In this document: positions 1 through 55,448 of the stretch, piece by piece
Layout of the letters: every line of letters begins with the position of its first letter
Numbering within the stretch: position 1 is the stretch's first letter
Source of the DNA: Candidatus Parvarchaeota archaeon
Lineage (GTDB): Archaea > Nanobdellota > Nanobdellia > Parvarchaeales > Parvarchaeaceae
Length of the DNA: 55,448 bases
Direction: 5' to 3'
Assembly (NCBI GenBank): GCA_023378865.1
Contig: JAMCSP010000018.1
Location: 1 to 55,448, forward strand
The notes under the pieces: generated by a model
Seen by the model: only the letters and a program-made list of their open reading frames with translations
Databases searched by the model: none
What the model was told of the DNA's origin: nothing
Made by a program: the position numbers and the translations under genes

Positions 1-1
1 A

Positions 2-247
2 AAACAGTTCAGGGTAGAAGAAGAAAAAGCAGCTGATTTTATTAGAAAGAACATTAAAAAGCCGGTCTTTGCGTTTATCGATGGTATATATGCTCCGCCC
101 GGAAAAAGGATGGGGCACGCCGGTGCTATTATATCTGGTAATGTTGGCACTGCGAAAAGCAAGCTAACAGCATTTAAAAAGGCAAATGTTCCGGTCGCAA
201 GAACATTTAGTGAACTTTCTAGTTTTATAATAAAGAAATTAGGCTAA
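2..247 (+). CDS. sucD: succinyl-CoA synthetase alpha subunit, C-terminal fragment (5' end outside window)
   Basis: Not in ORF track (no start in window). Own translation of frame 2 gives ...[47 protein letters not shown]...KKLG*, with the GHAGA phosphohistidine loop of SucD. Stop TAA at 245-247. Confidence 0.85.
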
Positions 248-346
248 ACATCGTATGTGTTATATTTAAAAATACAAAACGTTAAATATAATAAAAATAT
301 CTACTATATTGTTTATATAACAGATATTTAAGGAGGTAAATAAAAA

Positions 347-664
347 ATGGAAGAAGTAAATGGCGAAGAACAATTCGAAAAGTTGGTTCTTAAATCTAGT
401 ACACCTGTATTAGTGGATTTATGGGCACCTTGGTGTATGCCTTGTAGGTGGTATTCTCCAATAATAGAGAAGACTGCTGAGGAAATGAAGGATAAATTCA
501 AGCTTGTAAAGATAAACGTAGATGAAAATCAGGAGATAGCAGCAAAATATGGTGTTGAAGCTATTCCAACTACTTTATTGATAGAAAATGGAAAAGTCAA
601 AGCCAGTATTGTCGGCGCAATGCAAGCTGATCAACTTAAAAGTTGGTTAGGGAAGAATCTTTAG
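347..664 (+). CDS. trxA: thioredoxin
   Basis: 105 aa. VLVDLWAPWCMPCR (CxxC = CMPC) and cis-Pro loop AIPTTLLIENGK. AGGAGG upstream. Stop abuts the next start (TAGATG). Confidence 0.85.
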   Translation: MEEVNGEEQFEKLVLKSSTPVLVDLWAPWCMPCRWYSPIIEKTAEEMKDKFKLVKINVDENQEIAAKYGVEAIPTTLLIENGKVKASIVGAMQADQLKSWLGKNL

Positions 665-2515
665 ATGACAGAATTAACTTGGATGACCGGTGGAAAACAA
701 GGCAGTGGCATAGATGTATCCTTGAGTTTGTTTTCAAGGGTAATGATGAAATACGGCTATAACATCTATGGTTATAGGGAATATTTCTCAAATATAAAGG
801 GAATGCATAGTTTTTTCACTGTTAGAGTCTCCGACAAAGAAGTTGCTTCTATACCAAGCAAAGTTGATTTGGCAATATTCTTCGATACAGAATCTGTGTT
901 AGGGGAAGTAAATGAAAGAGGAGAGGTTGTTCAAGAAGGACATATTAAAGACATCAAAGAGAATGGAACCTTGGTTATAGACAGCAAAGTTGATAAAAGC
1001 AAGATAAACAGAAAAGACATAAATATTCTTGATATAGATTTTGATGCTATAATAACAAGCGTAGCTAAAAAGTTGAATAAACCTACCAGTGAATTGATAA
1101 TCTCTAAGAATATTGTCTGTGTTACTGCTTCCTGTTATTTATTAGGATTAGAGGATAGCTATATAGTAGAAGCAATAAAAACAGAGTTCGCAAAGAAGCC
1201 GAAAAGCGTCATCGATTTGGATATTTCCGTTTCAGAGGAAACTATAGAATACATGAAAAGCAAGAATGAATCACTTGCTAAGGAAACTTTAGACCATATA
1301 AAAACGAAAGGAATAGCTCCAATAACAAAACTTGACAATAAAAACAAAGGAGAACAGCTTTATATGGAAGGGTTTGCTTCTACCGCTATAGGCAAAGCAA
1401 TAGCCGGCTGCAAAATGCAGATTTATTATCCTATAACCCCTGCCAGTGATGAAAGCGTGTTTATAGAATCACACCCTGAATTGGGTATACGCGTCGTTCA
1501 ACCGGAAAGTGAGCTGGCAGTTCTGGCAATGGCAACTGGCGCAGCGATAGCAGGTGCTAGAGCTTCGACTTCAACTTCTGGTCCTGGTTTATCATTAATG
1601 TCGGAAACGGTTACTTGGGCAGGCATGAATGAAGTGCCAGTAGTTTTAGTAGATCATCAGAGGGGAGCACCAGCAACAGGTCAACCTACAAGAACTGAAC
1701 AGGGTGACTTGATGTTTGCAGTTCATCAAGGTCATGGAGATTTTGGCAGGATAGTAATTGCACCAGGGGATGTAAAGGACAGCATAAAAATGACAGCGGA
1801 TGCATTTAATTACGCAGAGCGTTACCAGCTACCAGTCATAGTGCTTGGAGAAAAGGCAATTTCACAAGGTTCGATGAATATAAGTAAAAATACAATCCTT
1901 GATATAAAGAAAAATTACAAAGTCGATAGGGGGAAATTAATAGAGAAAGTTGATGGCGAATACAAAAGATTCAAGTTTACAGCTGATAATATCTCTGAAA
2001 GAATAGTTCCAGGCAATCCCAATGCAATTTTTTGGTTGACAGGGGATGAGCATGATGAATGGGGGCACGTTTCTGAGGATCCTAATAATAGAATAAGAAT
2101 GATGGAAAAAAGAAATGGGAAATACTCTCAAATACTAAAGGAGATAAAAGCAGAAGACAAATTTACTCTTATAGGCGATCCAAAAACTGCAGATATTTTA
2201 GTAATTACCTGGGGGGGCCCCTCCGAAGCGTTAAAAGAAGCAGCAAATGGAAAGAAGGTTGCGGTTCTTCAGATAAAATTAATACAGCCTCTTCCGACTG
2301 AGATACTTGACATTTTAAAGAATGCAAAGAAAGTCGCAATTTTAGAAGAAAATATATCAGCGCAGTTAAAACAGCATATTGCTTCAGTTACCGGCTTTGT
2401 AATACCAAATGAGATTTTGAAGTATAACGGAAGACTGGTAAGATACGATGAAGTTGCAGATGCAATTGATAAAATAATGAAAGGTGAAAGTAAGGTGATA
2501 TTAAATGGCTACTGA
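665..2515 (+). CDS. 2-oxoacid:ferredoxin oxidoreductase, alpha subunit (fused gamma+alpha type)
   Basis: 616 aa. Size and layout match the large subunit of two-subunit archaeal OFORs. YYPITPASDES motif. Overlaps the beta-subunit gene by 11 nt. Lies between sucD and citrate synthase. Confidence 0.85.
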   Translation: MTELTWMTGGKQGSGIDVSLSLFSRVMMKYGYNIYGYREYFSNIKGMHSFFTVRVSDKEVASIPSKVDLAIFFDTESVLGEVNERGEVVQEGHIKDIKENGTLVIDSKVDKSKINRKDINILDIDFDAIITSVAKKLNKPTSELIISKNIVCVTASCYLLGLEDSYIVEAIKTEFAKKPKSVIDLDISVSEETIEYMKSKNESLAKETLDHIKTKGIAPITKLDNKNKGEQLYMEGFASTAIGKAIAGCKMQIYYPITPASDESVFIESHPELGIRVVQPESELAVLAMATGAAIAGARASTSTSGPGLSLMSETVTWAGMNEVPVVLVDHQRGAPATGQPTRTEQGDLMFAVHQGHGDFGRIVIAPGDVKDSIKMTADAFNYAERYQLPVIVLGEKAISQGSMNISKNTILDIKKNYKVDRGKLIEKVDGEYKRFKFTADNISERIVPGNPNAIFWLTGDEHDEWGHVSEDPNNRIRMMEKRNGKYSQILKEIKAEDKFTLIGDPKTADILVITWGGPSEALKEAANGKKVAVLQIKLIQPLPTEILDILKNAKKVAILEENISAQLKQHIASVTGFVIPNEILKYNGRLVRYDEVADAIDKIMKGESKVILNGY

Positions 2516-3428
2516 TGTTAAAAGTTTGACTTCCAATGAATTTAATGACTGGTGCCCAGGTTGCGGAGACAGTGGAATTGTATTAGCTGTCAAAAATGCG
2601 ATTGTCAAGGCAGGTTTAGATCCGCATAAAACAGTAATTGTATCCGGGATAGGCTGCTCCTCTAAATTGCCGCATTTGGTAAATGTAAACGGCGTTCATA
2701 CATTACATGGAAGACCGATACCTTTTGCGGAAGGAATTAAACTAGCAAATCCAGAGCTGACTGTTTTATTGGATAGCGGTGACGGAGATACTTACGGTAT
2801 AGGCGTGGGGCATTTTATAAGTGCAGGCAGACGTAATACTGACATAAAACTTTTTATACATGATAACGGTGTTTATTCTTTAACAAAAGGACAGGCTAGT
2901 CCTACTTTACCGGAAGGGAGGCAAACAAAATCGCTTCCTGGGCCAAATATAAACGGTGCTTTAAGTCCTCTTTCGCTCGCGATAATGTCTGGTTATAATT
3001 TCGTTGCAAGAGCACAGAGTTTTAAGGTTAATGAATTAGCAGACATAATGGTTAAAGCTATACAGCATAAAGGATTGGCTTTGGTTGATATAATGCAAGG
3101 CTGCCCAACTTATAATCCAGAATTTACATCTGCGCCATGGTTTAATACCCATCTAAAGTCTTTGCCGCAGGATTATGATGGTTATGTTAAAGACCCCTCA
3201 AATAAAGAAGAAGTTAACGAAAAGAAGTTAAATGCAATAAAAATGCTATTAAGCGAGGATCCTGATAATATGTATACAGGCATTTTCTTTCAGAATGAAG
3301 ATCCCGATACATTTGAAAGCAGATTACAGGCAAGGAAGATTCCTTCTCCGCTATCCCAAAAAATAGCCGATGAGAATGGAAATCCATTAACTGACATAGA
3401 GCCTCTATTAAAAGGATTAGAAGTATAA
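2505..3428 (+). CDS. 2-oxoacid:ferredoxin oxidoreductase, beta (TPP-binding) subunit
   Basis: 307 aa. N-terminal WCPGCGD Cys motif and TPP/Mg motif SGDGDTYGIG...HDNGVYSLTKGQ. Confidence 0.9.
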   Translation: MATDVKSLTSNEFNDWCPGCGDSGIVLAVKNAIVKAGLDPHKTVIVSGIGCSSKLPHLVNVNGVHTLHGRPIPFAEGIKLANPELTVLLDSGDGDTYGIGVGHFISAGRRNTDIKLFIHDNGVYSLTKGQASPTLPEGRQTKSLPGPNINGALSPLSLAIMSGYNFVARAQSFKVNELADIMVKAIQHKGLALVDIMQGCPTYNPEFTSAPWFNTHLKSLPQDYDGYVKDPSNKEEVNEKKLNAIKMLLSEDPDNMYTGIFFQNEDPDTFESRLQARKIPSPLSQKIADENGNPLTDIEPLLKGLEV

Positions 3429-3429
3429 G

Positions 3430-4578
3430 ATGGCAGAAGATATTGAAATAAAAGAAGGTTTGCAAGGAGTTTACATTACAAAATCATTAATATGCAAGGT
3501 TGATGGCCAAGAAGGAAAGCTTTATTATAGAGGTTATAAAATAGAAGATTTGGCAAATTACTCCTCTTATGAAGATGTATGCTATCTTTTATTGTATGGT
3601 AAACTTCCAAATTCAGAAGAACTTTCCAGTTTCATTGCAAGGATGAAAGAGGAAAGAGCAATATCTGAAAATACTAAGGACATAATCCGTAAGTTTTCCA
3701 AAGAATCGCAGGCATTGGATGTTCTAAGGACAGCGATGTCCTCTCTTTCTGCCGATGACAGCAAGCCATACAGTGACAATGAAAGTGAAAATATTGAAAA
3801 GGCTATAAAGATAATAGCGAAGACGGCTACAATCTCAGCTGCTATAGGTAGAATAAAAGAAGGAAAGGAAATATTAGAGCCAGATAATTCATTAAATCAT
3901 TCCGCAAACTTTCTTTACATGCTTACTGGCAATAAACCGGATAAAGATTCTGAAAAATTAATGGATGTAATGTTTATTCTTCATGCAGAGCACAGTTCAA
4001 ATGCATCTACCTTTGCGACTTTAGTTGCTTGTTCTACTTTAGCAGATATATACGCAGGAGTTACTGCAGGAGTAGCAGCATTGAAGGGGCCTTTACACGG
4101 TGGAGCTGATGAAGCAGCGGTAAAAATGATGAAGGAAATAGGAAATCCAGATAATACCGAGAATTATATAGAGGAAGCATTGGCGGGAAAAAAGAAAATA
4201 ATGGGATTCGGACACAGAGTATACAAAACCTATGATCCAAGAGCCAGAATCCTTAAATCTTATTTGGATACAATAAAGGGCAATTCAAATGAGGAAATAA
4301 ACAACCTGATAGAAATTTCCTTAAGGGCAGAGAAGATGATGATAGACAGGTTAGGCAAAAGCCATGGTATATGGCCTAATGTAGATTTCTTCTCGGGACC
4401 ATTATATATGCATCTTAATATAAAACCGGAAATGTTTGATACCGTCTTTGCATCCAGTAGAACTGTAGGCTGGTGTTCTCATGCGATAGAATACTGGAGA
4501 AATAACAAACTTTTCAGGCCGTTGGAAGAGTACATTGGAAAAATTGACTTGGAGTATTTACCTATAGAGAAAAGGTAA
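3430..4578 (+). CDS. gltA: citrate synthase
   Basis: 382 aa. Motifs ILHAEHSSNAST and GFGHRVYKTYDPRA. Confidence 0.92.
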   Translation: MAEDIEIKEGLQGVYITKSLICKVDGQEGKLYYRGYKIEDLANYSSYEDVCYLLLYGKLPNSEELSSFIARMKEERAISENTKDIIRKFSKESQALDVLRTAMSSLSADDSKPYSDNESENIEKAIKIIAKTATISAAIGRIKEGKEILEPDNSLNHSANFLYMLTGNKPDKDSEKLMDVMFILHAEHSSNASTFATLVACSTLADIYAGVTAGVAALKGPLHGGADEAAVKMMKEIGNPDNTENYIEEALAGKKKIMGFGHRVYKTYDPRARILKSYLDTIKGNSNEEINNLIEISLRAEKMMIDRLGKSHGIWPNVDFFSGPLYMHLNIKPEMFDTVFASSRTVGWCSHAIEYWRNNKLFRPLEEYIGKIDLEYLPIEKR

Positions 4579-4588
4579 GTACATTAAT

Positions 4589-5788
4589 ATGCAATATTTT
4601 AGTAGGAAAAGGGCCTTGTTATTTACATCATTGACGCATTTTGCTAATGATGGTAATTTTCTGCTTTTTTCAATACTCATAGTCTTTTTTGCTAAATTAC
4701 CAGGAGCAAGTATTGCATTTCTCGGTGCAAATGCAATAATATATAATATTCTTTATGGAGTAATAAGCTTGCCTGTAGGGAAGTTTGCAGACAGATTAAA
4801 TAATGATAGGTTTTTATTAGCATCGGGAATAGCATTAGAAGGTCTAGCAGCATTCTTTTTTGGGTTTGGATTTATTTATAAAATTTATTATATGGTCTTT
4901 ATTATATTAGGTTCTATAGCTTTGGGTTCTGGTCAGGCTTTTTACCATCCAATAGGCGCTTCTGTGCTTTCTTTTGTTTATGAAAGCAGAGATTTAGGCA
5001 AAATTCTTGGAATAAACGGGGCATTTGGCAGTCTAGGGAGGGCGCTAATGCCATCTGTAATAACTTTTCTACTTCTATTCTTTGGCGGTTTTAAGGGAAT
5101 GGAAATTATTGCAGTTTATGTTTGGATTTTATCAATGATAATATATTTTGGGATGTCGGGTTTTACAAGGCCTTTCAAAAAGCACAAGAAAATTAGAAAG
5201 AAGGAAGGTTTACCTAGCAGCATAAAGAAAAACCTTTACCTTGCATTGATCCCAATTTTTCTAAAAGGGGCTTTTATAATGGGCACAGTAACCTTTATCG
5301 CAGAATATATAGATAAAATTACAGGATCGGCTGCGTTTACCGGAATTATACTTACTATAAGTTTTATTCCAGCCATTTTAGGCCAGCCTCTTTTTGGCTA
5401 TATTACTACTATAAAAGGCGGCAGATTCACTATTGCATTAACTTCCTTCCTTTCCTTTTTGGCGTTTCTACTATTTCTGGCTACTACAAATATTATAATT
5501 CTAACGTTTGCTTATGCTGTTTTGGCTTTTCTAATATTTACTGGGTTTTCAGTGCTTTTGGACTACACATATCAGTTAGTGCCAAAAGAATATTATTCGA
5601 CTGCTTATAGTTTAGTGTGGGGAATCGGGAATATTTTGGGAGGAGCGTTTGGGATAGCTTTAATGACTTATTTCCTGACTTTTACAAGTGTTATAACCGG
5701 TATGTATTATATGGCAATATTATTCTTTATATCATTAATGTTCCTTCCTTTGCTTCCAAAATCTAGAAAAGATGAGTTGGTTACTTAA
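4589..5788 (+). CDS. MFS-type transporter (substrate unknown)
   Basis: 399 aa. About 12 hydrophobic helices split by a basic central loop (FKKHKKIRKKEG). GKFADRLNNDR loop after TM2 resembles the MFS signature. Confidence 0.65.
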   Translation: MQYFSRKRALLFTSLTHFANDGNFLLFSILIVFFAKLPGASIAFLGANAIIYNILYGVISLPVGKFADRLNNDRFLLASGIALEGLAAFFFGFGFIYKIYYMVFIILGSIALGSGQAFYHPIGASVLSFVYESRDLGKILGINGAFGSLGRALMPSVITFLLLFFGGFKGMEIIAVYVWILSMIIYFGMSGFTRPFKKHKKIRKKEGLPSSIKKNLYLALIPIFLKGAFIMGTVTFIAEYIDKITGSAAFTGIILTISFIPAILGQPLFGYITTIKGGRFTIALTSFLSFLAFLLFLATTNIIILTFAYAVLAFLIFTGFSVLLDYTYQLVPKEYYSTAYSLVWGIGNILGGAFGIALMTYFLTFTSVITGMYYMAILFFISLMFLPLLPKSRKDELVT

Positions 5789-5954
5789 TAAGAGCAGAGG
5801 CTATAGAAAATACAAAAAGTACTGCACCTATTACAATTATTATTTCTTCTGCTTCCAATGTCAAAATATTAAATTTATATAAGAAAGCCGAAGCTATCAT
5901 CAATAGCAATCCAAGGAAAAACAAAGGATATCTGTACCTATCGGGAAAGTGCAT
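5781..5954 (-). CDS. small two-TM membrane protein, candidate small SDH anchor subunit
   Basis: Below the ORF-track size cutoff. Own translation gives MHFPDRYRYPLFFLGLLLMIASAFLYKFNILTLEAEEIIIVIGAVLFVFSIASALIK* (57 aa). ATG lies 1 nt after the stop of the upstream anchor gene. The 3' end overlaps the convergent MFS gene by 8 nt. Confidence 0.3.
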   Translation of the reverse strand: MHFPDRYRYPLFFLGLLLMIASAFLYKFNILTLEAEEIIIVIGAVLFVFSIASALIK

Positions 5955-5955
5955 A

Positions 5956-6678
5956 TTATACCACCTGTAATATTCTAAAATCTATCGGCCATCCTGCGGC
6001 CAGTGCTCTCAAATACAAGTCAACAAGAACTATGAATACTAAGCTGATAAACGCCCATTCTTCATGTCTTTTATTAAGCATAGACTGGAAGTTAAAGAAG
6101 CCTTTTCTTGCTTTTGGATTTAATGCACAGTCATAGCATTTTACATTTCCTCCTGCAAATACATGTCTAAATGCATGGCAGGATAAAACCCATATTGTAA
6201 GCAGAACCGCATTTAACAGTATAAGAATGCTTGCGAATCTTAGAACGAAACCACCGAAATAGGTTACTGAAACATAGAAGTCATAGTAAAAGAATGGAAG
6301 AAGTGCTATTCCTATATACAGTAAATATCTATGCAGGTTATTGAACGCAAATAATGTTGTTTCTCCGGAATAACCTCTGCTTGCAGAATCTCCTCTTTCA
6401 TCAGCAGCACAACTTTGCGGATGGTTGAAAATATTTCTGTAATAATCCTTACGGTATGCATAACAGGTCAATCTGAATAAGCCTACCACTGGAACCACTA
6501 ATATAGTAGGAGAATAAAAAGGATCTATCAAGCCTTTATACTCTTTTACAGGGAAAACAAAGAGAGCAACTATCGCAAATATTAATATTGCTAGAAAAGA
6601 CCATAATCTCCAATTAGGTTCTAATAATTCCGGTATTGCTTTTTTAAGCGCACTTGAAAAATTAGCCTCACTCTCCAT
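5956..6678 (-). CDS. membrane anchor-like subunit of succinate dehydrogenase (non-canonical, Cys/His motif)
   Basis: 240 aa, about 5 TM helices. Start overlaps sdhB by 11 nt. Motif SCHAFRHVFAGGNVKCYDC. No similarity that I recognise to classical SdhC/SdhD. Confidence 0.5.
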   Translation of the reverse strand: MESEANFSSALKKAIPELLEPNWRLWSFLAILIFAIVALFVFPVKEYKGLIDPFYSPTILVVPVVGLFRLTCYAYRKDYYRNIFNHPQSCAADERGDSASRGYSGETTLFAFNNLHRYLLYIGIALLPFFYYDFYVSVTYFGGFVLRFASILILLNAVLLTIWVLSCHAFRHVFAGGNVKCYDCALNPKARKGFFNFQSMLNKRHEEWAFISLVFIVLVDLYLRALAAGWPIDFRILQVV

Positions 6679-7414
6679 GTTTTCTCCTTATTTTATTGAA
6701 CAGCATTGTGACTGGGTCATAATAGCTGTCGACTATACTTTCCTTTTCAGGGATTATTGCATTATCAGTTATTGCTATATGTTCAGGGCAAACTGACTGG
6801 CAACATTTAGTTATGTTACAGTAACCTGCACCTCCCTCTTCATGCAGAAACTTAGAACGATTTATTGAATCCAAAGGGTGCATGTCTAATGAAGCTGCCT
6901 TTACCATAAACCTTGGCCCTATGTAATTTTTGTCATGCTCTCTTATGACATGGCATACATCCTGACAGAGAAAACATTCTATGCAGTTTCTAAATTCCCT
7001 TGATCTACTAACATCAATTTCATCTATCTGCCAGGGCTCTTTTAACCCCTTTTTTGGTGTAAACGCAGGTATCTTCCTTGCTATCTCCCAGTTTCTCGAA
7101 ACGTCGGTCACTAAATCTTTTACAATTGGGAAGGCTTTCATTGGTGCAACATGTATCTTATCACCAAGTGAGTCTACTCTTGTTTTACACATTAAACTCG
7201 GTTTTCCGTCTATTTCTGCAGCACATGAGCCACATCTTGCGGCTTTACAGTTCCATCTAACTCCAAGTGTAGGATCTATGTTATTTTCTATGTAGTGTAT
7301 AGCATCAAGAACAACCATTCCTTCTTCAACTGGAACGGTAAACTCCTGAAATTTCCCTTCTTTGTCCTTGCTTGGATCAAATCTGTATACATTCATTTTT
7401 ACTTCTTTATTCAT
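6668..7414 (-). CDS. sdhB: succinate dehydrogenase iron-sulfur subunit
   Basis: 248 aa. 2Fe-2S motif CKAARCGSCAAEIDGKPSLMC, 4Fe-4S motif CIECFLCQDVC, third cluster CNITKCCQSVCP. Confidence 0.92.
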   Translation of the reverse strand: MNKEVKMNVYRFDPSKDKEGKFQEFTVPVEEGMVVLDAIHYIENNIDPTLGVRWNCKAARCGSCAAEIDGKPSLMCKTRVDSLGDKIHVAPMKAFPIVKDLVTDVSRNWEIARKIPAFTPKKGLKEPWQIDEIDVSRSREFRNCIECFLCQDVCHVIREHDKNYIGPRFMVKAASLDMHPLDSINRSKFLHEEGGAGYCNITKCCQSVCPEHIAITDNAIIPEKESIVDSYYDPVTMLFNKIRRKHGE

Positions 7415-9131
7415 AGGTTTCCTCAGGCAATATTTCTTTTAAGTATGGGGGCATTTCCGGCGGCGAAAAGGTATAGCTTTCCAATTTATCTTCGTTTTTC
7501 CTGAATATTATATTTTTTAACCATTTCCTATCCTTTTTTGGGTAGTCGTTCCTATAATGTGCCCCTCTGCTCTCTTTTCTCATTATTGCCCCCCTTACAA
7601 GCAATTCTGATATTTCAAGCATGCTGTGAAGTTCCAAGCATTGCAGCAATCCGGGGTTATACTGCAGATTACCCCCGACCCCTATATTCTTGTATTCTTT
7701 TTTTACATCAAGTATAACTGAAAGGGCTTTTTGCATATTCTGTTCGTTTCTTACTATACCAACATTTTCTGACATAGTTTTTCTGAGTTTTTCTGTTAGT
7801 GAATATGGATTAGTCCCGTTAGTGTTTATAAACCCGCTTACTCTCTTTATCTCTTCTGTTATTTCAGCTTCGGGTATCTTTTCCAAATTTGCTTTTTTAG
7901 CGTAAGCGGCAGCATTTATTCCAACATACTTACCGAAAACCAATAAATCTGCAAGCGAATTTCCACCCAATCTGTTAGCGCCATGTACTCCTGCAGCAGC
8001 CTCACCTACTGCAAATAACCCGTTTATATTTGTTGAGTTAGTTTCAGGGTCAACTTTTATACCTCCCATAAAATAGTGTGTAGTAGGCCCAACTTCCATT
8101 TTTTCCTTTGTTATGTCTACACCTGCAAATTCTTTGAATTGCATGTACATCCCCGGAAGTTTTTTCATTATGAAGTCTTTTCCTTTATAGGATATATCTA
8201 ATAGCACTCCCCCGTGTTCTGTGCCTCTGCCTTCCTGTATCTCATTGTATATGGATCTTGCAACGACATCCCTTGCATCAAGTTCCTTTTTCTGCGGAGA
8301 ATACCTTAACATAAACCTTTCTCCTTTTGTATTGTAAAGCAAGCCGCCTTCCCCTCTAACTCCCTCTGTTACGAGTAAACCTCTAACGCCGGGAGGCCAT
8401 ACCATTCCTGTAGGGTGAAATTGCATCATCTCCATATCCATCATTTCTGCACCGGCATCGAATGCCAATGCAATTCCGTCCCCAGTGCTTTCCCATGAAT
8501 TAGATGTAACTTCATATATCCTTCCGCAGCCCCCTCCAGCTATGATAGTAGACTTCGAATTTATCGCAATAAATTCACCTGTTTTCATATCTAATGCGAC
8601 AGCTCCTATAACTTTGTTGTTCTTTTTTATCAATTTGGTTACAAAGACTTCGTCCATTATTTTTACGTTGCTGCTGTGTAATATCTTGTCTTCTAATGTC
8701 CTTAATAACTCTAATCCTGTCTTATCACCAACATGGCATAACCTTCTGTAAGTGTGTGCTCCGAATGCTCTCTGCATTATCTTTTTCTCAGGCGTTCTGT
8801 CGAAAAGTGCTCCCATCCTTTCTAGTTCATACACTCTATCCGGTGCCTCTTTTGCTAATTTTTCTACTAATCTCCAGTCAGAAAGATATACGCCTTCTAC
8901 CATAGTATCTTTAAAGTGCACTTTCCAGTTATCTTCAGGATCTACATCTCCAAGAGAAGCAGCTATGCCGCCTTCTGCCATAACTGTGTGGGCCTTTCCG
9001 AGCAGCGATTTAGATAGAATTGTTACGCTCACACCAGTATTTAGGGCTTCTACCGCAGCTCTTAACCCAGAGCCACCAGCTCCAATTATCAGCATATCCG
9101 TATCTATTGTTTTGTAGTTTTGGCTGGGCAT
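7407..9131 (-). CDS. sdhA: succinate dehydrogenase flavoprotein subunit
   Basis: 574 aa. IIGAGGSGLRAA FAD fold, covalent-FAD His in MQFHPTGM, VRGEGG, HYFMGGI, RGAHYR. Confidence 0.95.
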   Translation of the reverse strand: MPSQNYKTIDTDMLIIGAGGSGLRAAVEALNTGVSVTILSKSLLGKAHTVMAEGGIAASLGDVDPEDNWKVHFKDTMVEGVYLSDWRLVEKLAKEAPDRVYELERMGALFDRTPEKKIMQRAFGAHTYRRLCHVGDKTGLELLRTLEDKILHSSNVKIMDEVFVTKLIKKNNKVIGAVALDMKTGEFIAINSKSTIIAGGGCGRIYEVTSNSWESTGDGIALAFDAGAEMMDMEMMQFHPTGMVWPPGVRGLLVTEGVRGEGGLLYNTKGERFMLRYSPQKKELDARDVVARSIYNEIQEGRGTEHGGVLLDISYKGKDFIMKKLPGMYMQFKEFAGVDITKEKMEVGPTTHYFMGGIKVDPETNSTNINGLFAVGEAAAGVHGANRLGGNSLADLLVFGKYVGINAAAYAKKANLEKIPEAEITEEIKRVSGFINTNGTNPYSLTEKLRKTMSENVGIVRNEQNMQKALSVILDVKKEYKNIGVGGNLQYNPGLLQCLELHSMLEISELLVRGAIMRKESRGAHYRNDYPKKDRKWLKNIIFRKNEDKLESYTFSPPEMPPYLKEILPEETYE

Positions 9132-9168
9132 AAATAGATTTAAGTAAGTATAATTTAAATTATTATGT

Positions 9169-10899
9169 ATGAGGTTTGAAGAGCTTTGTAACTATCTGCT
9201 TAAATTAGAGAAAACCTCGAAAAGACTTGAGATGATAGATATTCTTTCAGAAGTTTTCTCAAAGACAAAGAAGGAGGAAATAAATTATACTGTAAATTTT
9301 ATACAGGAGCAGTTGCTCCCTCCCTTTTATAATATACAGCTGGGAATAGCAGATAAGATGGTAGAAAAAGCTATAGCTATTGCGTATAATAAACCAGTTT
9401 CAAGAATATTAGAAGAGTATAAAAAAGTAGGAGATCTGGGAGAGATAGCAGAGAAAGAATCGAATACCTCTAATAACCAGAAAACAGATATTACTGAAGT
9501 GTACAGCAAACTTTTGAAGATAGCAAAGATTTCAGGAGAGGGAAGTATAGATGAAAAGATAAAGGAACTGTCAGAACTTATAGCCAATATCTCCCCAATA
9601 GAATCTAAGTTTGTTATCCGCTTTGTAATGGGAAAATTGCGTTTGGGCGTAGGCGAAGCAACTATAATGGAAGCGCTATCAAAGGCAAGAACCGGGAGCA
9701 GGGAATTCAAAGCCAATATAGAGAGAGCCTTTAATCTTTGTTCTGATCTTGGTTATGTTGCAGAGGTCCTTTATTTAAAGGGAGAAGCTGGAATAAACAA
9801 GTTTGAGATAAGTGCGATGAAACCGATAAGACCTGCATTAGCTGAAAGATTGGGCTCTTCAAAGGAAATCCTGGAAAAGATGGGGAAATGCGCAATTGAT
9901 CAAAAGTTAGATGGTTTTAGGGCCCAGGTTCATAAAAAAGCTAAAGAGGTAAGGGTCTTTTCTAGAAACTTAGAGGATATAACACATTTTATGCCTGAAA
10001 TAGTAGAAGAAGTAAAAAAGATAGACTGCCAGGATTTAATAATAGACGGGGAGGCTTTAACTTATGATGAAAATACGAATGTCTTATACCCCTTTCAGAT
10101 AACAATACAAAGGAAAAGAAAGCATAATGTGGAAGAGCTCTCCCAGGAATTGCCATTGAGACTTTTTGTTTTTGATATAATGCTTTACAACAGGGAAAAC
10201 ATGATAAATGAACCTTATATAAAAAGGAGAGAGTTATTGGATAAACTGTTTTCAAATACAAAGACGATATCTAAGACAAAAATGATAATAACAGACGATG
10301 AGAAAGAAATAGACAAGTTCTTCGATCTTACAATTGAGGAAGGCTTGGAAGGTATAGTAGCAAAACGTTTGGATTCCCCATATTCTGCAGGTGCAAGAAA
10401 CTTCAATTGGATAAAGATGAAACGTTCCTATAAGTCCAAATTGAATGACACTATAGACCTTGTTATTTTGGGGTATTTTAAGGGCAGAGGACAAAGAGCA
10501 GGGTTTGGATTGGGGGCAGTCTTAGCAGGAGTGTACGATTCAAAGGAAGACAAATTCAAGAGCATAACAAAGGTAGGTTCGGGCTTCTCTGAAGAGCAGT
10601 TTAAACAGCTTTTCAAGATATTGAATGAAATAAAAGTAGATAATAAACCAGCAAGGGTGGACAGCATAATGCAACCTGATGTTTGGGTGGTTCCAAAATA
10701 CGTAATAGCAGTAAAAGCAGATGAAATCACAAGAAGCCCGACACACACTGCAGGTATGAAAGATGGCATAGGTTATGCGCTTAGGTTCCCTAGGGCAGTT
10801 ACTTTCATACGCACGGATAAAAAAGCAGAGGACGCAAATACTGTAAAAGACATAGTAGAGATGTACGGCCAGCAGAAGAACATAAGCATTAAAAATTAA
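9169..10899 (+). CDS. lig: ATP-dependent DNA ligase
   Basis: 576 aa. Adenylation motif DQKLDGFRAQVH, motif III LIIDGEAL, EGIVAK, and the WIKMKR motif. Confidence 0.93.
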   Translation: MRFEELCNYLLKLEKTSKRLEMIDILSEVFSKTKKEEINYTVNFIQEQLLPPFYNIQLGIADKMVEKAIAIAYNKPVSRILEEYKKVGDLGEIAEKESNTSNNQKTDITEVYSKLLKIAKISGEGSIDEKIKELSELIANISPIESKFVIRFVMGKLRLGVGEATIMEALSKARTGSREFKANIERAFNLCSDLGYVAEVLYLKGEAGINKFEISAMKPIRPALAERLGSSKEILEKMGKCAIDQKLDGFRAQVHKKAKEVRVFSRNLEDITHFMPEIVEEVKKIDCQDLIIDGEALTYDENTNVLYPFQITIQRKRKHNVEELSQELPLRLFVFDIMLYNRENMINEPYIKRRELLDKLFSNTKTISKTKMIITDDEKEIDKFFDLTIEEGLEGIVAKRLDSPYSAGARNFNWIKMKRSYKSKLNDTIDLVILGYFKGRGQRAGFGLGAVLAGVYDSKEDKFKSITKVGSGFSEEQFKQLFKILNEIKVDNKPARVDSIMQPDVWVVPKYVIAVKADEITRSPTHTAGMKDGIGYALRFPRAVTFIRTDKKAEDANTVKDIVEMYGQQKNISIKN

Positions 10900-10916
10900 G
10901 AATGTATTGATGGTGT

Positions 10917-11774
10917 ATGCTTTTGAATGAAGGTAAGGATTCGTTTTTAGAGGAAGTAGTGAGCTTTAATGACGCTAAGTATGTTATACTACCAGTGCCA
11001 TTAGATGTAACAACAACATACTTAAAAGGAACAAAATTTGGGCCAAGGTCGGTTATTGAGGCATCACGTTCACTGGAAAATTATGATTTTGAGCTTAATT
11101 ACGAGCTTAAAGACAAGATATTCACTCTTAATGAACTTGAATTAAGCGGAGACATAAGAAATGCAATAGAGATAATAAATTTAAGCGCTTCCGATCTTGT
11201 CTCTGCAGGCAAAATACCAATATTGTTAGGAGGAGAGCATACTGCAACCTACGGTGCTTCCTTAGCTTTTGGAGAAGATGTTGAGTTCGTGATATTCGAT
11301 GCTCATGCCGATTTCAAACCGGATTTCTTAAAGCTAGAGATAAATCACGCCAGCAATGCAAGGTTGGTTAATCTTAGAAACAATGTTTCTCTTATAGGGG
11401 TAAGAAGCTTTAATTTAGAAGAAAAAACAGAAATAGAAAAAAGAAAGCTTTTAGTGATAACCAAAGACAAAATAAACGATGATAAAAGCTTAAACTCCTT
11501 AATCAATTTAATAAGGGGCAAAAAAGTTTATATTAGTATCGACATGGACGTTTTTGATCCTTCTATGGCACCAGGAGTTGGAACACCGCAGCCAAATGGA
11601 ATACTTTACAGCGATTTTCTTAATTATGCTTCTGCCATTATTCGTAATTCCGCTTTAGTAGGTATGGATGTGATGGAAACCAGGCCATTAAGCGATAACA
11701 ATATAACAGAAATACTTGCGGCGAAACTGATAATTGATTTAGTTTCTTTAAACGAACTTAAAAACAGGCATTGA
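10917..11774 (+). CDS. speB: agmatinase / arginase-family ureohydrolase
   Basis: 285 aa. Mn-binding motifs LGGEHT, FDAHADF, SIDMDVFDPSMAPGVGTP. Confidence 0.8.
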   Translation: MLLNEGKDSFLEEVVSFNDAKYVILPVPLDVTTTYLKGTKFGPRSVIEASRSLENYDFELNYELKDKIFTLNELELSGDIRNAIEIINLSASDLVSAGKIPILLGGEHTATYGASLAFGEDVEFVIFDAHADFKPDFLKLEINHASNARLVNLRNNVSLIGVRSFNLEEKTEIEKRKLLVITKDKINDDKSLNSLINLIRGKKVYISIDMDVFDPSMAPGVGTPQPNGILYSDFLNYASAIIRNSALVGMDVMETRPLSDNNITEILAAKLIIDLVSLNELKNRH

Positions 11775-13892
11775 TCAGATGTGGGTTGCGCTTATTACTA
11801 ACCCCCCTACTGACGCGAATACTAACGTTACTATAAATGCTATCAATATATATAAGACCATTGAAATAAGAAGCATGGATGCCATCGTGTCTCTCATCAG
11901 TATCCTGTCACCAGGTTGTGAAATAGTGGATACTGCATATCCTATTATAAGGCTTAAGCTTACAAGGTATACCCCTATTATTACCTGAAAAGTATACAAT
12001 GGTATTGCCCCGCCGCTTAAATTAAATAAACTGAATGCAAACGGAACCACTGATGAAACACTGCTGCTAGAGGATGTACTTGCTGCACTTTGTATCGAAC
12101 TTATACTGCTGGAAAGAGAAGTAAGCACAGTACCTATTAAAGTAGTTAGTCCCACTACTATACCGGCCATTGCAGGGCTTATCAATCCAACTTCTACGCG
12201 CATTCCTGAAGTGACTTCTTCTAAAAGTGAACGTACCTGCTCTTCTATCCTACGCAAGTTTGCAAGGTGCTTTGAAACGTAAGCTGTGGCTACTGAAGCG
12301 TTTCTTACGCTTTTTGCAGCGGAGGAAAGAAAAATTTTCGTAGATGCAAGAATCATAGGTGATGGGAAAAAACGGGTAGAACCGTTCGTTGCATTAAAAA
12401 ATGCGTCTTTTAAAGACATGCCAAGTTTTCTAATGTTGTTTATTGTTACATCAAAGAATTCTGAAACGGGTGTGCCTTTCATGTTTTCTTCTACTTTTAC
12501 AAGAGTAGCTTCTGGTGGATAGCCCTGTGCAAGGAAAGAGCTCATTTGCGACATTGCAGCACCGAAAGATGTTTCTATTGAGTTTAATTCTTCTTCTGTT
12601 TCTTTAAGCTGTATAACTGAAAGTTTAAGGTAAACCACTATTGAGAAGCCTATAGCCGCAGTTATAAACATCGAAACGTATATCTGCGTTGGCCCAAATT
12701 TTAAAAGCAGAGGATAAAGAAAATAAACTGGCAGCATGAAAAGGATGAATATTAATATAGCGGGCAGAAGTGCGCTTATGCTTATATTTTTCTTTCCCAG
12801 TTTTAAAAAGAAATTCCCAACTTTTGGTATGTTTGGTATATTGTTTATATCCGGTGCTCCGAATCCGCTTGGTCTCGTGAGCAATTTGTTTCTTATCAAA
12901 AAATAAACCATTAAGGGTAAACCTACATCGTACATCAGTGCAAGCAGCAACCCAAAATCAGGAACTGCTACAAATGCCATTAACATTGGGGCTAAAACCA
13001 ATCCTAAAACTGGAAGGACCATACCTATCATATATATTGTGTTTAGCGGCTCTTTCAATGATGAAGCATATTTTGTCATTGCCTCAAAAGTACCTCCTAA
13101 TATCCTATCAGAAGCTTCATCCAATAATCCCAATCTTGCTTCTTCTGTTTCCTGCGAAGTCGAACTTTCTATAAGGAAAAGCGCATCCGTAAACGCCGGG
13201 CTTGATTTCGCCCATCTTTTTGAATACTCATCCAATGCTTCTTTTATATTATTGTATTTTCTTGCTGCTGTGTCCCATATCAATTTTTTTAAATCAAGTG
13301 CTAGATAACTTGTCAGGTTATCGGAAGCAAATTGTACAGCTCCTTCCAAATTTGGAGTTTGTCGCATAAATATGACCATGTAAAGTATCATGGTAACAAG
13401 GTCACTTGAAGACTTACTTAATCTAACGGTCATTTGTTGTTGAGGAAATATCTGTACGCCTATAAATGAAATAACGCCCAAGAACATAAGTACTAGGCCA
13501 GCAATTATCTGGCCCAAAACAAGAAGTATCACTCCCAAAAACATCAAAGCTACAAGCATAAATATGCCAAAGCCGTATAACTGTTTCGCATCAAAATCAT
13601 AGCCAAGAAGATAAAGCAGTGTGTTTATTTTCTTTTCCTGTTCTTTGTTTATGTTAAATTTTATTATCTTACCTATAGTATTTGCTCCAAAGTTTATTAT
13701 TTTTGAAAAGTTTGTTGGGTTTTTCTCTTTGAATATCTTATATTCAAGTGACCTTAATTCCTCTCTAACATTTTCGTCTTTTTTATATAAATCGCTTGAA
13801 ACCAAGCTTTCTTTTGTGTAGTATGTATCTATAAAGTTCTTGTCTATCTTTACAGAAGGTACGATCTCCTTTACTTTTTGCTTCTTAGCCAT
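11775..13892 (-). CDS. polytopic membrane protein, PilC/TadC/FlaJ-like pilus or secretion platform
   Basis: 705 aa. Twofold repeat of [soluble helical segment + 3-4 TM helices], as in T2SS-F/FlaJ platforms. Ser-run loop ASTSSSSSVSSV. Start overlaps the ATPase gene by 22 nt. The call rests on architecture and context, not on a recognised motif. Confidence 0.55.
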   Translation of the reverse strand: MAKKQKVKEIVPSVKIDKNFIDTYYTKESLVSSDLYKKDENVREELRSLEYKIFKEKNPTNFSKIINFGANTIGKIIKFNINKEQEKKINTLLYLLGYDFDAKQLYGFGIFMLVALMFLGVILLVLGQIIAGLVLMFLGVISFIGVQIFPQQQMTVRLSKSSSDLVTMILYMVIFMRQTPNLEGAVQFASDNLTSYLALDLKKLIWDTAARKYNNIKEALDEYSKRWAKSSPAFTDALFLIESSTSQETEEARLGLLDEASDRILGGTFEAMTKYASSLKEPLNTIYMIGMVLPVLGLVLAPMLMAFVAVPDFGLLLALMYDVGLPLMVYFLIRNKLLTRPSGFGAPDINNIPNIPKVGNFFLKLGKKNISISALLPAILIFILFMLPVYFLYPLLLKFGPTQIYVSMFITAAIGFSIVVYLKLSVIQLKETEEELNSIETSFGAAMSQMSSFLAQGYPPEATLVKVEENMKGTPVSEFFDVTINNIRKLGMSLKDAFFNATNGSTRFFPSPMILASTKIFLSSAAKSVRNASVATAYVSKHLANLRRIEEQVRSLLEEVTSGMRVEVGLISPAMAGIVVGLTTLIGTVLTSLSSSISSIQSAASTSSSSSVSSVVPFAFSLFNLSGGAIPLYTFQVIIGVYLVSLSLIIGYAVSTISQPGDRILMRDTMASMLLISMVLYILIAFIVTLVFASVGGLVISATHI

Positions 13893-16138
13893 AAATCAAA
13901 TAAATTTACAATGTTTTTCCTTTCTGCAGTTCCATACTCTTCTCTTAGTCTACTTATTATATCATAGTATTGATCTATTGCTGCAGAAGTGAATTCAGCT
14001 TCCAATAATGCTGGGTTATTAACTTTGTTTGCGTAATTAGATAATGCATCTAATATCTCTCCTCTTGCTCTTATATTTTCAAGCACAGCGTCCCAGTTGC
14101 CAGCCCAATCCTCCACTTTCGATGCTATTTCTTTTATAACATAACTGTTACCTTCCAATAAATCATTTGATGGGTCAAGACTATCTTTGTGTATATCATA
14201 TTTCACCAAATCTACAAATCCATTTTCATACTGCGGGTCTTCGGTCCAGTCCTTTCTTACTTCGGTTATATTAAGTACTCTTCTTCTTTCGCTTAATCTG
14301 TCTTCAGTTCTTATTTTATTTACAGAGACTATTAAATCCGTTGCTTTGAAGCTGGTTCTTGGAACATTTAGATCATTTACAACCCTATCAAAGACTCCAT
14401 AAGGGTTTTCACCATGTATTGTACCCATAACCGTGTTTGAAAGTGCGCCTACACGCATTGCTTCATACAAGGCTTTTGCTTCTGTGCTTCTTACTTCCCC
14501 AACAATTAATGAGCTGTCCCCAAGTCTTAATGTAGTCCTTATGCCTTCATCTGCACTCATTTCCGCTCTCTCTCCAGTTATTGCGCTTTGCACTTTTAAA
14601 GACAGCATATCGTATCCTAAATTGACAAACGAATCCGTAGGGATTTCTAAAGTATCTTCAACTGTTATTATTCTATATCTTTTCATTAAAAGCAGCATCA
14701 ATGCAGTCAACATAGATGTCTTCCCTGCTCCACGTGTGCCGCTTATAAGTATTGTTCTTGCGCCTTCCACGCAAAACCAAAGTAATCCGGCTGCAAAAGG
14801 AGATATCATTTTATTGCTTATAAACAGCGGTATCGTCCATGGCTTTTCCCTATGCCTTCTAAATGCTATACTTATCCCGTCCGGAGAAAGAGGACGCTGG
14901 GCTATTGCAACCCTTGATCTGAACAGATCCGTTATAAGTTCAGTATCCAGTACAGGGTGGCCCTCATCAAGAGCCCTTCCTGACATTAATCTAAACCTGG
15001 AAGACCACGCATCAACTTCCTTTGCATTTGGTATAATGTTCGAAGCACATTCTCCATATTTTGAATGCTTGACAAAGATTGGAGATTTGCTTATTGGCGA
15101 GTTTATATATACATCTTCTACCATGTCATCTGACAGAACAATCTCTGTCATTCCGAAGCCGACAGTTAACCTAACAAGTATTCTTGCAAGCTTGTCTATA
15201 TCTTTGAAACTTAGACTGTATCCATTTTTGGTGCTTATGTCTGCAATCATGTCCTTGCTTATTTTGAAAAATACTTCTCTCATCCTTAAAGGATCAGTAA
15301 ACTCATTTTCCTGCGGTCTGTAATCTATTAAACTATTCCTTACCTGATCCAGTATGTCATACTCTTCTACATTAAGCAGTAATTCTGGAGGCGATAAATG
15401 GTATAGGTATTGTGACATTCCGGGTATACGGTATATAGTTACTTCTGTCTGGTCTTCATCTCCTAATTTATAATTCTCCAGTTCTACTGCCGAGAGAGGG
15501 GGCTCTGACATTATCCTTGTGTATGTAAAATTTGGTCGTATTAGCGGTTTAAAGATTGCACGGTATGGTTGCCTATCTCCTATTTTATAACCTAGTATAA
15601 GGTTTAGGTTTTTGTTAACTATTTTTATTTCGGCTATTTGCGTTATAAGATTTGAAAATCTTTCAAGAAAAGTGGAAAACAATGCCGAGTCACTATTCTC
15701 CTGCTTTACTTTAAACTCTCTTAAAAATCTTAATCCAAGTACATATGCTCCGATAGGGTCTCTTTTTAGACGGTTAAACAATATGTAATTAAATTTTGAT
15801 ACTTCTTCAGGGAAATTCTTTTGTATGTCGTTGTCAAAAGGCTTGGAAAGATCGGACTCAAGTACGGCCTTATATTTATTTGCAAGGTCATTTAAAAGAT
15901 TTGTTTGTTCTTTTGTGTATATGTAGTTTCTGTCGCTTACTATTGTAAGTAATGTTATATCTCCAGATTCGATTATTGCGTTTATTATTTTTTCGAATAT
16001 ATCTTCATTGTCTTCTGGATTTGGGTAAAGTACATCTAAAGGTACTTTGTATGTAAGCGTTATTTCTCCCTCTTCCCTGGAAATAGAATAATCTTTGTTT
16101 TTTAATTCCATTATTACTATTATATTGTCTGCAAGCAT
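13871..16138 (-). CDS. type II/IV secretion (FlaI/PilB/VirB11-family) ATPase with long N- and C-terminal extensions
   Basis: 755 aa. Walker A GTRGAGKTS, Asp box ITVEDTLEI, Walker B LIVGEVRSTEA, His box GTIHG. About 400 aa precede the P-loop and about 130 aa follow the core. Confidence 0.85.
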   Translation of the reverse strand: MLADNIIVIMELKNKDYSISREEGEITLTYKVPLDVLYPNPEDNEDIFEKIINAIIESGDITLLTIVSDRNYIYTKEQTNLLNDLANKYKAVLESDLSKPFDNDIQKNFPEEVSKFNYILFNRLKRDPIGAYVLGLRFLREFKVKQENSDSALFSTFLERFSNLITQIAEIKIVNKNLNLILGYKIGDRQPYRAIFKPLIRPNFTYTRIMSEPPLSAVELENYKLGDEDQTEVTIYRIPGMSQYLYHLSPPELLLNVEEYDILDQVRNSLIDYRPQENEFTDPLRMREVFFKISKDMIADISTKNGYSLSFKDIDKLARILVRLTVGFGMTEIVLSDDMVEDVYINSPISKSPIFVKHSKYGECASNIIPNAKEVDAWSSRFRLMSGRALDEGHPVLDTELITDLFRSRVAIAQRPLSPDGISIAFRRHREKPWTIPLFISNKMISPFAAGLLWFCVEGARTILISGTRGAGKTSMLTALMLLLMKRYRIITVEDTLEIPTDSFVNLGYDMLSLKVQSAITGERAEMSADEGIRTTLRLGDSSLIVGEVRSTEAKALYEAMRVGALSNTVMGTIHGENPYGVFDRVVNDLNVPRTSFKATDLIVSVNKIRTEDRLSERRRVLNITEVRKDWTEDPQYENGFVDLVKYDIHKDSLDPSNDLLEGNSYVIKEIASKVEDWAGNWDAVLENIRARGEILDALSNYANKVNNPALLEAEFTSAAIDQYYDIISRLREEYGTAERKNIVNLFDLWLRSKK

Positions 16139-18559
16139 TTATTTATGTTTTTTACCGTATTTTCTGTGTCTTATACGTTCCACTAAAAGCAAAATCACTA
16201 AAATCACCATTATGGTGCCGATTATTATATATAATTCATATAAACCAGCTGTAATCGATAAAGTACCGGAAAGAGCATTTAAGTTATTAAAAAAGAATTT
16301 CGAATTATAAGCCGTTATGGTTGCATTGTACGTTTTCTGCGGTAGATTTATAAATGTAACTGACCCCAATACGTTTGTATAATTTTTGAAGGATGCATTA
16401 TCAATGTTTATAGTTACACCTGCTCCGACAACAGGGATTCCTAGTATTGTTACCACCCTTATATTTATGTTTGATACCGGGATAGTGACATTTAAATCAT
16501 TTTCTGAATTCGTCTTTACTGTCTGGTTTATGTTTAAGTTAGTATTGTCATAACTCACATTTCTGATTGTAATCACACTGTTTCTGGGCGCCCAAATATA
16601 ATAATTTTGGTATATCTCAGTTATATTTTCAAAGGACATATAGAAGTAAGAAGGCCTAATTACTGCGCCCTGTTTTGATAAAAAGTTTATCGTGTAATTA
16701 TACTCTTTTATGAAATTTACTGTTATAGTGCTTTGGAATTTACTTGTTAAATTTAATGTAATATATCTATTTCCAGTTATTATCTGCGGACTGGCATAGA
16801 CATAAAATCTAGAATTATTGCTGGAATATACATAACCTCCATTACTTACCCTAGAATAAACTTTCTGAATAGTTTTTGATAGCGGAACAGTTCTGTAATA
16901 AGAAACGTTTGCGGATAATCCAGCCGTTCCGTTCAAAAATTCGAAAGTTACTTTTGGGTCTTTACTCCATGAAAAGCTTACGTTGAAAGGAGACAGTACC
17001 TGTATTGTATAATCGGGAATTTGCAGTAATGTCCCATTGTCTATGCTGAACCCAAGCAAAACTTCCTGGTACTGTGAGTAATTTTCCAGTTTTTGGGCGG
17101 ATATAGTTAAAGTACTTCCATTCCGTATGTATGCACTTTTACTGTTTATTCCGTTGTAGTCATACTCATTTACAAGAAAATAAACCGAAAAATTCATGTT
17201 TATTGTGCCGGATTGGTTTATGAAGAAAGATGCTGTATTATTGCGTGTATTCACAATTCCAGACATCGAAGTAAACAGGATTCTTTTATCTGAGCTAATA
17301 TTCTGTGAATACGCAGCAATATTTATTTTTTCACCGAATGCGAATTTTAAAGTCGTCGATTTAGAATAATTTTTGCCGTTTACGCTGAAAACACCGCTTA
17401 CAGGATCGTTAAAGTATACCTCGTAAGTGGTATTTGAAAGTGCTTCTACAAGTGGATATACTTTTGGAGAACCCAATCCCGTTACTTCATTGTATTCTCC
17501 ATCTGCACAATATAAGTCATTACAGCCGCTTGTTATATTGTTAAAGATAAGGCTGCCTACGCTGTTAAATAGGTTGTAAAGATGGCTGTTTAAGTATCCC
17601 TCTTCACCGTGTAAGTTTTGGTTTATTAACGAATCAATCGCGGCCCAGGACGGTGCCGCCAAGCTTGTTCCATAAAGCGCGGTCCAGTCTGAGTTAGCGT
17701 ATACACAAACAGGCGTTCCGGCGTCAAATGCAACATCTGGCACCATCCGATAAGAGCTTATATCTGGTTGAAATGCAGGTCTTGTAAAAAACTGGCTTTG
17801 TCCACCCCCGCTTCCGTTCCAGCCTACTTCTGATTTGTAATCTCCATTTGAATATACAGACAGAGTAGTACCACCGACTGCTATAACATTCGGGCTCGAG
17901 GCTGGAAAGTTAACATTTGGGGTATTATATGAATTATAAGCTCCAGTGTCACCACTCGCTACAAATATATTTATGCCTTTTGATTGCGCAGATTGGAAAA
18001 TCGAATTTAAATAGTTTATAGACTGTTGAGAATAATCAAGTTCTGATGACCCCCAGCTGAGTGAGATAGTATCTGCAGGTACATTATTTATTGTGTAATT
18101 TACAGTCTGGAAAAGCCATGAGTCGTTTGGAGCAATAATTAGGTATATTCTTGCATTCGGTGCCAATGAATGTGTCATTTCTACGTCTAAAGCGGTTTCA
18201 TACGTCCAGTTAATTGGATAAGAATTGGGACTTCCAAATGGTTCTTCTATTACAAGGTTAGAGCCGTTTGTAAGTGCGTTTAAACCGTAATATGAATCAA
18301 ATGCATTTACATCCTGCTGTAAATTTGGATCACCATGTGCTACTACAATGGCAATGGACTGCCCATTTCCATTTATGCTTAAATTATACAAAGGTAAAAA
18401 GTTATAAGCAGTTTGCAGATCCTGAGGGGTTAGATAGTTGCAAACCTGGTTTTGCAGTGGGGCCTCCTGGAAATTCAAATTTATTCCTTTAGATGCATGA
18501 GTTATTGATACTGACAATAATAGCATTATTAAAATAAGTAATGGTATCCGTTTTTGCAT
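16139..18559 (-). CDS. secreted, membrane-anchored sedolisin (peptidase S53)-like protease with large sequon-rich C-terminal region
   Basis: 806 aa. Sec signal peptide (..SITHA/SKG). S53 motifs ETALDVE, VASGDTGAY, GTSLAAPSWAA. About 400 aa Asn/Ser/Tyr-rich with many N-x-S/T sequons. CarboxypepD_reg-like segment VVTILGIPVVGAGVTINID..GSVTFINLPQKTYNATITA. C-terminal TM helix plus basic tail RHRKYGKKHK. Confidence 0.75.
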   Translation of the reverse strand: MQKRIPLLILIMLLLSVSITHASKGINLNFQEAPLQNQVCNYLTPQDLQTAYNFLPLYNLSINGNGQSIAIVVAHGDPNLQQDVNAFDSYYGLNALTNGSNLVIEEPFGSPNSYPINWTYETALDVEMTHSLAPNARIYLIIAPNDSWLFQTVNYTINNVPADTISLSWGSSELDYSQQSINYLNSIFQSAQSKGINIFVASGDTGAYNSYNTPNVNFPASSPNVIAVGGTTLSVYSNGDYKSEVGWNGSGGGQSQFFTRPAFQPDISSYRMVPDVAFDAGTPVCVYANSDWTALYGTSLAAPSWAAIDSLINQNLHGEEGYLNSHLYNLFNSVGSLIFNNITSGCNDLYCADGEYNEVTGLGSPKVYPLVEALSNTTYEVYFNDPVSGVFSVNGKNYSKSTTLKFAFGEKINIAAYSQNISSDKRILFTSMSGIVNTRNNTASFFINQSGTINMNFSVYFLVNEYDYNGINSKSAYIRNGSTLTISAQKLENYSQYQEVLLGFSIDNGTLLQIPDYTIQVLSPFNVSFSWSKDPKVTFEFLNGTAGLSANVSYYRTVPLSKTIQKVYSRVSNGGYVYSSNNSRFYVYASPQIITGNRYITLNLTSKFQSTITVNFIKEYNYTINFLSKQGAVIRPSYFYMSFENITEIYQNYYIWAPRNSVITIRNVSYDNTNLNINQTVKTNSENDLNVTIPVSNINIRVVTILGIPVVGAGVTINIDNASFKNYTNVLGSVTFINLPQKTYNATITAYNSKFFFNNLNALSGTLSITAGLYELYIIIGTIMVILVILLLVERIRHRKYGKKHK

Positions 18560-18645
18560 AGGCTAGTAAAACAGCCACTAAATTTAAAATTATTGTAATT
18601 TCAAATATAGAAAAAGTTAAATACTAAGCTATTTATTGAAACTAA

Positions 18646-18939
18646 ATGAAATTACCCAGTCAGGTTAGAAGATACTGTAGATTCTGCAAAGAGCATACGC
18701 TACAGAAAGTAGTGCAGGTAAAGGGTGGCCAGAGAGGAACACTGACGGCAGGTAGCCGTAGAAAAGGCTGGAATCTTGAGCACGGTTATGGTTCCACTCC
18801 CTATCCGATGTTTGAGCATGCAAAGAGGCTTGGTATAAAGCAGTCAAAGAGGATAGACTTAAGGTATAAATGCACGAAATGCGGTAAAATGACTACCCAG
18901 AAAAGAGGCAAAAAGGCTAAAAAGCTGGAGATAAAGTAA
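18646..18939 (+). CDS. rpl44e: 50S ribosomal protein L44e (eL42)
   Basis: 97 aa. Zinc-ribbon Cys pairs CRFCKEHT...CTKCGK and a basic, conserved L44e-like sequence. Confidence 0.92.
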   Translation: MKLPSQVRRYCRFCKEHTLQKVVQVKGGQRGTLTAGSRRKGWNLEHGYGSTPYPMFEHAKRLGIKQSKRIDLRYKCTKCGKMTTQKRGKKAKKLEIK

Positions 18940-18940
18940 A

Positions 18941-19132
18941 ATGGAAGAAATAGTATTTAGGCCATCAGAAGGCAAATTTTCAAAAGTAAGATGCAACAAA
19001 TGCAAAAACGAGCAGGTAATATTTACAAAGGCCTCTACAGAAGTAAGATGTCTGGTATGTAATGAAGTTCTTGCAACGCCTACAGGTGGAAAAGCCAAAA
19101 TACTGGCAGAAGTAATAGAGAATTATTCCTAA
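18941..19132 (+). CDS. rps27e: 30S ribosomal protein S27e
   Basis: 63 aa. C4 zinc ribbon VRCNKCKNEQVIF...VRCLVCNEVLATPTGGKA. Starts 2 nt after L44e, the usual archaeal pairing. Confidence 0.92.
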   Translation: MEEIVFRPSEGKFSKVRCNKCKNEQVIFTKASTEVRCLVCNEVLATPTGGKAKILAEVIENYS

Positions 19133-19212
19133 TCTTTAATGTTTTTGAATTTTTGATTTAATAGCTACTACTCTTTGTAATATTTATATATCACCGGCTA
19201 ATTTAAAAGCTT

Positions 19213-19755
19213 ATGGATGTATACGATGCTATAACCAAGAGAAGAACGGTTTATTCCTTTTTAGCTAAAGAAGTAAGCGAGGATATAATACTTAAATTAA
19301 TAGATTCAGCAGTCAGATCTCCGACCGCAGGTGGAATCAGGGAGTATGAGTTCATCATAGTCACAAACCCAGCTCTAAAATTAGAAATAAGCAAAATTTC
19401 TCTTACACCGCATATAGACTCTGCACCGCTGATAATAGTAGTAATATGCGATAAATCAAAGATGGATGCAATATTCGATAAAGAGGACAGCGAAACTTTC
19501 TGCGTTGAAAATGCGGCGCTTGCAATAGAAAATCTGCTCCTTGTAGCAAGTAGCTATGGTTTGGGAAGTGCGTGGATAGCAACTCTGCAGCAGGATGAAA
19601 TCAAGAAAACTTTAGCTATACCAGAAAAATATAAGGTGAGAGGGATAATTCCCATTGGCTACATAAAGGAAGAAGGAGAAGTGAAGCCCATTGGGCCAAA
19701 AGCAGATTTAAGCAAAATAGTACATATAGAAAAGTTTAATAGCAATGCAGATTAA
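19213..19755 (+). CDS. nitroreductase-family flavoprotein
   Basis: 180 aa. N-terminal AITKRRTVYSF motif, SAWIA segment, typical length. Confidence 0.7.
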   Translation: MDVYDAITKRRTVYSFLAKEVSEDIILKLIDSAVRSPTAGGIREYEFIIVTNPALKLEISKISLTPHIDSAPLIIVVICDKSKMDAIFDKEDSETFCVENAALAIENLLLVASSYGLGSAWIATLQQDEIKKTLAIPEKYKVRGIIPIGYIKEEGEVKPIGPKADLSKIVHIEKFNSNAD

Positions 19756-19766
19756 AATATAAAAAT

Positions 19767-19934
19767 ATGTTAAACAAAAAAGCACAGACTAGGATGCCTT
19801 CTTCATTTGGAGGGTTAGTTCAGTACTATTCGGATTACAAAAGTAAGATAACGATCAAGCCAAGAACAGTAATAATTTTTGGAATTATTTTAGTTATAGT
19901 AGTGGTTGGAATAAAATTAGCATTCGGTAGTTAA
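19767..19934 (+). CDS. secG: preprotein translocase subunit Sec61-beta (archaeal SecG)
   Basis: Below the ORF-track cutoff. Own translation gives MLNKKAQTRMPSSFGGLVQYYSDYKSKITIKPRTVIIFGIILVIVVVGIKLAFGS* (55 aa). Basic N-terminus, GGLxxYY motif, single C-terminal TM helix. Confidence 0.6.
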   Translation: MLNKKAQTRMPSSFGGLVQYYSDYKSKITIKPRTVIIFGIILVIVVVGIKLAFGS

Positions 19935-19945
19935 AAAATAAAAAA

Positions 19946-19977
19946 GCAGTTTTTGAGTCCGAGTATGCAAAAACTGC
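19946..19977. terminator. perfect 10-bp stem hairpin between convergent secG and hjc, flanked by T-runs on both strands
   Basis: GCAGTTTTTG (19946-19955) pairs with CAAAAACTGC (19968-19977) around a 12-nt loop. A-run upstream and T-run downstream, so it could act in both directions. Confidence 0.4.
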
Positions 19978-20039
19978 CTTTTAATAAAAAAACTCATATC
20001 CCTTTTTAATTTTGTTTATATTAAAGTATTTGCTGGAAA

Positions 20040-20384
20040 CTATTGGAAACTATTAACTTCCATTTTTTCTATAAAGGTATCTATATCTTCACCATCGTTC
20101 TCGGATATTATTTTTTTCGGGGGCAGTATTATAGTTCTTCCTCTACTGAAATGTATGACAAGTCTGAAAGGAAAACCCGCATATTTATCTTCCATGTAGC
20201 CATAATAATAAAATTTATGCTTGTTTGTCGATTTAATCTGCAAAAAAATGCAAATTCCATTTTTAAATGCTATTATATCATATTCCCCCAGGCTTCCGCC
20301 TGCCCTTACTACTTTCCAGCCTCTTTTTATGAAATTTAACTTTACGTTTCTCTCAGCACGGTAACCTTTCATTTTGTTAAACAT
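20040..20384 (-). CDS. hjc: Holliday junction resolvase Hjc-like (PD-(D/E)xK nuclease) with Gln at the second acidic position
   Basis: 114 aa. KGYRAERNV..GWKVVRAGGS..YDIIAFKNG..IFLQIKS aligns by eye with Hjc motifs (E, VVRSxGS, D, ExK), but reads QIK where Hjc has E-x-K. Confidence 0.7.
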   Translation of the reverse strand: MFNKMKGYRAERNVKLNFIKRGWKVVRAGGSLGEYDIIAFKNGICIFLQIKSTNKHKFYYYGYMEDKYAGFPFRLVIHFSRGRTIILPPKKIISENDGEDIDTFIEKMEVNSFQ

Positions 20385-20386
20385 AT

Positions 20387-21370
20387 TTACAGCCTCTTCA
20401 CTTTATTTACTCTTCCTTCCTGTTTTATTTTTATAAGTTTGTAATTCATCAATTTTGACAGTATCTTGCTAACCTTTATCTTTGAGAATCCTGTATTTTT
20501 TATTATATCTGCCTGATAAGTAAATCCGCTCCTGTTAACGGCTGCTAAAACTGTCCTTTCATCACGGTTTAATAAATCTAGGATAAATTTTTTATTCGAT
20601 TTTTTCTTTGTTTTTTTCAAAGAATTTTTTTTGGAATTAGTATGGTAAAAGTACCAACTAGCTATAGCCACAAAAAATATGATTATTGGAATAATGTAAT
20701 ACAGGTAATAACTCTGATTTGAAGGTTTTTTGCTTACTAATTTTAAGTTATACTCTATTTCAAAAGGTAGGTCTATATAATATCCAGTGATGTTTATGTA
20801 GCTTTGGTTTATTAACTTCCAGAATACCTCAAAGTGATTGCCGAAAGGCGTTATAGTTGAGCTTGGTACTTGATATGCACCGCTTGGTATATACGCACCG
20901 CTTGGCAAAAGCATTCTTATGTTTAATGAGCGGGTAAAACTGAAAGGAAAAAAGAACAAAGTTGAATTAAATGAGCCGTTTGTATTGCTATAATTTTGAT
21001 AATACCCGTATTTTAAGTTTATTGGTATACCTGCCTTTATATTATATACCTCTACCAATACGCAGCTAATAGAGGGAGAAGGTGTGCGACAGTTCGTAGA
21101 ATTATAAATCCTGAATTTTAATCCGCCTAAAACTGTTAAATTATCTATGTTTGAAGGCAGGCTTATATTGAATTCAGGATCAGATATATTGTATAATTTT
21201 ATAGAATATTGTACGATTGAGTAAGAATAAAGGTTTGAGGTCTGTGTAATGTTGTCAGATATATTTACTTGTGAATATGGCTGCGCATTGGCCTTTCCAA
21301 CCATAATTAAAACTATAAATACTGCAAGCAACAAAATAACATATTTAAATTTATTTCCTTTCATAGTCAT
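20387..21370 (-). CDS. single-pass membrane protein with extracellular domain and cytoplasmic C-terminal winged-HTH (membrane-tethered transcription regulator)
   Basis: 327 aa. Signal peptide (..GKANA/QPY), sequon-rich ectodomain, TM helix YYLYYIIPIIIFFVAIASWYFY, Lys-rich linker, wHTH LDLLNRDERTVLAAVNRSGFTYQADIIKNTGFSKIKVSKILSKLMNYKLIKIKQEGRVNKV. Confidence 0.55.
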   Translation of the reverse strand: MTMKGNKFKYVILLLAVFIVLIMVGKANAQPYSQVNISDNITQTSNLYSYSIVQYSIKLYNISDPEFNISLPSNIDNLTVLGGLKFRIYNSTNCRTPSPSISCVLVEVYNIKAGIPINLKYGYYQNYSNTNGSFNSTLFFFPFSFTRSLNIRMLLPSGAYIPSGAYQVPSSTITPFGNHFEVFWKLINQSYINITGYYIDLPFEIEYNLKLVSKKPSNQSYYLYYIIPIIIFFVAIASWYFYHTNSKKNSLKKTKKKSNKKFILDLLNRDERTVLAAVNRSGFTYQADIIKNTGFSKIKVSKILSKLMNYKLIKIKQEGRVNKVKRL

Positions 21371-21441
21371 AATTTAATACATTTTACATTATAATATAAT
21401 AAACTAAGGTTTAAATATAAAAAAGTAATAAATGATGAGAT

Positions 21442-21636
21442 ATGAGAACTGCCAAATACGGTGTAGGTGTTAGGAAAAGGATCGATGCGATAAAGCAGCA
21501 GAGGTCTGAAAAGTATCCTTGCCCCAGGTGTAAAAAACTGTCTATAAGGCGCCAGTCTCCCGGTATATGGAAATGCAAACATTGTGGGCTGGTAATTGCA
21601 GACAATGCATATAACTTAAGTTCAAAGGTGATATAA
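21442..21636 (+). CDS. rpl37ae: 50S ribosomal protein L37Ae (eL43)
   Basis: 64 aa. RTAKYGVGVRKR start and C4 zinc ribbon CPRCKK...WKCKHCG. Confidence 0.92.
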   Translation: MRTAKYGVGVRKRIDAIKQQRSEKYPCPRCKKLSIRRQSPGIWKCKHCGLVIADNAYNLSSKVI

Positions 21637-21637
21637 T

Positions 21638-21778
21638 ATGTCAAAATACAAGTGTTTTAATTGTGGAGCTACTGTAGACTCATCTGAGGTAGGAGACATA
21701 GTTAGATGCCCTTACTGCGGTGGCAGGGTTTTAATAAAGAAAAAGCCGGAAGGTGGGCATCATGTCAAAGCAAGATAA
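21638..21778 (+). CDS. rpoP: DNA-directed RNA polymerase subunit P (Rpo12)
   Basis: Below the ORF-track cutoff. Own translation gives MSKYKCFNCGATVDSSEVGDIVRCPYCGGRVLIKKKPEGGHHVKAR* (46 aa). C4 zinc ribbon. Lies directly after L37Ae, as in many archaea. Confidence 0.8.
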   Translation: MSKYKCFNCGATVDSSEVGDIVRCPYCGGRVLIKKKPEGGHHVKAR

Positions 21779-22010
21779 TCCTTTTAATGCTAGTATTAAA
21801 TTAAGGCTTGACGAAAATTTTCTGCGTAGTATCTTTCATGCATTATCATATAACATTACAAAGGATAAAAGAGTAAAGACGCAAATGAAATTAAAACCAG
21901 ATGAACTGGACATAACAATAAATGCAAACGACTTTAATATACTTCTGGCGGTAAATAATAGTATAATGCAATCAATAAAAATGTTGGAGACTATAAATGT
22001 ATATGAATGA
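21762..22010 (+). CDS. pcc1: KEOPS complex subunit Pcc1-like
   Basis: About 82 aa from the ATG at 21762 (the track start at 21753 is GTG). ..SIFHALSYN..DELDITINANDFNILLAVNNSIMQSIKMLETI matches the Pcc1 pattern (L.I.I.A.D...L....NS....I). Next to prefoldin beta. Confidence 0.65.
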   Translation: MSKQDNPFNASIKLRLDENFLRSIFHALSYNITKDKRVKTQMKLKPDELDITINANDFNILLAVNNSIMQSIKMLETINVYE

Positions 22011-22311
22011 AGAAGAGTTTGAAGAACTTAGGCAACGTTTGCAGGTCGAAACAACGCAGAAACAGACACTGCAATTGCAGTATAATGAACTGAAGCGTAC
22101 AATAGAAGAAGTTGAAAAAACACAAGAGGGTTCCGATCTGTTTCAACTGTCTGGCCAGATACTGATTAAGAAGGACAAAAATGAGATATTAAAAGATCTT
22201 AAAGAAAAGTCAGAGATAATAGATTTTAGGTTAAAAGCTTCTTCTAAGTCAATAGATGAATTAACAAATAAGCTTCAAAGCATTCAGGACAAGAACAAAA
22301 AAGCACAGTAA
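21997..22311 (+). CDS. pfdB: prefoldin beta subunit
   Basis: 104 aa. Two coiled-coil segments flank a central hairpin (LFQLSGQILIKKDKNE). Overlaps pcc1 by 14 nt. Confidence 0.75.
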   Translation: MYMNEEEFEELRQRLQVETTQKQTLQLQYNELKRTIEEVEKTQEGSDLFQLSGQILIKKDKNEILKDLKEKSEIIDFRLKASSKSIDELTNKLQSIQDKNKKAQ

Positions 22312-22357
22312 AAGCTTCACGGCAAATATTTTTATTGATTGAAAACAACAATAGATT

Positions 22358-23323
22358 ATGTTCGATTTTGTTACTTTAGGTTCTGCAACGAAGGATACCT
22401 TTCTTTTTCTGGACAAAGCGCTTCTAAAACCGGGAGTAAACAGGCATTTCCTTGAGATACCTACTGATAAGAAAATAGACGTAAATAAAGTTCTTGAATT
22501 CAGCGGTGGCAGTGCTACAAATGCCGCGGCTACATTCGCAGCATTTGATAAGAAATGCGCAGTTATATCAAAGATAGGTAATGATGAATACGGCCAGTTT
22601 GTAATGAATGATTTAAACAAACGGAAGATAAGTACCGAACTTATAAAGGTATCTAACGGAGAGACCCCTTTCTCAAACATAGTTGTATCCTCAAGCGGTG
22701 ACATGATCCTGCTGATACATCGCGGTATAGAGAGCACATTATCATTGGAGGATATACAGCTTGATTTTAAGTCAAAGTGGCTTTACATTGGGCCGTTGCC
22801 ATGTAAAAACACGGACCTTCTTTTAAACGTTTTGAAGTTTGCTAAAGCAAATGACATGAAAACCGTGCTTAATCCCGGTTCTGTGGAGTTGAATTTAAAG
22901 TTAAAGAAGATGGCTCCTGTATTAAAGTATGTAGACATAATAAGCATGAATGATGATGAAGCCAAAAAATTTGTAGGCTATGCAAATGATGTAAACAATC
23001 TTTCTAAATTAGCTGAGCATGTAAATGAGATAGCCATAATAACTAAAGGAGACAAAGGATCGCTTGTTTTATCCAAAGAGAATCTTTACATAGCTAATAC
23101 TTTTAAAACAAAACAGATAAATTTTGTCGGCGCAGGAGACGCATTTCTATCTTCGTTTGTAAATGCCATTGATGATGGAAAGGACATAGAACAAGCTATA
23201 ACAGCAGGAAGCTTCAATGCCAGCAACGTCATACAGAAATATGGAGCAAAAGAAGGCATAACTGGCAAATATCCTCCGGAAAATATGAAATTAAGGATAG
23301 CAAAAAGCAAGATAACTATATAA
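22358..23323 (+). CDS. PfkB/ribokinase-family sugar kinase (candidate ATP-dependent 6-phosphofructokinase by context)
   Basis: 321 aa. N-terminal VTLGSATKDTFLF and C-terminal anion-hole motif VGAGDAFLSSF. First gene of a glycolytic cluster. Confidence 0.75.
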   Translation: MFDFVTLGSATKDTFLFLDKALLKPGVNRHFLEIPTDKKIDVNKVLEFSGGSATNAAATFAAFDKKCAVISKIGNDEYGQFVMNDLNKRKISTELIKVSNGETPFSNIVVSSSGDMILLIHRGIESTLSLEDIQLDFKSKWLYIGPLPCKNTDLLLNVLKFAKANDMKTVLNPGSVELNLKLKKMAPVLKYVDIISMNDDEAKKFVGYANDVNNLSKLAEHVNEIAIITKGDKGSLVLSKENLYIANTFKTKQINFVGAGDAFLSSFVNAIDDGKDIEQAITAGSFNASNVIQKYGAKEGITGKYPPENMKLRIAKSKITI

Positions 23324-23345
23324 TAACTAAAAGTTTATAGTTAAT

Positions 23346-24077
23346 ATGGAAAAATTACCATTAAGGGGAGTCTTTCTTGCTTATGATCATGGCCTTGAAC
23401 ACGGCCCAACTGATTTTAATGAGCTTAATGTTTCTCCAAAGTACATAATAGATCTGGCAAAGAAGTCAGAAGTTGATGCATTGATACTTTTAAAGGGAAG
23501 CGCAATGCATTATTATAATAAAAAAGAAATAAACATACCTTTGATACTCAAATTAAACGGCAAGACAAGATTATATGGCGGAGAGCCGTTCTCAACGCAG
23601 AATACCAGTGTTTCTGAAGCAGTAAAGTTAGGGGCAGCTGCAGTTGGTTACACAGTATACTGGGGAAGCAAATACGAAAAATATATGGTAAGGGAATTTG
23701 GTAAAATAGAAGAAGAAGCGCATTCAATCGGTTTACCTGTCATAATGTGGTCCTACCCAAGAGGTAAAAACATACAGGATGATGAGTCCCCCGAAATAGT
23801 TTCTTATGCAGCAAGAGCAGCTTTTGAGATGGGGGCAGATATAGTTAAATTGAAGTATCCAGATGACGACTCAAAATTAGACTGGGTTGTAAAATCAGCT
23901 GATAAAACAAAAGTTTTTCTGGCAGGGGGCAAAAAATTAGATACAGAAAATATTGAGCAACATGTTAAGAAAGCAATCGGCGCTGGATTCAGCGGAATAG
24001 CAATAGGTAGAAATATCTGGCAAAGTGATAATCCTGTAGAAAGAATAAAGGAAATAAAAAGCGTATTGAAAGATTAA
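23346..24077 (+). CDS. fba: archaeal class I fructose-bisphosphate aldolase (DhnA/FbaB family)
   Basis: 243 aa. TIM-barrel aldolase pattern with the Schiff-base Lys context GADIVKLKYP. Flanked by sugar kinases and TIM. Confidence 0.7.
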   Translation: MEKLPLRGVFLAYDHGLEHGPTDFNELNVSPKYIIDLAKKSEVDALILLKGSAMHYYNKKEINIPLILKLNGKTRLYGGEPFSTQNTSVSEAVKLGAAAVGYTVYWGSKYEKYMVREFGKIEEEAHSIGLPVIMWSYPRGKNIQDDESPEIVSYAARAAFEMGADIVKLKYPDDDSKLDWVVKSADKTKVFLAGGKKLDTENIEQHVKKAIGAGFSGIAIGRNIWQSDNPVERIKEIKSVLKD

Positions 24078-24922
24078 TGGCAAAAGGCAAATTATGCATA
24101 GATATAGGTGGTACAAAAATTATATTTGCAATAATTGATAAACCGGGACATATCATCAAAAGCAAAAGGATAGACACGCCAAAATCAAAGAGTTTGTTCC
24201 TAAAAGCATTAAACGAAAATATAAACAATTATCAAGTATTCTCCAATGGTATAATAAACGTTTCTATGGCAGGAAGAGTTGACGATTTCGGTAAAGTTAT
24301 TTTCTCACCAAATCTTCCGATAATGGGCTTTAATTTTATTGAGTTTATGAAAAAGTTTTCAAGTAAAGTGACAATAGAAAACGATGGAAACTGCTTTGGC
24401 ATATATCAGTTGTATTCGGGCAGTTTGAAAAAATATAAAAGTGGCCTGGCAATAGTTTGGGGAACTGGCATAGGCAGCTCAATAATATACTCCGGAAGGA
24501 TATACAAAGGAGGAGGATTCGCTACCGAATCTGGGCACATGATTTATGATTACAGCACTGGAAAAGACATAGAAAACGCAATAGGCGGAAAAAGCATAAA
24601 ACAAATCTATGGTATGGACGGTTTTAATTTACACAGACTTGCAGAAAAAGGAGATAAGAAGGCCTTGAAGGCATTTCAGGAAATCGGAAGAAAGTTCGGT
24701 TTATATCTTTCTTCTATGATGTTTGTGTTGGATCCGGAAGTAATAATAATCGGCGGAAGCTTTGCAAATTCCTGGAAGTTTATGAAAGATAGCGTATATA
24801 GTGTAATAAATGAAAAGAGGATAAGAAGAAAAATAACAATAAAAATAAGCAGAGGAAAGTTTTATGTAGTAAGAGGTTGTTATTTTATTGATGAATATGA
24901 AAACTCTAATAATAAATTATAA
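24077..24922 (+). CDS. ROK-family glucokinase
   Basis: 281 aa. ATPase motif CIDIGGTKIIFAI, ENDGNCF, GTGIGSSII, ESGHM. Start shares a nucleotide with the fba stop. Confidence 0.75.
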   Translation: MAKGKLCIDIGGTKIIFAIIDKPGHIIKSKRIDTPKSKSLFLKALNENINNYQVFSNGIINVSMAGRVDDFGKVIFSPNLPIMGFNFIEFMKKFSSKVTIENDGNCFGIYQLYSGSLKKYKSGLAIVWGTGIGSSIIYSGRIYKGGGFATESGHMIYDYSTGKDIENAIGGKSIKQIYGMDGFNLHRLAEKGDKKALKAFQEIGRKFGLYLSSMMFVLDPEVIIIGGSFANSWKFMKDSVYSVINEKRIRRKITIKISRGKFYVVRGCYFIDEYENSNNKL

Positions 24923-25577
24923 GGCATATGAAGAAGCATTTACGAACGGTATAGACATAGCAAGATATTCCACTGAGTTATCAAAAACTTCTGGTGTAAG
25001 CATAATAGTTTCTCCGCCATTTACGATTTTAAGAGATACTGTAAAAATAGCAAAGACAATAGCGCAGGGAGTAGATGAAGTAGATCCCGGCGCATTTACT
25101 GCTCATGTAACCTGGTTTGAATTAAAGCAAGCAGCTGTTGCAGGCACACTTTTAAATCATTCCGAAGAGAGATATGCACATTCAAAAAATGGGCCAATTG
25201 ATTACGCTGCTCTAAAAATGGCGGTTGACAAATGCGCCAAAGCAGGCTTGGAAACCTATGTATGTGTGCAGAATTTAGAAGAAGCGAAGGAAATATTAAA
25301 GATGAAGCCAACAGGAATAGCGTATGAGCCTCCTGAATTAATAGGAGGAAATATATCTGTCTCAAACTCCAAACCGGGTATAGTAAAGGAATTCTGTAGT
25401 TTGATAAAGGAAAACTCCCAGTCTCTTGCGTTGATAGGTGCGGGTATAAAGGGAAAGGAAGATGCCGAAAAAAGCGTTGAGCTTGGAAGCGATGGTCTTC
25501 TTGTAGCATCGGGCATACTTAAGACCAATGACTACAAATCTGTTATAAATGCTCTTGTTGAAGGATTAAGTAAGTGA
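24888..25577 (+). CDS. tpiA: triosephosphate isomerase (short archaeal type)
   Basis: 229 aa. INYKAY, LLNHSEER, AYEPPELIGG, GAGI. The start may instead be the ATG at 24897. Confidence 0.88.
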   Translation: MMNMKTLIINYKAYEEAFTNGIDIARYSTELSKTSGVSIIVSPPFTILRDTVKIAKTIAQGVDEVDPGAFTAHVTWFELKQAAVAGTLLNHSEERYAHSKNGPIDYAALKMAVDKCAKAGLETYVCVQNLEEAKEILKMKPTGIAYEPPELIGGNISVSNSKPGIVKEFCSLIKENSQSLALIGAGIKGKEDAEKSVELGSDGLLVASGILKTNDYKSVINALVEGLSK

Positions 25578-26705
25578 GTTTATCTGTTTCAGGTCGTTCT
25601 TTATCTGTGTTGAATTACAAGGAGTTTCATTGTAATTTATGTAGCTGCATAACAGAGTTTGGATAAAATAGACGCTGTCATTGAATGCTCTGCCCACGGT
25701 TTGATTTGTTTTTATAAGCTGTTTTATCTGAGTTATGTTATCATCCTCAAAAATTCTAGGGTTTATCATGGAAGATACCTCTACATATCTGCCGCCTATA
25801 TCAATAAACGGCATGAAGTTTCCCAGGTTGCTGAAAAATGGGTAAGCTGAGTTCTGATCAAAATCAAACAGCTCTTTTTCGAGCGTATTTACATATTTGC
25901 TTGAGCTTAGGTTTTGAAGGCTCGATGATTCTATGGCAAAATATGGGCTCTGATACCTGCTCCCGTTTATTTGATAAAATTCTGTGTTTCCAAGGGTTTC
26001 TCCGGTTGAAAATGAAACTGATGGAGAGGTTATAACATTCAGATTACTGAACTTTCCGAATGCATTCAGAGCCTTGTAAAGTATCATGCTTTGTACTGCG
26101 CTGAAACTTGAGTTGCTGTAAATGAAGCTTATCAGGGTTTTGTTTCCGGATGTATATCCGCTGCTATTGAATAAATAAAGTATCTGCGAAGGGTTAATCA
26201 CGTTTTTATTTGTATTATTGTATATCTCCGATTGATTGAATATGTCAAATGCAGTTACTTTCCTTCCCTGTATCAAGTCAAAATATGTTATTCCTTTTGT
26301 GAGGCCTGCCAAAAATGGTGTGTTAAGTACAAATTTGTTTCCTTCTATGTTAAATACATTTAAGTAAACTAGGCTGTCAAGCACGTTTTCTGAGCTGTTC
26401 GTTTCATTTATTAATATTGTTGGTAAGGCTGTAATTGAATAGTTTGAGACAATAGAATTTCCTTCAGAGCTGTTAAAAGATACGTTTTCTGCTTTTAATG
26501 TAGATTTATCCGAATTGAATAGGCTGTAAATTATGTTTAGAGCGCTGTTGCTGCATGAACTGCAGCTGTTGTAAAAGATGTTAATAGAGCTCTGGGCATT
26601 ACTTTTGGAATTAATCTTTCCGCTGTTGTAGAAAAAAAGAAAATATACAAGAAATATTACCACTATTGCGCCTACTAACAATAACATTTCCTTTTTTTTA
26701 TCCAT
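25566..26705 (-). CDS. membrane-anchored extracytoplasmic protein with N-terminal thioredoxin-fold domain (CSSC) and unknown C-terminal domain
   Basis: 379 aa. N-terminal TM anchor. SINIFYNSCSSCSNSALNIIYSLF (strand-CxxC-helix) and SIVSNYSITALPTILINE, which parallels EIAAKYGVEAIPTTLLIE of the thioredoxin at 347-664. Sequon-rich remainder. Confidence 0.55.
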   Translation of the reverse strand: MDKKKEMLLLVGAIVVIFLVYFLFFYNSGKINSKSNAQSSINIFYNSCSSCSNSALNIIYSLFNSDKSTLKAENVSFNSSEGNSIVSNYSITALPTILINETNSSENVLDSLVYLNVFNIEGNKFVLNTPFLAGLTKGITYFDLIQGRKVTAFDIFNQSEIYNNTNKNVINPSQILYLFNSSGYTSGNKTLISFIYSNSSFSAVQSMILYKALNAFGKFSNLNVITSPSVSFSTGETLGNTEFYQINGSRYQSPYFAIESSSLQNLSSSKYVNTLEKELFDFDQNSAYPFFSNLGNFMPFIDIGGRYVEVSSMINPRIFEDDNITQIKQLIKTNQTVGRAFNDSVYFIQTLLCSYINYNETPCNSTQIKNDLKQINSLT

Positions 26706-26740
26706 ATTCAGTTGCCGGAATACTAAGAATGATACTGTGT

Positions 26741-27532
26741 TTATGTAAATATATTGCTTAATGTTTTGAGGTGGATTTCTTCCACAGTTGAAAGTTTTAT
26801 AGGAGTAACAGTTATCTTCCCGTCAAACAAGTTATATAGATCTGCGTTTTTGTCCAAATCCTTTCTAAGCGTTCCATAGAGCCAGTAATAATCTCTGCCG
26901 TTGGGGTCTTTCTTTTTTATAACTATATCATCAAAAACCCTTTTATCAGTCTTGGCTATTTTTATTTCGGTTTTTTTGTTTATTTTCAGCGGCAGGTTTA
27001 TATTTATCATGTCAATGTTTTTTGGAAATCCCTTTCTCTTTATGTTTTTAAGTATCTTAACTACATTTTCATATGAATCCTTCATGCTTTTGTCTATTTC
27101 ATTTTGATTCATTTCTTGTGACAGGTTCTTTGAAAATGCTATGCTAGGTATTTCTGATATTGCAGCAAACATTGCAGCAGATATTGTACCGGATGAATAT
27201 ACTGTTTCTAAGCCGGCATTCATTCCTTCGTTTATTCCTGATAATACCATTGAAACATTCTGTTTGAAAAGATGGTAAATCGACATAAATACGCAGTCAG
27301 CAGGAGTTCCGGATACAGTGTAACATGGCATTTCATTGTAATTTATTTTTTCAACCCGCAAAGGCTTGTGAAAGGTAAAACTCATTCCACTAGAACTTTG
27401 AAGTTTGTCCGGCGAAACTACCATTACTTCACGGCCAAAAACTTTTTTAGCTGCTCTATACAAAGTGTGCAGTCCTTCCGTTTTATAACCGTCATCATTT
27501 GTAACTAATACTACCATGTCTCTATCTAACAC
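26741..27532 (-). CDS. surE: 5'/3'-nucleotidase SurE
   Basis: 263 aa. N-terminal VLVTNDDGYKTEGL and GINEGMNAG, YSGTISAA motifs. Confidence 0.9.
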   Translation of the reverse strand: MLDRDMVVLVTNDDGYKTEGLHTLYRAAKKVFGREVMVVSPDKLQSSSGMSFTFHKPLRVEKINYNEMPCYTVSGTPADCVFMSIYHLFKQNVSMVLSGINEGMNAGLETVYSSGTISAAMFAAISEIPSIAFSKNLSQEMNQNEIDKSMKDSYENVVKILKNIKRKGFPKNIDMININLPLKINKKTEIKIAKTDKRVFDDIVIKKKDPNGRDYYWLYGTLRKDLDKNADLYNLFDGKITVTPIKLSTVEEIHLKTLSNIFT

Positions 27533-27565
27533 TTTGAGCTATTTATCTTTCTACAAATAGCCTTT

Positions 27566-27865
27566 TCAGCCGAAAAGACTGCTTAAACCAGCTGCTGCTT
27601 CTTCTGCGCTCTTAGCTTCATCTTTATGCGGTTCTTCTTTCTTTGCTTCTTTACTTGGCTGTGCAGCCGGAGCTGAAACTACCTGTGCATTCTGTGCTTC
27701 TTCTATTATTTTGTTTATGTCTACACCCTTTAATGCAGAAACTACTACCTTTATTTGAGCATCATCAGGTTGTGCGCCTGTAGAGGCAATCACATTTTTA
27801 AGCGATTCCTCAGTAATCTCCTTGCCTAAGCTATTCAATAACATTGCAGCGTATACATACTCCAT
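27566..27865 (-). CDS. rpl12: 50S ribosomal stalk protein P1 (L12e)
   Basis: 99 aa. MEYVYAAMLL start, Ala/Glu/Lys hinge, conserved C-terminal GLSSLFG. Confidence 0.9.
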   Translation of the reverse strand: MEYVYAAMLLNSLGKEITEESLKNVIASTGAQPDDAQIKVVVSALKGVDINKIIEEAQNAQVVSAPAAQPSKEAKKEEPHKDEAKSAEEAAAGLSSLFG

Positions 27866-27867
27866 AT

Positions 27868-28713
27868 TTATTTGCCTCCTATTACTTTATTTAATGCATT
27901 GGCTTCATTCATAGCCTTTGCCAATATGTCTCTTGCATTCGAACTTGAGACTATATTTCTATTTACAGATAAAAATCTTACTCCTATATAAATCTTTTTA
28001 ATCATAGGTTTTATCGAATATTTGTTGATTATACCGCTATTTACTGATATTTTTAGCGCTGCATTGAATATCCTTGAAATATCAGTTATGTAAGTTTCCT
28101 TCTTGGTGTACATTAAGTTCTTGCTAAATATTGTTTTTCCATCATAAGCATATGCAATAGAAAGCACTAATTCCTTTGGCCTTATATCCATGCTTGAAAG
28201 TATTCCTGCTATCTTTTCATTTACCTTTTCACCTTTTTTTACAACAGTAGTATCCGCTATTATGCTTATCTTCCCGCCCTCATTTTTTGTCTTAACTCCT
28301 ATTGACGAAAACTGCGAAAGCATAGGGCCGGGAGGGAAAGGAGTTGGTCCGCTTGGTAATATTATTTCATTTTCTGATATTTCTCCTGCCTTTAATTTCG
28401 TGAAAGTGCTGTTTTCCATTGCTTCTCTTGCGATATCGAATGGGTCTTCATTTGAAAGCAGGAGCACTGGCATTTTTACTTCCTTTACTTTTTCTGCAAG
28501 CTTATAACCTGCCTTATTCAATGCATTAAATATAACAACTTTGTTTGCGTATACAAAATCTGCCTTTTTTCTGAAAACTTTCTTAATCCTTTCAAAGCTT
28601 TCGGAAGGGTAACCCGCTATTTCAATTATGCCTATGGTTTTATATTCCCTGATTTTTTTATCCAGCTCTGTAGCCATCTTCTCTTTTTGCAAGGATCCTC
28701 TTGACTTTTTCAT
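27868..28713 (-). CDS. rplP0: 50S ribosomal stalk protein P0 (L10), short form lacking the acidic C-terminal tail
   Basis: 281 aa. Positioned between L1 and P1. N-terminal rRNA-binding-like region. Ends ..NALNKVIGGK with no hinge or LFG tail. Confidence 0.85.
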   Translation of the reverse strand: MKKSRGSLQKEKMATELDKKIREYKTIGIIEIAGYPSESFERIKKVFRKKADFVYANKVVIFNALNKAGYKLAEKVKEVKMPVLLLSNEDPFDIAREAMENSTFTKLKAGEISENEIILPSGPTPFPPGPMLSQFSSIGVKTKNEGGKISIIADTTVVKKGEKVNEKIAGILSSMDIRPKELVLSIAYAYDGKTIFSKNLMYTKKETYITDISRIFNAALKISVNSGIINKYSIKPMIKKIYIGVRFLSVNRNIVSSSNARDILAKAMNEANALNKVIGGK

Positions 28714-29354
28714 ATAGACACCTTTTTACCCATAGTTGACTTCAAATACATGTGTTTTATACTTGCATCACCATTTAGCAGATTTGATTTTACAAATGAG
28801 TATATAGACATAACATTATCAATTATGTTCTCTTTTTTTGAATCCTGATCTCCAACTTTAATGCTTATTGCATTGCTTTTTTTGGTGTTTATCTTAACAA
28901 AATTCTCAACTTTTTTGGCCTGTGCATTCAGATCCATATCCGGTGTTATAATTGTATTTGTCTTCGGGTTTGGCATCTTGTTGGCTGCAGTGAGCTGTTT
29001 ACCGAACTTTGCAGCCATCTGTGCCATAATGGATGCTTCTGCAAAAAAGTAATCATGCTCTTTTATCAGCTTTCTTATTGCCTTCTTATCAAAAGTCTGA
29101 AAATCATCTTTAAGTATAGTTTTTGAGAAAACGCCATTTGCTTTTGTTATCATATCTTTGTCAACGAAAGCGCATGTTTTTACTTCTCTGACTTTATTTG
29201 GGAGGGAAATGACGGAATCTAACGGCGTTTCTGACTTGTTTTTTCTTGGTCTAAGTACCATTATAAAGTCTATCGACTGCCTGAATTTTCTCTTCTTCTC
29301 TTCTATCTCTTTCAGCACTTCTGCCAGTGCCTTTTCCGCATTTTCTTTCTCCAT
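28710..29354 (-). CDS. rpl1: 50S ribosomal protein L1
   Basis: 214 aa. ..RKFRQSIDFIMVL.., typical L1 length, position upstream of P0. Confidence 0.88.
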   Translation of the reverse strand: MEKENAEKALAEVLKEIEEKKRKFRQSIDFIMVLRPRKNKSETPLDSVISLPNKVREVKTCAFVDKDMITKANGVFSKTILKDDFQTFDKKAIRKLIKEHDYFFAEASIMAQMAAKFGKQLTAANKMPNPKTNTIITPDMDLNAQAKKVENFVKINTKKSNAISIKVGDQDSKKENIIDNVMSIYSFVKSNLLNGDASIKHMYLKSTMGKKVSI

Positions 29355-29464
29355 ATGATTGAAATATAAAGAAACCTAATGTTTTTAAAGCTTTTTAAGT
29401 TTTCTGTTCCAATTATTGGTGAGTAGAGTATAATTATAATAATATCGCAAGCGTAATTATCAAT

Positions 29465-30739
29465 ATGAAACCTTCGGATATACTAAAATATTACCTGAAT
29501 GACAATATAATAAACAGGCTTTTAAATGTCAAGGACAGGGAATGTGCTGCAAGGTATTACGATAAATTCGGCAAAAGGCCAATGCTTTTTCAGTATCCTA
29601 GCGATGTAGAGGCCCTGATAAAGACAGGGGCCACAAGTTTTCACGTAAGTGAGGAACGATGGATCAACCCCCTCCTATTAGATAAAGAACTTCCGAAGGA
29701 GCAGCTGGATGACATGAGGAAAGGGTGGGATCTTCTAATAGATGTCGACTGCAAGATACTTGATATTTCAAAGATTTTTACTAAAATGATAGTGGATAAG
29801 ATAGGGAATGAAGGAGTAAGAAGCGTTTCTGTCAAGTTCAGCGGCGGCAGCGGTTTTCATGTTTTAGTGCCATATGAAACTTTCCCGGAATCAATAAACG
29901 GTGTTAGTACCAAAAGGCTTTTTCCCGATGCGCCTATGGTAATCTCTCTTTTTCTTAAGAATGAGCTTAGAGATAAACTTGAAAGTGAAATAAAGGGCTA
30001 CGGAATAGACAGAATTGCGAAGGAATTAAACACGGAAAGAGAAAAGTTCTACTCAAATGAAAAGTTCGATCCTTATTCTATAATAGACATAGATACTGTT
30101 CTGATATCAGAAAGACACATGTTTAGGATGCAGTATTCTCTCAATGAAAAGAAATGGTTCGCTTCGGTTCCAATAAATAAAAACAATGTTGAAGGATTTA
30201 GTCTTGAGCAGGCAAAGCCAGACAATGTTGATACCAGCCTGGATTTCTTTGATTTATCTCCGCAGAAAAATGAAGCGTCATCCCTTTTTATAAGGGCATA
30301 CGATGCATTTGAATCTGAAGATAGAAAAGCAGAAGAGCCAGCGGAAATAAAGTCCTTTGTTCCGGTTTCTCTTCCTCTTGATATTGAAAAGCTACCGCCA
30401 TGCATAAAGATTATACTGAATGGCCTTTCCGACGGCAGAAAAAGGAGCGTGTTTATCCTTGTAAACTTTCTGAGAAGCATAGGGAGGACTAAGGAAGAAA
30501 TAACCGGCTTTCTTTTGGAATGGAATAACAAAAACAAGCCGCCTTTGAAGCAAAATTTAATTTTACAGCAGATTGAATATTCCTTTTCCGGTAAATCTTA
30601 TCCTCCCCCCAACTGCGATTCCAAAGGATATTACAAGTTTTTCAACGTTTGTTTTCCGGATCAAACCTGTAAATTAATAAAGAATCCATTATCATACTAC
30701 ATAAAGGTAAACTCCAAGAATCACAAGAAATCCAAGTAA
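29465..30739 (+). CDS. priS: DNA primase: catalytic PriS domain fused to a PriL-type C-terminal Fe-S domain
   Basis: 424 aa. AEP motifs LLIDVDCK (DxD), FSGGSGFHVLVPY, and DIDTVLISERHMFRMQYSLNEKK. C-terminal LPPCIKIILNG..GRKRSVFILVNFL and YPPPNCDS..FNVCFPDQTCKLIKNPLSYY (four Cys, PriL-CTD pattern). Confidence 0.8.
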   Translation: MKPSDILKYYLNDNIINRLLNVKDRECAARYYDKFGKRPMLFQYPSDVEALIKTGATSFHVSEERWINPLLLDKELPKEQLDDMRKGWDLLIDVDCKILDISKIFTKMIVDKIGNEGVRSVSVKFSGGSGFHVLVPYETFPESINGVSTKRLFPDAPMVISLFLKNELRDKLESEIKGYGIDRIAKELNTEREKFYSNEKFDPYSIIDIDTVLISERHMFRMQYSLNEKKWFASVPINKNNVEGFSLEQAKPDNVDTSLDFFDLSPQKNEASSLFIRAYDAFESEDRKAEEPAEIKSFVPVSLPLDIEKLPPCIKIILNGLSDGRKRSVFILVNFLRSIGRTKEEITGFLLEWNNKNKPPLKQNLILQQIEYSFSGKSYPPPNCDSKGYYKFFNVCFPDQTCKLIKNPLSYYIKVNSKNHKKSK

Positions 30740-31374
30740 TTTTTCTTAATGAATGGTAGCAGTGATTTTATGTCTTTGAAATACATGTACCCAAGATTTT
30801 TTAGTAGTGGGTTATTAACTCCAATAAACTTTACTTCGGCGTTTACACTGGCTTCATAGTCTGTTTCTGCGTCTCCAACATAAAACGTCTTCTTTCTTTC
30901 AGCTTTAATCAGCTTTATTGCTTTATTTATTACATAAGGATCTGGCTTCTCATGTTTTAGAGCAGGAGAATTTACTACCTTTGCTAGAGAGTGCAGATTA
31001 AAATAAGGTTCAATCTTCGCTAGTTCTTCGTCATTCATCGACGTTGCTATGCAAAAGGCTATTTTTTTAATCTTTAGGAATTTTATAAGCTGCAGTGCCC
31101 CCGGGTAGAACTTTATTTTTTTTATGTATTTTTCTGTAAATAGCTCATCTTTAAGTTTTATTATTTCCTCCATCTGTTTGCCCGTTAGATTCAGGGCATA
31201 CTTCTTGGAGGCTATACCAAGCATTTTTTTTGAAGGGAATCTTATGTTTTTTTGAATAAACTGCATAGATATTAAGTTCTTTCCCACAACCTCATCAATT
31301 GCTTCTTTTATAAGTTCTGAGTGAATATTGAAGCTATTTATCAGAGTCCCGTCCAAATCAAATATTATTGCCAT
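30721..31374 (-). CDS. HAD-superfamily phosphatase/hydrolase
   Basis: 217 aa. Motif I IIFDLDGTLINS, motif II ATSM, motif IV VGDAETD. Confidence 0.8.
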   Translation of the reverse strand: MAIIFDLDGTLINSFNIHSELIKEAIDEVVGKNLISMQFIQKNIRFPSKKMLGIASKKYALNLTGKQMEEIIKLKDELFTEKYIKKIKFYPGALQLIKFLKIKKIAFCIATSMNDEELAKIEPYFNLHSLAKVVNSPALKHEKPDPYVINKAIKLIKAERKKTFYVGDAETDYEASVNAEVKFIGVNNPLLKNLGYMYFKDIKSLLPFIKKNYLDFL

Positions 31375-31416
31375 CCAATATACTGTGTTTTGTATTAAAA
31401 ATACTTAACTTTTGGA

Positions 31417-32550
31417 TTAACTATTCAAATACATCATTTTGTTTTCTATTGAATTTTTCAAAGTATCTACCAATTCCGTGTTCTCTATATTGTTGAATAC
31501 CGATTCTATAAACCCTGTCGCTATCATTTTTACAGCGTTATTCCTGTCTAATCCCCTGGACATTGCATAAAACAGCACATCCTTATCCAATGGCTGGGAG
31601 GATGCAGAGTGGTATGCCTTTAATTCATTCGTTTCTATCTCCAAACTGGGTACTGAAATGCTCTTTGCATTTTTGTCAAGGATAAGCGAATGCTCCGAAA
31701 GATAAGCATAAGAATTGGAGGCATGTTTTTCCTGCCTTATAACTCCTTTATAGACGGCCTTTGAGCTGTTATCCAGCACTGCTTTGTAATTCAGGTTGCT
31801 GTTTGTATTTTTTTCTGAATGTATTACCTCGCTTTCAATGTCAAAATAGCTTTCATTATTTCCTATTAGCCCCTGTTGTATGTTTACTTCAGAATGTTCA
31901 AGCATATTCATTCCCAACCTGTTTCTGCTTACATTTTCATTTATCAATAAAGATATAAAATTGACTTTTCCCTTCGTTATTAAATTAAGATTTGTAATGC
32001 TTCTTCCTTTAGATTTATCTAAAAGCATAAAGTTAAGTTCCGAATCCTCTTCTAGAATTATGTCTATATTTTGGCCGGAATAGGCGTTTTTATATGAATC
32101 TACTTCATCATTAATGTAAAGCTTGCTGTTTTTTCCGATTACTAAAATTATTTTTGCTAATTTTCTGCCGGATTTTACAGTTTGCTTTATCATAAGGGGT
32201 TTACCTATGTTTATATCATCCTTAAAGGTTATTACAACCCCCTTGGAAAAATCGGAATTTATAAGAGCTTCTATCTTATCCCTGTCCTTAAATTTATAAA
32301 ATTCATCTGGTTTTTCTTCTAAGTCCTTTATGTTTTTAATTTCTAATTTGTCTTTGAAAGCATCCTTGTCGTAGTATAAGAATTCATCTAATTCATTATT
32401 TTTTTCCTGTAAATCATCGAAATACAATTCACTTTCTCTTTCTACGTATTTTAAAAATATCTTTTTGTCCTCTAAGCTTAATCTGTCTGCGTTGTCTTTC
32501 TCCTCTTTTCTATACTCCAAAAGCCAATCCGGCTCGGTTTCATTTTTCAT
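31417..32550 (-). CDS. sufD: Fe-S cluster assembly protein SufD
   Basis: 377 aa. Follows sufB. C-terminal SufB/D pattern ..SASSQPLDKDVLFYAMSRGLDRNNAVKMIATGF. Confidence 0.75.
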   Translation of the reverse strand: MKNETEPDWLLEYRKEEKDNADRLSLEDKKIFLKYVERESELYFDDLQEKNNELDEFLYYDKDAFKDKLEIKNIKDLEEKPDEFYKFKDRDKIEALINSDFSKGVVITFKDDINIGKPLMIKQTVKSGRKLAKIILVIGKNSKLYINDEVDSYKNAYSGQNIDIILEEDSELNFMLLDKSKGRSITNLNLITKGKVNFISLLINENVSRNRLGMNMLEHSEVNIQQGLIGNNESYFDIESEVIHSEKNTNSNLNYKAVLDNSSKAVYKGVIRQEKHASNSYAYLSEHSLILDKNAKSISVPSLEIETNELKAYHSASSQPLDKDVLFYAMSRGLDRNNAVKMIATGFIESVFNNIENTELVDTLKNSIENKMMYLNS

Positions 32551-32558
32551 AAAAAGGA

Positions 32559-33953
32559 TCAGCCGACTGCTCCTTCCATATTTATTTTTATTAGCCGGTT
32601 AAATTCAACTGCGAATTCTATTGGCAGCTCCTCTACGAATTCTGAGATGAAACCAAGAACTATCATATTTATAGCTTCCAATTCTGATAAGCCCCTTGAT
32701 TCAAGGTAAAATAATTGTTCATCTCCTATTTTACCTACTGATGCTTCGTGTGATATAGTACTTTCCTTTTCATCTACTTCCATATAAGGGTAGGTGTCTG
32801 TTCTTGAAATATCATCAAATATCAATGCATCACATCTGGTGCTTGATTTAACGTCAGTTGCTCCTTTTTTTACTTTTACTAATCCCCTATATGTAGTTCT
32901 TCCACCATTCAGACATATTGACTTTGAACGGATAACTGAGCTTGTATTAGGGGCCAAATGAACTGCTTTTGTACCCGTGTCCTGATGCTGGCCTTTATTT
33001 GCAAGCGCAACTGATAGTACATTTGATTTAGCGCCAGGTTCCATTAAATAAACTGAGGGGTATTTTTCAGTTACCTTTGAGCCCATGTTTGCATCTATCC
33101 ATTCTACGAAAGCGTTCTCATATGCAAATGCTCTTTTAGTTACCAGATTGTAAACATCACTGGACCAATTTTGAACAGTTATATATTTTACATGCGCATT
33201 CTTATGAGCTATAACCTCTACTACAGCAGCATGCAATGAATCTTTTGAATAAACAGGTGCAGTACAACCTTCAATATATGTAACATCTGCCCCCTCGTCC
33301 GCTATTATTAATGTTCTTTCAAACTGCCCCATATTCGCAGCATTTATCCTGAAATAAGCTTGCAGAGGCATGGGCACTTTGACTCCTTTCGGAACATATA
33401 TAAAACTGCCTCCCGACCATACAGCAGAGTTTAATGCCGCAAATTTATTGTCATTTGGCGAAATGACCTTACCAAAGTATTTTTTAACCAGTTCAGGATA
33501 TTTTTTGATTGCAGTGTCTGTATCGCAGAATATTACACCAAGTTCTTCCAGCTCCTTTTTTATGCTGTTGTAAACTACCTCGCTTTCGTACATTACCTCT
33601 ACGCCGGAAAGCGATTTCTTTTCTGCTTCTGGTATTCCGAGTTTATCATACGTGTCTCTTATGTCTTCTGGTAAATCGGCCCAGTTATCTGTTTTTTTAT
33701 CAGTAGCTCTTGCAAAGTAGGTTATATTCTCGAAGTTTATTTTTGAAAGGTCAGCGCCCCATTCAGGAACAGGTCTTTTTACAAAGAACTTATATGCAGT
33801 TGTTCTAAAATCCGTCATCCATTCTGGTTCATCTTTAAGCTTTGAAATCCTTCTTACAACTTCCTCTGACAAGCCTTCATTGAATAGTATCTTGTATTTT
33901 GCAGTCGAGTTTTTAAAATCATATTTACTGTAATCAAATTCTATTTTTTCCAT
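32559..33953 (-). CDS. sufB: Fe-S cluster assembly protein SufB
   Basis: 464 aa. ..IEGCTAPVY.., [34 protein letters not shown]. Confidence 0.92.
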
Positions 33954-33954
33954 G

Positions 33955-34692
33955 TTAAATTAGTTGTTTGTATCCTTCTTTCTTTATCTGCTCTATAAGC
34001 TGGTAATCCCCGCTTTTTATTATCTTGCCGTCTTTCATCACACTTACCACATCCGGTTTTATGTAATCCAATATGTGATCATTATGTGTTATCATTAAAA
34101 ATCCCGTATCCTTGGATAAGTTTTTGGTTACTTCTCCGAGCATTCTTACGCTGTCTATATCCATCCCGGAATCGATCTCGTCCAATATAGCAATCTTTGG
34201 TTTCAAAAGCATAACCTGAAGAAGTTCAAATCGCTTCTTTTCTCCGCCCGAGAATCCTTCATTTAGAGATCTTTTTAGAAACGAATCCGGAAGGTTCAGT
34301 TCATTCATCTTTTTTATGATTTCTTTTCTTAGTTCGGGGTCTTTTCCCTTTAGAGTGGTATGTGCCGTAACCAAAAAATTCATCGTGTTTACACCGGAAA
34401 TTTCCACAGGCTCCTGAAAAGCCAGGAATATCCCTTTTTTTGCACGTTCATTTACCTTTAATTTCAGCAGGTCTTCTTCATTAAATTTTATTGAGCCAGA
34501 TTTTACAGTGTATTTAGGGTTGCCCATTATGACGTTTGCCAGTGTGCTTTTTCCGCTGCCATTAGGCCCCATCAGAACATGTATCTTTCCCCTCTGTACT
34601 AAAAGATCTACTCCATTAAGCACATTTTTCTGGTTGACAGATACTTCTAACCCCTTTATTTCTATTTGTTCCATATTAATTTGATCCGGCAA
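33955..34692 (-). CDS. sufC: Fe-S cluster assembly ATPase SufC
   Basis: 245 aa. Walker [13 protein letters not shown] signature FSGGEKKR, Walker [11 protein letters not shown]. Confidence 0.93.
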
Positions 34693-35038
34693 TTTGAAGT
34701 AGGCAGAGAAATTCCTTTAGGTCCTTTTCTTTTATTACTCCAAAGTCCCTTGTTGCTTTGCAGATCTGGCAGGTCTTTAGATTTAAGTCTAGTTTGTTGT
34801 CATAAATCATATCTGCCATTTGGTCTAAATATTCCATGAACTTTTTATTTTTAATCATCTTTTCTGTTATCAGCCCCCTCAAACCGCTTTTATACTGCGA
34901 AATTGCAGGCTGTGTTATCCCCAATAGCTTTGATGCGTCTTTTTGGGTCATTCCTTTCTTCAGGAGCTTACCTGCTATTATCGCCCTGGAAGAAGGTATT
35001 ATCTCCGATATAACCTTTGAGCAAAACAGTTCTGACAT
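34676..35038 (-). CDS. small XRE-type HTH transcription regulator with C-terminal Cys motif, coupled to sufCBD
   Basis: 120 aa. HTH MTQKDASKLLGITQPAISQYKSG. C-terminal KTCQICKATRDFG...FLCLLQ. The 3' end overlaps sufC by 17 nt. Confidence 0.6.
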   Translation of the reverse strand: MSELFCSKVISEIIPSSRAIIAGKLLKKGMTQKDASKLLGITQPAISQYKSGLRGLITEKMIKNKKFMEYLDQMADMIYDNKLDLNLKTCQICKATRDFGVIKEKDLKEFLCLLQIAGSN

Positions 35039-35107
35039 ACATTTTATAAGACGTTGCTCTTTATAAATATAACGGCGTTATAACCATATACTTAATGCAA
35101 GAGACAA

Positions 35108-35782
35108 CTACCAAAGCTTTGTAATATAAGTTATGAATATAAACGCTATAAACACTATAAATGTTATTAGAAAAGCTATATAGCTTATTATACTAAATGC
35201 TCCAATTGTTAAAAGGAAAATAAATGTAATTATATAAATAATCGAATTATGATAAATCAGATTTGCACCATTGAATCTTTTTTCCGGCAGGAAATCAATT
35301 AAAACAAACATTGCCAAGGCTATTCCTGACATTAAAAATCCCGTTTCATTTAAAATATGCCATAAAGTTGTCAATATAAAAGCAGCGAATAAAAGAAGAG
35401 AAGAAGATAGAAAAGTTATTTCCCACTTTTCATGTATGTTTACCGCCCCTTTTTTCATTCCTTTCAGTGTATTCAGTCTGCTGTAATTATTGTAGCTTAT
35501 TACAGGTATAAGGACAGGTATGCCAAAACTGGATGCAACCAATGTAGCTATAACTGAAAATATCAATCCAGCAATCCAAAAAGTTCCGCTTACTTTGGCG
35601 TGGAAAAAACCAGCTATAAAATTCTTTGTTAAGAATATGAGAAAAGATATTAAAAGAATAAGCAAAGCATACAAAAAAAGCTGCGAAATTTTAAGATAAT
35701 AAAAATTTACTGCAAACAATGCGATTATGTCTATCAGTATATAAGCAAAGAATCTTCTGTTGTTTCTATTTATGAATTCCAT
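35108..35782 (-). CDS. polytopic membrane protein, unknown function (possible degenerate M50/site-2-protease-like)
   Basis: 224 aa, about 6 TM helices. FFHAKVSG where S2P proteases have HExxH. LIDFLPEKRFNGANL where they have NLLPxxPLDGG. Confidence 0.4.
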   Translation of the reverse strand: MEFINRNNRRFFAYILIDIIALFAVNFYYLKISQLFLYALLILLISFLIFLTKNFIAGFFHAKVSGTFWIAGLIFSVIATLVASSFGIPVLIPVISYNNYSRLNTLKGMKKGAVNIHEKWEITFLSSSLLLFAAFILTTLWHILNETGFLMSGIALAMFVLIDFLPEKRFNGANLIYHNSIIYIITFIFLLTIGAFSIISYIAFLITFIVFIAFIFITYITKLW

Positions 35783-36854
35783 TTTCCTTTTTTTCTTTTC
35801 TTTTATTAAATTTTAAGTGTATCAATATCAATATGAATATTGATACAGCAGTAAGTATTACATATCCAAGAGTATCTATTATTGACAGAAGATTGGGGCT
35901 GCTTGGCCGCTTAGGCAAAGTAAATATATTCTGGTTTACTTTTGATAAGTTATCGGATTCATATGAAATCTTAACGCTTTCGACAGTGCTTTTCGGCAGT
36001 ATAACTTCTATTTTTGTTGTGTTTACATTTAGTTCATAAGGTTCGCTGTACTGAAATGTGCTCCCGTTTACTTCGAGTGAAAACTGTATGGTTATATTCA
36101 GGGGCACATTGTTGTAATTTTTTATGTATGATACCCAAATTTCTCTTGTTGAATTTATGGGTGTAACGTTTACATTATAGAAAGACATATTAATTAGTGG
36201 TTTTATCAGAACCGTTTCATATAATTTTGTAAATGAATAATTTTGATATCTGCCCGTGAAAGGAACCGATATTTTATCCTGATATCCTTTTTGCAGGGAC
36301 AGGTTTATTGGAATTGTTATGTTTGAACCTGGATTTAAATTAAAAGTTTGATTAAAGGTAAGGGATATTGATATATTTCTGAATATGGGAAGAGACCAGT
36401 TCATCTGTAAAGGCGTATTTCCATTGTTCTTAATGCCTATTCTTATTCTAGAAAAGTTTTTGATTATTTCGGTAGTTTCATAATTTCCTGTAAATGTAAA
36501 ATCCGGAGTTGGTTTTATGTAAATATTAGCCGTAGAATTTAAATGAAAATTGAATGTGGAGAAATGAACCGAGGGATAGTACCTCCCGTAAGGCATATTG
36601 CTTACATTATAATGCAATATCCGGTATCCACTGTAATTTGCGGGCAGCTTTCCATAAAGTACAGGCGTATTATTCAAAAATATCGTATAATTGGTCCCTA
36701 CTGGGAAATATGCCGATAAATTGAAATATTCATACTGGTTTATAGATAAACTGCTGTTTAGAGCATTAAAAGAAGCGGATATGGAAGCAGCATGCGCGCT
36801 TCCTACAACTAAAAACAGGATAAATGCTCCTAAAATAACTATTTCAGGTCTCAT
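35766..36854 (-). CDS. secreted, C-terminally anchored sequon-rich surface protein
   Basis: 362 aa. Signal peptide (..GSAHA/ASIS), many N-x-S/T sequons, beta-rich repeats (IKNNGNTPLQMNWSLP resembles CARDB-type domains), C-terminal TM helix plus KFNKRKEKKE tail. Confidence 0.55.
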   Translation of the reverse strand: MRPEIVILGAFILFLVVGSAHAASISASFNALNSSLSINQYEYFNLSAYFPVGTNYTIFLNNTPVLYGKLPANYSGYRILHYNVSNMPYGRYYPSVHFSTFNFHLNSTANIYIKPTPDFTFTGNYETTEIIKNFSRIRIGIKNNGNTPLQMNWSLPIFRNISISLTFNQTFNLNPGSNITIPINLSLQKGYQDKISVPFTGRYQNYSFTKLYETVLIKPLINMSFYNVNVTPINSTREIWVSYIKNYNNVPLNITIQFSLEVNGSTFQYSEPYELNVNTTKIEVILPKSTVESVKISYESDNLSKVNQNIFTLPKRPSSPNLLSIIDTLGYVILTAVSIFILILIHLKFNKRKEKKENGIHK

Positions 36855-36960
36855 TAAACTTTAAATCATGTATTAAATATATAAGCTTAATAATTAGAAT
36901 AAGCAGCCAATAAAGTTTCCCATTGGAAAGTCTTTTTAATTACAAAGTTTTAGTTATATT

Positions 36961-37323
36961 ATGGCAATAGGCTTTGCATTGTTTGGTTTGCTTATAATAG
37001 TCGCAGTTATAGTTTGGATTTCTTTTATAAAACTGTCCAATTTTCTTAGCCCTAAGACCAAAGCAGTCGGTAAAGGCAGTTTTCCAATAGAAAGCGGCGA
37101 AAGATCAATTGCAGGAATGAGGAATGTCGGCTTCCAGTATTTTTTTTATGCTCTTATATTTGTTGTGTTGGAAGCAATGTCTGTGCTTGTTTTTCTCTGG
37201 GCCGAAAGTGCAAAATTACTTAGCATAGGTATTTCCGTACCTGTACTGATAGCGCTTTTTTATATGGTAATTCTAGTAAGGTATCTCTTGAAATTAGAAG
37301 ATAAGCTTTCAGAGGAGGATTAA
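36961..37323 (+). CDS. nuoA: NADH:quinone oxidoreductase subunit A
   Basis: 120 aa, 3 TM helices. ..FPIESGE..FQYFFYALIFVVLEAMSVLVFLWA pattern. First gene of the nuo cluster. Confidence 0.78.
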   Translation: MAIGFALFGLLIIVAVIVWISFIKLSNFLSPKTKAVGKGSFPIESGERSIAGMRNVGFQYFFYALIFVVLEAMSVLVFLWAESAKLLSIGISVPVLIALFYMVILVRYLLKLEDKLSEED

Positions 37324-37850
37324 TGGAAGAATCAAGTGAATTTTCTTATCCCGGCTTGTATGAGGTTATATTCATGAAGGCGGAAAAATTTATAAATACC
37401 GTTTTAAACTGGGGGAGAAGCAACTCTCTCTGGCCGTTGACATTTGGAACTTCATGCTGTGCAATAGAGATGATGACCTTTGGAGCTACTAAGGTCGATT
37501 CCGACAGACTGGGTGTTCTTTTTACGGGAGACTCCCCAAGACAGGCTGACCTTATACTTGTAAGTGGCACTATAACCAAGAAAATGGCAAGAAGGCTTTT
37601 AAATGTATATGAGCAGATGCCAGATCCCAAATATGTTATAGCGGTAGGGGCATGCAATGTAAGCGGTGGCCTTTATCACGACAGCTATAATACCATAGAA
37701 GGGATAGACAGAATAATGCCAGTTGATGCTTTTATCCCAGGTTGTCCTCCCAGACCGGAGGAGTTCCTGGATGCGGTTAGAGTACTGCAGAAGCTAATAA
37801 GAGAAAATAGGTCGAAAGCACAGAAAAATGGTAACATTAGACAAGCTTAA
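37323..37850 (+). CDS. nuoB: NADH:quinone oxidoreductase subunit B
   Basis: 175 aa. N2-cluster Cys motifs [27 protein letters not shown]. Confidence 0.92.
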
Positions 37851-38292
37851 GAGCGGTTTTAAAGGAGATTTAGAGGTTCTCAATAGTGAACAGGGCCTTT
37901 CAGTTATAAGGATAAAGAACAAGAAATTAATTAAAAAGCTGGCATGGCAGATAAAAGAAGAGTTCGATATTCTGTATTCGCTTGCAGTAGTAGACTATTC
38001 TCCGGATTTTGAGCTTAACTATATCTTTTCAAATTATAAAAATGCGGATATACTTGTACTCAAGGTAAATATAACAGAGAAGGATTTTGCGATAGATTCA
38101 ATAACCGACATATTCAGTTCTGCAAACTGGGAAGAAAGAGAAGCATACGATCTATTCGGAATAAAGTTCAACGGCCATCCTGATTTAAGGAGGATACTCC
38201 TTCCGGAGGACTGGCCAGGCCATCCGCTCAGGAAGGACTTCAAGGTGGACGATGAAGTAAGAAATTGGACAGGCCTGGATCTAAAATTCTGA
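37828..38292 (+). CDS. nuoC: NADH:quinone oxidoreductase subunit C
   Basis: 154 aa. [31 protein letters not shown]. Confidence 0.88.
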
Positions 38293-38293
38293 T

Positions 38294-39388
38294 ATGGAAA
38301 ATAGCATAAGATTGAATATAGGTCCAGTTCACCCCGCAATGCACGGTGTTTTAAAGCTTATACTGGATGTTAAAGGAGATACCGTAATAAAGGCACAGAC
38401 TGAAATAGGTTTTCTTCACAGGGCCAGCGAGAAAATTGCGGAGATGCGTTACTTTTCCAATTATTATCCTATAATGGACAAACTTGATTATGTATCCGCA
38501 CTTAACATGGAAATATTATATGCATCTGTTGTGGAAAAAGCTGCAAACATAGAGATACCTGTAAGAGCGGTTTACATAAGAACTATAATGGCGGAGATAC
38601 AGAGAATAATGAGTCACTTGGTTTTTATAGGCAGTTTTGGTGAAGACATTGGAAACATGACTGGTTTTATCTGGGCACTGAGAGAAAGGGAGCTTTTGAT
38701 GACTATAGTCGAAAAGATAAGCGGGGGAAGACTTGCTCCTATGTATATCTGTAACGGGGGCATGTTTTATGATCTCCCGCAGGGTATAGAAGATGATATA
38801 CTGAAAGCCATGTCAACCATAGAGAACAAGGTAAATCATGAATACAATGCAATGTTTACTAAAAACCAAATATTTCTTTCGAGGACGAAAGGCGTTGGTA
38901 TACTGACAAAGGACATGGTTAAAAAATACGGGATAACAGGGCCGATTGCAAGGGCTTCTGGTATAAACAGAGATTTGAGGAAGATTTCTCCTTATCTTGC
39001 GTATGATAAAGTCGATTTTGAGATACCTATTGAAAATGAAGGGGATACTTACTCCAGGTTTGTCGTAAGAACAAGAGAGATTCTTGAATCGATAAAGATA
39101 ATAAGGCAGTGCATTAAAGATTTGCCATCTGGCCCCTATAAAACTGCGGTTCCATGGATAATAAGAATACCGAAGAAAGATACTTTTGTAAAACAGGAAA
39201 GTTCAAGAGGAGAGATGGGAATTTTTCTGGTTACAGACGGCGGAGATAAACCCTATAGGCTAAAGCTGAGAAGCCCTACATTCTTTGCAATACATGCATT
39301 AGAAGAACTGCTTGTAAACATAAAGGTAGCAGATGCATTTGTAATAGTTGCAAGCATGGATCCTGTTATGGGCGAGGTGGACAGATGA
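38294..39388 (+). CDS. nuoD: NADH:quinone oxidoreductase subunit D
   Basis: 364 aa. NIGPVHPAMHGVLKL, GFLHRASEK. C-terminus DPVMGEVDR lacks the Cys ligands of NiFe hydrogenases. Confidence 0.92.
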   Translation: MENSIRLNIGPVHPAMHGVLKLILDVKGDTVIKAQTEIGFLHRASEKIAEMRYFSNYYPIMDKLDYVSALNMEILYASVVEKAANIEIPVRAVYIRTIMAEIQRIMSHLVFIGSFGEDIGNMTGFIWALRERELLMTIVEKISGGRLAPMYICNGGMFYDLPQGIEDDILKAMSTIENKVNHEYNAMFTKNQIFLSRTKGVGILTKDMVKKYGITGPIARASGINRDLRKISPYLAYDKVDFEIPIENEGDTYSRFVVRTREILESIKIIRQCIKDLPSGPYKTAVPWIIRIPKKDTFVKQESSRGEMGIFLVTDGGDKPYRLKLRSPTFFAIHALEELLVNIKVADAFVIVASMDPVMGEVDR

Positions 39389-40383
39389 TATTCAACTATG
39401 TCTATTCGATTGTTTCTGCATTTGTATTTTCTCCCTTATCTTATATTATCAGCTTCATAATCATTGCCATCTTAGCGGTCATAGTCACCGCTTTAATACC
39501 CGTGTTCATAGGCTGGGTTGACAGGAAATACGCTGCACGAATAGAGTCCAGGTACGGGCCGGTTTATGTAGGGCCCTTTGGTCTTTTGCAGAATTTTGCT
39601 GACCTTACAAAGATGCTTGGAAAACGTTTCATAGCCACAAACATTGACTGGCTCTCATTCAATTTCACACCTATAGCTTTAGCAACCGTTTCATTCGCCA
39701 TGCTCTTGATAATCCCATTAGGTGGCCCGGGCCTTGAGTTTATATCGATTCCTTACTCTTTGCTTTTTATCTATACATTGCTGGCTATCTCTCCGCTGCT
39801 TATCCTGGTTGCAGGGTGGGGCGAGAACAACAAGTATGCACTTATCGGCGGGTTCAGGGGGGCTGCGCAGATAATAAGCTACGAGCTTGCTCTTATAGTC
39901 GTTTTATCCAGCGTAGCATTGCTTTCAGGTAGCTACAGCATTACATCAATTGTAAGTAATCAATCCTCGATATGGTACATTGCTTATCTCCCGGTTACAA
40001 TGGTAGTTTTTATAATTGCGGGTTTGGCTATAATAGAAAGAGAGCCGTTTGATGTACCTGAAGCTTCGCAGGAACTGCAGGCAGGGTGGAAGGTAGAATA
40101 CAGCGGGATAAGATACGGCTTCTTTTTAATCGGGGATTATGTAAGGGTAACTGTAATTGCAATGCTAGTTACTTATCTTTTCTTGGGAGGATGGAATGGG
40201 CCGGTTATTTCAGGTATCTTTTGGTTTATAATAAAAACGGCCATTGTTTTAATGATTATATTGACACCCAGATGGGTGCTTGGGAGGCCGAGGATAGACC
40301 AGCTGATAAAATTTGGGTGGAACTGGCTTTTGCCGTTGGCAGTGCTTAACTTAATATTGGTTGAGCTTTTTATGGTTTTATAG
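39385..40383 (+). CDS. nuoH: NADH:quinone oxidoreductase subunit H
   Basis: 332 aa, 8 TM helices. VDRKYAARIESRYGP, ENNKYALIGGFRGAAQIISYEL, EREPFDVPEASQEL. Confidence 0.9.
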   Translation: MIFNYVYSIVSAFVFSPLSYIISFIIIAILAVIVTALIPVFIGWVDRKYAARIESRYGPVYVGPFGLLQNFADLTKMLGKRFIATNIDWLSFNFTPIALATVSFAMLLIIPLGGPGLEFISIPYSLLFIYTLLAISPLLILVAGWGENNKYALIGGFRGAAQIISYELALIVVLSSVALLSGSYSITSIVSNQSSIWYIAYLPVTMVVFIIAGLAIIEREPFDVPEASQELQAGWKVEYSGIRYGFFLIGDYVRVTVIAMLVTYLFLGGWNGPVISGIFWFIIKTAIVLMIILTPRWVLGRPRIDQLIKFGWNWLLPLAVLNLILVELFMVL

Positions 40384-40384
40384 C

Positions 40385-40999
40385 ATGGGAATAAAAGAAA
40401 CTTTTAGTGCATTCGGTTATGGAATAAAGGAAGCCGGTTCAAAAAGGGCCACTTATCCTTATCCTGATAAGCCCTTGCCTATACAAAAACGAAGCAGGGG
40501 CATGCTTAGCTTAGATTTAGAAAACTGCATAGGCTGCGAACTTTGTTTTAAAATCTGTCCTTCCGATGCTATAAGGATGCAGAAAGTTGATTTCAAAGAA
40601 GCAGGTTTCCATACGAATGCAAGGAGCGAAGCTCCTGCGATAGACTTCAATAAGTGCATATTCTGCGGATTATGCAGCGAAATCTGCCCTCCCAAAGTAC
40701 TGCATCACACTCACAAGTATGATATCTCTACAGATAAAAGGAAAGAACTTGTTTATACGCCATTTCAATTAAGAGAAGTATACGAAAAGCTTGTCAAACC
40801 TTATGAAGATGAATACGATATAATAAAATTCCAAAAGGCTAGTCAGCCCCAAGATAAAAACGAAAGCACTACAGCTATGCAGAAAAAGGGCTCAAATGGC
40901 AATGAAACCAACGAAAATAAGACTGCAGTTGGGGCCACAAAACCGGCTAATCCAAATGCAGACAACGCAGTTAAACAAGAAACAAAAAATAGCAAATAG
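40385..40999 (+). CDS. nuoI: NADH:quinone oxidoreductase subunit I with low-complexity C-terminal extension
   Basis: About 204 aa from the ATG at 40385 (the track ORF starts earlier on an alternative codon inside nuoH). Two 4Fe-4S motifs CIGCELCFKICP and CIFCGLCSEICP. About 60-aa Asn/Lys/Thr/Ala-rich tail. Confidence 0.88.
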   Translation: MGIKETFSAFGYGIKEAGSKRATYPYPDKPLPIQKRSRGMLSLDLENCIGCELCFKICPSDAIRMQKVDFKEAGFHTNARSEAPAIDFNKCIFCGLCSEICPPKVLHHTHKYDISTDKRKELVYTPFQLREVYEKLVKPYEDEYDIIKFQKASQPQDKNESTTAMQKKGSNGNETNENKTAVGATKPANPNADNAVKQETKNSK

Positions 41000-41079
41000 C
41001 AGCTTCTGTAGAAATTAGCCTGCTGCAAAAGAATGCCAAATAAATTTTATTTCTTAATGTCAACATTTAAATTTAACAA

Positions 41080-41100
41080 TTGCATTTAATTAAAATGCAA
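41080..41100. promoter_or_regulatory. palindrome spanning the aconitase start codon
   Basis: TTGCATTT-AATTA-AAATGCAA (8-bp perfect arms). The ATG at 41095 lies in the right arm. A TATA-like TTTAAATTTAA lies about 20 nt upstream. Confidence 0.3.
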
Positions 41101-43860
41101 ATAAACCAGGAGAAGATCCTAGCAGAGTTTGATTTAAACGGCCGCAAAATAAAATATTATTCCCTGCCAAAATTAGAAGAGTTAGGTTACAGCGTTTCTA
41201 AGTTACCTTTCTCCGTTAGAGTTGTTTTGGAGTCTCTTCTTAGAAATTTAGACGGTAAAAGCGTTAAAGAAAAGGACGTTGAAAACATTGCAGGCTGGGA
41301 TCCCTCTGCTCCAAATGATAATGATGTTCCTTTTAAGGTTTCAAGGGTCCTGATGCAGGATTTTACAGGAGTTCCTGCAGTCGTTGACATAGCAGCTATA
41401 CGTGATTATGTATCAAAAAAAGGAAAAGATCCTGCTTTAGTAGAACCCCTGATGAAAGTAGACCTTATAATTGACCATTCTGTACAGATAGATTCTTTCG
41501 GTACAGAAGATTCATTTAAGATAAACCAGGAAAAGGAAGTAGAAAGGAATAATGAAAGATATAAACTTTTAAAGTGGGCAAGCCAGGCCTTCAAATCCTT
41601 TAATGTCTTTCCTCCCTCTGCAGGAATATGCCATCAAGTTAATTTGGAGTATTTAGGGGAGGTTGTACACCTAAACAGCAAATCAAATATGGCTTATCCG
41701 GATACATTGGTAGGGACAGATTCGCACACAACAATGATCGACGGCTTGGGTATAGTAGGTTTTGGTGTCGGAGGCATAGAAGCAGAAGCAGCACTCCTTA
41801 ATCAACCAGTCTCCTTTACAACACCAAAGGTTCTGGGAGTTCATTTAACCGGAAAGTTAAATGAAGGCGTTACAGCGATGGATTTGGCGCTTACACTTAC
41901 AAGGAAATTCAGGGAGAAAGGTGTGGTTGGCTGGTTTATAGAATTTTATGGAGAGGGTTTAAATTCGCTTTCTCTTCCTGACAGGGCAACGATCTCCAAC
42001 ATGTGCCCAGAATATGGCGCAACGATTTCATTCTTTCCAGTTGATGACGAGACTCTTAATTATCTTAAAGCAACAGGTAGACAAGAAAGCCAGATACAGC
42101 TTGTTAAAAAATACTACGAAAGCCAGAAAATGTTTAATCTTGATTATTCAAAGGTAAGATTCTCCGATACTCTTGAATTGGATTTAAAGACAGTAGAGCC
42201 ATCAGTTTCAGGTCCAAGCAATCCAAAGCAGGCAGTTTCACTTTCAAATGTTCCTTCTACTTTTATGAATGCTTTCATAACTGACGGGAAAACACAGAAT
42301 ACTGGCAAAGAAGAGATAAGATTGGGAACAGAGAGTAACATCGTTGAGCCTGAAAAAATAGACTTCGATAACGGTAAGAAAGGAATAAAAAAAGTGAAAA
42401 TAAGTTTTAGCGATGGCAAGGAAGAGGAGTTTTCTGACGGTGATATAGTGATATCTGCAATAACAAGCTGTACAAATACCAGTAATCCGGTTGCCATGAT
42501 TGCAGCAGGGTTACTTGCAAGGAATGCCGTTCAGAAGGGACTAAAGGTAAACCATAAAGTTAAAACAAGCCTTGCTCCAGGTTCAAGGGTAGTTACTGAA
42601 TACCTTGAGAAGGCCGGTCTTGACAAGTATTTAGATCAATTAGGTTATTCATTGGTCGGATACGGCTGCACAACATGTATAGGAAACAGCGGTCCCCTCA
42701 TTCAAGAGGTTTCTAATGCAATAAAAGAAAAAGGGATAATGACTGCAAGTGTACTGTCAGGCAATAGAAACTATGAAGCAAGAATACATAACGAGGTCAA
42801 GGGTAATTACCTCATGTCTCCTCCGCTCGTTGTTGCTTTCGGGATAGCAGGTTCTGTACTAAAGGATTTAAGCAGGGAACCCCTGGGTAAGGGAAGTGAT
42901 GGAAAGGATGTTTATCTGAAAGATATATGGCCATCAAATGATGAGATAAACAGGATAGTTAATTCCGTATTATCACCGGAAGAATTTAAGGAAAAATACA
43001 AAGACAATTTAAGGGATGTTAATCCTTACTGGAATGAACTGCCGTCTGCAACTGGTTTATTGTATAAATGGGAAGAAGAAAGTACATACATACGCTTGCC
43101 TCCTTTCTTTGATGAATTAGGCCCTGAAAAGGAAAATGAAATAAAATCAATAGAGAACGCCTCTGTTTTAGCGGTTTTCGGCGATTCTATATCAACCGAT
43201 CACATATCTCCTGCCGGCAGCATACCAAAAAACAGCCCAGCAGGCCAGTATTTACTGAAAAGAGGGGTAAAGCTTGAAGATTTTAATACTTACGGGTCCA
43301 GGCGCGGAAATCATGAAGTTATGATGAGAGGTACGTTTGCAAACACCAGGATTAAAAATCTTCTTGTTGAGGGTACGGAAGGAGGCTATACAATTTATAT
43401 GCCTTCAAAGGAAAAGATGTCGATTTATGATGCTGCTATGAAATACAAGGAAAGCAATACTCCTCTGATAGTATTTGCTGGTATAGAATATGGAAGCGGC
43501 AGTTCAAGAGACTGGGCCGCAAAGGGGCCTATGCTTTTGGGAGTAAAAGCTGTTGTAGCAAAAAGCTTTGAAAGGATACATCGCAGTAATCTAGTTGGAA
43601 TGGGCGTTTTACCATTGCAGTTTAAAGCAGGAGAGGATGCAGTCTCTCTTAAAGTAGATTTTTCAAAGCCAGTAAGCATAGAAATACCTGCTAGCTTTAA
43701 GCCGAGGGATAAATTGAAAATGGTTTATTATACACAGGACGGAAGCAAAAAAGAAACAGAGGTTATTGCAAGAATAGATTCAGACATAGAGCTTGATTAT
43801 TACAGAGACAAAGGGGTATTGAATTATGTTATAAGGAGGATATTGAACAATGGAAAATAA
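41095..43860 (+). CDS. acnA: aconitate hydratase (large AcnA/IRP type)
   Basis: About 921 aa from the ATG at 41095 (the track start at 41080 is TTG). GTDSHTTM, ITSCTNTSNP, GCTTCIGNSG, GSSRDWAAKG. Confidence 0.93.
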   Translation: MQINQEKILAEFDLNGRKIKYYSLPKLEELGYSVSKLPFSVRVVLESLLRNLDGKSVKEKDVENIAGWDPSAPNDNDVPFKVSRVLMQDFTGVPAVVDIAAIRDYVSKKGKDPALVEPLMKVDLIIDHSVQIDSFGTEDSFKINQEKEVERNNERYKLLKWASQAFKSFNVFPPSAGICHQVNLEYLGEVVHLNSKSNMAYPDTLVGTDSHTTMIDGLGIVGFGVGGIEAEAALLNQPVSFTTPKVLGVHLTGKLNEGVTAMDLALTLTRKFREKGVVGWFIEFYGEGLNSLSLPDRATISNMCPEYGATISFFPVDDETLNYLKATGRQESQIQLVKKYYESQKMFNLDYSKVRFSDTLELDLKTVEPSVSGPSNPKQAVSLSNVPSTFMNAFITDGKTQNTGKEEIRLGTESNIVEPEKIDFDNGKKGIKKVKISFSDGKEEEFSDGDIVISAITSCTNTSNPVAMIAAGLLARNAVQKGLKVNHKVKTSLAPGSRVVTEYLEKAGLDKYLDQLGYSLVGYGCTTCIGNSGPLIQEVSNAIKEKGIMTASVLSGNRNYEARIHNEVKGNYLMSPPLVVAFGIAGSVLKDLSREPLGKGSDGKDVYLKDIWPSNDEINRIVNSVLSPEEFKEKYKDNLRDVNPYWNELPSATGLLYKWEEESTYIRLPPFFDELGPEKENEIKSIENASVLAVFGDSISTDHISPAGSIPKNSPAGQYLLKRGVKLEDFNTYGSRRGNHEVMMRGTFANTRIKNLLVEGTEGGYTIYMPSKEKMSIYDAAMKYKESNTPLIVFAGIEYGSGSSRDWAAKGPMLLGVKAVVAKSFERIHRSNLVGMGVLPLQFKAGEDAVSLKVDFSKPVSIEIPASFKPRDKLKMVYYTQDGSKKETEVIARIDSDIELDYYRDKGVLNYVIRRILNNGK

Positions 43861-44869
43861 AAAATGGAAAGTGGCAGTTATAAAAGGTGATGGAGTAGGC
43901 CCTGATGTAGTGAATGCAGCTATTCTTGTATTGGATGCTATAAAAAAGAAGTTCAATCTTGATATAGAGTATGTGCCTGCAGAAGCAGGATTAAACTGTG
44001 TAGAGAAATACGGCACTAACCTGCCAAAGGAAACACTCGAAATACTAAAAACTACTGATTGCGTAATTAAAGGTCCAACTACTACACCAGAAGGCGCGAA
44101 TTCATTGCCGAGTGCAAACGTAGGAATAAGGAAATATTTTGATTTATACGCAGATGTCAGGCCAAATAAAACTTTGCCTAACGTTCCAAGTATTAAAAAT
44201 AATGTTGACATGGTTATTGTAAGGGAGAATACCGAAGGGATGTATTCCGGTTTGGATTTTAGAGTAAATCAGGAAACCACTATTGGAATAAGGGTAATAA
44301 CAAGAAAAGCATGCGAAAGGATAGTGAGATATGCGTTTCAATTGGCAGAAAGCAGGAAAAAGCACGTTACTTTGGTACATAAAGGCAATGTCCTTAAGGT
44401 TTCGGACGGCATGTTCAAAGACATATTTTATGAAGAAGCAAAGAAACACCCTGATGTAAAAGCAGATGATGCGCACGTCGATGCAATAACACAGTGGTTT
44501 ATAAAGCAACCAGAATTTTATGATGTACTTGTCACTGAAAACCTTTTCGGAGATATAATATCCGATGAGGCAGCTATGATTGTTGGAGGCATAGGTACAG
44601 GTGCATCGGCAAACATCGGGGATAAATATGCAATGTTTGAGCCTATACATGGTTCAGTTCCAAAGTATACTGGCATGGATAAAGTTAATCCAATAGGAAC
44701 AATAATGTCAGTAAAGATGATGCTTGACTGGATGAACTACAAAGAAGCAGGCAAGGCAGTTGAAACTGCAGTACATAAGGTTCTTGAAGAAGGTAAAGTA
44801 CTCACATATGATCTGGGCGGAAATGCAAAGTGTTCTGAAGTCGGAAAGGAAATCGCAAGCAGGGTTTAA
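43850..44869 (+). CDS. icd: beta-decarboxylating dehydrogenase, short isocitrate dehydrogenase-like (IDH/IPMDH family)
   Basis: 339 aa. SANVGIRKYFDLYADVRP, VRENTEG, NLFGDIISDEAAMIVGGIG. Overlaps the aconitase gene by 11 nt. Confidence 0.7.
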   Translation: MENKKWKVAVIKGDGVGPDVVNAAILVLDAIKKKFNLDIEYVPAEAGLNCVEKYGTNLPKETLEILKTTDCVIKGPTTTPEGANSLPSANVGIRKYFDLYADVRPNKTLPNVPSIKNNVDMVIVRENTEGMYSGLDFRVNQETTIGIRVITRKACERIVRYAFQLAESRKKHVTLVHKGNVLKVSDGMFKDIFYEEAKKHPDVKADDAHVDAITQWFIKQPEFYDVLVTENLFGDIISDEAAMIVGGIGTGASANIGDKYAMFEPIHGSVPKYTGMDKVNPIGTIMSVKMMLDWMNYKEAGKAVETAVHKVLEEGKVLTYDLGGNAKCSEVGKEIASRV

Positions 44870-44902
44870 CTTAAAACACTGTTATTCAAATTTATTCACC
44901 AG

Positions 44903-45823
44903 CTATTTTATAATATGCTTTAACGGTGCCAGTATCTTTTCCGGATCATGCTCATAGGGTATATTTTCATTTATAAAATCTCCGCTTATTACTCTTTTAT
45001 CCAACAGGTCATTTTCAACCCAGCCTGAAAAGTTTCCGTACTTGCCTTTTATGTTCTTTACAGACATGATTTTGCTGTTTATTATTACATAATCTATTTT
45101 TATGCCCCTGTTTTCAAAAATCTTTATGAAATCAGATGCTTTAAAGCCGTTTGTTTCTGATTTCTTGTTCATTATATTTACAATGAGTATTTTCTTTGCT
45201 TTTGATTTTGCGATAGTATCATCAAAACCATCTACCAAAGTGTTTGGCAGGATTGATGAATATACGTCTCCAGGTCCGAAGATAAGGAAATCTGATTTTA
45301 ATATAGACTCGGCTGCTGACTTGCTTATCCTGACTCTTTTATCAAGTTTTACATCCTTTATCTTTAGTTCTTTGTTTGAATTTCTGTCAAGGCTGTCTTC
45401 CCCTATCAAGTCTCCTTTGTCGGTTTTTATAACAAGGTTTGCAGAGCATTTTATATCATCAACAACCGGTATAAAATCTATATTTTTAGGGGTTTTGAAA
45501 ATGTTCTTGGCTATTTTCAAATAGTCTTTGTCATATTCCTTGACAAGGCTGTAAAGCAGTAAATTCCCTACATTATGGTTTATACCCTCCATTTCTATCC
45601 TTTGTGAGCTTATGTCTCTTAGAGCTTCGTTTTCTGAAACTGCAAGTATCCTGTCCCTTAAATCTCCAAGCGCATATATCCCAAATTTTTTTCTAAGATA
45701 GCCGGTAGAACCTCCCGAATCGAACATAGTGACTATGTTGTTTATCTTTATGTTCTTTATCTTTCTAAGTGCTTTTAACGTGTTTCTTGCACCGCTCCCT
45801 CCAATTATAGTTACTGTTTTCAT
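44903..45823 (-). CDS. YvcK/CofD-family (UPF0052, COG0391-like) protein
   Basis: 306 aa. IIGGSGARNTLKAL, MFDSGGSTGYLR, ALGDLRDR, GPGDVYSSILPNTLV. Confidence 0.72.
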   Translation of the reverse strand: MKTVTIIGGSGARNTLKALRKIKNIKINNIVTMFDSGGSTGYLRKKFGIYALGDLRDRILAVSENEALRDISSQRIEMEGINHNVGNLLLYSLVKEYDKDYLKIAKNIFKTPKNIDFIPVVDDIKCSANLVIKTDKGDLIGEDSLDRNSNKELKIKDVKLDKRVRISKSAAESILKSDFLIFGPGDVYSSILPNTLVDGFDDTIAKSKAKKILIVNIMNKKSETNGFKASDFIKIFENRGIKIDYVIINSKIMSVKNIKGKYGNFSGWVENDLLDKRVISGDFINENIPYEHDPEKILAPLKHIIK

Positions 45824-47034
45824 ATGTCTTTTTCCGTATTTTCTTTTTTACTGTAAACCAGTTTATTCGATTCTATTCTACCTTTAATTTCAGTGTTTGA
45901 TCCTATGATTGAATTGTTTCCTACCAAAGTGCCTGGCATGACCGACGTGTTTATCCCTGTTTTGACATTGTAACCCATGATTACACCCAAACGCGTCAAT
46001 CCCGTATCATACCCCTCTTTGATTTCTATCCTTATGCTTTTTCTGTCAATTCTTCTGTTTCCGGTTATAAAATTAGCCCCTAACCTGCAGTTCTGTCCGA
46101 TTATGCTGTCTCCTACAAAGCCGCTGTGTATGTGCGTGTTGTCCATTACTATAGACCTTGCAATTTCCGTTCCGAAGCCTATCTCCGTATTTTCCCCTAT
46201 TATACTGTCTCTTATCAATGCGTTGTCACCTATGAATGAATTATCTCCTATATAGGTTTCGCCCTTTATTGACACATTATTGCCAATCTTAACGTTTTTT
46301 CCAATTACAACTGAAGTTTCAATAAATACGTTATTTTTCTTTGCAGGACTTTCACTTCTCTTTTTTTGCTTTATATTGGAATAAACGAATCTTTTAATTG
46401 ACAGCAAATCGCTTACATACTTCAGAGAAGGCAGGTTATCCGCTTCGAAGTAATTTAATCCATTTGTTTTTGCGATTTCATTAAGCAAATCTTCAAAAGT
46501 ATACTCTGGATTTTGTATTTTTTCCAGTCTGTTTATTATCTCTTTATTTAGTTTGTATATTCCGACAATGGAATAACCTGCGTAGTCAAATTTCTCCTTT
46601 TCCCTTATCTCTATGATCTTGTTTTTTTCTATCCTTGCTATTCCGTGCGTTTTTTCATCGCCATCTTCATATTTTTTTACTGCTACCGCCGGTGCCTTAA
46701 CTTTGCTTAGCTTCTGAATATAATCTTTTATGTTCACGTAATAAGGCATTATAACGAGGAAGTCATCCTTTATTTCAGGTTTCGCTTTTATTATCGCATC
46801 TGCCATTCCTTTTGGTTCTTCTTGTATAACTATCTTTATTCTCTTGTTTTTTGTGACTTCATCGCTTAACTTTGTTTTTGGGTTTACGATAATTATAACT
46901 TCATTGTCTTTTACTCCGTCTATTGTCTGCTCCAGCAGAGTTTTGTTACCCACCTTTAAAAGTGACTTGTGACAAATCTCGGAGAAAGGCCAAAATCTCG
47001 ATGATTCACCCGCGGCTAGTATTAATGTTTGCAT
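45820..47034 (-). CDS. bifunctional-type sugar-1-phosphate nucleotidylyltransferase with C-terminal left-handed beta-helix (GlmU/ST0452-like)
   Basis: 404 aa. N-terminal LILAAGESSRFWPF NTP-transferase motif. The C-terminal half is made of hexapeptide repeats (IGKNVKIGNNVSIKGETYIGDNSFIGDNALI...). Confidence 0.8.
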   Translation of the reverse strand: MQTLILAAGESSRFWPFSEICHKSLLKVGNKTLLEQTIDGVKDNEVIIIVNPKTKLSDEVTKNKRIKIVIQEEPKGMADAIIKAKPEIKDDFLVIMPYYVNIKDYIQKLSKVKAPAVAVKKYEDGDEKTHGIARIEKNKIIEIREKEKFDYAGYSIVGIYKLNKEIINRLEKIQNPEYTFEDLLNEIAKTNGLNYFEADNLPSLKYVSDLLSIKRFVYSNIKQKKRSESPAKKNNVFIETSVVIGKNVKIGNNVSIKGETYIGDNSFIGDNALIRDSIIGENTEIGFGTEIARSIVMDNTHIHSGFVGDSIIGQNCRLGANFITGNRRIDRKSIRIEIKEGYDTGLTRLGVIMGYNVKTGINTSVMPGTLVGNNSIIGSNTEIKGRIESNKLVYSKKENTEKDI

Positions 47035-47104
47035 ATAATCTTAAAGTCTTCTAAGAAAATATCTATTATAAAAAGCTTTAATTTTACAATGTTCTATTGA
47101 TAGC

Positions 47105-48031
47105 ATGGTAATAAAAGCACCAAAATTAAAGGCCAATTCAAACATAAAGATAATCGCGCCTGCAAGTCCGCCTGATTTAAAAGAACTGTCAACAAGCATA
47201 AATCTGCTTAAAAAATTCGGTTTTAGAGTGTCTCTTGGTGAGAATCTGCGAAGATTGGTTCAGAGGGCAGATTTAGCTGCTCCTGACAAAGACAGGGCTG
47301 CAGAGCTTAACAATGCATTCAAAGACGATTCTGTAGACGCTATATTCTGTGCAAGAGGGGGATACGGTTCCATGAGAATACTGTCAGACATAGATTATGA
47401 TTCCATAAAAGCCCATCCTAAAATCTTTGTAGGGTACAGTGACATAACTGCTTTGCACCTCGCAATACATAAATTAACAGGCCTGATTACTTTCCATGGC
47501 CCTATGCCGGGAGTAGATGCCGATGAGATGCGAAAGCCTTCCTTTCAAAATGTGCTTTCGGTCTTAAAGGGAGAATCAAAGGACATAGCCAATAACATAA
47601 ATAGAGTAGTTAAATACATCGTTCCGGGAAAGGTCGAAGGGATAAGCGAGGGGACAAATATATCTTTGTTTGCTTCGTTAATAGGAACGGATTACATGCC
47701 GGATACCAAGGGTAAAATAGCCTTCTTTGAGGATATAGCTACTACCTCTGGTGATGTTGACAGGTATCTTTTCAGGTTGAAACTGGCAAAGGCCCTGGAC
47801 AAGTTTAACGGCTTTATATTTGGGGATTTTACTGACATACCAAAGTCAGAAGAAGTTCTTCCTTCTATGGAGGAAATAATAGAGGATTATATGCTAGATT
47901 TGAAAAAGCCATCATTATACGGCCTGCCTTTTGGTCATGGCGATGACCAGATGCTTATACCTCTTAACTCAAAAATGAGGATTTCCAGCGATGAGCCTTA
48001 TATAGAATTATTAGAGGATGTAGTAAACTAA
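47105..48031 (+). CDS. LD-carboxypeptidase / MccF-like serine peptidase (family S66)
   Basis: 308 aa. ARGGYGSMRIL, nucleophile motif FVGYSDITALH, FFEDIATTSGDVDRYL, His motif LPFGHG. Confidence 0.78.
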   Translation: MVIKAPKLKANSNIKIIAPASPPDLKELSTSINLLKKFGFRVSLGENLRRLVQRADLAAPDKDRAAELNNAFKDDSVDAIFCARGGYGSMRILSDIDYDSIKAHPKIFVGYSDITALHLAIHKLTGLITFHGPMPGVDADEMRKPSFQNVLSVLKGESKDIANNINRVVKYIVPGKVEGISEGTNISLFASLIGTDYMPDTKGKIAFFEDIATTSGDVDRYLFRLKLAKALDKFNGFIFGDFTDIPKSEEVLPSMEEIIEDYMLDLKKPSLYGLPFGHGDDQMLIPLNSKMRISSDEPYIELLEDVVN

Positions 48032-48036
48032 TTAAT

Positions 48037-49452
48037 CTATTCACTGCAGCAACTTAAATCTTCTACATTATGATAAAACGACAGAGCTCCAAGTTTCATT
48101 ATCTCGCTTAATGTTGGAAATACATGTACTGTATCTATTATATCATCTATTGTAAGCTTGAACTTCACTGCCAATACTGCTTCGTGTATTAAATCAGCAG
48201 CATTTTCTCCCACTATCTCTACTCCCAGTATCTGTTTCGTATTGGCATTTATTACCATCTTTATCAGTCCCCGGGTATCCTTTATTATGCCAGCTTTTGC
48301 CAGGTCCTTAAACATTACAGGCTGGCAGGCGCATCTTATGCCTTTATTGTTTGCTTCTTTATCTGTTAGTCCTACTCTTGCTGCCTCTGGAAAAGTAAAA
48401 ACGGCAGACGGCACAGAATTTAAGTCTACCGATAGCTTTTCCCTGCCAAATGCATTTACAGTTGCTTTGTTGCCTTCTGCAGCTGCCAATGCCTCTAACA
48501 TCGGTTCTCCCGTAACATCGCCTGCAGCGTATATCCCATCTACAGAGGTTTTCATGTACTTATCTATTTTTATAAAACCGCTTTCATTCAGTTTTATTCC
48601 CGTTGCAGTTAAGTTTAATTTTTCTATGTTTGGCGTTCTTCCCGTAGCCAGCAATATCTTTTCGGCTTTTACTTCTTGTTTTCTTCCCTTTACCGAAAAG
48701 TAAACATCAACCATTTCTTTAGACCCTAAAACCCGATCTATTTTAGCGTTTGTTATTATGTTTACTCCTTCATCTCTGAGGTACTGCTCAAGGTAATAGC
48801 TAACTTCAGGCTCCCAATTGGGCAATATCTTGTCACTTCTCTGCAGTAAGGTGACTTTTACGCCGAAATGGGAAAACATCTCTGCAAATTCAAGGCCAAG
48901 GGCCCTCCCTCCTATGATAACCATCGATTTAGGCAGTTTTTTCATTGAGAGTGCCTCTTCATTTGTAAGATACTTTATTTTTTCTATTCCGTTTATTTCA
49001 GGTATCCTGGCTCTCGCACCCGTTGCTATCAGTATCCTCTTTGCCTTTATCTCCTTTCCGTTGACCTCCAAAGTATTTTTATCAATAAAGCTTGCAAATT
49101 CATTTATGTACTTTACATTTTTGAGTTTTCCAAGTACCTTCTGGTACTTTGAGAAACGCATACTTCCAACGAGAAATTCTTTGTCCTCCATTATTTTGCC
49201 GAAGTTTTCTACCCTTGTGGAATAATATAAACCATCAAATCTATCCTTGTTTATTTTATCCAAAAAGTTTCCTGCTGTTATCAGTCTTTTACTAGGAACG
49301 CATCCAACATTTACACAGGTTCCTCCAAGCAGTGTTCCATTGGTTTCATTTTTTCCTATCATGACTGTTTTAATTCCAAATTCATCCGCTTTCAATGCAG
49401 CAGCAAATGCAGCAGCACCCTGCCCAATTATTGCATATTCATACTCTTCCAT
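48037..49452 (-). CDS. merA: mercuric reductase-like pyridine-nucleotide disulfide oxidoreductase (core only, no NmerA domain)
   Basis: 471 aa. IIGQGAAAFAAA FAD fold, redox disulfide GGTCVNVGCVPSK, C-terminal vicinal Cys tail ..EDLSCCSE. Confidence 0.75.
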   Translation of the reverse strand: MEEYEYAIIGQGAAAFAAALKADEFGIKTVMIGKNETNGTLLGGTCVNVGCVPSKRLITAGNFLDKINKDRFDGLYYSTRVENFGKIMEDKEFLVGSMRFSKYQKVLGKLKNVKYINEFASFIDKNTLEVNGKEIKAKRILIATGARARIPEINGIEKIKYLTNEEALSMKKLPKSMVIIGGRALGLEFAEMFSHFGVKVTLLQRSDKILPNWEPEVSYYLEQYLRDEGVNIITNAKIDRVLGSKEMVDVYFSVKGRKQEVKAEKILLATGRTPNIEKLNLTATGIKLNESGFIKIDKYMKTSVDGIYAAGDVTGEPMLEALAAAEGNKATVNAFGREKLSVDLNSVPSAVFTFPEAARVGLTDKEANNKGIRCACQPVMFKDLAKAGIIKDTRGLIKMVINANTKQILGVEIVGENAADLIHEAVLAVKFKLTIDDIIDTVHVFPTLSEIMKLGALSFYHNVEDLSCCSE

Positions 49453-49762
49453 TTTTTTCCTCCCTCAGTATACCGCACTTCTTCAGGTAAACTTCATAAT
49501 TTTTAACGTGGTTAGCCACTTCATCAACTAATTCTTTGGTTTCATTGTTAATCCTGTAAATCCTTTTCCTTCCCTCTTTTCTTACAGTTATGAATTTGCA
49601 GTTAAGCAAACATTTTAAATCATGTGATAAGTTAGTCTGCTCTACTTTTAGTTTTTGCTGAAGTTCTCCTGCACACAATTCTTTATCTCTCAGCTGCATT
49701 AGTATGTTAAATCTATTCCTGTTTGCAAATGCATCAAAAAAAAGATCCGTTGCGTTTTTCAT
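49439..49762 (-). CDS. ArsR/SmtB-family metalloregulator
   Basis: 107 aa. FANRNRFNILMQLRDKELCAGELQQKLKVEQTNLSHDLKCLLNCKFI (wHTH with Cys at the ArsR alpha-3 position, plus CxxxC). Confidence 0.8.
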   Translation of the reverse strand: MKNATDLFFDAFANRNRFNILMQLRDKELCAGELQQKLKVEQTNLSHDLKCLLNCKFITVRKEGRKRIYRINNETKELVDEVANHVKNYEVYLKKCGILREEKNGRV

Positions 49763-50310
49763 AAACCATTCTTCGATATTGCATTTTCAAGGTTTCCTAT
49801 TCCGGTTGCAATTCCTTCTCCAACATATAATATTTTTCCGCTGGGGCTTATCAGGTAGTAAATATCAAGCTGAAATGTCGGTGGAGTGTTATAAGCTATA
49901 GTCATGTTATAGCTTGCAACTCCCCCAGTTACATAGGTGTTATTGTTACCATATTCGGAAATGAACTGGGAGATCGGCATTCCTGGACTTCCAAGGTCAT
50001 TGTACTGCTCTAATTCCAATATCTTTACATTGTGCTCCTTGAAAAATGCAAGGTTGTCAGCCACTGCAGTATTCCCCTGCGCACAGCTGCCGCACCATGT
50101 TGCTACAAACCACAGAATAAGCGGCTCTCCTTTATAGTTGTTTAAGCTTTCAGTGCTTCCGTTTGCAAGCTGAAAAGTGTAATTTGGCGCAGTTTCGCCT
50201 ACAGACAGTTTAGTGGATTTTGCGTGGTTTAAAACGAAGAAATTTAGTATAAGAACTACTGCTATTACTAACACAACTGCATATAAAATATACTTCATCT
50301 TGATTTTCAT
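49759..50310 (-). CDS. membrane-anchored extracytoplasmic TlpA/ResA-like thiol:disulfide oxidoreductase (redoxin fold)
   Basis: 183 aa. N-terminal TM anchor. GETAPNYTFQLANGSTESLNNYKGEPLILWFVATWCGSCAQ. Confidence 0.75.
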   Translation of the reverse strand: MKIKMKYILYAVVLVIAVVLILNFFVLNHAKSTKLSVGETAPNYTFQLANGSTESLNNYKGEPLILWFVATWCGSCAQGNTAVADNLAFFKEHNVKILELEQYNDLGSPGMPISQFISEYGNNNTYVTGGVASYNMTIAYNTPPTFQLDIYYLISPSGKILYVGEGIATGIGNLENAISKNGL

Positions 50311-50852
50311 TCTTTAACCTCGCAGCAATCGTCTTTAGCGGCAGGGGTTATCCTGCAGCTTGCATTTATGTTCTTTGTTATCTGGACCAGGCCTATGTAT
50401 GCTATTATTACACCTGCTGCAATGAATCCCGGCCCGTAAACAGAAAATATAGACTGCAGCTTTCCAGTGTTTCCGACTATAAAAGACGTTGAAAACCCGA
50501 GTACGGCAAGCAATGAAGGTATAATACTTGTGCAGCATAAGCTGCTTGGCAATATTGCCCCGATTATTGAGCTTAAAGTCAGTTTTTTGCTCGTCTTTGC
50601 CTTTAGTTTATAGGAATAAACATTCATGGTTATAACTAAGCTAATCAGAAAAGACACTGCAAAAGCTGAAAGCAAATCAAAGTAAATATAATATGAACCG
50701 AAGTCTATTATCCCCGTAGCAGAACTTTCTAACAGGTAAAAATATAGAATAAATACTGCAGTAAATAAAATAGAAAATAGCAATGCATACCTTTTTAGGG
50801 TTATAACCCTCTTTATATCCTGAAGCATGTGAATATATGAAATATTTATCAT
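50307..50852 (-). CDS. four-TM membrane protein with intramembrane and C-terminal vicinal Cys pairs (MerT/MerF-like candidate transporter)
   Basis: 181 aa. TM3 LPSSLCCTSIIPSLLAVLGF. Cytoplasmic tail ASCRITPAAKDDCCEVKE. Positive-inside distribution places both termini in the cytoplasm. Confidence 0.45.
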   Translation of the reverse strand: MINISYIHMLQDIKRVITLKRYALLFSILFTAVFILYFYLLESSATGIIDFGSYYIYFDLLSAFAVSFLISLVITMNVYSYKLKAKTSKKLTLSSIIGAILPSSLCCTSIIPSLLAVLGFSTSFIVGNTGKLQSIFSVYGPGFIAAGVIIAYIGLVQITKNINASCRITPAAKDDCCEVKE

Positions 50853-50873
50853 ATATAAACTTTTTCATATTTC

Positions 50874-50887
50874 ATATTTTAAAATAT
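50874..50887. promoter_or_regulatory. 14-bp perfect palindrome in the divergent promoter of the Cys-relay operon (candidate ArsR operator)
   Basis: ATATTTTAAAATAT, preceded by tandem TTCATAT TTCATAT. AT-rich palindromes also arise by chance in this DNA. Confidence 0.25.
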
Positions 50888-50913
50888 TTAACCTAATAAA
50901 ATAAAGTAAGTTA

Positions 50914-51504
50914 ATGGATAACCAAAATAAAAGAAGAGCTAGCACTTATATTGTTTTAGCTGTTATATTTTTATTCATACTTCTTTTAGTTTACTATGCA
51001 TTAACTGCAGGCAACATAAAACAATTGTCCGTAGGAGTTACAAGCTGGTATTTGGCAAGCGCTTCAAAATCATTTTATCCAATAAACATAGAAAGCATAA
51101 CAAGCGTTTTCAACAGTTCAAACAATCAGCTTTACCTTTTAGTAAAGCTAAAAAACAGCGGCAGTTCGGCTATCGAATACCTTTCAGGATGCATATCCCC
51201 TTTTTCGGGAGTTGTTTATCCTAGCAGTATAGCAAACTTAACTTATGAGAAGGGAGTAGCCTCATGTAATGCTATAGTTTTAGATCAGCTTTTGCCAAAT
51301 CAAACCGCTACGCTTCAATGGCCTTTATCCCCGCAGATGATAGAGGTATTAAAGGCTGGAAACTTTGATGTAAACCTTACTTTTCCATTTAGTTCCTATA
51401 GCAATATAACAAAAACCTGCCCTAGGCTGAATACTACCTGTCCCGCTCTAAATGACTTTACAGGAAACGCAACAATCCATGTATCTATTTCTGCAGTTAA
51501 TTAA
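50914..51504 (+). CDS. N-terminally anchored or secreted small sequon-rich protein, unknown function
   Basis: 196 aa. MDNQNKRRASTYIVLAVIFLFILLLVYYAL anchor, four Cys, several N-x-S/T sequons. Confidence 0.5.
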   Translation: MDNQNKRRASTYIVLAVIFLFILLLVYYALTAGNIKQLSVGVTSWYLASASKSFYPINIESITSVFNSSNNQLYLLVKLKNSGSSAIEYLSGCISPFSGVVYPSSIANLTYEKGVASCNAIVLDQLLPNQTATLQWPLSPQMIEVLKAGNFDVNLTFPFSSYSNITKTCPRLNTTCPALNDFTGNATIHVSISAVN

Positions 51505-51659
51505 ACTTCAAAGCATCGGCTGGAAAGCTATATAAACCTTGAAAAGTCTAATAATAATATAGTAAGTCATACAAAGTGACTTTGGTCTATTAGACCTTAA
51601 ATCACGATTAACAATTTGGCCTAAGTGGGCCTTTTTGAATGAATAGGAGGTGTTGAATT

Positions 51660-52841
51660 ATGGCAAAGATAGGACCTACTTCTTTCAAGTATATCCTTCA
51701 TGCAAAGTTTACTGCCGATAGTCTGATTGATAAACCAGACGTTATAGGAGCAGTATTTGGACAGACAGAGGGTCTGTTGGGTGAAGAACTTGACTTAAGA
51801 GAAGCGCAGAAAAACGGAAAAATAGGAAGAATAAACGTAGAAAGTTCATCCGCAGGTGGAAAAACCAACGGTGAAATAACCATACCTACTTCTTTGGGGA
51901 TGGCAGAGACAGCATTGATAGGAGCAGCAATAGAAACAATTGATAGAATAGGGCCTTCAAAGGCCACTGTTTCGGTTGACAAGATAGAAGACGTAAGAAT
52001 TTCAAAGAGGGAGTATATAATGAACAGGGCTCAGAAGCTGCTTGAAGAGGCTATGAAAACATCAGAGGTGGATACTACAGAATTGCTGCAGAAACTTTAT
52101 GAGGAAGTAAGGCAGAAGGAATTCGTAGAATACGGCTCTGAAAAATTGCCTGCTGGTCCGGATTTGGAGGATTCTGAAGAAATAATTGTAGTTGAAGGGA
52201 GAGCAGATGTGATGAATATGCTCAAGCATGGCTTCTCAAATGTAATCGGAATGAACGGTACTAACATACCTAAAACGGTTATTGAACTAAGCAGAAAGAA
52301 AATAGTTACCCTTTTCGTTGATGGAGACAGGGGCGGTGACATGATAATAAACTCTTTTATCCAGCAGGGACATGTAGACTTTATAGCAAAAGCGCCTTCG
52401 GGAACAGAAGTAGAGGAACTGTCAAAGAAGGAAATAAACCAGGCCTTGCGTGCAAAGGTTCCAATAGAGGAATATGATCCATCTTTGAAAAGAGAATCGG
52501 CAGCTCCTAGGAAACAGGCTCAGTCAGCTCCTGTAGAAGTTCCGCAGGAAATAAAAGAGAAGGTTACTCCCCTGGTAAATGATATAATCGGCACAAGAGG
52601 GGCATTCCTTGTAAATGACAAGTTTGAGATACTTGGAAGGATACCTTATAAGGGAGTTGAAGATGCCATACTAAATTTAGAGAATATATACATGCTTGTT
52701 CTTGATGGTCTGGTAACTGATGAAATAGCAAAGGCAGCCGAAGAAAGCGAGATAACCTATGTCATAGGAAGCAGGGTTCTGGCAAGCAGTTCATCTGTAA
52801 AACTACTTTCGTATGATGACATTGGCTACAAATATAGATAA
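51660..52841 (+). CDS. dnaG: archaeal DnaG (Toprim-domain primase/exosome-associated protein)
   Basis: 393 aa. Toprim motifs IIVVEGRADVMNMLKHG and LFVDGDRGGDMI. AGGAGGTG Shine-Dalgarno sequence 8 nt upstream. Confidence 0.88.
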   Translation: MAKIGPTSFKYILHAKFTADSLIDKPDVIGAVFGQTEGLLGEELDLREAQKNGKIGRINVESSSAGGKTNGEITIPTSLGMAETALIGAAIETIDRIGPSKATVSVDKIEDVRISKREYIMNRAQKLLEEAMKTSEVDTTELLQKLYEEVRQKEFVEYGSEKLPAGPDLEDSEEIIVVEGRADVMNMLKHGFSNVIGMNGTNIPKTVIELSRKKIVTLFVDGDRGGDMIINSFIQQGHVDFIAKAPSGTEVEELSKKEINQALRAKVPIEEYDPSLKRESAAPRKQAQSAPVEVPQEIKEKVTPLVNDIIGTRGAFLVNDKFEILGRIPYKGVEDAILNLENIYMLVLDGLVTDEIAKAAEESEITYVIGSRVLASSSSVKLLSYDDIGYKYR

Positions 52842-52904
52842 AGGCAGAAAAGTTTTGGTTAACTGTAAAGACTCTCTATCAAATGAATTACTGGAGGATA
52901 AGGT

Positions 52905-54164
52905 TTACTTTAAACCAATAACCTTCTTTGCTTTATTATAAAAATATTCTCTGCTTTCTTTCATCTCTGATAATCCTCTCCTGATTGAATCTTCTGCTAC
53001 TCCTGCAGCTATCCTCGGGTATATCTCTCTTTCCTCCATATTTGGAACGATGTATTCTTTCTTCAATCCTTTTTCCTGTGCGAATTTTGCAAGCTCTTCG
53101 GCAGCGGTTATCGCCGTAAAGTCATCTATCTTTTTGGCTTTTGAATCAAGTACTCCCCTGAAAAGGCCGGGAAATATGAGGCTGTTATTTATCTGATTAG
53201 GGTAATCCGACCTACCGGTTGAAACAATATACGCTCCTGCCTTGTAAGCTTCTTCCGGAGAAATTTCAGGGTTTGGATTGGCATTTGCAAACACTATCGG
53301 CTTTGTATTCATTTTTCTTATCCATTCCGGCTTTATGCTGCCCTCTCTGCTGAACCCTACAACGATATCTGCGCCTTCAAATGAACTGTCAGCATCAGTA
53401 ATAGAATCTTTATTGGATTTTTTCATGGCTTCATATTTCCACCTGTTTGTTGTTTTTATTATTTCAACGTCATCTCTGCCGTTGTAAAGCGGGCCCTTGC
53501 TGTCCCCCATTATTATATTCCCCGTATCTACGCCGTATTTTTCGAGTATACGAAACAATGCAATATTTGCAGCTCCCGCGCCTATTAAAACTATTCTGCT
53601 TTTCTTCAGGTCCTTGTCTACCAGTTTCGTAGCATTTATCAGCCCTGCCAACGTAGCGGCGGCTGTTCCCTGCTGATCATCATGCCATACAGGAACCTTT
53701 AATTCTTCCTGCAGCCTTTCCAATACTTCAAAGCAGAACGGCGATTCTATGTCTTCTAAATGTATGCCACCGCTGGTTACTGAAATGTTTTTTACAACGT
53801 TTACAAATTCATCCACTTCCTTTGTTTCTATTGGTATAGGTACGGCATTTACGCCTCCAAATTCCTTGTATATCAATGATTTGCCCTCCATAACAGGCAA
53901 AGAAGCAACCGGGCCTATATCTCCCAGGCCAAGGACTCTTGTTCCATTTGTTATTATAAAAATTGTATTCCATCTCCAAGTCAAATCCCAGGACAAACGG
54001 CTGTCATTGCTTATTGCCGTGGAAACAGCTGCTACTCCAGGGGTGTAGACTATTGACAGATCCTTCAATGATCTTATTTTTAAAGTAGGCTTCAGCTCTA
54101 TTTTACCGCCGTACTTTTTTGAGTAATCTATAGCCAGCTTAGAGTAGTCTAATTTCTTGTCCAT
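52905..54164 (-). CDS. NAD(P)-dependent malic enzyme (short prokaryotic type)
   Basis: 419 aa. SIVYTPGVA, LGLGDIGP, HDDQQGTAA, dinucleotide fold LIGAGAANIA. Confidence 0.9.
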   Translation of the reverse strand: MDKKLDYSKLAIDYSKKYGGKIELKPTLKIRSLKDLSIVYTPGVAAVSTAISNDSRLSWDLTWRWNTIFIITNGTRVLGLGDIGPVASLPVMEGKSLIYKEFGGVNAVPIPIETKEVDEFVNVVKNISVTSGGIHLEDIESPFCFEVLERLQEELKVPVWHDDQQGTAAATLAGLINATKLVDKDLKKSRIVLIGAGAANIALFRILEKYGVDTGNIIMGDSKGPLYNGRDDVEIIKTTNRWKYEAMKKSNKDSITDADSSFEGADIVVGFSREGSIKPEWIRKMNTKPIVFANANPNPEISPEEAYKAGAYIVSTGRSDYPNQINNSLIFPGLFRGVLDSKAKKIDDFTAITAAEELAKFAQEKGLKKEYIVPNMEEREIYPRIAAGVAEDSIRRGLSEMKESREYFYNKAKKVIGLK

Positions 54165-54280
54165 CTATTATTATCGTACATGCTATATTTAAATATTTTC
54201 TTTTATTCTTGATTTTATCGGTTTTTCTGCAATTCATGGAAAAAAGCAATATTTATATGCTAAAAATAGTAAACAGAGAT

Positions 54281-54673
54281 ATGGATTTTAAAGTTGCTGG
54301 TATAAATGAATTGAGAAAGGGAGACACTATTCTGGTAGATGACCAGTTTATCTGCAAAATAACGGATATAGCACTCAGTGCTCCTGGAAAGCATGGGCAT
54401 GCAAAGGCCAGAGTTGAAGCCGTTGGAGTAATAGATGGCAAAAAAAGGGTTTTTGTCATGTCCGCTGAGGACAGGGCCAAGATTCCAATAATAGAAAAGA
54501 GGGTTGCACAGGTAATAAGTCTTAATGACGGTAAAGCGCAGCTGATGGACATGGAATCCTATGAGGTTTTTGATGCAGATATACCTGAGGAATTAAAGGA
54601 TAAAATGAAGGAAGGCACACAGGTCACCTACTCAGATTTAATGGGTCAGAAGCTGATAAAAGGAATGAAGTAA
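54281..54673 (+). CDS. eif5a: translation initiation factor 5A (aIF5A)
   Basis: About 130 aa from the ATG at 54281 (the track ORF begins at 54209; the ATG at 54257 is also possible). Hypusine loop SAPGKHGHAKARV. Confidence 0.9.
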   Translation: MDFKVAGINELRKGDTILVDDQFICKITDIALSAPGKHGHAKARVEAVGVIDGKKRVFVMSAEDRAKIPIIEKRVAQVISLNDGKAQLMDMESYEVFDADIPEELKDKMKEGTQVTYSDLMGQKLIKGMK

Positions 54674-54731
54674 GTTCTCCTGAAACAGTAAAAAAAAGTT
54701 CACACGATTTATTTGTACCTATCTTTTAAAA

Positions 54732-55028
54732 TCAGTCGAAATTTCCCGCTTTTTTACTTTCTTCTATAAGTTTTTTCTGCTGCTCGTCGTCTTTTTTAAA
54801 ACCTTCCTGCTGCAGCTTTTCTCTTCTATTATCACTCATCTTTGCAAATAAGTTACACCAGTCCCTCCCGGAAACAACCAAATTAAATTTAACGAGCGAT
54901 GGGTGCGCACATTTTCCTCTTTCCAATAGATCTGCATTGAGCACATCATTTGGTATAAAGTACTTGCAAAGCAGACAGTTCTCACTTTGCCATGTTATGT
55001 GTTTATTGTTTTCTTCCATTTTATTCAT
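54732..55028 (-). CDS. small four-Cys protein (possible Fe-S or Zn site) with Lys/Glu-rich tail
   Basis: 98 aa. ENCLLCKYF-x15-GKC-x17-CNLF. The spacing is reminiscent of HiPIP but does not match its signature. No signal peptide. Confidence 0.35.
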   Translation of the reverse strand: MNKMEENNKHITWQSENCLLCKYFIPNDVLNADLLERGKCAHPSLVKFNLVVSGRDWCNLFAKMSDNRREKLQQEGFKKDDEQQKKLIEESKKAGNFD

Positions 55029-55251
55029 AATATGTTATGTTTGCTTTAGTTTCTGTTTCATTGTTTCTATTCATTTTGTTTATTGTGGTTTTCATTATTT
55101 CAAGCAAGGTATTCTCATATTTGCTTTTATTAATCGAATACACCCAGCCATAAAGCTGTTTGGCCTGCTCCCCCTTATATACCAATTTACCCAATTTTTC
55201 TTCAAAAGCTAGCTGGAATTTAAAGCCTACATATATTTTTGGCTCGAGCAA
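55021..55251 (-). CDS. hypothetical protein; the reading frame continues upstream without an ATG
   Basis: The track ORF starts on TTG. The same frame stays open upstream to 55401 (TSELEKALTDTFSDLGYKVKKVNDNYYSKEYIEGKFVPVKEGVEYEIRRN...). A TAA at 55402-55404 lies 6 codons after an in-frame ATG at 55423-55425. Confidence 0.35.
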   Translation of the reverse strand: MLEPKIYVGFKFQLAFEEKLGKLVYKGEQAKQLYGWVYSINKSKYENTLLEIMKTTINKMNRNNETETKANITYYE

Positions 55252-55448
55252 GTTTCTTCTAATCTCATATTCAACACCCTCTTTTACAGGAACAAATTTA
55301 CCTTCAATGTATTCTTTTGAGTAGTAGTTGTCATTTACTTTCTTAACTTTATAGCCTAAATCGGAGAAAGTGTCAGTAAGCGCTTTTTCTAGTTCACTTG
55401 TTTACGACGGCAAGGTAAGGTACATAGGAGTCAGCAACTTCAATCAAA

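Follow-up and report, generated by a model that had tools for sequence, protein, structure and literature searches.

Several described archaeal systems resemble the locus analysed here. In clade 4 of Makarova, Koonin & Albers 2016 (PMC4858521) and in the Nanobdellati survey (PLoS Genet 2026, PMC13705601), a VirB11/FlaI-type ATPase adjoins a TadC-like platform; among these archaeal T4F modules some ATPases carry additional N-terminal domains, and nanoarchaeal pilins are scattered or unidentified. The survey reports adjacent ATPase and platform genes and scattered pilins for DPANN. A conserved DPANN CpaF/TadC/coiled-coil locus, type IV pilus-like and designated 'locus 2', was described by Hamm et al. 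2024 (Nat Commun, PMC11291902), who detected several of its proteins by proteomics and proposed a role in host interaction. Both the scattered pilins and the ATPase/TadC/coiled-coil locus are thus already published for DPANN.

The window, a stretch of 55,448 nucleotides from a Candidatus Parvarchaeota archaeon (contig JAMCSP010000018.1), contains such an ATPase–platform pair next to the gene of a surface protease. As in 'locus 2', an ATPase and a TadC-type platform are kept together across DPANN lineages, the correspondence being inferred from gene content alone, and two coiled-coil proteins are associated with the pair, both in three loci of other lineages (L009–L011) and in 18 of the 21 phylum genomes checked, where the partner lies at most 3 kb from the ATPase gene; it is present in 296 of 301 genomes. 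In Parvarchaeum, however, the coiled-coil pair is encoded on a different contig (C13:45244-46251) and C27 carries the small TM paralogs, while the upstream slot is taken by the protease gene. The locus is best understood, with a probability of roughly 80%, as two independent functional units that became neighbours through rearrangement in the Parvarchaeum lineage. The protease only neighbours a near-universal motor pair and would not be part of a new secretion machine.

The ORF listing and translations give three large genes, all on the minus strand, in agreement with the preliminary description: ORFs of 806 aa (16139-18559), 755 aa for the longest frame (13871-16138) and 705 aa (11775-13892). 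That description also had the protease stop abutting the ATPase start, which holds for the longest ORF only. In ten relatives the ATPase begins at the counterpart of Met10 (ME.K.KDY.ISREEGEI) and the frames upstream are closed by stop codons, so the real start is at 16111, leaving a short spacer (Table 1). Neither a T-run nor a hairpin terminator was found after the protease stop in the window, and with a spacer of this size the three genes could be transcribed together by read-through. The protease gene may have a promoter of its own, for which the TATA-box-like element ahead of its ATG is a candidate. The overlap of the ATPase and platform genes, also described previously, was read again from the sequence; overlaps of 20–22 nt recur in three other loci (L006, L007, L010), which suggests translational coupling.

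Table 1. Features of the protease–ATPase–platform locus, in window positions
Feature	Position	Strand	Description and basis
Platform gene	11775..13892	-	705-aa polytopic membrane protein, highly divergent TadC/FlaJ/PilC type
Second T2SSF-like cytoplasmic helical repeat of platform, aa 447-554	12231..12554	-	weak Pfam T2SSF alignment; AF2 helical bundle
ATPase stop/platform start overlap	13871..13892	-	22 nt, ATGGCTAAGAAGCAAAAAGTAA, read from sequence
ATPase gene	13871..16111	-	746-aa secretion-superfamily ATPase (FlaI/GspE/CpaF type), DPANN-wide 'long' family
Walker A / P-loop GTRGAGKTS, aa 467-475	14714..14740	-	motif search
Family-specific ATPase N-terminal extension, aa 10-225	15464..16111	-	small alpha/beta domain, then helical bundle (AF2)
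Spacer, protease stop to conserved ATPase start	16112..16138	-	27 nt; 9 additional codons in longest ORF
Protease gene	16139..18559	-	806-aa surface S53 protease (sedolisin/kumamolisin-type); ORF, Pfam, kumamolisin match
Protease C-terminal TM anchor, aa 775-793	16181..16237	-	hydropathy scan, score 2.87; then RIRHRKYGKKHK
S53 catalytic domain, aa 43-375	17435..18433	-	alignment to kumamolisin 1t1g; motif positions
TATA-box-like element TTTTAAAT	18582..18589	-	~27 nt upstream of protease ATG; read directly from sequence

The S53 assignment made earlier for the first gene was confirmed. The catalytic domain aligns with kumamolisin (PDB 1t1g; MEROPS S53) with an E-value of 2.6e-32 and ~30% identity over 330 residues, and in a residue-by-residue alignment E121/D125, D204, and S299 line up with its catalytic residues, that is, the Ser-Glu-Asp triad and the oxyanion Asp. 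In Pfam the protein matches Peptidase_S8 (1.2e-10), and its orthologs in Ca. Parvarchaeum carry the name 'S53 family peptidase'. The Sec-type signal peptide (MQKRIPLLILIMLLLSVSITHA followed by S), which is not of class III, precedes a catalytic domain devoid of a prodomain; next come a beta-type stalk rich in sequons and the C-terminal TM anchor, with a Lys-rich tail after the TM helix. Since the signal peptide is an ordinary Sec one, the protease needs no pilus motor. Unlike kumamolisin, it lacks the pro-kumamolisin activation domain, the catalytic domain beginning ~20 residues past the signal peptide, and adds the 400-aa, putatively glycosylated stalk and the membrane anchor. Both of these regions had been recognized before and were found again, the stalk by its N-x-S/T sequons (22 of 29 lie within aa 376-775) and the anchor as a hydropathy helix. 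The CarboxypepD_reg-like domain ascribed to the protein gives only a sub-threshold match here (E 0.075, 13.8 bits), but PF13620 is present in one ortholog and in Thermoplasmatota relatives; outside Parvarchaeales the protein is closest to proteins of Thermoplasmatota, in which PEGA and CarboxypepD_reg domains occur.

The ATPase matches Pfam T2SSE (61 bits) and NCBIfam FlaI (7.5e-38), and its PDB profile matches are afGspE (the best, E 4e-34), CpaF and FlaI (1.5e-22). The AF2 model matches Archaeoglobus fulgidus GspE (PDB 2oap) with a Foldseek E-value of 3.5e-20 and a TM-score of 0.7 on the target over aa ~220-700; afGspE and Sulfolobus FlaI/ArlI (PDB 4ii7) are thus its best profile and fold matches. 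A motif search recovered the secretion-ATPase boxes, whose presence the preliminary description had noted: GTRGAGKTS at 467, DTLE at 495, VGEVR at 546, and TIHGEN at 573. The window ATPase differs from afGspE and FlaI/ArlI in the Arg within its P-loop, in ~210 additional N-terminal residues, and in having no archaellum genes nearby. The N-terminal part without an assignment had been put at ~400 aa, whereas residues ~220-700 can be aligned to afGspE and FlaI over their full length, N-domains of both included, and only ~210 (aa ~10-220) are left. The C-terminal extension is present but comprises ~30-50 aa at most. An HMM search and structure prediction on the N-terminal extension yielded no Pfam family but a fold (Table 1). 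This N-domain is found in 295 of the 301 good genomes of the phylum, in a single copy each, and among 1.84 billion representatives it occurs solely at the N-terminus of such ATPases. The protein is ~50% identical to Nanoarchaeia and Woesearchaeota proteins; the long ATPase is the sole T2SSE match in ~50 genomes, and some orthologs contain inteins.

The platform protein had been called PilC/FlaJ-like. Its own match to Pfam T2SSF is not significant (E 0.2), and it is far more divergent than a typical TadC, but 17 of 21 family members match T2SSF, with a best E-value of 1.4e-10. Foldseek finds local matches to the cytoplasmic domains of EpsF, OutF, and PilC (probability 0.90-0.96), and hhalign against the canonical half-platforms of the same genome gives an E-value of 1.2e-4 (probability 55%). 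The family-level Pfam matches, the local fold matches and hhalign place the protein, with its ~8-9 hydrophobic helices by hydropathy, in the T2SSF superfamily.

No ORF with a class III signal lies in or beside the cluster, as reported before, and none with the [KR][GA]Q motif was found in the whole window. A genome-wide search found 18 candidates for class III signals, as well as a PibD-type peptidase (contig C25), all on other contigs, which, together with the survey cited above (PMC13705601), supports the earlier suggestion that the motor works on pilins whose genes lie elsewhere. A second T4F locus (C13:55400-58861) is present in the genome, comprising a 507-513-aa ATPase, only ~29% identical to the long one, and two half-size platform genes. 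It resembles the Methanococcus Epd-type pili (archaeal T4F 'system 1'), several class III N-termini reading KGQSALEYMMTYGW in an Epd-like manner, and is a system separate from the window's ATPase–platform pair.

The ATPase and platform genes lie side by side, with an overlap of ~20 nt, in every locus examined. The protease gene adjoins them in ~30 of 31 genomes of the genus Parvarchaeum, in one of four Acidifodinimicrobium-like genomes of its sister genus, and in neither of two genomes of a third group. A comparison of the three-gene order across relatives thus splits it into two units, with the breaks falling exactly between protease and ATPase. In four genomes (G001, G003, G005, G008) the protease gene remains with the ribosomal L44e/S27e block and the pair is elsewhere: it adjoins the L1-P0-P1 genes in the sister genus, and SRP54 with a tRNA gene in the third group. 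The 'strict coupling' of protease and motor put forward in the preliminary description is therefore not upheld, adjacency being confined to one genus and one sister-genus genome, with spacers of 8 to 823 nt; TnpB-like remnants lie in the spacers of two genomes (G012, G013), and in L006 the protease stop is followed by a T7 run. In other lineages the pair has as neighbours pilin-like genes and the genes of two coiled-coil proteins and of small membrane paralogs, and in L009 and L010 the genes immediately downstream of it are pilin-like ones of class III.

That the protease and the T4F motor form a co-regulated surface toolkit, an option of the preliminary description, co-transcribed so that filament-mediated host contact and envelope digestion are expressed jointly, would fit the retained adjacency within the genus, the spacers of 27 nt in the window and 8 nt in G002 with no terminator-like signal, and the action of both products at the cell surface. 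It is unlikely, as spacers elsewhere in the genus are as long as 395-823 nt and contain IS remnants, the oligo-T run follows the protease stop in L006, and, by inspection, TATA-like boxes lie ~30 nt upstream of the ATPase start in relatives; moreover, linkage is gone in G008 and three of four sister-genus genomes, which keep both units, and in other lineages the pair has a housekeeping gene upstream of it. Co-expression may nevertheless bring some selective benefit, because the adjacency has persisted while the Parvarchaeum protease diverged to 41% identity within the genus, and is more stable than the downstream platform–arginase adjacency. Far less probable still is a device of ATPase and platform, likewise proposed earlier, that would be dedicated to secreting or mounting the protease in a type II secretion-like manner. 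The one point in agreement with it is the gene order of a single genus. Against it, the signal peptide of the protease is of the classical Sec kind and not of class III, the protein has a C-terminal TM anchor, and it persists unlinked in sister-genus genomes; the motor pair, for its part, occurs in 295 of 301 genomes of the phylum, most of them lacking such a protease beside it. Archaea are not known to have an outer membrane or a secretin requiring a T2SS-like step, which also counts against such a device.

Rather than an ordinary adhesion-pilus machine, the pair could form the central part of an apparatus for cell contact or uptake that is specific to DPANN, in which it would act together with the coiled-coil proteins and the paralogous small membrane proteins. 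Its near-universal, single-copy occurrence, the unique and conserved N-domain, the inteins, the coiled-coil partner, the genomes with the long ATPase as their sole T2SSE ATPase, and the role proposed by Hamm et al. 2024 (PMC11291902) speak for this view, which is possible though doubtful: the pilin-like genes that directly follow the pair in L009 and L010 are expected for a normal filament system, and conservation alone does not define function.

In the reading of two independent units, the protease and the pair would be under separate promoters. The pair is the Parvarchaeum ortholog of the T4F module of which nearly all genomes of the phylum have a single copy. In the proposed mechanism, the hexameric ATPase would dock onto the platform, PibD would cleave the class III signal peptides of proteins encoded elsewhere in the genome, and the ATPase on its platform would drive their assembly. 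The protease is predicted to be a Sec-exported, probably N-glycosylated and C-terminally membrane-anchored acid protease of the sedolisin type, whose role would most likely be the digestion of extracellular or host-surface protein at low pH by an organism with little biosynthetic capacity.

The genome (807 kb in 35 contigs) carries in the window, its contig C18, three minus-strand genes coding for a protease, a long ATPase, and a platform protein, whose preliminary description proved largely right, with two corrections, and whose parts belong to known kinds. By the names given to close homologs, the organism belongs to Candidatus Parvarchaeum (DPANN archaea of the ARMAN-4/5 type). A 22-nt overlap joins the ATPase gene to the platform gene, whose stop codon in turn touches that of an arginase gene converging on it. 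The protease stop had been described as abutting the ATPase start; however, ten relatives open with ME.K.KDY.ISREEGEI and have stop codons just upstream, so the true start is Met10 (16111), and a spacer of 27 nt separates it from the protease stop. Since the spacer is so short and no terminator signal was found behind the protease stop in the window, read-through transcription across the junction is possible in this genome; scans for sigma-70 promoters and intrinsic terminators, models uninformative for an archaeon, gave 23 sites against 26 expected. A 296-aa antisense ORF within the strongly conserved ATPase gene, flagged as pilin-like by the first motif scan, is almost certainly not a gene.

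Positions of the three genes and of other features in the window, in further contigs (C) of the same genome, and in loci (L) fetched from relatives
Feature	Sequence	Positions	Strand
Protease ORF, 806 aa	window	16139-18559	minus
ATPase, longest ORF, 755 aa	window	13871-16138	minus
Platform ORF, 705 aa	window	11775-13892	minus
CATAAATAAA, at the protease-ATPase junction	window	16137-16146	
Antisense ORF in ATPase gene, 296 aa	window	14433-15323	plus
N-terminally anchored candidate, 196 aa	window	50914-51504	plus
PibD-type peptidase	C25	10696-11037	
Cluster of class III-type proteins	C10	25938-42240	
Cluster of class III-type proteins	C25	6656-12705	
Coiled-coil pair	C13	45244-46251	
Three membrane paralogs	C27	22210-23999	
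Partner locus in relative	L009	3087-6905	
Partner locus in relative	L010	3833-6906	
Partner locus in relative	L011	3918-6908	
Protease-ATPase spacer with TnpB/OrfB-like fragment (genome G012)	L018	7516-8139	
Protease-ATPase spacer with TnpB/OrfB-like fragment (genome G013)	L019	7643-8039	
tRNA-like sequence	L007	5666-5745	

The protease had been taken for a member of the S53 family, and this is borne out. Residues 43-375 align with kumamolisin (E 2.6e-32), with E121/D125 (ETALD), D204 (SGDTG), and S299 (GTSLAAP) placed on kumamolisin E78/D82, D164, and S278, i.e., on the catalytic Glu/Asp, the oxyanion Asp, and the Ser of the sedolisin (MEROPS S53) motifs; the protein is thus an S53 enzyme. 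Its N-terminus is a classical Sec signal peptide (MQKRIPLLILIMLLLSVSITHA/S), separated from the catalytic domain by only about 20 residues, and a Pfam search found no pro-kumamolisin activation domain (PF09286), a domain present in many bacterial homologs. The 400-aa region after the catalytic domain holds 22 sequons, and the protein ends with a TM helix (775-793) followed by a Lys-rich tail. The CarboxypepD_reg-like domain proposed earlier is below threshold in the protease itself (E 0.075), but PF13620 is present in one ortholog and in the nearest relatives outside the order. The latter are Thermoplasmatota S53 proteins of ca. 1100 aa with about 40-43% identity (P0352-P0363), which carry PEGA domains as well. 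Thermoplasmatota are the presumed host lineage of ARMAN archaea, and with the closest outside relatives found there, an exchange of the protease gene between host and symbiont is possible. Within the genus Parvarchaeum the protease has diverged to 41% identity, whereas the ATPase retains at least 70%, which is the usual pattern of a fast-evolving surface protein beside a constrained core gene. Both its S53 membership and the life of Parvarchaeum in acid mines lead one to expect an acidic pH optimum; the enzyme would be exported by Sec, glycosylated, held on the cell surface, and active at low pH.

The ATPase matches Pfam T2SSE over residues 366-599 (61 bits against a cut-off of 24.9), resembles FlaI, TadA, and BasE in NCBIfam, and has the boxes GTRGAGKTS (467), EDTLE (494-498), VGEVR (546), and TIHGEN (573), invariant in 33 family members. 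A profile of these members matches afGspE of Archaeoglobus fulgidus (aa 220-652), CpaF, and FlaI, and the AF2 model (pLDDT 81) has the two-domain NTD+CTD fold of archaeal GspE/FlaI, the Foldseek matches being afGspE (PDB 2oap, E 3.5e-20) and the Sulfolobus FlaI/ArlI structure (PDB 4ii7, E 4.4e-19). Because profile and fold cover the protein from about residue 220, only residues ca. 10-220 lack an assignment; the remainder of the roughly 400 N-terminal residues previously left without one aligns with GspE/FlaI. This N-domain, for which Pfam gave no match, consists of a small alpha/beta domain and a helical bundle. Identity with the archaellum motor FlaI was considered and rejected, the score in the equivalog family NF058587 being 130.6 bits against a cut-off of 550 and the window containing no archaellum genes.

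The 705-aa protein, annotated as hypothetical, is accepted as a very divergent platform of the TadC/FlaJ type. Alone it has no significant Pfam or NCBIfam family match (Pfam T2SSF: 12.1 bits, E 0.2, cut-off 25.2), and the family profile matched no solved structure by sequence, but 17 of the 21 family members do match T2SSF (best E 1.4e-10), so that the suggested T2SS-F/FlaJ homology is seen by profile in the family and not in the single protein. Alignment by hhalign to the canonical half-platforms of the same genome gave E 1.2e-4 and a probability of 55%. The AF2 model (pLDDT 76) has cytoplasmic helical bundles (about 182-278 and 460-527) set between TM helices; its global Foldseek matches are meaningless, and the informative ones are local, to the cytoplasmic domains of EpsF, OutF, and PilC (probability 0.90-0.96, TM-score 0.6-0.7 on the target). 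The annotation is hereby corrected in the start of the ATPase, Met10, and in the identity of the platform.

A motif scan found no [KR][GA]Q class III ORF in the window, in agreement with the reported lack of a pilin gene at the locus. The genome-wide search supports the suggestion that pilins are encoded elsewhere: 18 ORFs with an N-terminal [KR][GA]Q and a hydrophobic helix lie on other contigs, some of them very large (809, 1124, and 1141 aa), as does a PibD-type prepilin peptidase (Peptidase_A24, E 9.8e-15). These candidates rest on motif scans, the Pfam models Class_IIIsignal and Pilin_N being almost blind in this genome. A second, canonical type IV filament locus, on contig C13, comprises a 507-513-aa ATPase and two half-platform genes. 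In the clusters of class III-type proteins on C10 and C25 (809, 1141, 1124, 295, and ca. 194 aa), the large members may be giant adhesins of pilin-like type; behind the C10 cluster lies an ORF of 3022 aa, and the C25 cluster flanks the peptidase gene. One 196-aa ORF of the window, in which a short charged N-terminus leads into a single hydrophobic helix (MDNQNKRRASTYIVLAVIFLF...) and then a body rich in sequons, was weighed as a pilin and set aside as a weak class III candidate, as it reads RRA/ST and is without the K/R-G/A-Q motif; a surface protein simply anchored by its N-terminus is the likelier reading.

All 40 genomes of the order were searched for the protease and the ATPase, and 20 regions were retrieved, onto each of which the genes of the window were mapped. 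The strict coupling of protease and motor described earlier is not supported, and adjacency is mostly a feature of Parvarchaeum: the two genes are adjacent in about 30 of its 31 genomes, in one of the four of the sister genus, and in neither of the two of a third genus. The protease lies beside a divergent L44e-S27e-nitroreductase-Sec61beta-Hjc block in every genome mapped, while the ATPase and platform (the pair), adjacent in every relative examined, always relocate together. In genomes G001, G003, G005, and G008 the break falls exactly between protease and ATPase, and the protease is also apart from the pair in G038 and G039. The upstream neighbours of the unlinked pair are the L1-P0-P1 ribosomal genes in the sister genus, and SRP54 with a tRNA gene in the third one; in a more distant Parvarchaeales genome (locus L007) the ATPase gene is immediately preceded by a tRNA-like sequence, on whose far side are SRP54 and a zinc-ribbon ORF of 52 aa. 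The ATPase-platform overlap is constant at ca. 20 nt, whereas the protease-ATPase spacer varies (8, 27, 28, 64, 81, 106, 147, ca. 155, 395, 622, and 823 nt). TnpB-like remnants are present in the long spacers, and in G012 and G013 the fragment starts like an IS605-type TnpB/OrfB (MLTA..FRLYPN..), which indicates an insertion event exactly at the junction. In another relative (L006) a T7 run lies behind the protease stop.

The distribution of the pair is far wider. Full-length ATPase homologs of ca. 750-770 aa with about 50% identity occur across Nanoarchaeia, Woesearchaeota, and Tiddalikarchaeum, and of 301 high-quality genomes in the phylum, 295 have the N-domain, one copy each, in ORFs of ca. 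750-790 aa or of intein size; its more remote members are from Anstonellales. A search of 1.84 billion representative proteins found it solely at the N-terminus of such ATPases. About 50 of the 301 genomes have a single T2SSE match, with a weak score typical of the long-ATPase family. Some orthologs contain inteins (PF14528, PF14890; P0145, P0155, and ORFs of 1265-1966 aa in G067, G184, G253, G281, and others), as would suit a strongly conserved and probably important gene. Next to the pair in Nanoarchaeia, Tiddalikarchaeum, and another DPANN locus are two divergently arranged coiled-coil protein genes, 3-4 paralogous membrane proteins of ca. 200 aa, and, downstream, genes whose products begin with class III signals. 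The larger of the two coiled-coil proteins occurs in 296 of the 301 genomes, its gene lying at most 3 kb from the ATPase in 18 of the 21 non-Parvarchaeales genomes with both positions listed; in the genome under study these partners are scattered to other contigs. In loci L009-L011 the coiled-coil pair and 3-4 tandem multi-TM paralogs (about 190-220 aa) precede the long ATPase gene. One of the coiled-coil partners combines a small UBA-like N-domain with a Q/P-rich linker; the paralogs share F..LPFLLVFA.VYG.L.K(S/T)K.F and matched no Pfam family. No protein of the genome under study is detectably homologous to the products of the pilin-like genes that follow the pair in L009 and L010.

Such systems have been described before. 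Makarova et al. 2016 (PMC4858521) reported T4P ATPases that have additional N-domains and coiled-coil partners and occur in nanoarchaea lacking identifiable pilins, and Makarova et al. 2019 found DPANN T4P islands rich in unannotated genes. Hamm et al. 2024 (PMC11291902) distinguished two loci of T4P-like type, conserved in cluster-2 DPANN and one of them comprising a CpaF-like ATPase, TadC, and coiled-coil proteins; several of the proteins encoded there were seen by proteomics, and a role in host interaction was proposed. Makarova's arCOG01314 secretion system, checked as a relative of the locus, is a different system.

The evidence points to an accident of gene order as the source of the link between protease and pair. 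A dedicated exporter of the protease, a device similar to type II secretion, had been offered as one explanation of the adjacency; it was rejected, cargo and motor not being co-inherited. The protease is separated from the pair in the six genomes named and carries Sec and TM signals only; it needs no such motor. The ATPase hexamer would dock on the platform, and the motor may build a surface filament from class III proteins processed by PibD, possibly jointly with the coiled-coil proteins. A more far-reaching combination seems to us very improbable: the pair would be no ordinary adhesion pilus but would make up, with the coiled-coil proteins and the three membrane paralogs, a near-essential machine for cell contact or uptake specific to DPANN, with the pair as its core, and Parvarchaeum would have put a protease that digests the host envelope under the promoter of the pair, letting contact and digestion act in concert.

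Were the protease truly coupled to the motor, the locus would be a T2SS-like secretion device, the first in archaea, or else a first molecular lead to the way in which ARMAN-type nano-archaea attack Thermoplasmatales, their hosts. With an accidental link, what stays of use is the corrected annotation and the picture of the pair as a core module present in a single copy almost throughout the phylum; what this long ATPase-platform module does in DPANN is a question not specific to this locus and one already raised in the literature.

Follow-up and report, generated by a model that had tools for sequence, protein, structure and literature searches.

Proposed replacement of MerT and MerP by a four-helix vicinal-cysteine membrane protein and a surface-exposed thioredoxin-like protein in an archaeal mer operon

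How might Hg(II) reach a mercuric reductase when the usual mercury-uptake proteins, MerT and MerP, are missing from its operon? The question is raised by four minus-strand genes within the 55,448-nucleotide stretch of DNA analysed here (the window), whose host is an ultrasmall, Parvarchaeum-like (ARMAN) acid-mine archaeon. Their open reading frames, at 50307-50852 (181 aa), 49759-50310 (183 aa), 49439-49762 (107 aa) and 48037-49452 (471 aa), overlap by 4, 4 and 14 nt, just as the original prediction for this DNA had stated. The motifs it listed are likewise all found in the translations, namely LPSSLCCTSIIPSLLAVLGF and ...ASCRITPAAKDDCCEVKE in the membrane protein, WFVATWCGSCAQ in the redoxin, ELCAGEL and CLLNC in the regulator, and GGTCVNVGCVPSK and ...DLSCCSE in the reductase. 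We propose, with a probability of roughly 60%, that the four genes form a mer operon with an Hg(II) uptake relay in which MerT and MerP are substituted by a four-helix membrane protein bearing a buried Cys-Cys (CC) pair and a surface-exposed thioredoxin-like protein. This pair accompanies mercuric reductase in many archaea and bacteria. It is the pair that is new, as archaeal mer operons normally encode a MerA of core-only form and a regulator of ArsR type. The suggestion of a mer-type relay is retained, while its description as built from non-orthologous parts was overstated: the MerA is an ordinary archaeal-type orthologue and the membrane protein is probably a distant homologue of MerT.

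Judged by its sequence, the 471-aa product of the reductase gene (48037..49452, minus strand) is a true archaeal-type MerA comprising the catalytic core only, with Hg(II) reduction itself predicted. It scores 540.8 bits against the NCBIfam MerA equivalog model TIGR02053 (cut-off 454.45), while the next-best family, lipoamide dehydrogenase, reaches 386.8 bits and falls under its own cut-off of 408.8. The nearest solved structures are the MerA entries 5x1y, 4ywo and 1zk7. The signature was assessed against the residues set out by Boyd & Barkay 2012 (redox CxxxxC, C-terminal vicinal CC, Tyr264 in Bacillus numbering, and position 605 as Tyr in bacteria but Phe in archaea) and by Artz 2015, where Glu at the Glu320 position is the archaeal/thermophile partner residue. 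Key residues are the redox-active Cys46/Cys51 of the CxxxxC motif, Tyr103, which is the Tyr264 equivalent, the Glu320/Phe445 pair, with Phe445 at the Tyr605 position as in archaea, and Cys468-Cys469. The redox Cys pair, the Tyr264 equivalent and the C-terminal CC are invariant in 46/46 reductases that adjoin members of the membrane protein family. The E/F' pair occurs in 20/20 DPANN copies of MerA and the V/Y' pair in 25/26 bacterial copies, matching the published archaeal and bacterial signatures, and 11 partner MerAs elsewhere carry a GM[TS]CxxC NmerA domain. The absence of NmerA from the window protein had been correctly noted; as a departure from the norm it does not hold, the core-only form being the published norm in archaea.

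What had been anticipated as an architecture not described for archaea does appear to be so, as archaeal mer operons are without Hg transporters apart from one merP homologue (Boyd & Barkay 2012). The merR-merH-merA-merI operon of Sulfolobus solfataricus, like other archaeal mer operons, resembles the present locus in its core-only MerA, Phe at the Tyr605 position and ArsR-type repressor. It differs in having a TRASH-domain chaperone and no transporter, whereas a dedicated pair of membrane protein and redoxin is present here. A transporter gene beside a core-only MerA and an ArsR-type regulator is known from Mycobacterium marinum pMM23, where MerH is a 171-aa Hg(2+) transporter (Schue et al. 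2009). However, MerH has its CC in the first helix and is without a redoxin partner, and the sequence of MerH (WP_012390401) is unrelated to that of the membrane protein (BLASTP E 0.96, hhalign probability 0.5%).

The membrane protein gene has a mechanical open reading frame extending to 50852, and its start codon is likely Met9 (ATG at 50828), as in most homologues, which gives a 173-aa protein at 50307..50828 on the minus strand; residue numbers here follow the 181-aa frame. Four transmembrane (TM) helices with the CC in TM3, as originally described, agree with four hydrophobic segments, the positive-inside rule and an AF2 model of pLDDT 82. The positive-inside rule, applied to 26 and to 102 homologues, predicts an N-in/C-in topology, which would place the tail cysteines, Cys166 and Cys177-Cys178, in the cytoplasm. 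The TM3 pair is Cys106-Cys107. Close homologues number 40, all from DPANN and all named 'hypothetical', and an exhaustive profile search defines a family of 127 cluster representatives that is unannotated. Across 102 members the vicinal CC is the sole invariant feature; a tail Cys pair is usual and has MerT-like Cx5C spacing in many.

No Pfam or NCBIfam family reaches its cut-off for the membrane protein, and the profile-HMM search for a non-metal family that might claim it returned none. PF02411 (MerT) gives sub-threshold matches over TM3-TM4 in 10/26 members (best E 1.2e-5, 25.7 bits against a cut-off of 32.9), with no match to the window protein itself, and the NCBIfam MerT model NF010314 reaches at most 17.8 bits in the family against a cut-off of 150. 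Alignment of the family profile with that of MerT by hhalign yields a sub-threshold relationship (E 4.7e-5, probability 68%) over MerT TM1-TM2 and its loop. Within this alignment the CC stands opposite Cys24/25 and the tail cysteines opposite Cys76/82, with GFS and YxPxFI also in register. MerT has three TM helices, with the CC in TM1 and Cys76/Cys82 in the cytoplasmic loop that joins TM2 to TM3; its CC helix, second helix and cytoplasmic Cys pair all align, although the CC helix is here the third of four, after two extra N-terminal helices, and MerT TM3 is without a counterpart. In both proteins a TM helix carries a vicinal CC with Pro after it, and a second Cys pair, on the cytoplasmic side, follows about 50-60 residues later and would feed the C-terminal CC of MerA. 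The membrane protein had been thought merely to resemble MerT or MerF. The sub-threshold matches and the hhalign register suggest instead that it is probably a distant MerT homologue, and we propose it as a MerT-like Hg(II) transporter of an unannotated family, with uptake predicted. MerF, a small Hg transporter with two TM helices, combines a CC in a helix with a C-terminal cytoplasmic CC, and the C-terminal half of the membrane protein is comparable with MerF and MerC/MerE in having both. With four helices and a redoxin as obligate partner, the complete protein differs from them. Among the 102 members the MerF and MerE models find no match and MerC a single stray one; the family profile did not recover MerF from the PDB, and a fold search was empty.

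The outer partner, at 49759..50310 on the minus strand, is a 183-aa membrane-anchored and outward-facing thioredoxin-fold protein of ResA/TlpA-like type with the motif W-C73-G-S-C76. Pfam Redoxin (40.2 bits, cut-off 26.6) and AhpC-TSA (38.7 bits) both match. The NCBIfam subfamily models all remain under their cut-offs: ResA with 56.3 bits against 170 (E 3.5e-15), TlpA with 21.5 against 230 and DsbE with 13.3 against 123. The nearest solved relative is Bacillus subtilis ResA (1st9), aligned over residues 37-169, and the ResA/TlpA-like layout of thioredoxin fold, WCxxC and N-terminal anchor is present; the cis-Pro position aligns ambiguously to the invariant Asp149. In 31 homologues the CxxC and an N-terminal anchor or signal peptide are invariant, and the protein is placed outside the cell by this N-terminus, which takes the form of an anchor in the archaeal copies and of a signal peptide in the bacterial ones. 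A thioredoxin-fold protein occupies the place of MerP, as had been supposed, and we propose it as an extracytoplasmic receptor that would bind Hg(II). It is not itself a MerP, which is a soluble protein of HMA fold with GMTCxxC; the two share an extracytoplasmic CxxC, but the models matched here are Redoxin and AhpC-TSA, not HMA. The only HMA-motif match among the open reading frames of the window is spurious and out of frame.

These assignments allow a relay to be envisaged. Outside the cell the anchored thioredoxin-fold protein would take Hg(II) on its CxxC, in the role of MerP, and pass it inward to Cys106-Cys107 in TM3, which would act as the first-helix CC does in MerT. From there Hg(II) may move to Cys166 and Cys177-178 of the cytoplasmic tail, the counterparts of MerT Cys76/Cys82, then to the C-terminal Cys468-Cys469 of MerA and finally to Cys46/Cys51 beside the flavin, to be reduced there to volatile Hg(0) at the expense of NAD(P)H.

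Alternatively, the same cysteines might carry electrons. By the logic of DsbD/CcdA and ResA, the membrane protein would be a transmembrane reducing conduit, passing reducing equivalents rather than metal through its tail and TM3 cysteines, from the C-terminal CC of MerA or from thioredoxin, to the outward ResA-like redoxin. The latter would keep surface thiols reduced, or repair surface proteins damaged by Hg or oxidants, in an oxidising, acidic and metal-rich habitat, and the link with MerA would come from a common stress regulon or from the use of MerA as electron donor. This explanation is unlikely, but several observations speak for it. The CcdA/DsbD systems also couple a membrane Cys protein to an anchored ResA-like CxxC redoxin (ResA/TlpA/CcmG), the nearest characterised relatives of the redoxin, ResA and TlpA, are extracytoplasmic reductants dependent on a membrane thiol relay, and the function of ResA is to reduce disulfides rather than to carry metal. 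However, what never varies in the membrane protein is a vicinal Cys-Cys with Pro after it, an arrangement characteristic of MerT, MerF and MerC, whereas CcdA and DsbD have one Cys in each of two helices. A vicinal pair should also be better suited to two-coordinate Hg(II) than to a disulfide. CcdA/DsbD models give no match to the window protein at E<=0.1, nor to the 102 members at E<=0.01, so membership of that family is rejected, and Hg transporters are the sole recurrent profile similarity of the membrane protein. The genetic company also differs, being MerA and metal sensors rather than cytochrome c maturation. The partner reductases have every Hg-specific residue of MerA, often with the NmerA metal-binding domain, and the regulators are thiophilic-metal sensors or MerR.

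Conservation of the locus bears on all of these readings. These genes lie side by side in 28 species-level genomes and dozens of metagenome contigs, far beyond chance. The redoxin adjoins the membrane gene in 28/28 genome loci (21/21 and 7/7) and in 34/44 metagenome loci, and a CC-tailed MerA lies <=3.6 kb away in 25/34 loci with room for it (10/14, 4/4 and 11/16; about 70-100%), leaving about a quarter without MerA nearby. The pair with MerA occurs in Parvarchaeota, Micrarchaeota, bacterial MAGs, soil metagenomes and the Acidiphilium plasmid pACMV1; the names of the sources include polymetallic acid mine drainage and hot springs. Gene order is rearranged between them. It is membrane protein, redoxin, ArsR and MerA in Parvarchaeota and Micrarchaeota, ArsR, membrane protein, redoxin and MerA in bacterial MAGs, where MerA is only 38% identical, and ArsR, MerA, membrane protein and redoxin in metagenome contig L037. 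On pACMV1 of Acidiphilium multivorum, MerR is followed by an NmerA-containing MerA, the redoxin and the membrane protein. Such co-conservation of membrane protein, redoxin and MerA across archaea and bacteria answers the principal doubts attached to the original prediction in its favour. It also effectively refutes the notion that membrane protein and redoxin have nothing to do with a plain ArsR-merA operon and came to lie beside it by chance or compact-genome packing. DPANN genomes are gene-dense and translational overlaps in them are common, yet the linkage persists across domains, gene orders, GC contents of 36% to 75% and different regulator types. Canonical MerT or MerP open reading frames were found in none of 120 loci, a constant absence that points to substitution rather than addition and speaks for the uptake relay over a reducing conduit.

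The loci that have no MerA complicate this picture. L004-L006, L019, L022 and L025 contain the membrane protein, redoxin and ArsR genes alone, most of them at the window's own syntenic site, and L028 has only the membrane protein and redoxin, with neither MerA nor a regulator. All cysteines are intact in these loci, and a low dN, with dS saturated, indicates purifying selection. This should count against the uptake reading, as an Hg importer without a reductase would be harmful unless MerA is encoded elsewhere. Persistence of the pair without MerA, and in L028 without any regulator, favours a reducing conduit, as do the two paralogous redoxins that are common in bacterial loci and expected where there are several extracytoplasmic clients. 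The MerA-less variants are also compatible with a broader soft-metal module (Hg, Cd, Pb and As(III)) that is only sometimes coupled to MerA, with the pair binding metals at the surface for sequestration or passing them inward to a cytosolic thiol buffer or a CmtR-like sensor. The polymetallic and hot-spring origins of the organisms fit such a module, but we regard it as improbable: the neighbouring enzyme is specifically MerA in 25 of the 34 loci with enough flank, and no Cd, Pb or As efflux gene is among those called in the few loci for which gene lists were inspected.

The regulator (49439..49762, minus strand) is a 107-aa ArsR/SmtB-family metalloregulator and a candidate Hg(II)-responsive repressor. 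It passes the winged-helix cut-offs of NF033788 (HTH_metalloreg, 80.7 bits against 55) and PF01022 (HTH_5, 37.5 against 22). The assignment to ArsR rather than MerR type was correct, though it is no unusual part, ArsR-type regulators being the published archaeal norm. It aligns ungapped at offset +6 to CmtR (Rv1994c; 2jsc), an alpha4C-site Cd/Pb sensor, with Cys51, Cys55 and Cys96 opposite Cys57, Cys61 and Cys102, which we take to be the Cd/Pb ligands of CmtR. Both have Cys-x3-Cys in the recognition-helix region and a C-terminal Cys at equal spacing, a pattern that would suit the soft-metal module. The regulator differs in its mer context, and its match to the CmtR equivalog model (E 2.9e-11, 43 bits) is far under the 150-bit cut-off. 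Cys51-x3-Cys55 and Cys96 are kept in Parvarchaeota, Micrarchaeota and bacterial loci, and Cys30 is restricted to Parvarchaeota. Of the two motifs first singled out, the conserved sensory cysteines are those of CLLNC, together with Cys96; ELCAGEL is present but is not the conserved site.

Where would such a repressor bind? The perfect 14-nt palindrome ATATTTTAAAATAT (50874-50887) exists as described, but it is probably not the operator. It consists of A and T only, the window has six perfect palindromes of 14 nt in all, and among the orthologous operons only L007, nearly identical to the window over this stretch, has it upstream. Conserved in its stead is the inverted repeat TATATGA-N8-TCATATA (50834-50855), a candidate operator for ArsR, which overlaps the promoter as well as codons 1-8 of the 181-aa frame, with 1 match in the window against 0.02 expected. 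Each of 26 Parvarchaeota and 2 Micrarchaeota loci has a single copy of its core, ATATGA-N8-TCATAT, and this copy invariably lies at the 5' edge of the membrane gene, even in loci whose remaining upstream DNA is unrelated. The repeat overlaps the TATA-box-like element TTTATATA (50852..50859, minus strand). In the uptake model, the ArsR/CmtR-type repressor would occupy the repeat over the TATA box and transcription start when Hg(II) is lacking, and binding of Hg(II) by the thiolates of Cys51, Cys55 and Cys96' would relieve repression. The usual geometry of archaeal promoters suggests both that TTTATATA would serve as TATA box and where transcription would start. An alignment of the upstream DNA of 18 orthologous Parvarchaeota loci shows the element to be conserved, and because its centre lies about 27 nt before the Met9 ATG (50828) the transcript would be leaderless.

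Four minus-strand genes make up the system: a membrane protein (MEM, 50307-50852, 181 aa), a redoxin (TRX, 49759-50310, 183 aa), a regulator (ArsR, 49439-49762, 107 aa) and a reductase (MerA, 48037-49452, 471 aa). Neighbouring reading frames share 4, 4 and 14 nt, and the translations contain all motifs cited in the original prediction, which had proposed a mer-type cysteine relay. The window has a GC content of 35-40%, and as the nearest relatives of its genes are found in 'Candidatus Parvarchaeum acidiphilum ARMAN-4' and other Parvarchaeota MAGs, the host is an ARMAN-type DPANN archaeon. No tRNA genes and no Rfam families at gathering threshold were found in the 55-kb window (1-55448).

By its sequence the 471-aa protein is an ordinary archaeal-type MerA, as indicated by its score against the NCBIfam MerA equivalog (540.8 bits, cut-off 454.45) and by a complete residue signature. 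It falls below the cut-off for all other NCBIfam disulfide-reductase models, and the best-matching solved structures are those of the MerAs from Lysinibacillus (5x1y), Metallosphaera sedula (4ywo) and Tn501. MerA is recognised by a redox Cys pair, a vicinal Cys pair at the C-terminus, Tyr264, and a residue 605 that is Tyr in bacteria and Phe in archaea (Boyd & Barkay 2012), with an E317/F441' pair typifying thermophilic and archaeal enzymes and V/Y' mesophilic bacterial ones (Artz et al. 2015). The 471-aa protein has Cys46/Cys51, Tyr103, Glu320, Phe445 and Cys468-Cys469. That it has no NmerA had been noted correctly, but describing it as a non-orthologous part goes too far, as archaeal MerA is typically without NmerA and a core-only enzyme is the archaeal norm (Boyd & Barkay 2012). 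An earlier inventory lists MerA in 10 Parvarchaeota and 22 Micrarchaeota genomes, accessory genes lying outside the scope of that study.

The membrane protein represents, on profile evidence, a distinct unannotated family. MEM matches no family in Pfam or NCBIfam, and its 40 close homologues are all from DPANN and all named 'hypothetical'. An exhaustive profile search delineated 127 cluster representatives, mostly four-TM proteins of 165-235 aa with the motif LPSxLCC[TS]PxxP[TS] in TM3 and a tail Cys pair (CC, CxxC or Cx5C) approximately 60 residues past it; only the two vicinal cysteines are invariant across 102 members. The family lies outside all curated models; below threshold, recurrent matches were confined to MerT, MerTP and MerC. 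PF02411 matches 10 of 26 DPANN members (best E 1.2e-5), placing TM3-TM4 onto MerT positions 5-76, and profile-profile comparison with 16 MerT sequences yields E 4.7e-5 at 68% probability. The vicinal pair aligns with MerT Cys24/25, GFS with GFS, YGPGFI with YRPIFI, and the tail cysteines with Cys76/Cys82. MEM is probably related to MerT at a distance, from which it differs by two extra helices at the N-terminus and by having no equivalent of MerT TM3. By the positive-inside rule its topology is N-in/C-in, and the confident AF2 model shows bundled helices, TM3 being interrupted at the vicinal cysteines. A PDB search with the family profile returned no meaningful match, MerF going undetected, and Foldseek with the AF2 model found no PDB structural neighbour (best E 1.7). 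Identity with Mycobacterium marinum MerH was rejected, the pMM23 MerH sequence being unrelated. A fusion argument was also dropped, since the extra N-terminal CCxGP helix of three candidate 'Rosetta-stone' family members (P0058, P0087 and P0106) is not recognised as MerT. P0166, a predicted 276-aa protein joining NmerA and a MerA N-terminus to the last two helices and the tail of the MEM family, is most likely a frameshift or chimeric call.

TRX matches the Pfam Redoxin and AhpC-TSA models, and ResA is both its nearest NCBIfam model, far below cut-off, and its nearest PDB relative. Across 31 homologues the W-C-x-x-C motif is conserved together with an N-terminal anchor in archaea or a signal peptide in bacteria, from which it follows that TRX faces outward. 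Besides CxxC, the family invariants are Trp67, Pro144, Asp149 and Tyr151, the last two falling in the motif D-[IV]-Y-Y-L. HMMER places Asp149 on the ResA cis-proline, yet Pro directly precedes Asp in some homologues and the single-sequence model has a pLDDT of 47. An aspartate at the cis-proline position would suggest an active site for metal binding rather than disulfide exchange. High-GC bacterial loci (L044, L060, L064, L100, L101, L117 and others) usually carry a second, paralogous membrane-anchored redoxin upstream of MEM, with G-C-A-S-C and TPD.YFLL motifs; the C[PS][SG]C redoxin is the one downstream of MEM.

NCBIfam assigns the 107-aa protein to the ArsR/SmtB metalloregulators. Regulation of mer genes by ArsR-type proteins is established for Sulfolobus, Streptomyces, Bacteroidetes and Actinobacteria (Boyd & Barkay 2012). 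In a regulator alignment from 20 loci, Parvarchaeota, Micrarchaeota and bacteria share Cys51-x3-Cys55 (CLLNC) and Cys96. Of the two regulator motifs originally singled out, CLLNC is thus kept across lineages but the cysteine of ELCAGEL is confined to Parvarchaeota. Alignment with CmtR (PDB 2jsc) is gap-free at an offset of +6 and places Cys51, Cys55 and Cys96 on CmtR positions 57, 61 and 102, which we take to be its Cd/Pb ligands. A three-thiolate site suited to Hg(II) sensing is plausible.

The 14-bp palindrome at 50874-50887, earlier proposed as the operator, was rejected. It is perfect but AT-only, and is missing from all orthologous promoters except that of locus L007, which is near-identical to the window in this region; moreover, the window has six perfect 14-nt palindromes, this one included (at 9150, 22068, 30099, 35173, 50797 and 50874). 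The conserved upstream elements are instead TTTATATA followed by the inverted repeat TATATGA-N8-TCATATA (50834-50855), both kept even where the remaining upstream DNA is unrelated. The repeat matches once in the window against 0.02 expected, and in 26 Parvarchaeota loci plus 2 from Micrarchaeota it occurs exactly once per locus, in every case at the MEM gene's 5' edge. It overlaps the 181-aa ORF in codons 1-8, translation of most homologues begins at the equivalent of Met9, and a TATA-like element is centred approximately 27 nt upstream of the Met9 ATG (50828). From start usage, TATA spacing and the position of the repeat we infer a leaderless 173-aa MEM product and a candidate repressor site occluding the promoter. 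Codons 1-8 (50829-50852; MINISYIH, or MKKISYN in other clades) are the conserved operator-like repeat read as protein, which explains why gene callers split on the MEM start (173 versus 181-185 aa).

A scan of species-representative genomes yielded 29 loci, which were compared by tblastn with the four window proteins. The block is co-conserved, as the original prediction required: the order MEM-TRX-ArsR-MerA occurs in most Parvarchaeota, including ARMAN-4 and ARMAN-5, and in Micrarchaeota. Three bacterial MAGs have ArsR-MEM-TRX-MerA with a MerA just 38% identical, another has MEM-TRX beside a divergently oriented MerA, and one metagenome contig has ArsR-MerA-MEM-TRX. On the Acidiphilium multivorum conjugative plasmid pACMV1 (RefSeq), a divergent MerR-family regulator and a merA with an HMA domain are accompanied by a 'redoxin domain-containing protein' and a MEM-family 'hypothetical protein'. 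Eighty further metagenome loci (median GC 75%) show similar arrangements, often with a second paralogous redoxin. The redoxin is directly adjacent to MEM in 21/21 Parvarchaeota and 7/7 other genome loci, and in 34/44 metagenome loci, a lower bound owing to ORF over-calling in 75% GC DNA. A CC-tailed MerA lies within 3.6 kb in 10/14, 4/4 and 11/16 loci respectively, counting only those with enough room on the contig. The metagenome scan was run with an 18-sequence high-GC subset, the 102-sequence alignment being without a conserved stretch, and its statistics are biased to that clade. All 46 full-length partner reductases beside the MEM family bear the MerA signature including the C-terminal CC, with the E/F' pair in DPANN partners, the V/Y' pair in 25/26 bacterial copies, and an NmerA with GM[TS]CxxC in 11. 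No locus contains a canonical MerT or MerP ORF. Given these linkage counts, the MerA signatures and the lack of MerT and MerP, MEM-TRX takes the place of MerT and MerP beside both archaeal- and bacterial-type MerA, under both ArsR- and MerR-type control. Between merR and merA, pACMV1 (L036:2190-2702) also encodes a 170-aa Cys-rich hypothetical membrane protein (AACC; LPCAVTCALGLCALGLC) with no Pfam match, which may be another mer accessory protein.

Our data best support a model, to which we assign a probability of about 0.6, of Hg(II) capture, import and reduction in four steps. An Hg-responsive ArsR/CmtR-type repressor would act on the 50834-50855 repeat, and Hg(II) would be captured by the outward-facing CxxC redoxin. 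The metal would then pass to the TM3 Cys-Cys of the MerT-like MEM and on to its cytoplasmic tail cysteines, and finally to the MerA C-terminal Cys-Cys and the flavin-site cysteines for reduction to Hg(0). All transfer steps are ones that we infer; identities, motifs, topology and linkage are the observations. Two other readings are kept alive by loci where MEM-TRX has no adjacent MerA. One, raised in the original prediction, makes MEM a DsbD/CcdA-like conduit of reducing power to a ResA-like redoxin; the other gives MEM-TRX a broader soft-metal role. MerA is absent beside MEM-TRX-ArsR in L019 and, at the site syntenic with the window (cf. 47100-52900), in L004-L006, L022 and L025, where 76 bp separate ArsR from an LD-carboxypeptidase gene. 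In L028 (Rehaiarchaeum) only MEM and TRX are present, amid housekeeping genes. The MerA-less copies retain all cysteines and have low dN with saturated dS, as in MerA-bearing lineages, which suggests purifying selection. Should MEM-TRX instead be a reductant conduit powered by a MerA-type enzyme, it would offer a new and minimal alternative to the DsbD/CcdA route.

MerA, its core-only architecture and the ArsR regulator are already known. The MEM-redoxin pair is undescribed in the literature and curated libraries searched, in agreement with the original view that this is no characterised archaeal mer architecture; searches on redoxin/TlpA in mer operons and on ARMAN mer genes found only MerA inventories. 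Published mer surveys list merT, merP, merC, merF, merE, merG and merH; their conclusion is that archaeal operons are transporter-less. The pair is invisible to such surveys because it is annotated just as "hypothetical protein" and "redoxin domain-containing protein", even though it is found with signature-complete MerA in DPANN archaea, in soil and hot-spring bacteria and on the conjugative plasmid of a cultured acidophile. We consider the chances evenly balanced that MEM and anchored TRX form an unrecognised two-component Hg(II) capture-and-import system replacing MerT/MerP in Parvarchaeota, Micrarchaeota, Vulcanimicrobiota-type MAGs, high-GC soil bacteria and Acidiphilium plasmids. If so, Archaea would gain their first described dedicated mercury transporter, and a thioredoxin fold would for the first time be seen serving as a recruited extracellular receptor for Hg(II). 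Such an uptake system would close a gap in Hg(II) acquisition by transporter-less mer operons, add a marker to metagenomic Hg-cycling inventories and supply biosensing or remediation with a new Hg-binding scaffold, with A. multivorum pACMV1 or expression in E. coli as a tractable test system.

Comparison of the window with L007 reveals a sharp mosaic of identity across 47100-51560. Nucleotide identity is 95-100% from 51560 to ~50211, a stretch comprising the divergent 196-aa gene, the promoter, the MEM gene and the redoxin gene's first ~100 nt, then 67-73% over the remaining redoxin and ArsR, 73-85% over merA and ~52% beyond 47935. This mosaic implies that lineages have exchanged cassettes, with a putative recombination breakpoint within the redoxin gene. 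The 196-aa protein (50914-51504, plus strand) has an N-terminal anchor, several Cys, many N-x-[ST] sites and no assigned family. It is syntenic at the same chromosomal site in other loci (a 203-aa gene in L004-L006). In L001, however, the four-gene block occurs without this gene, which therefore probably lies outside the four-gene system.
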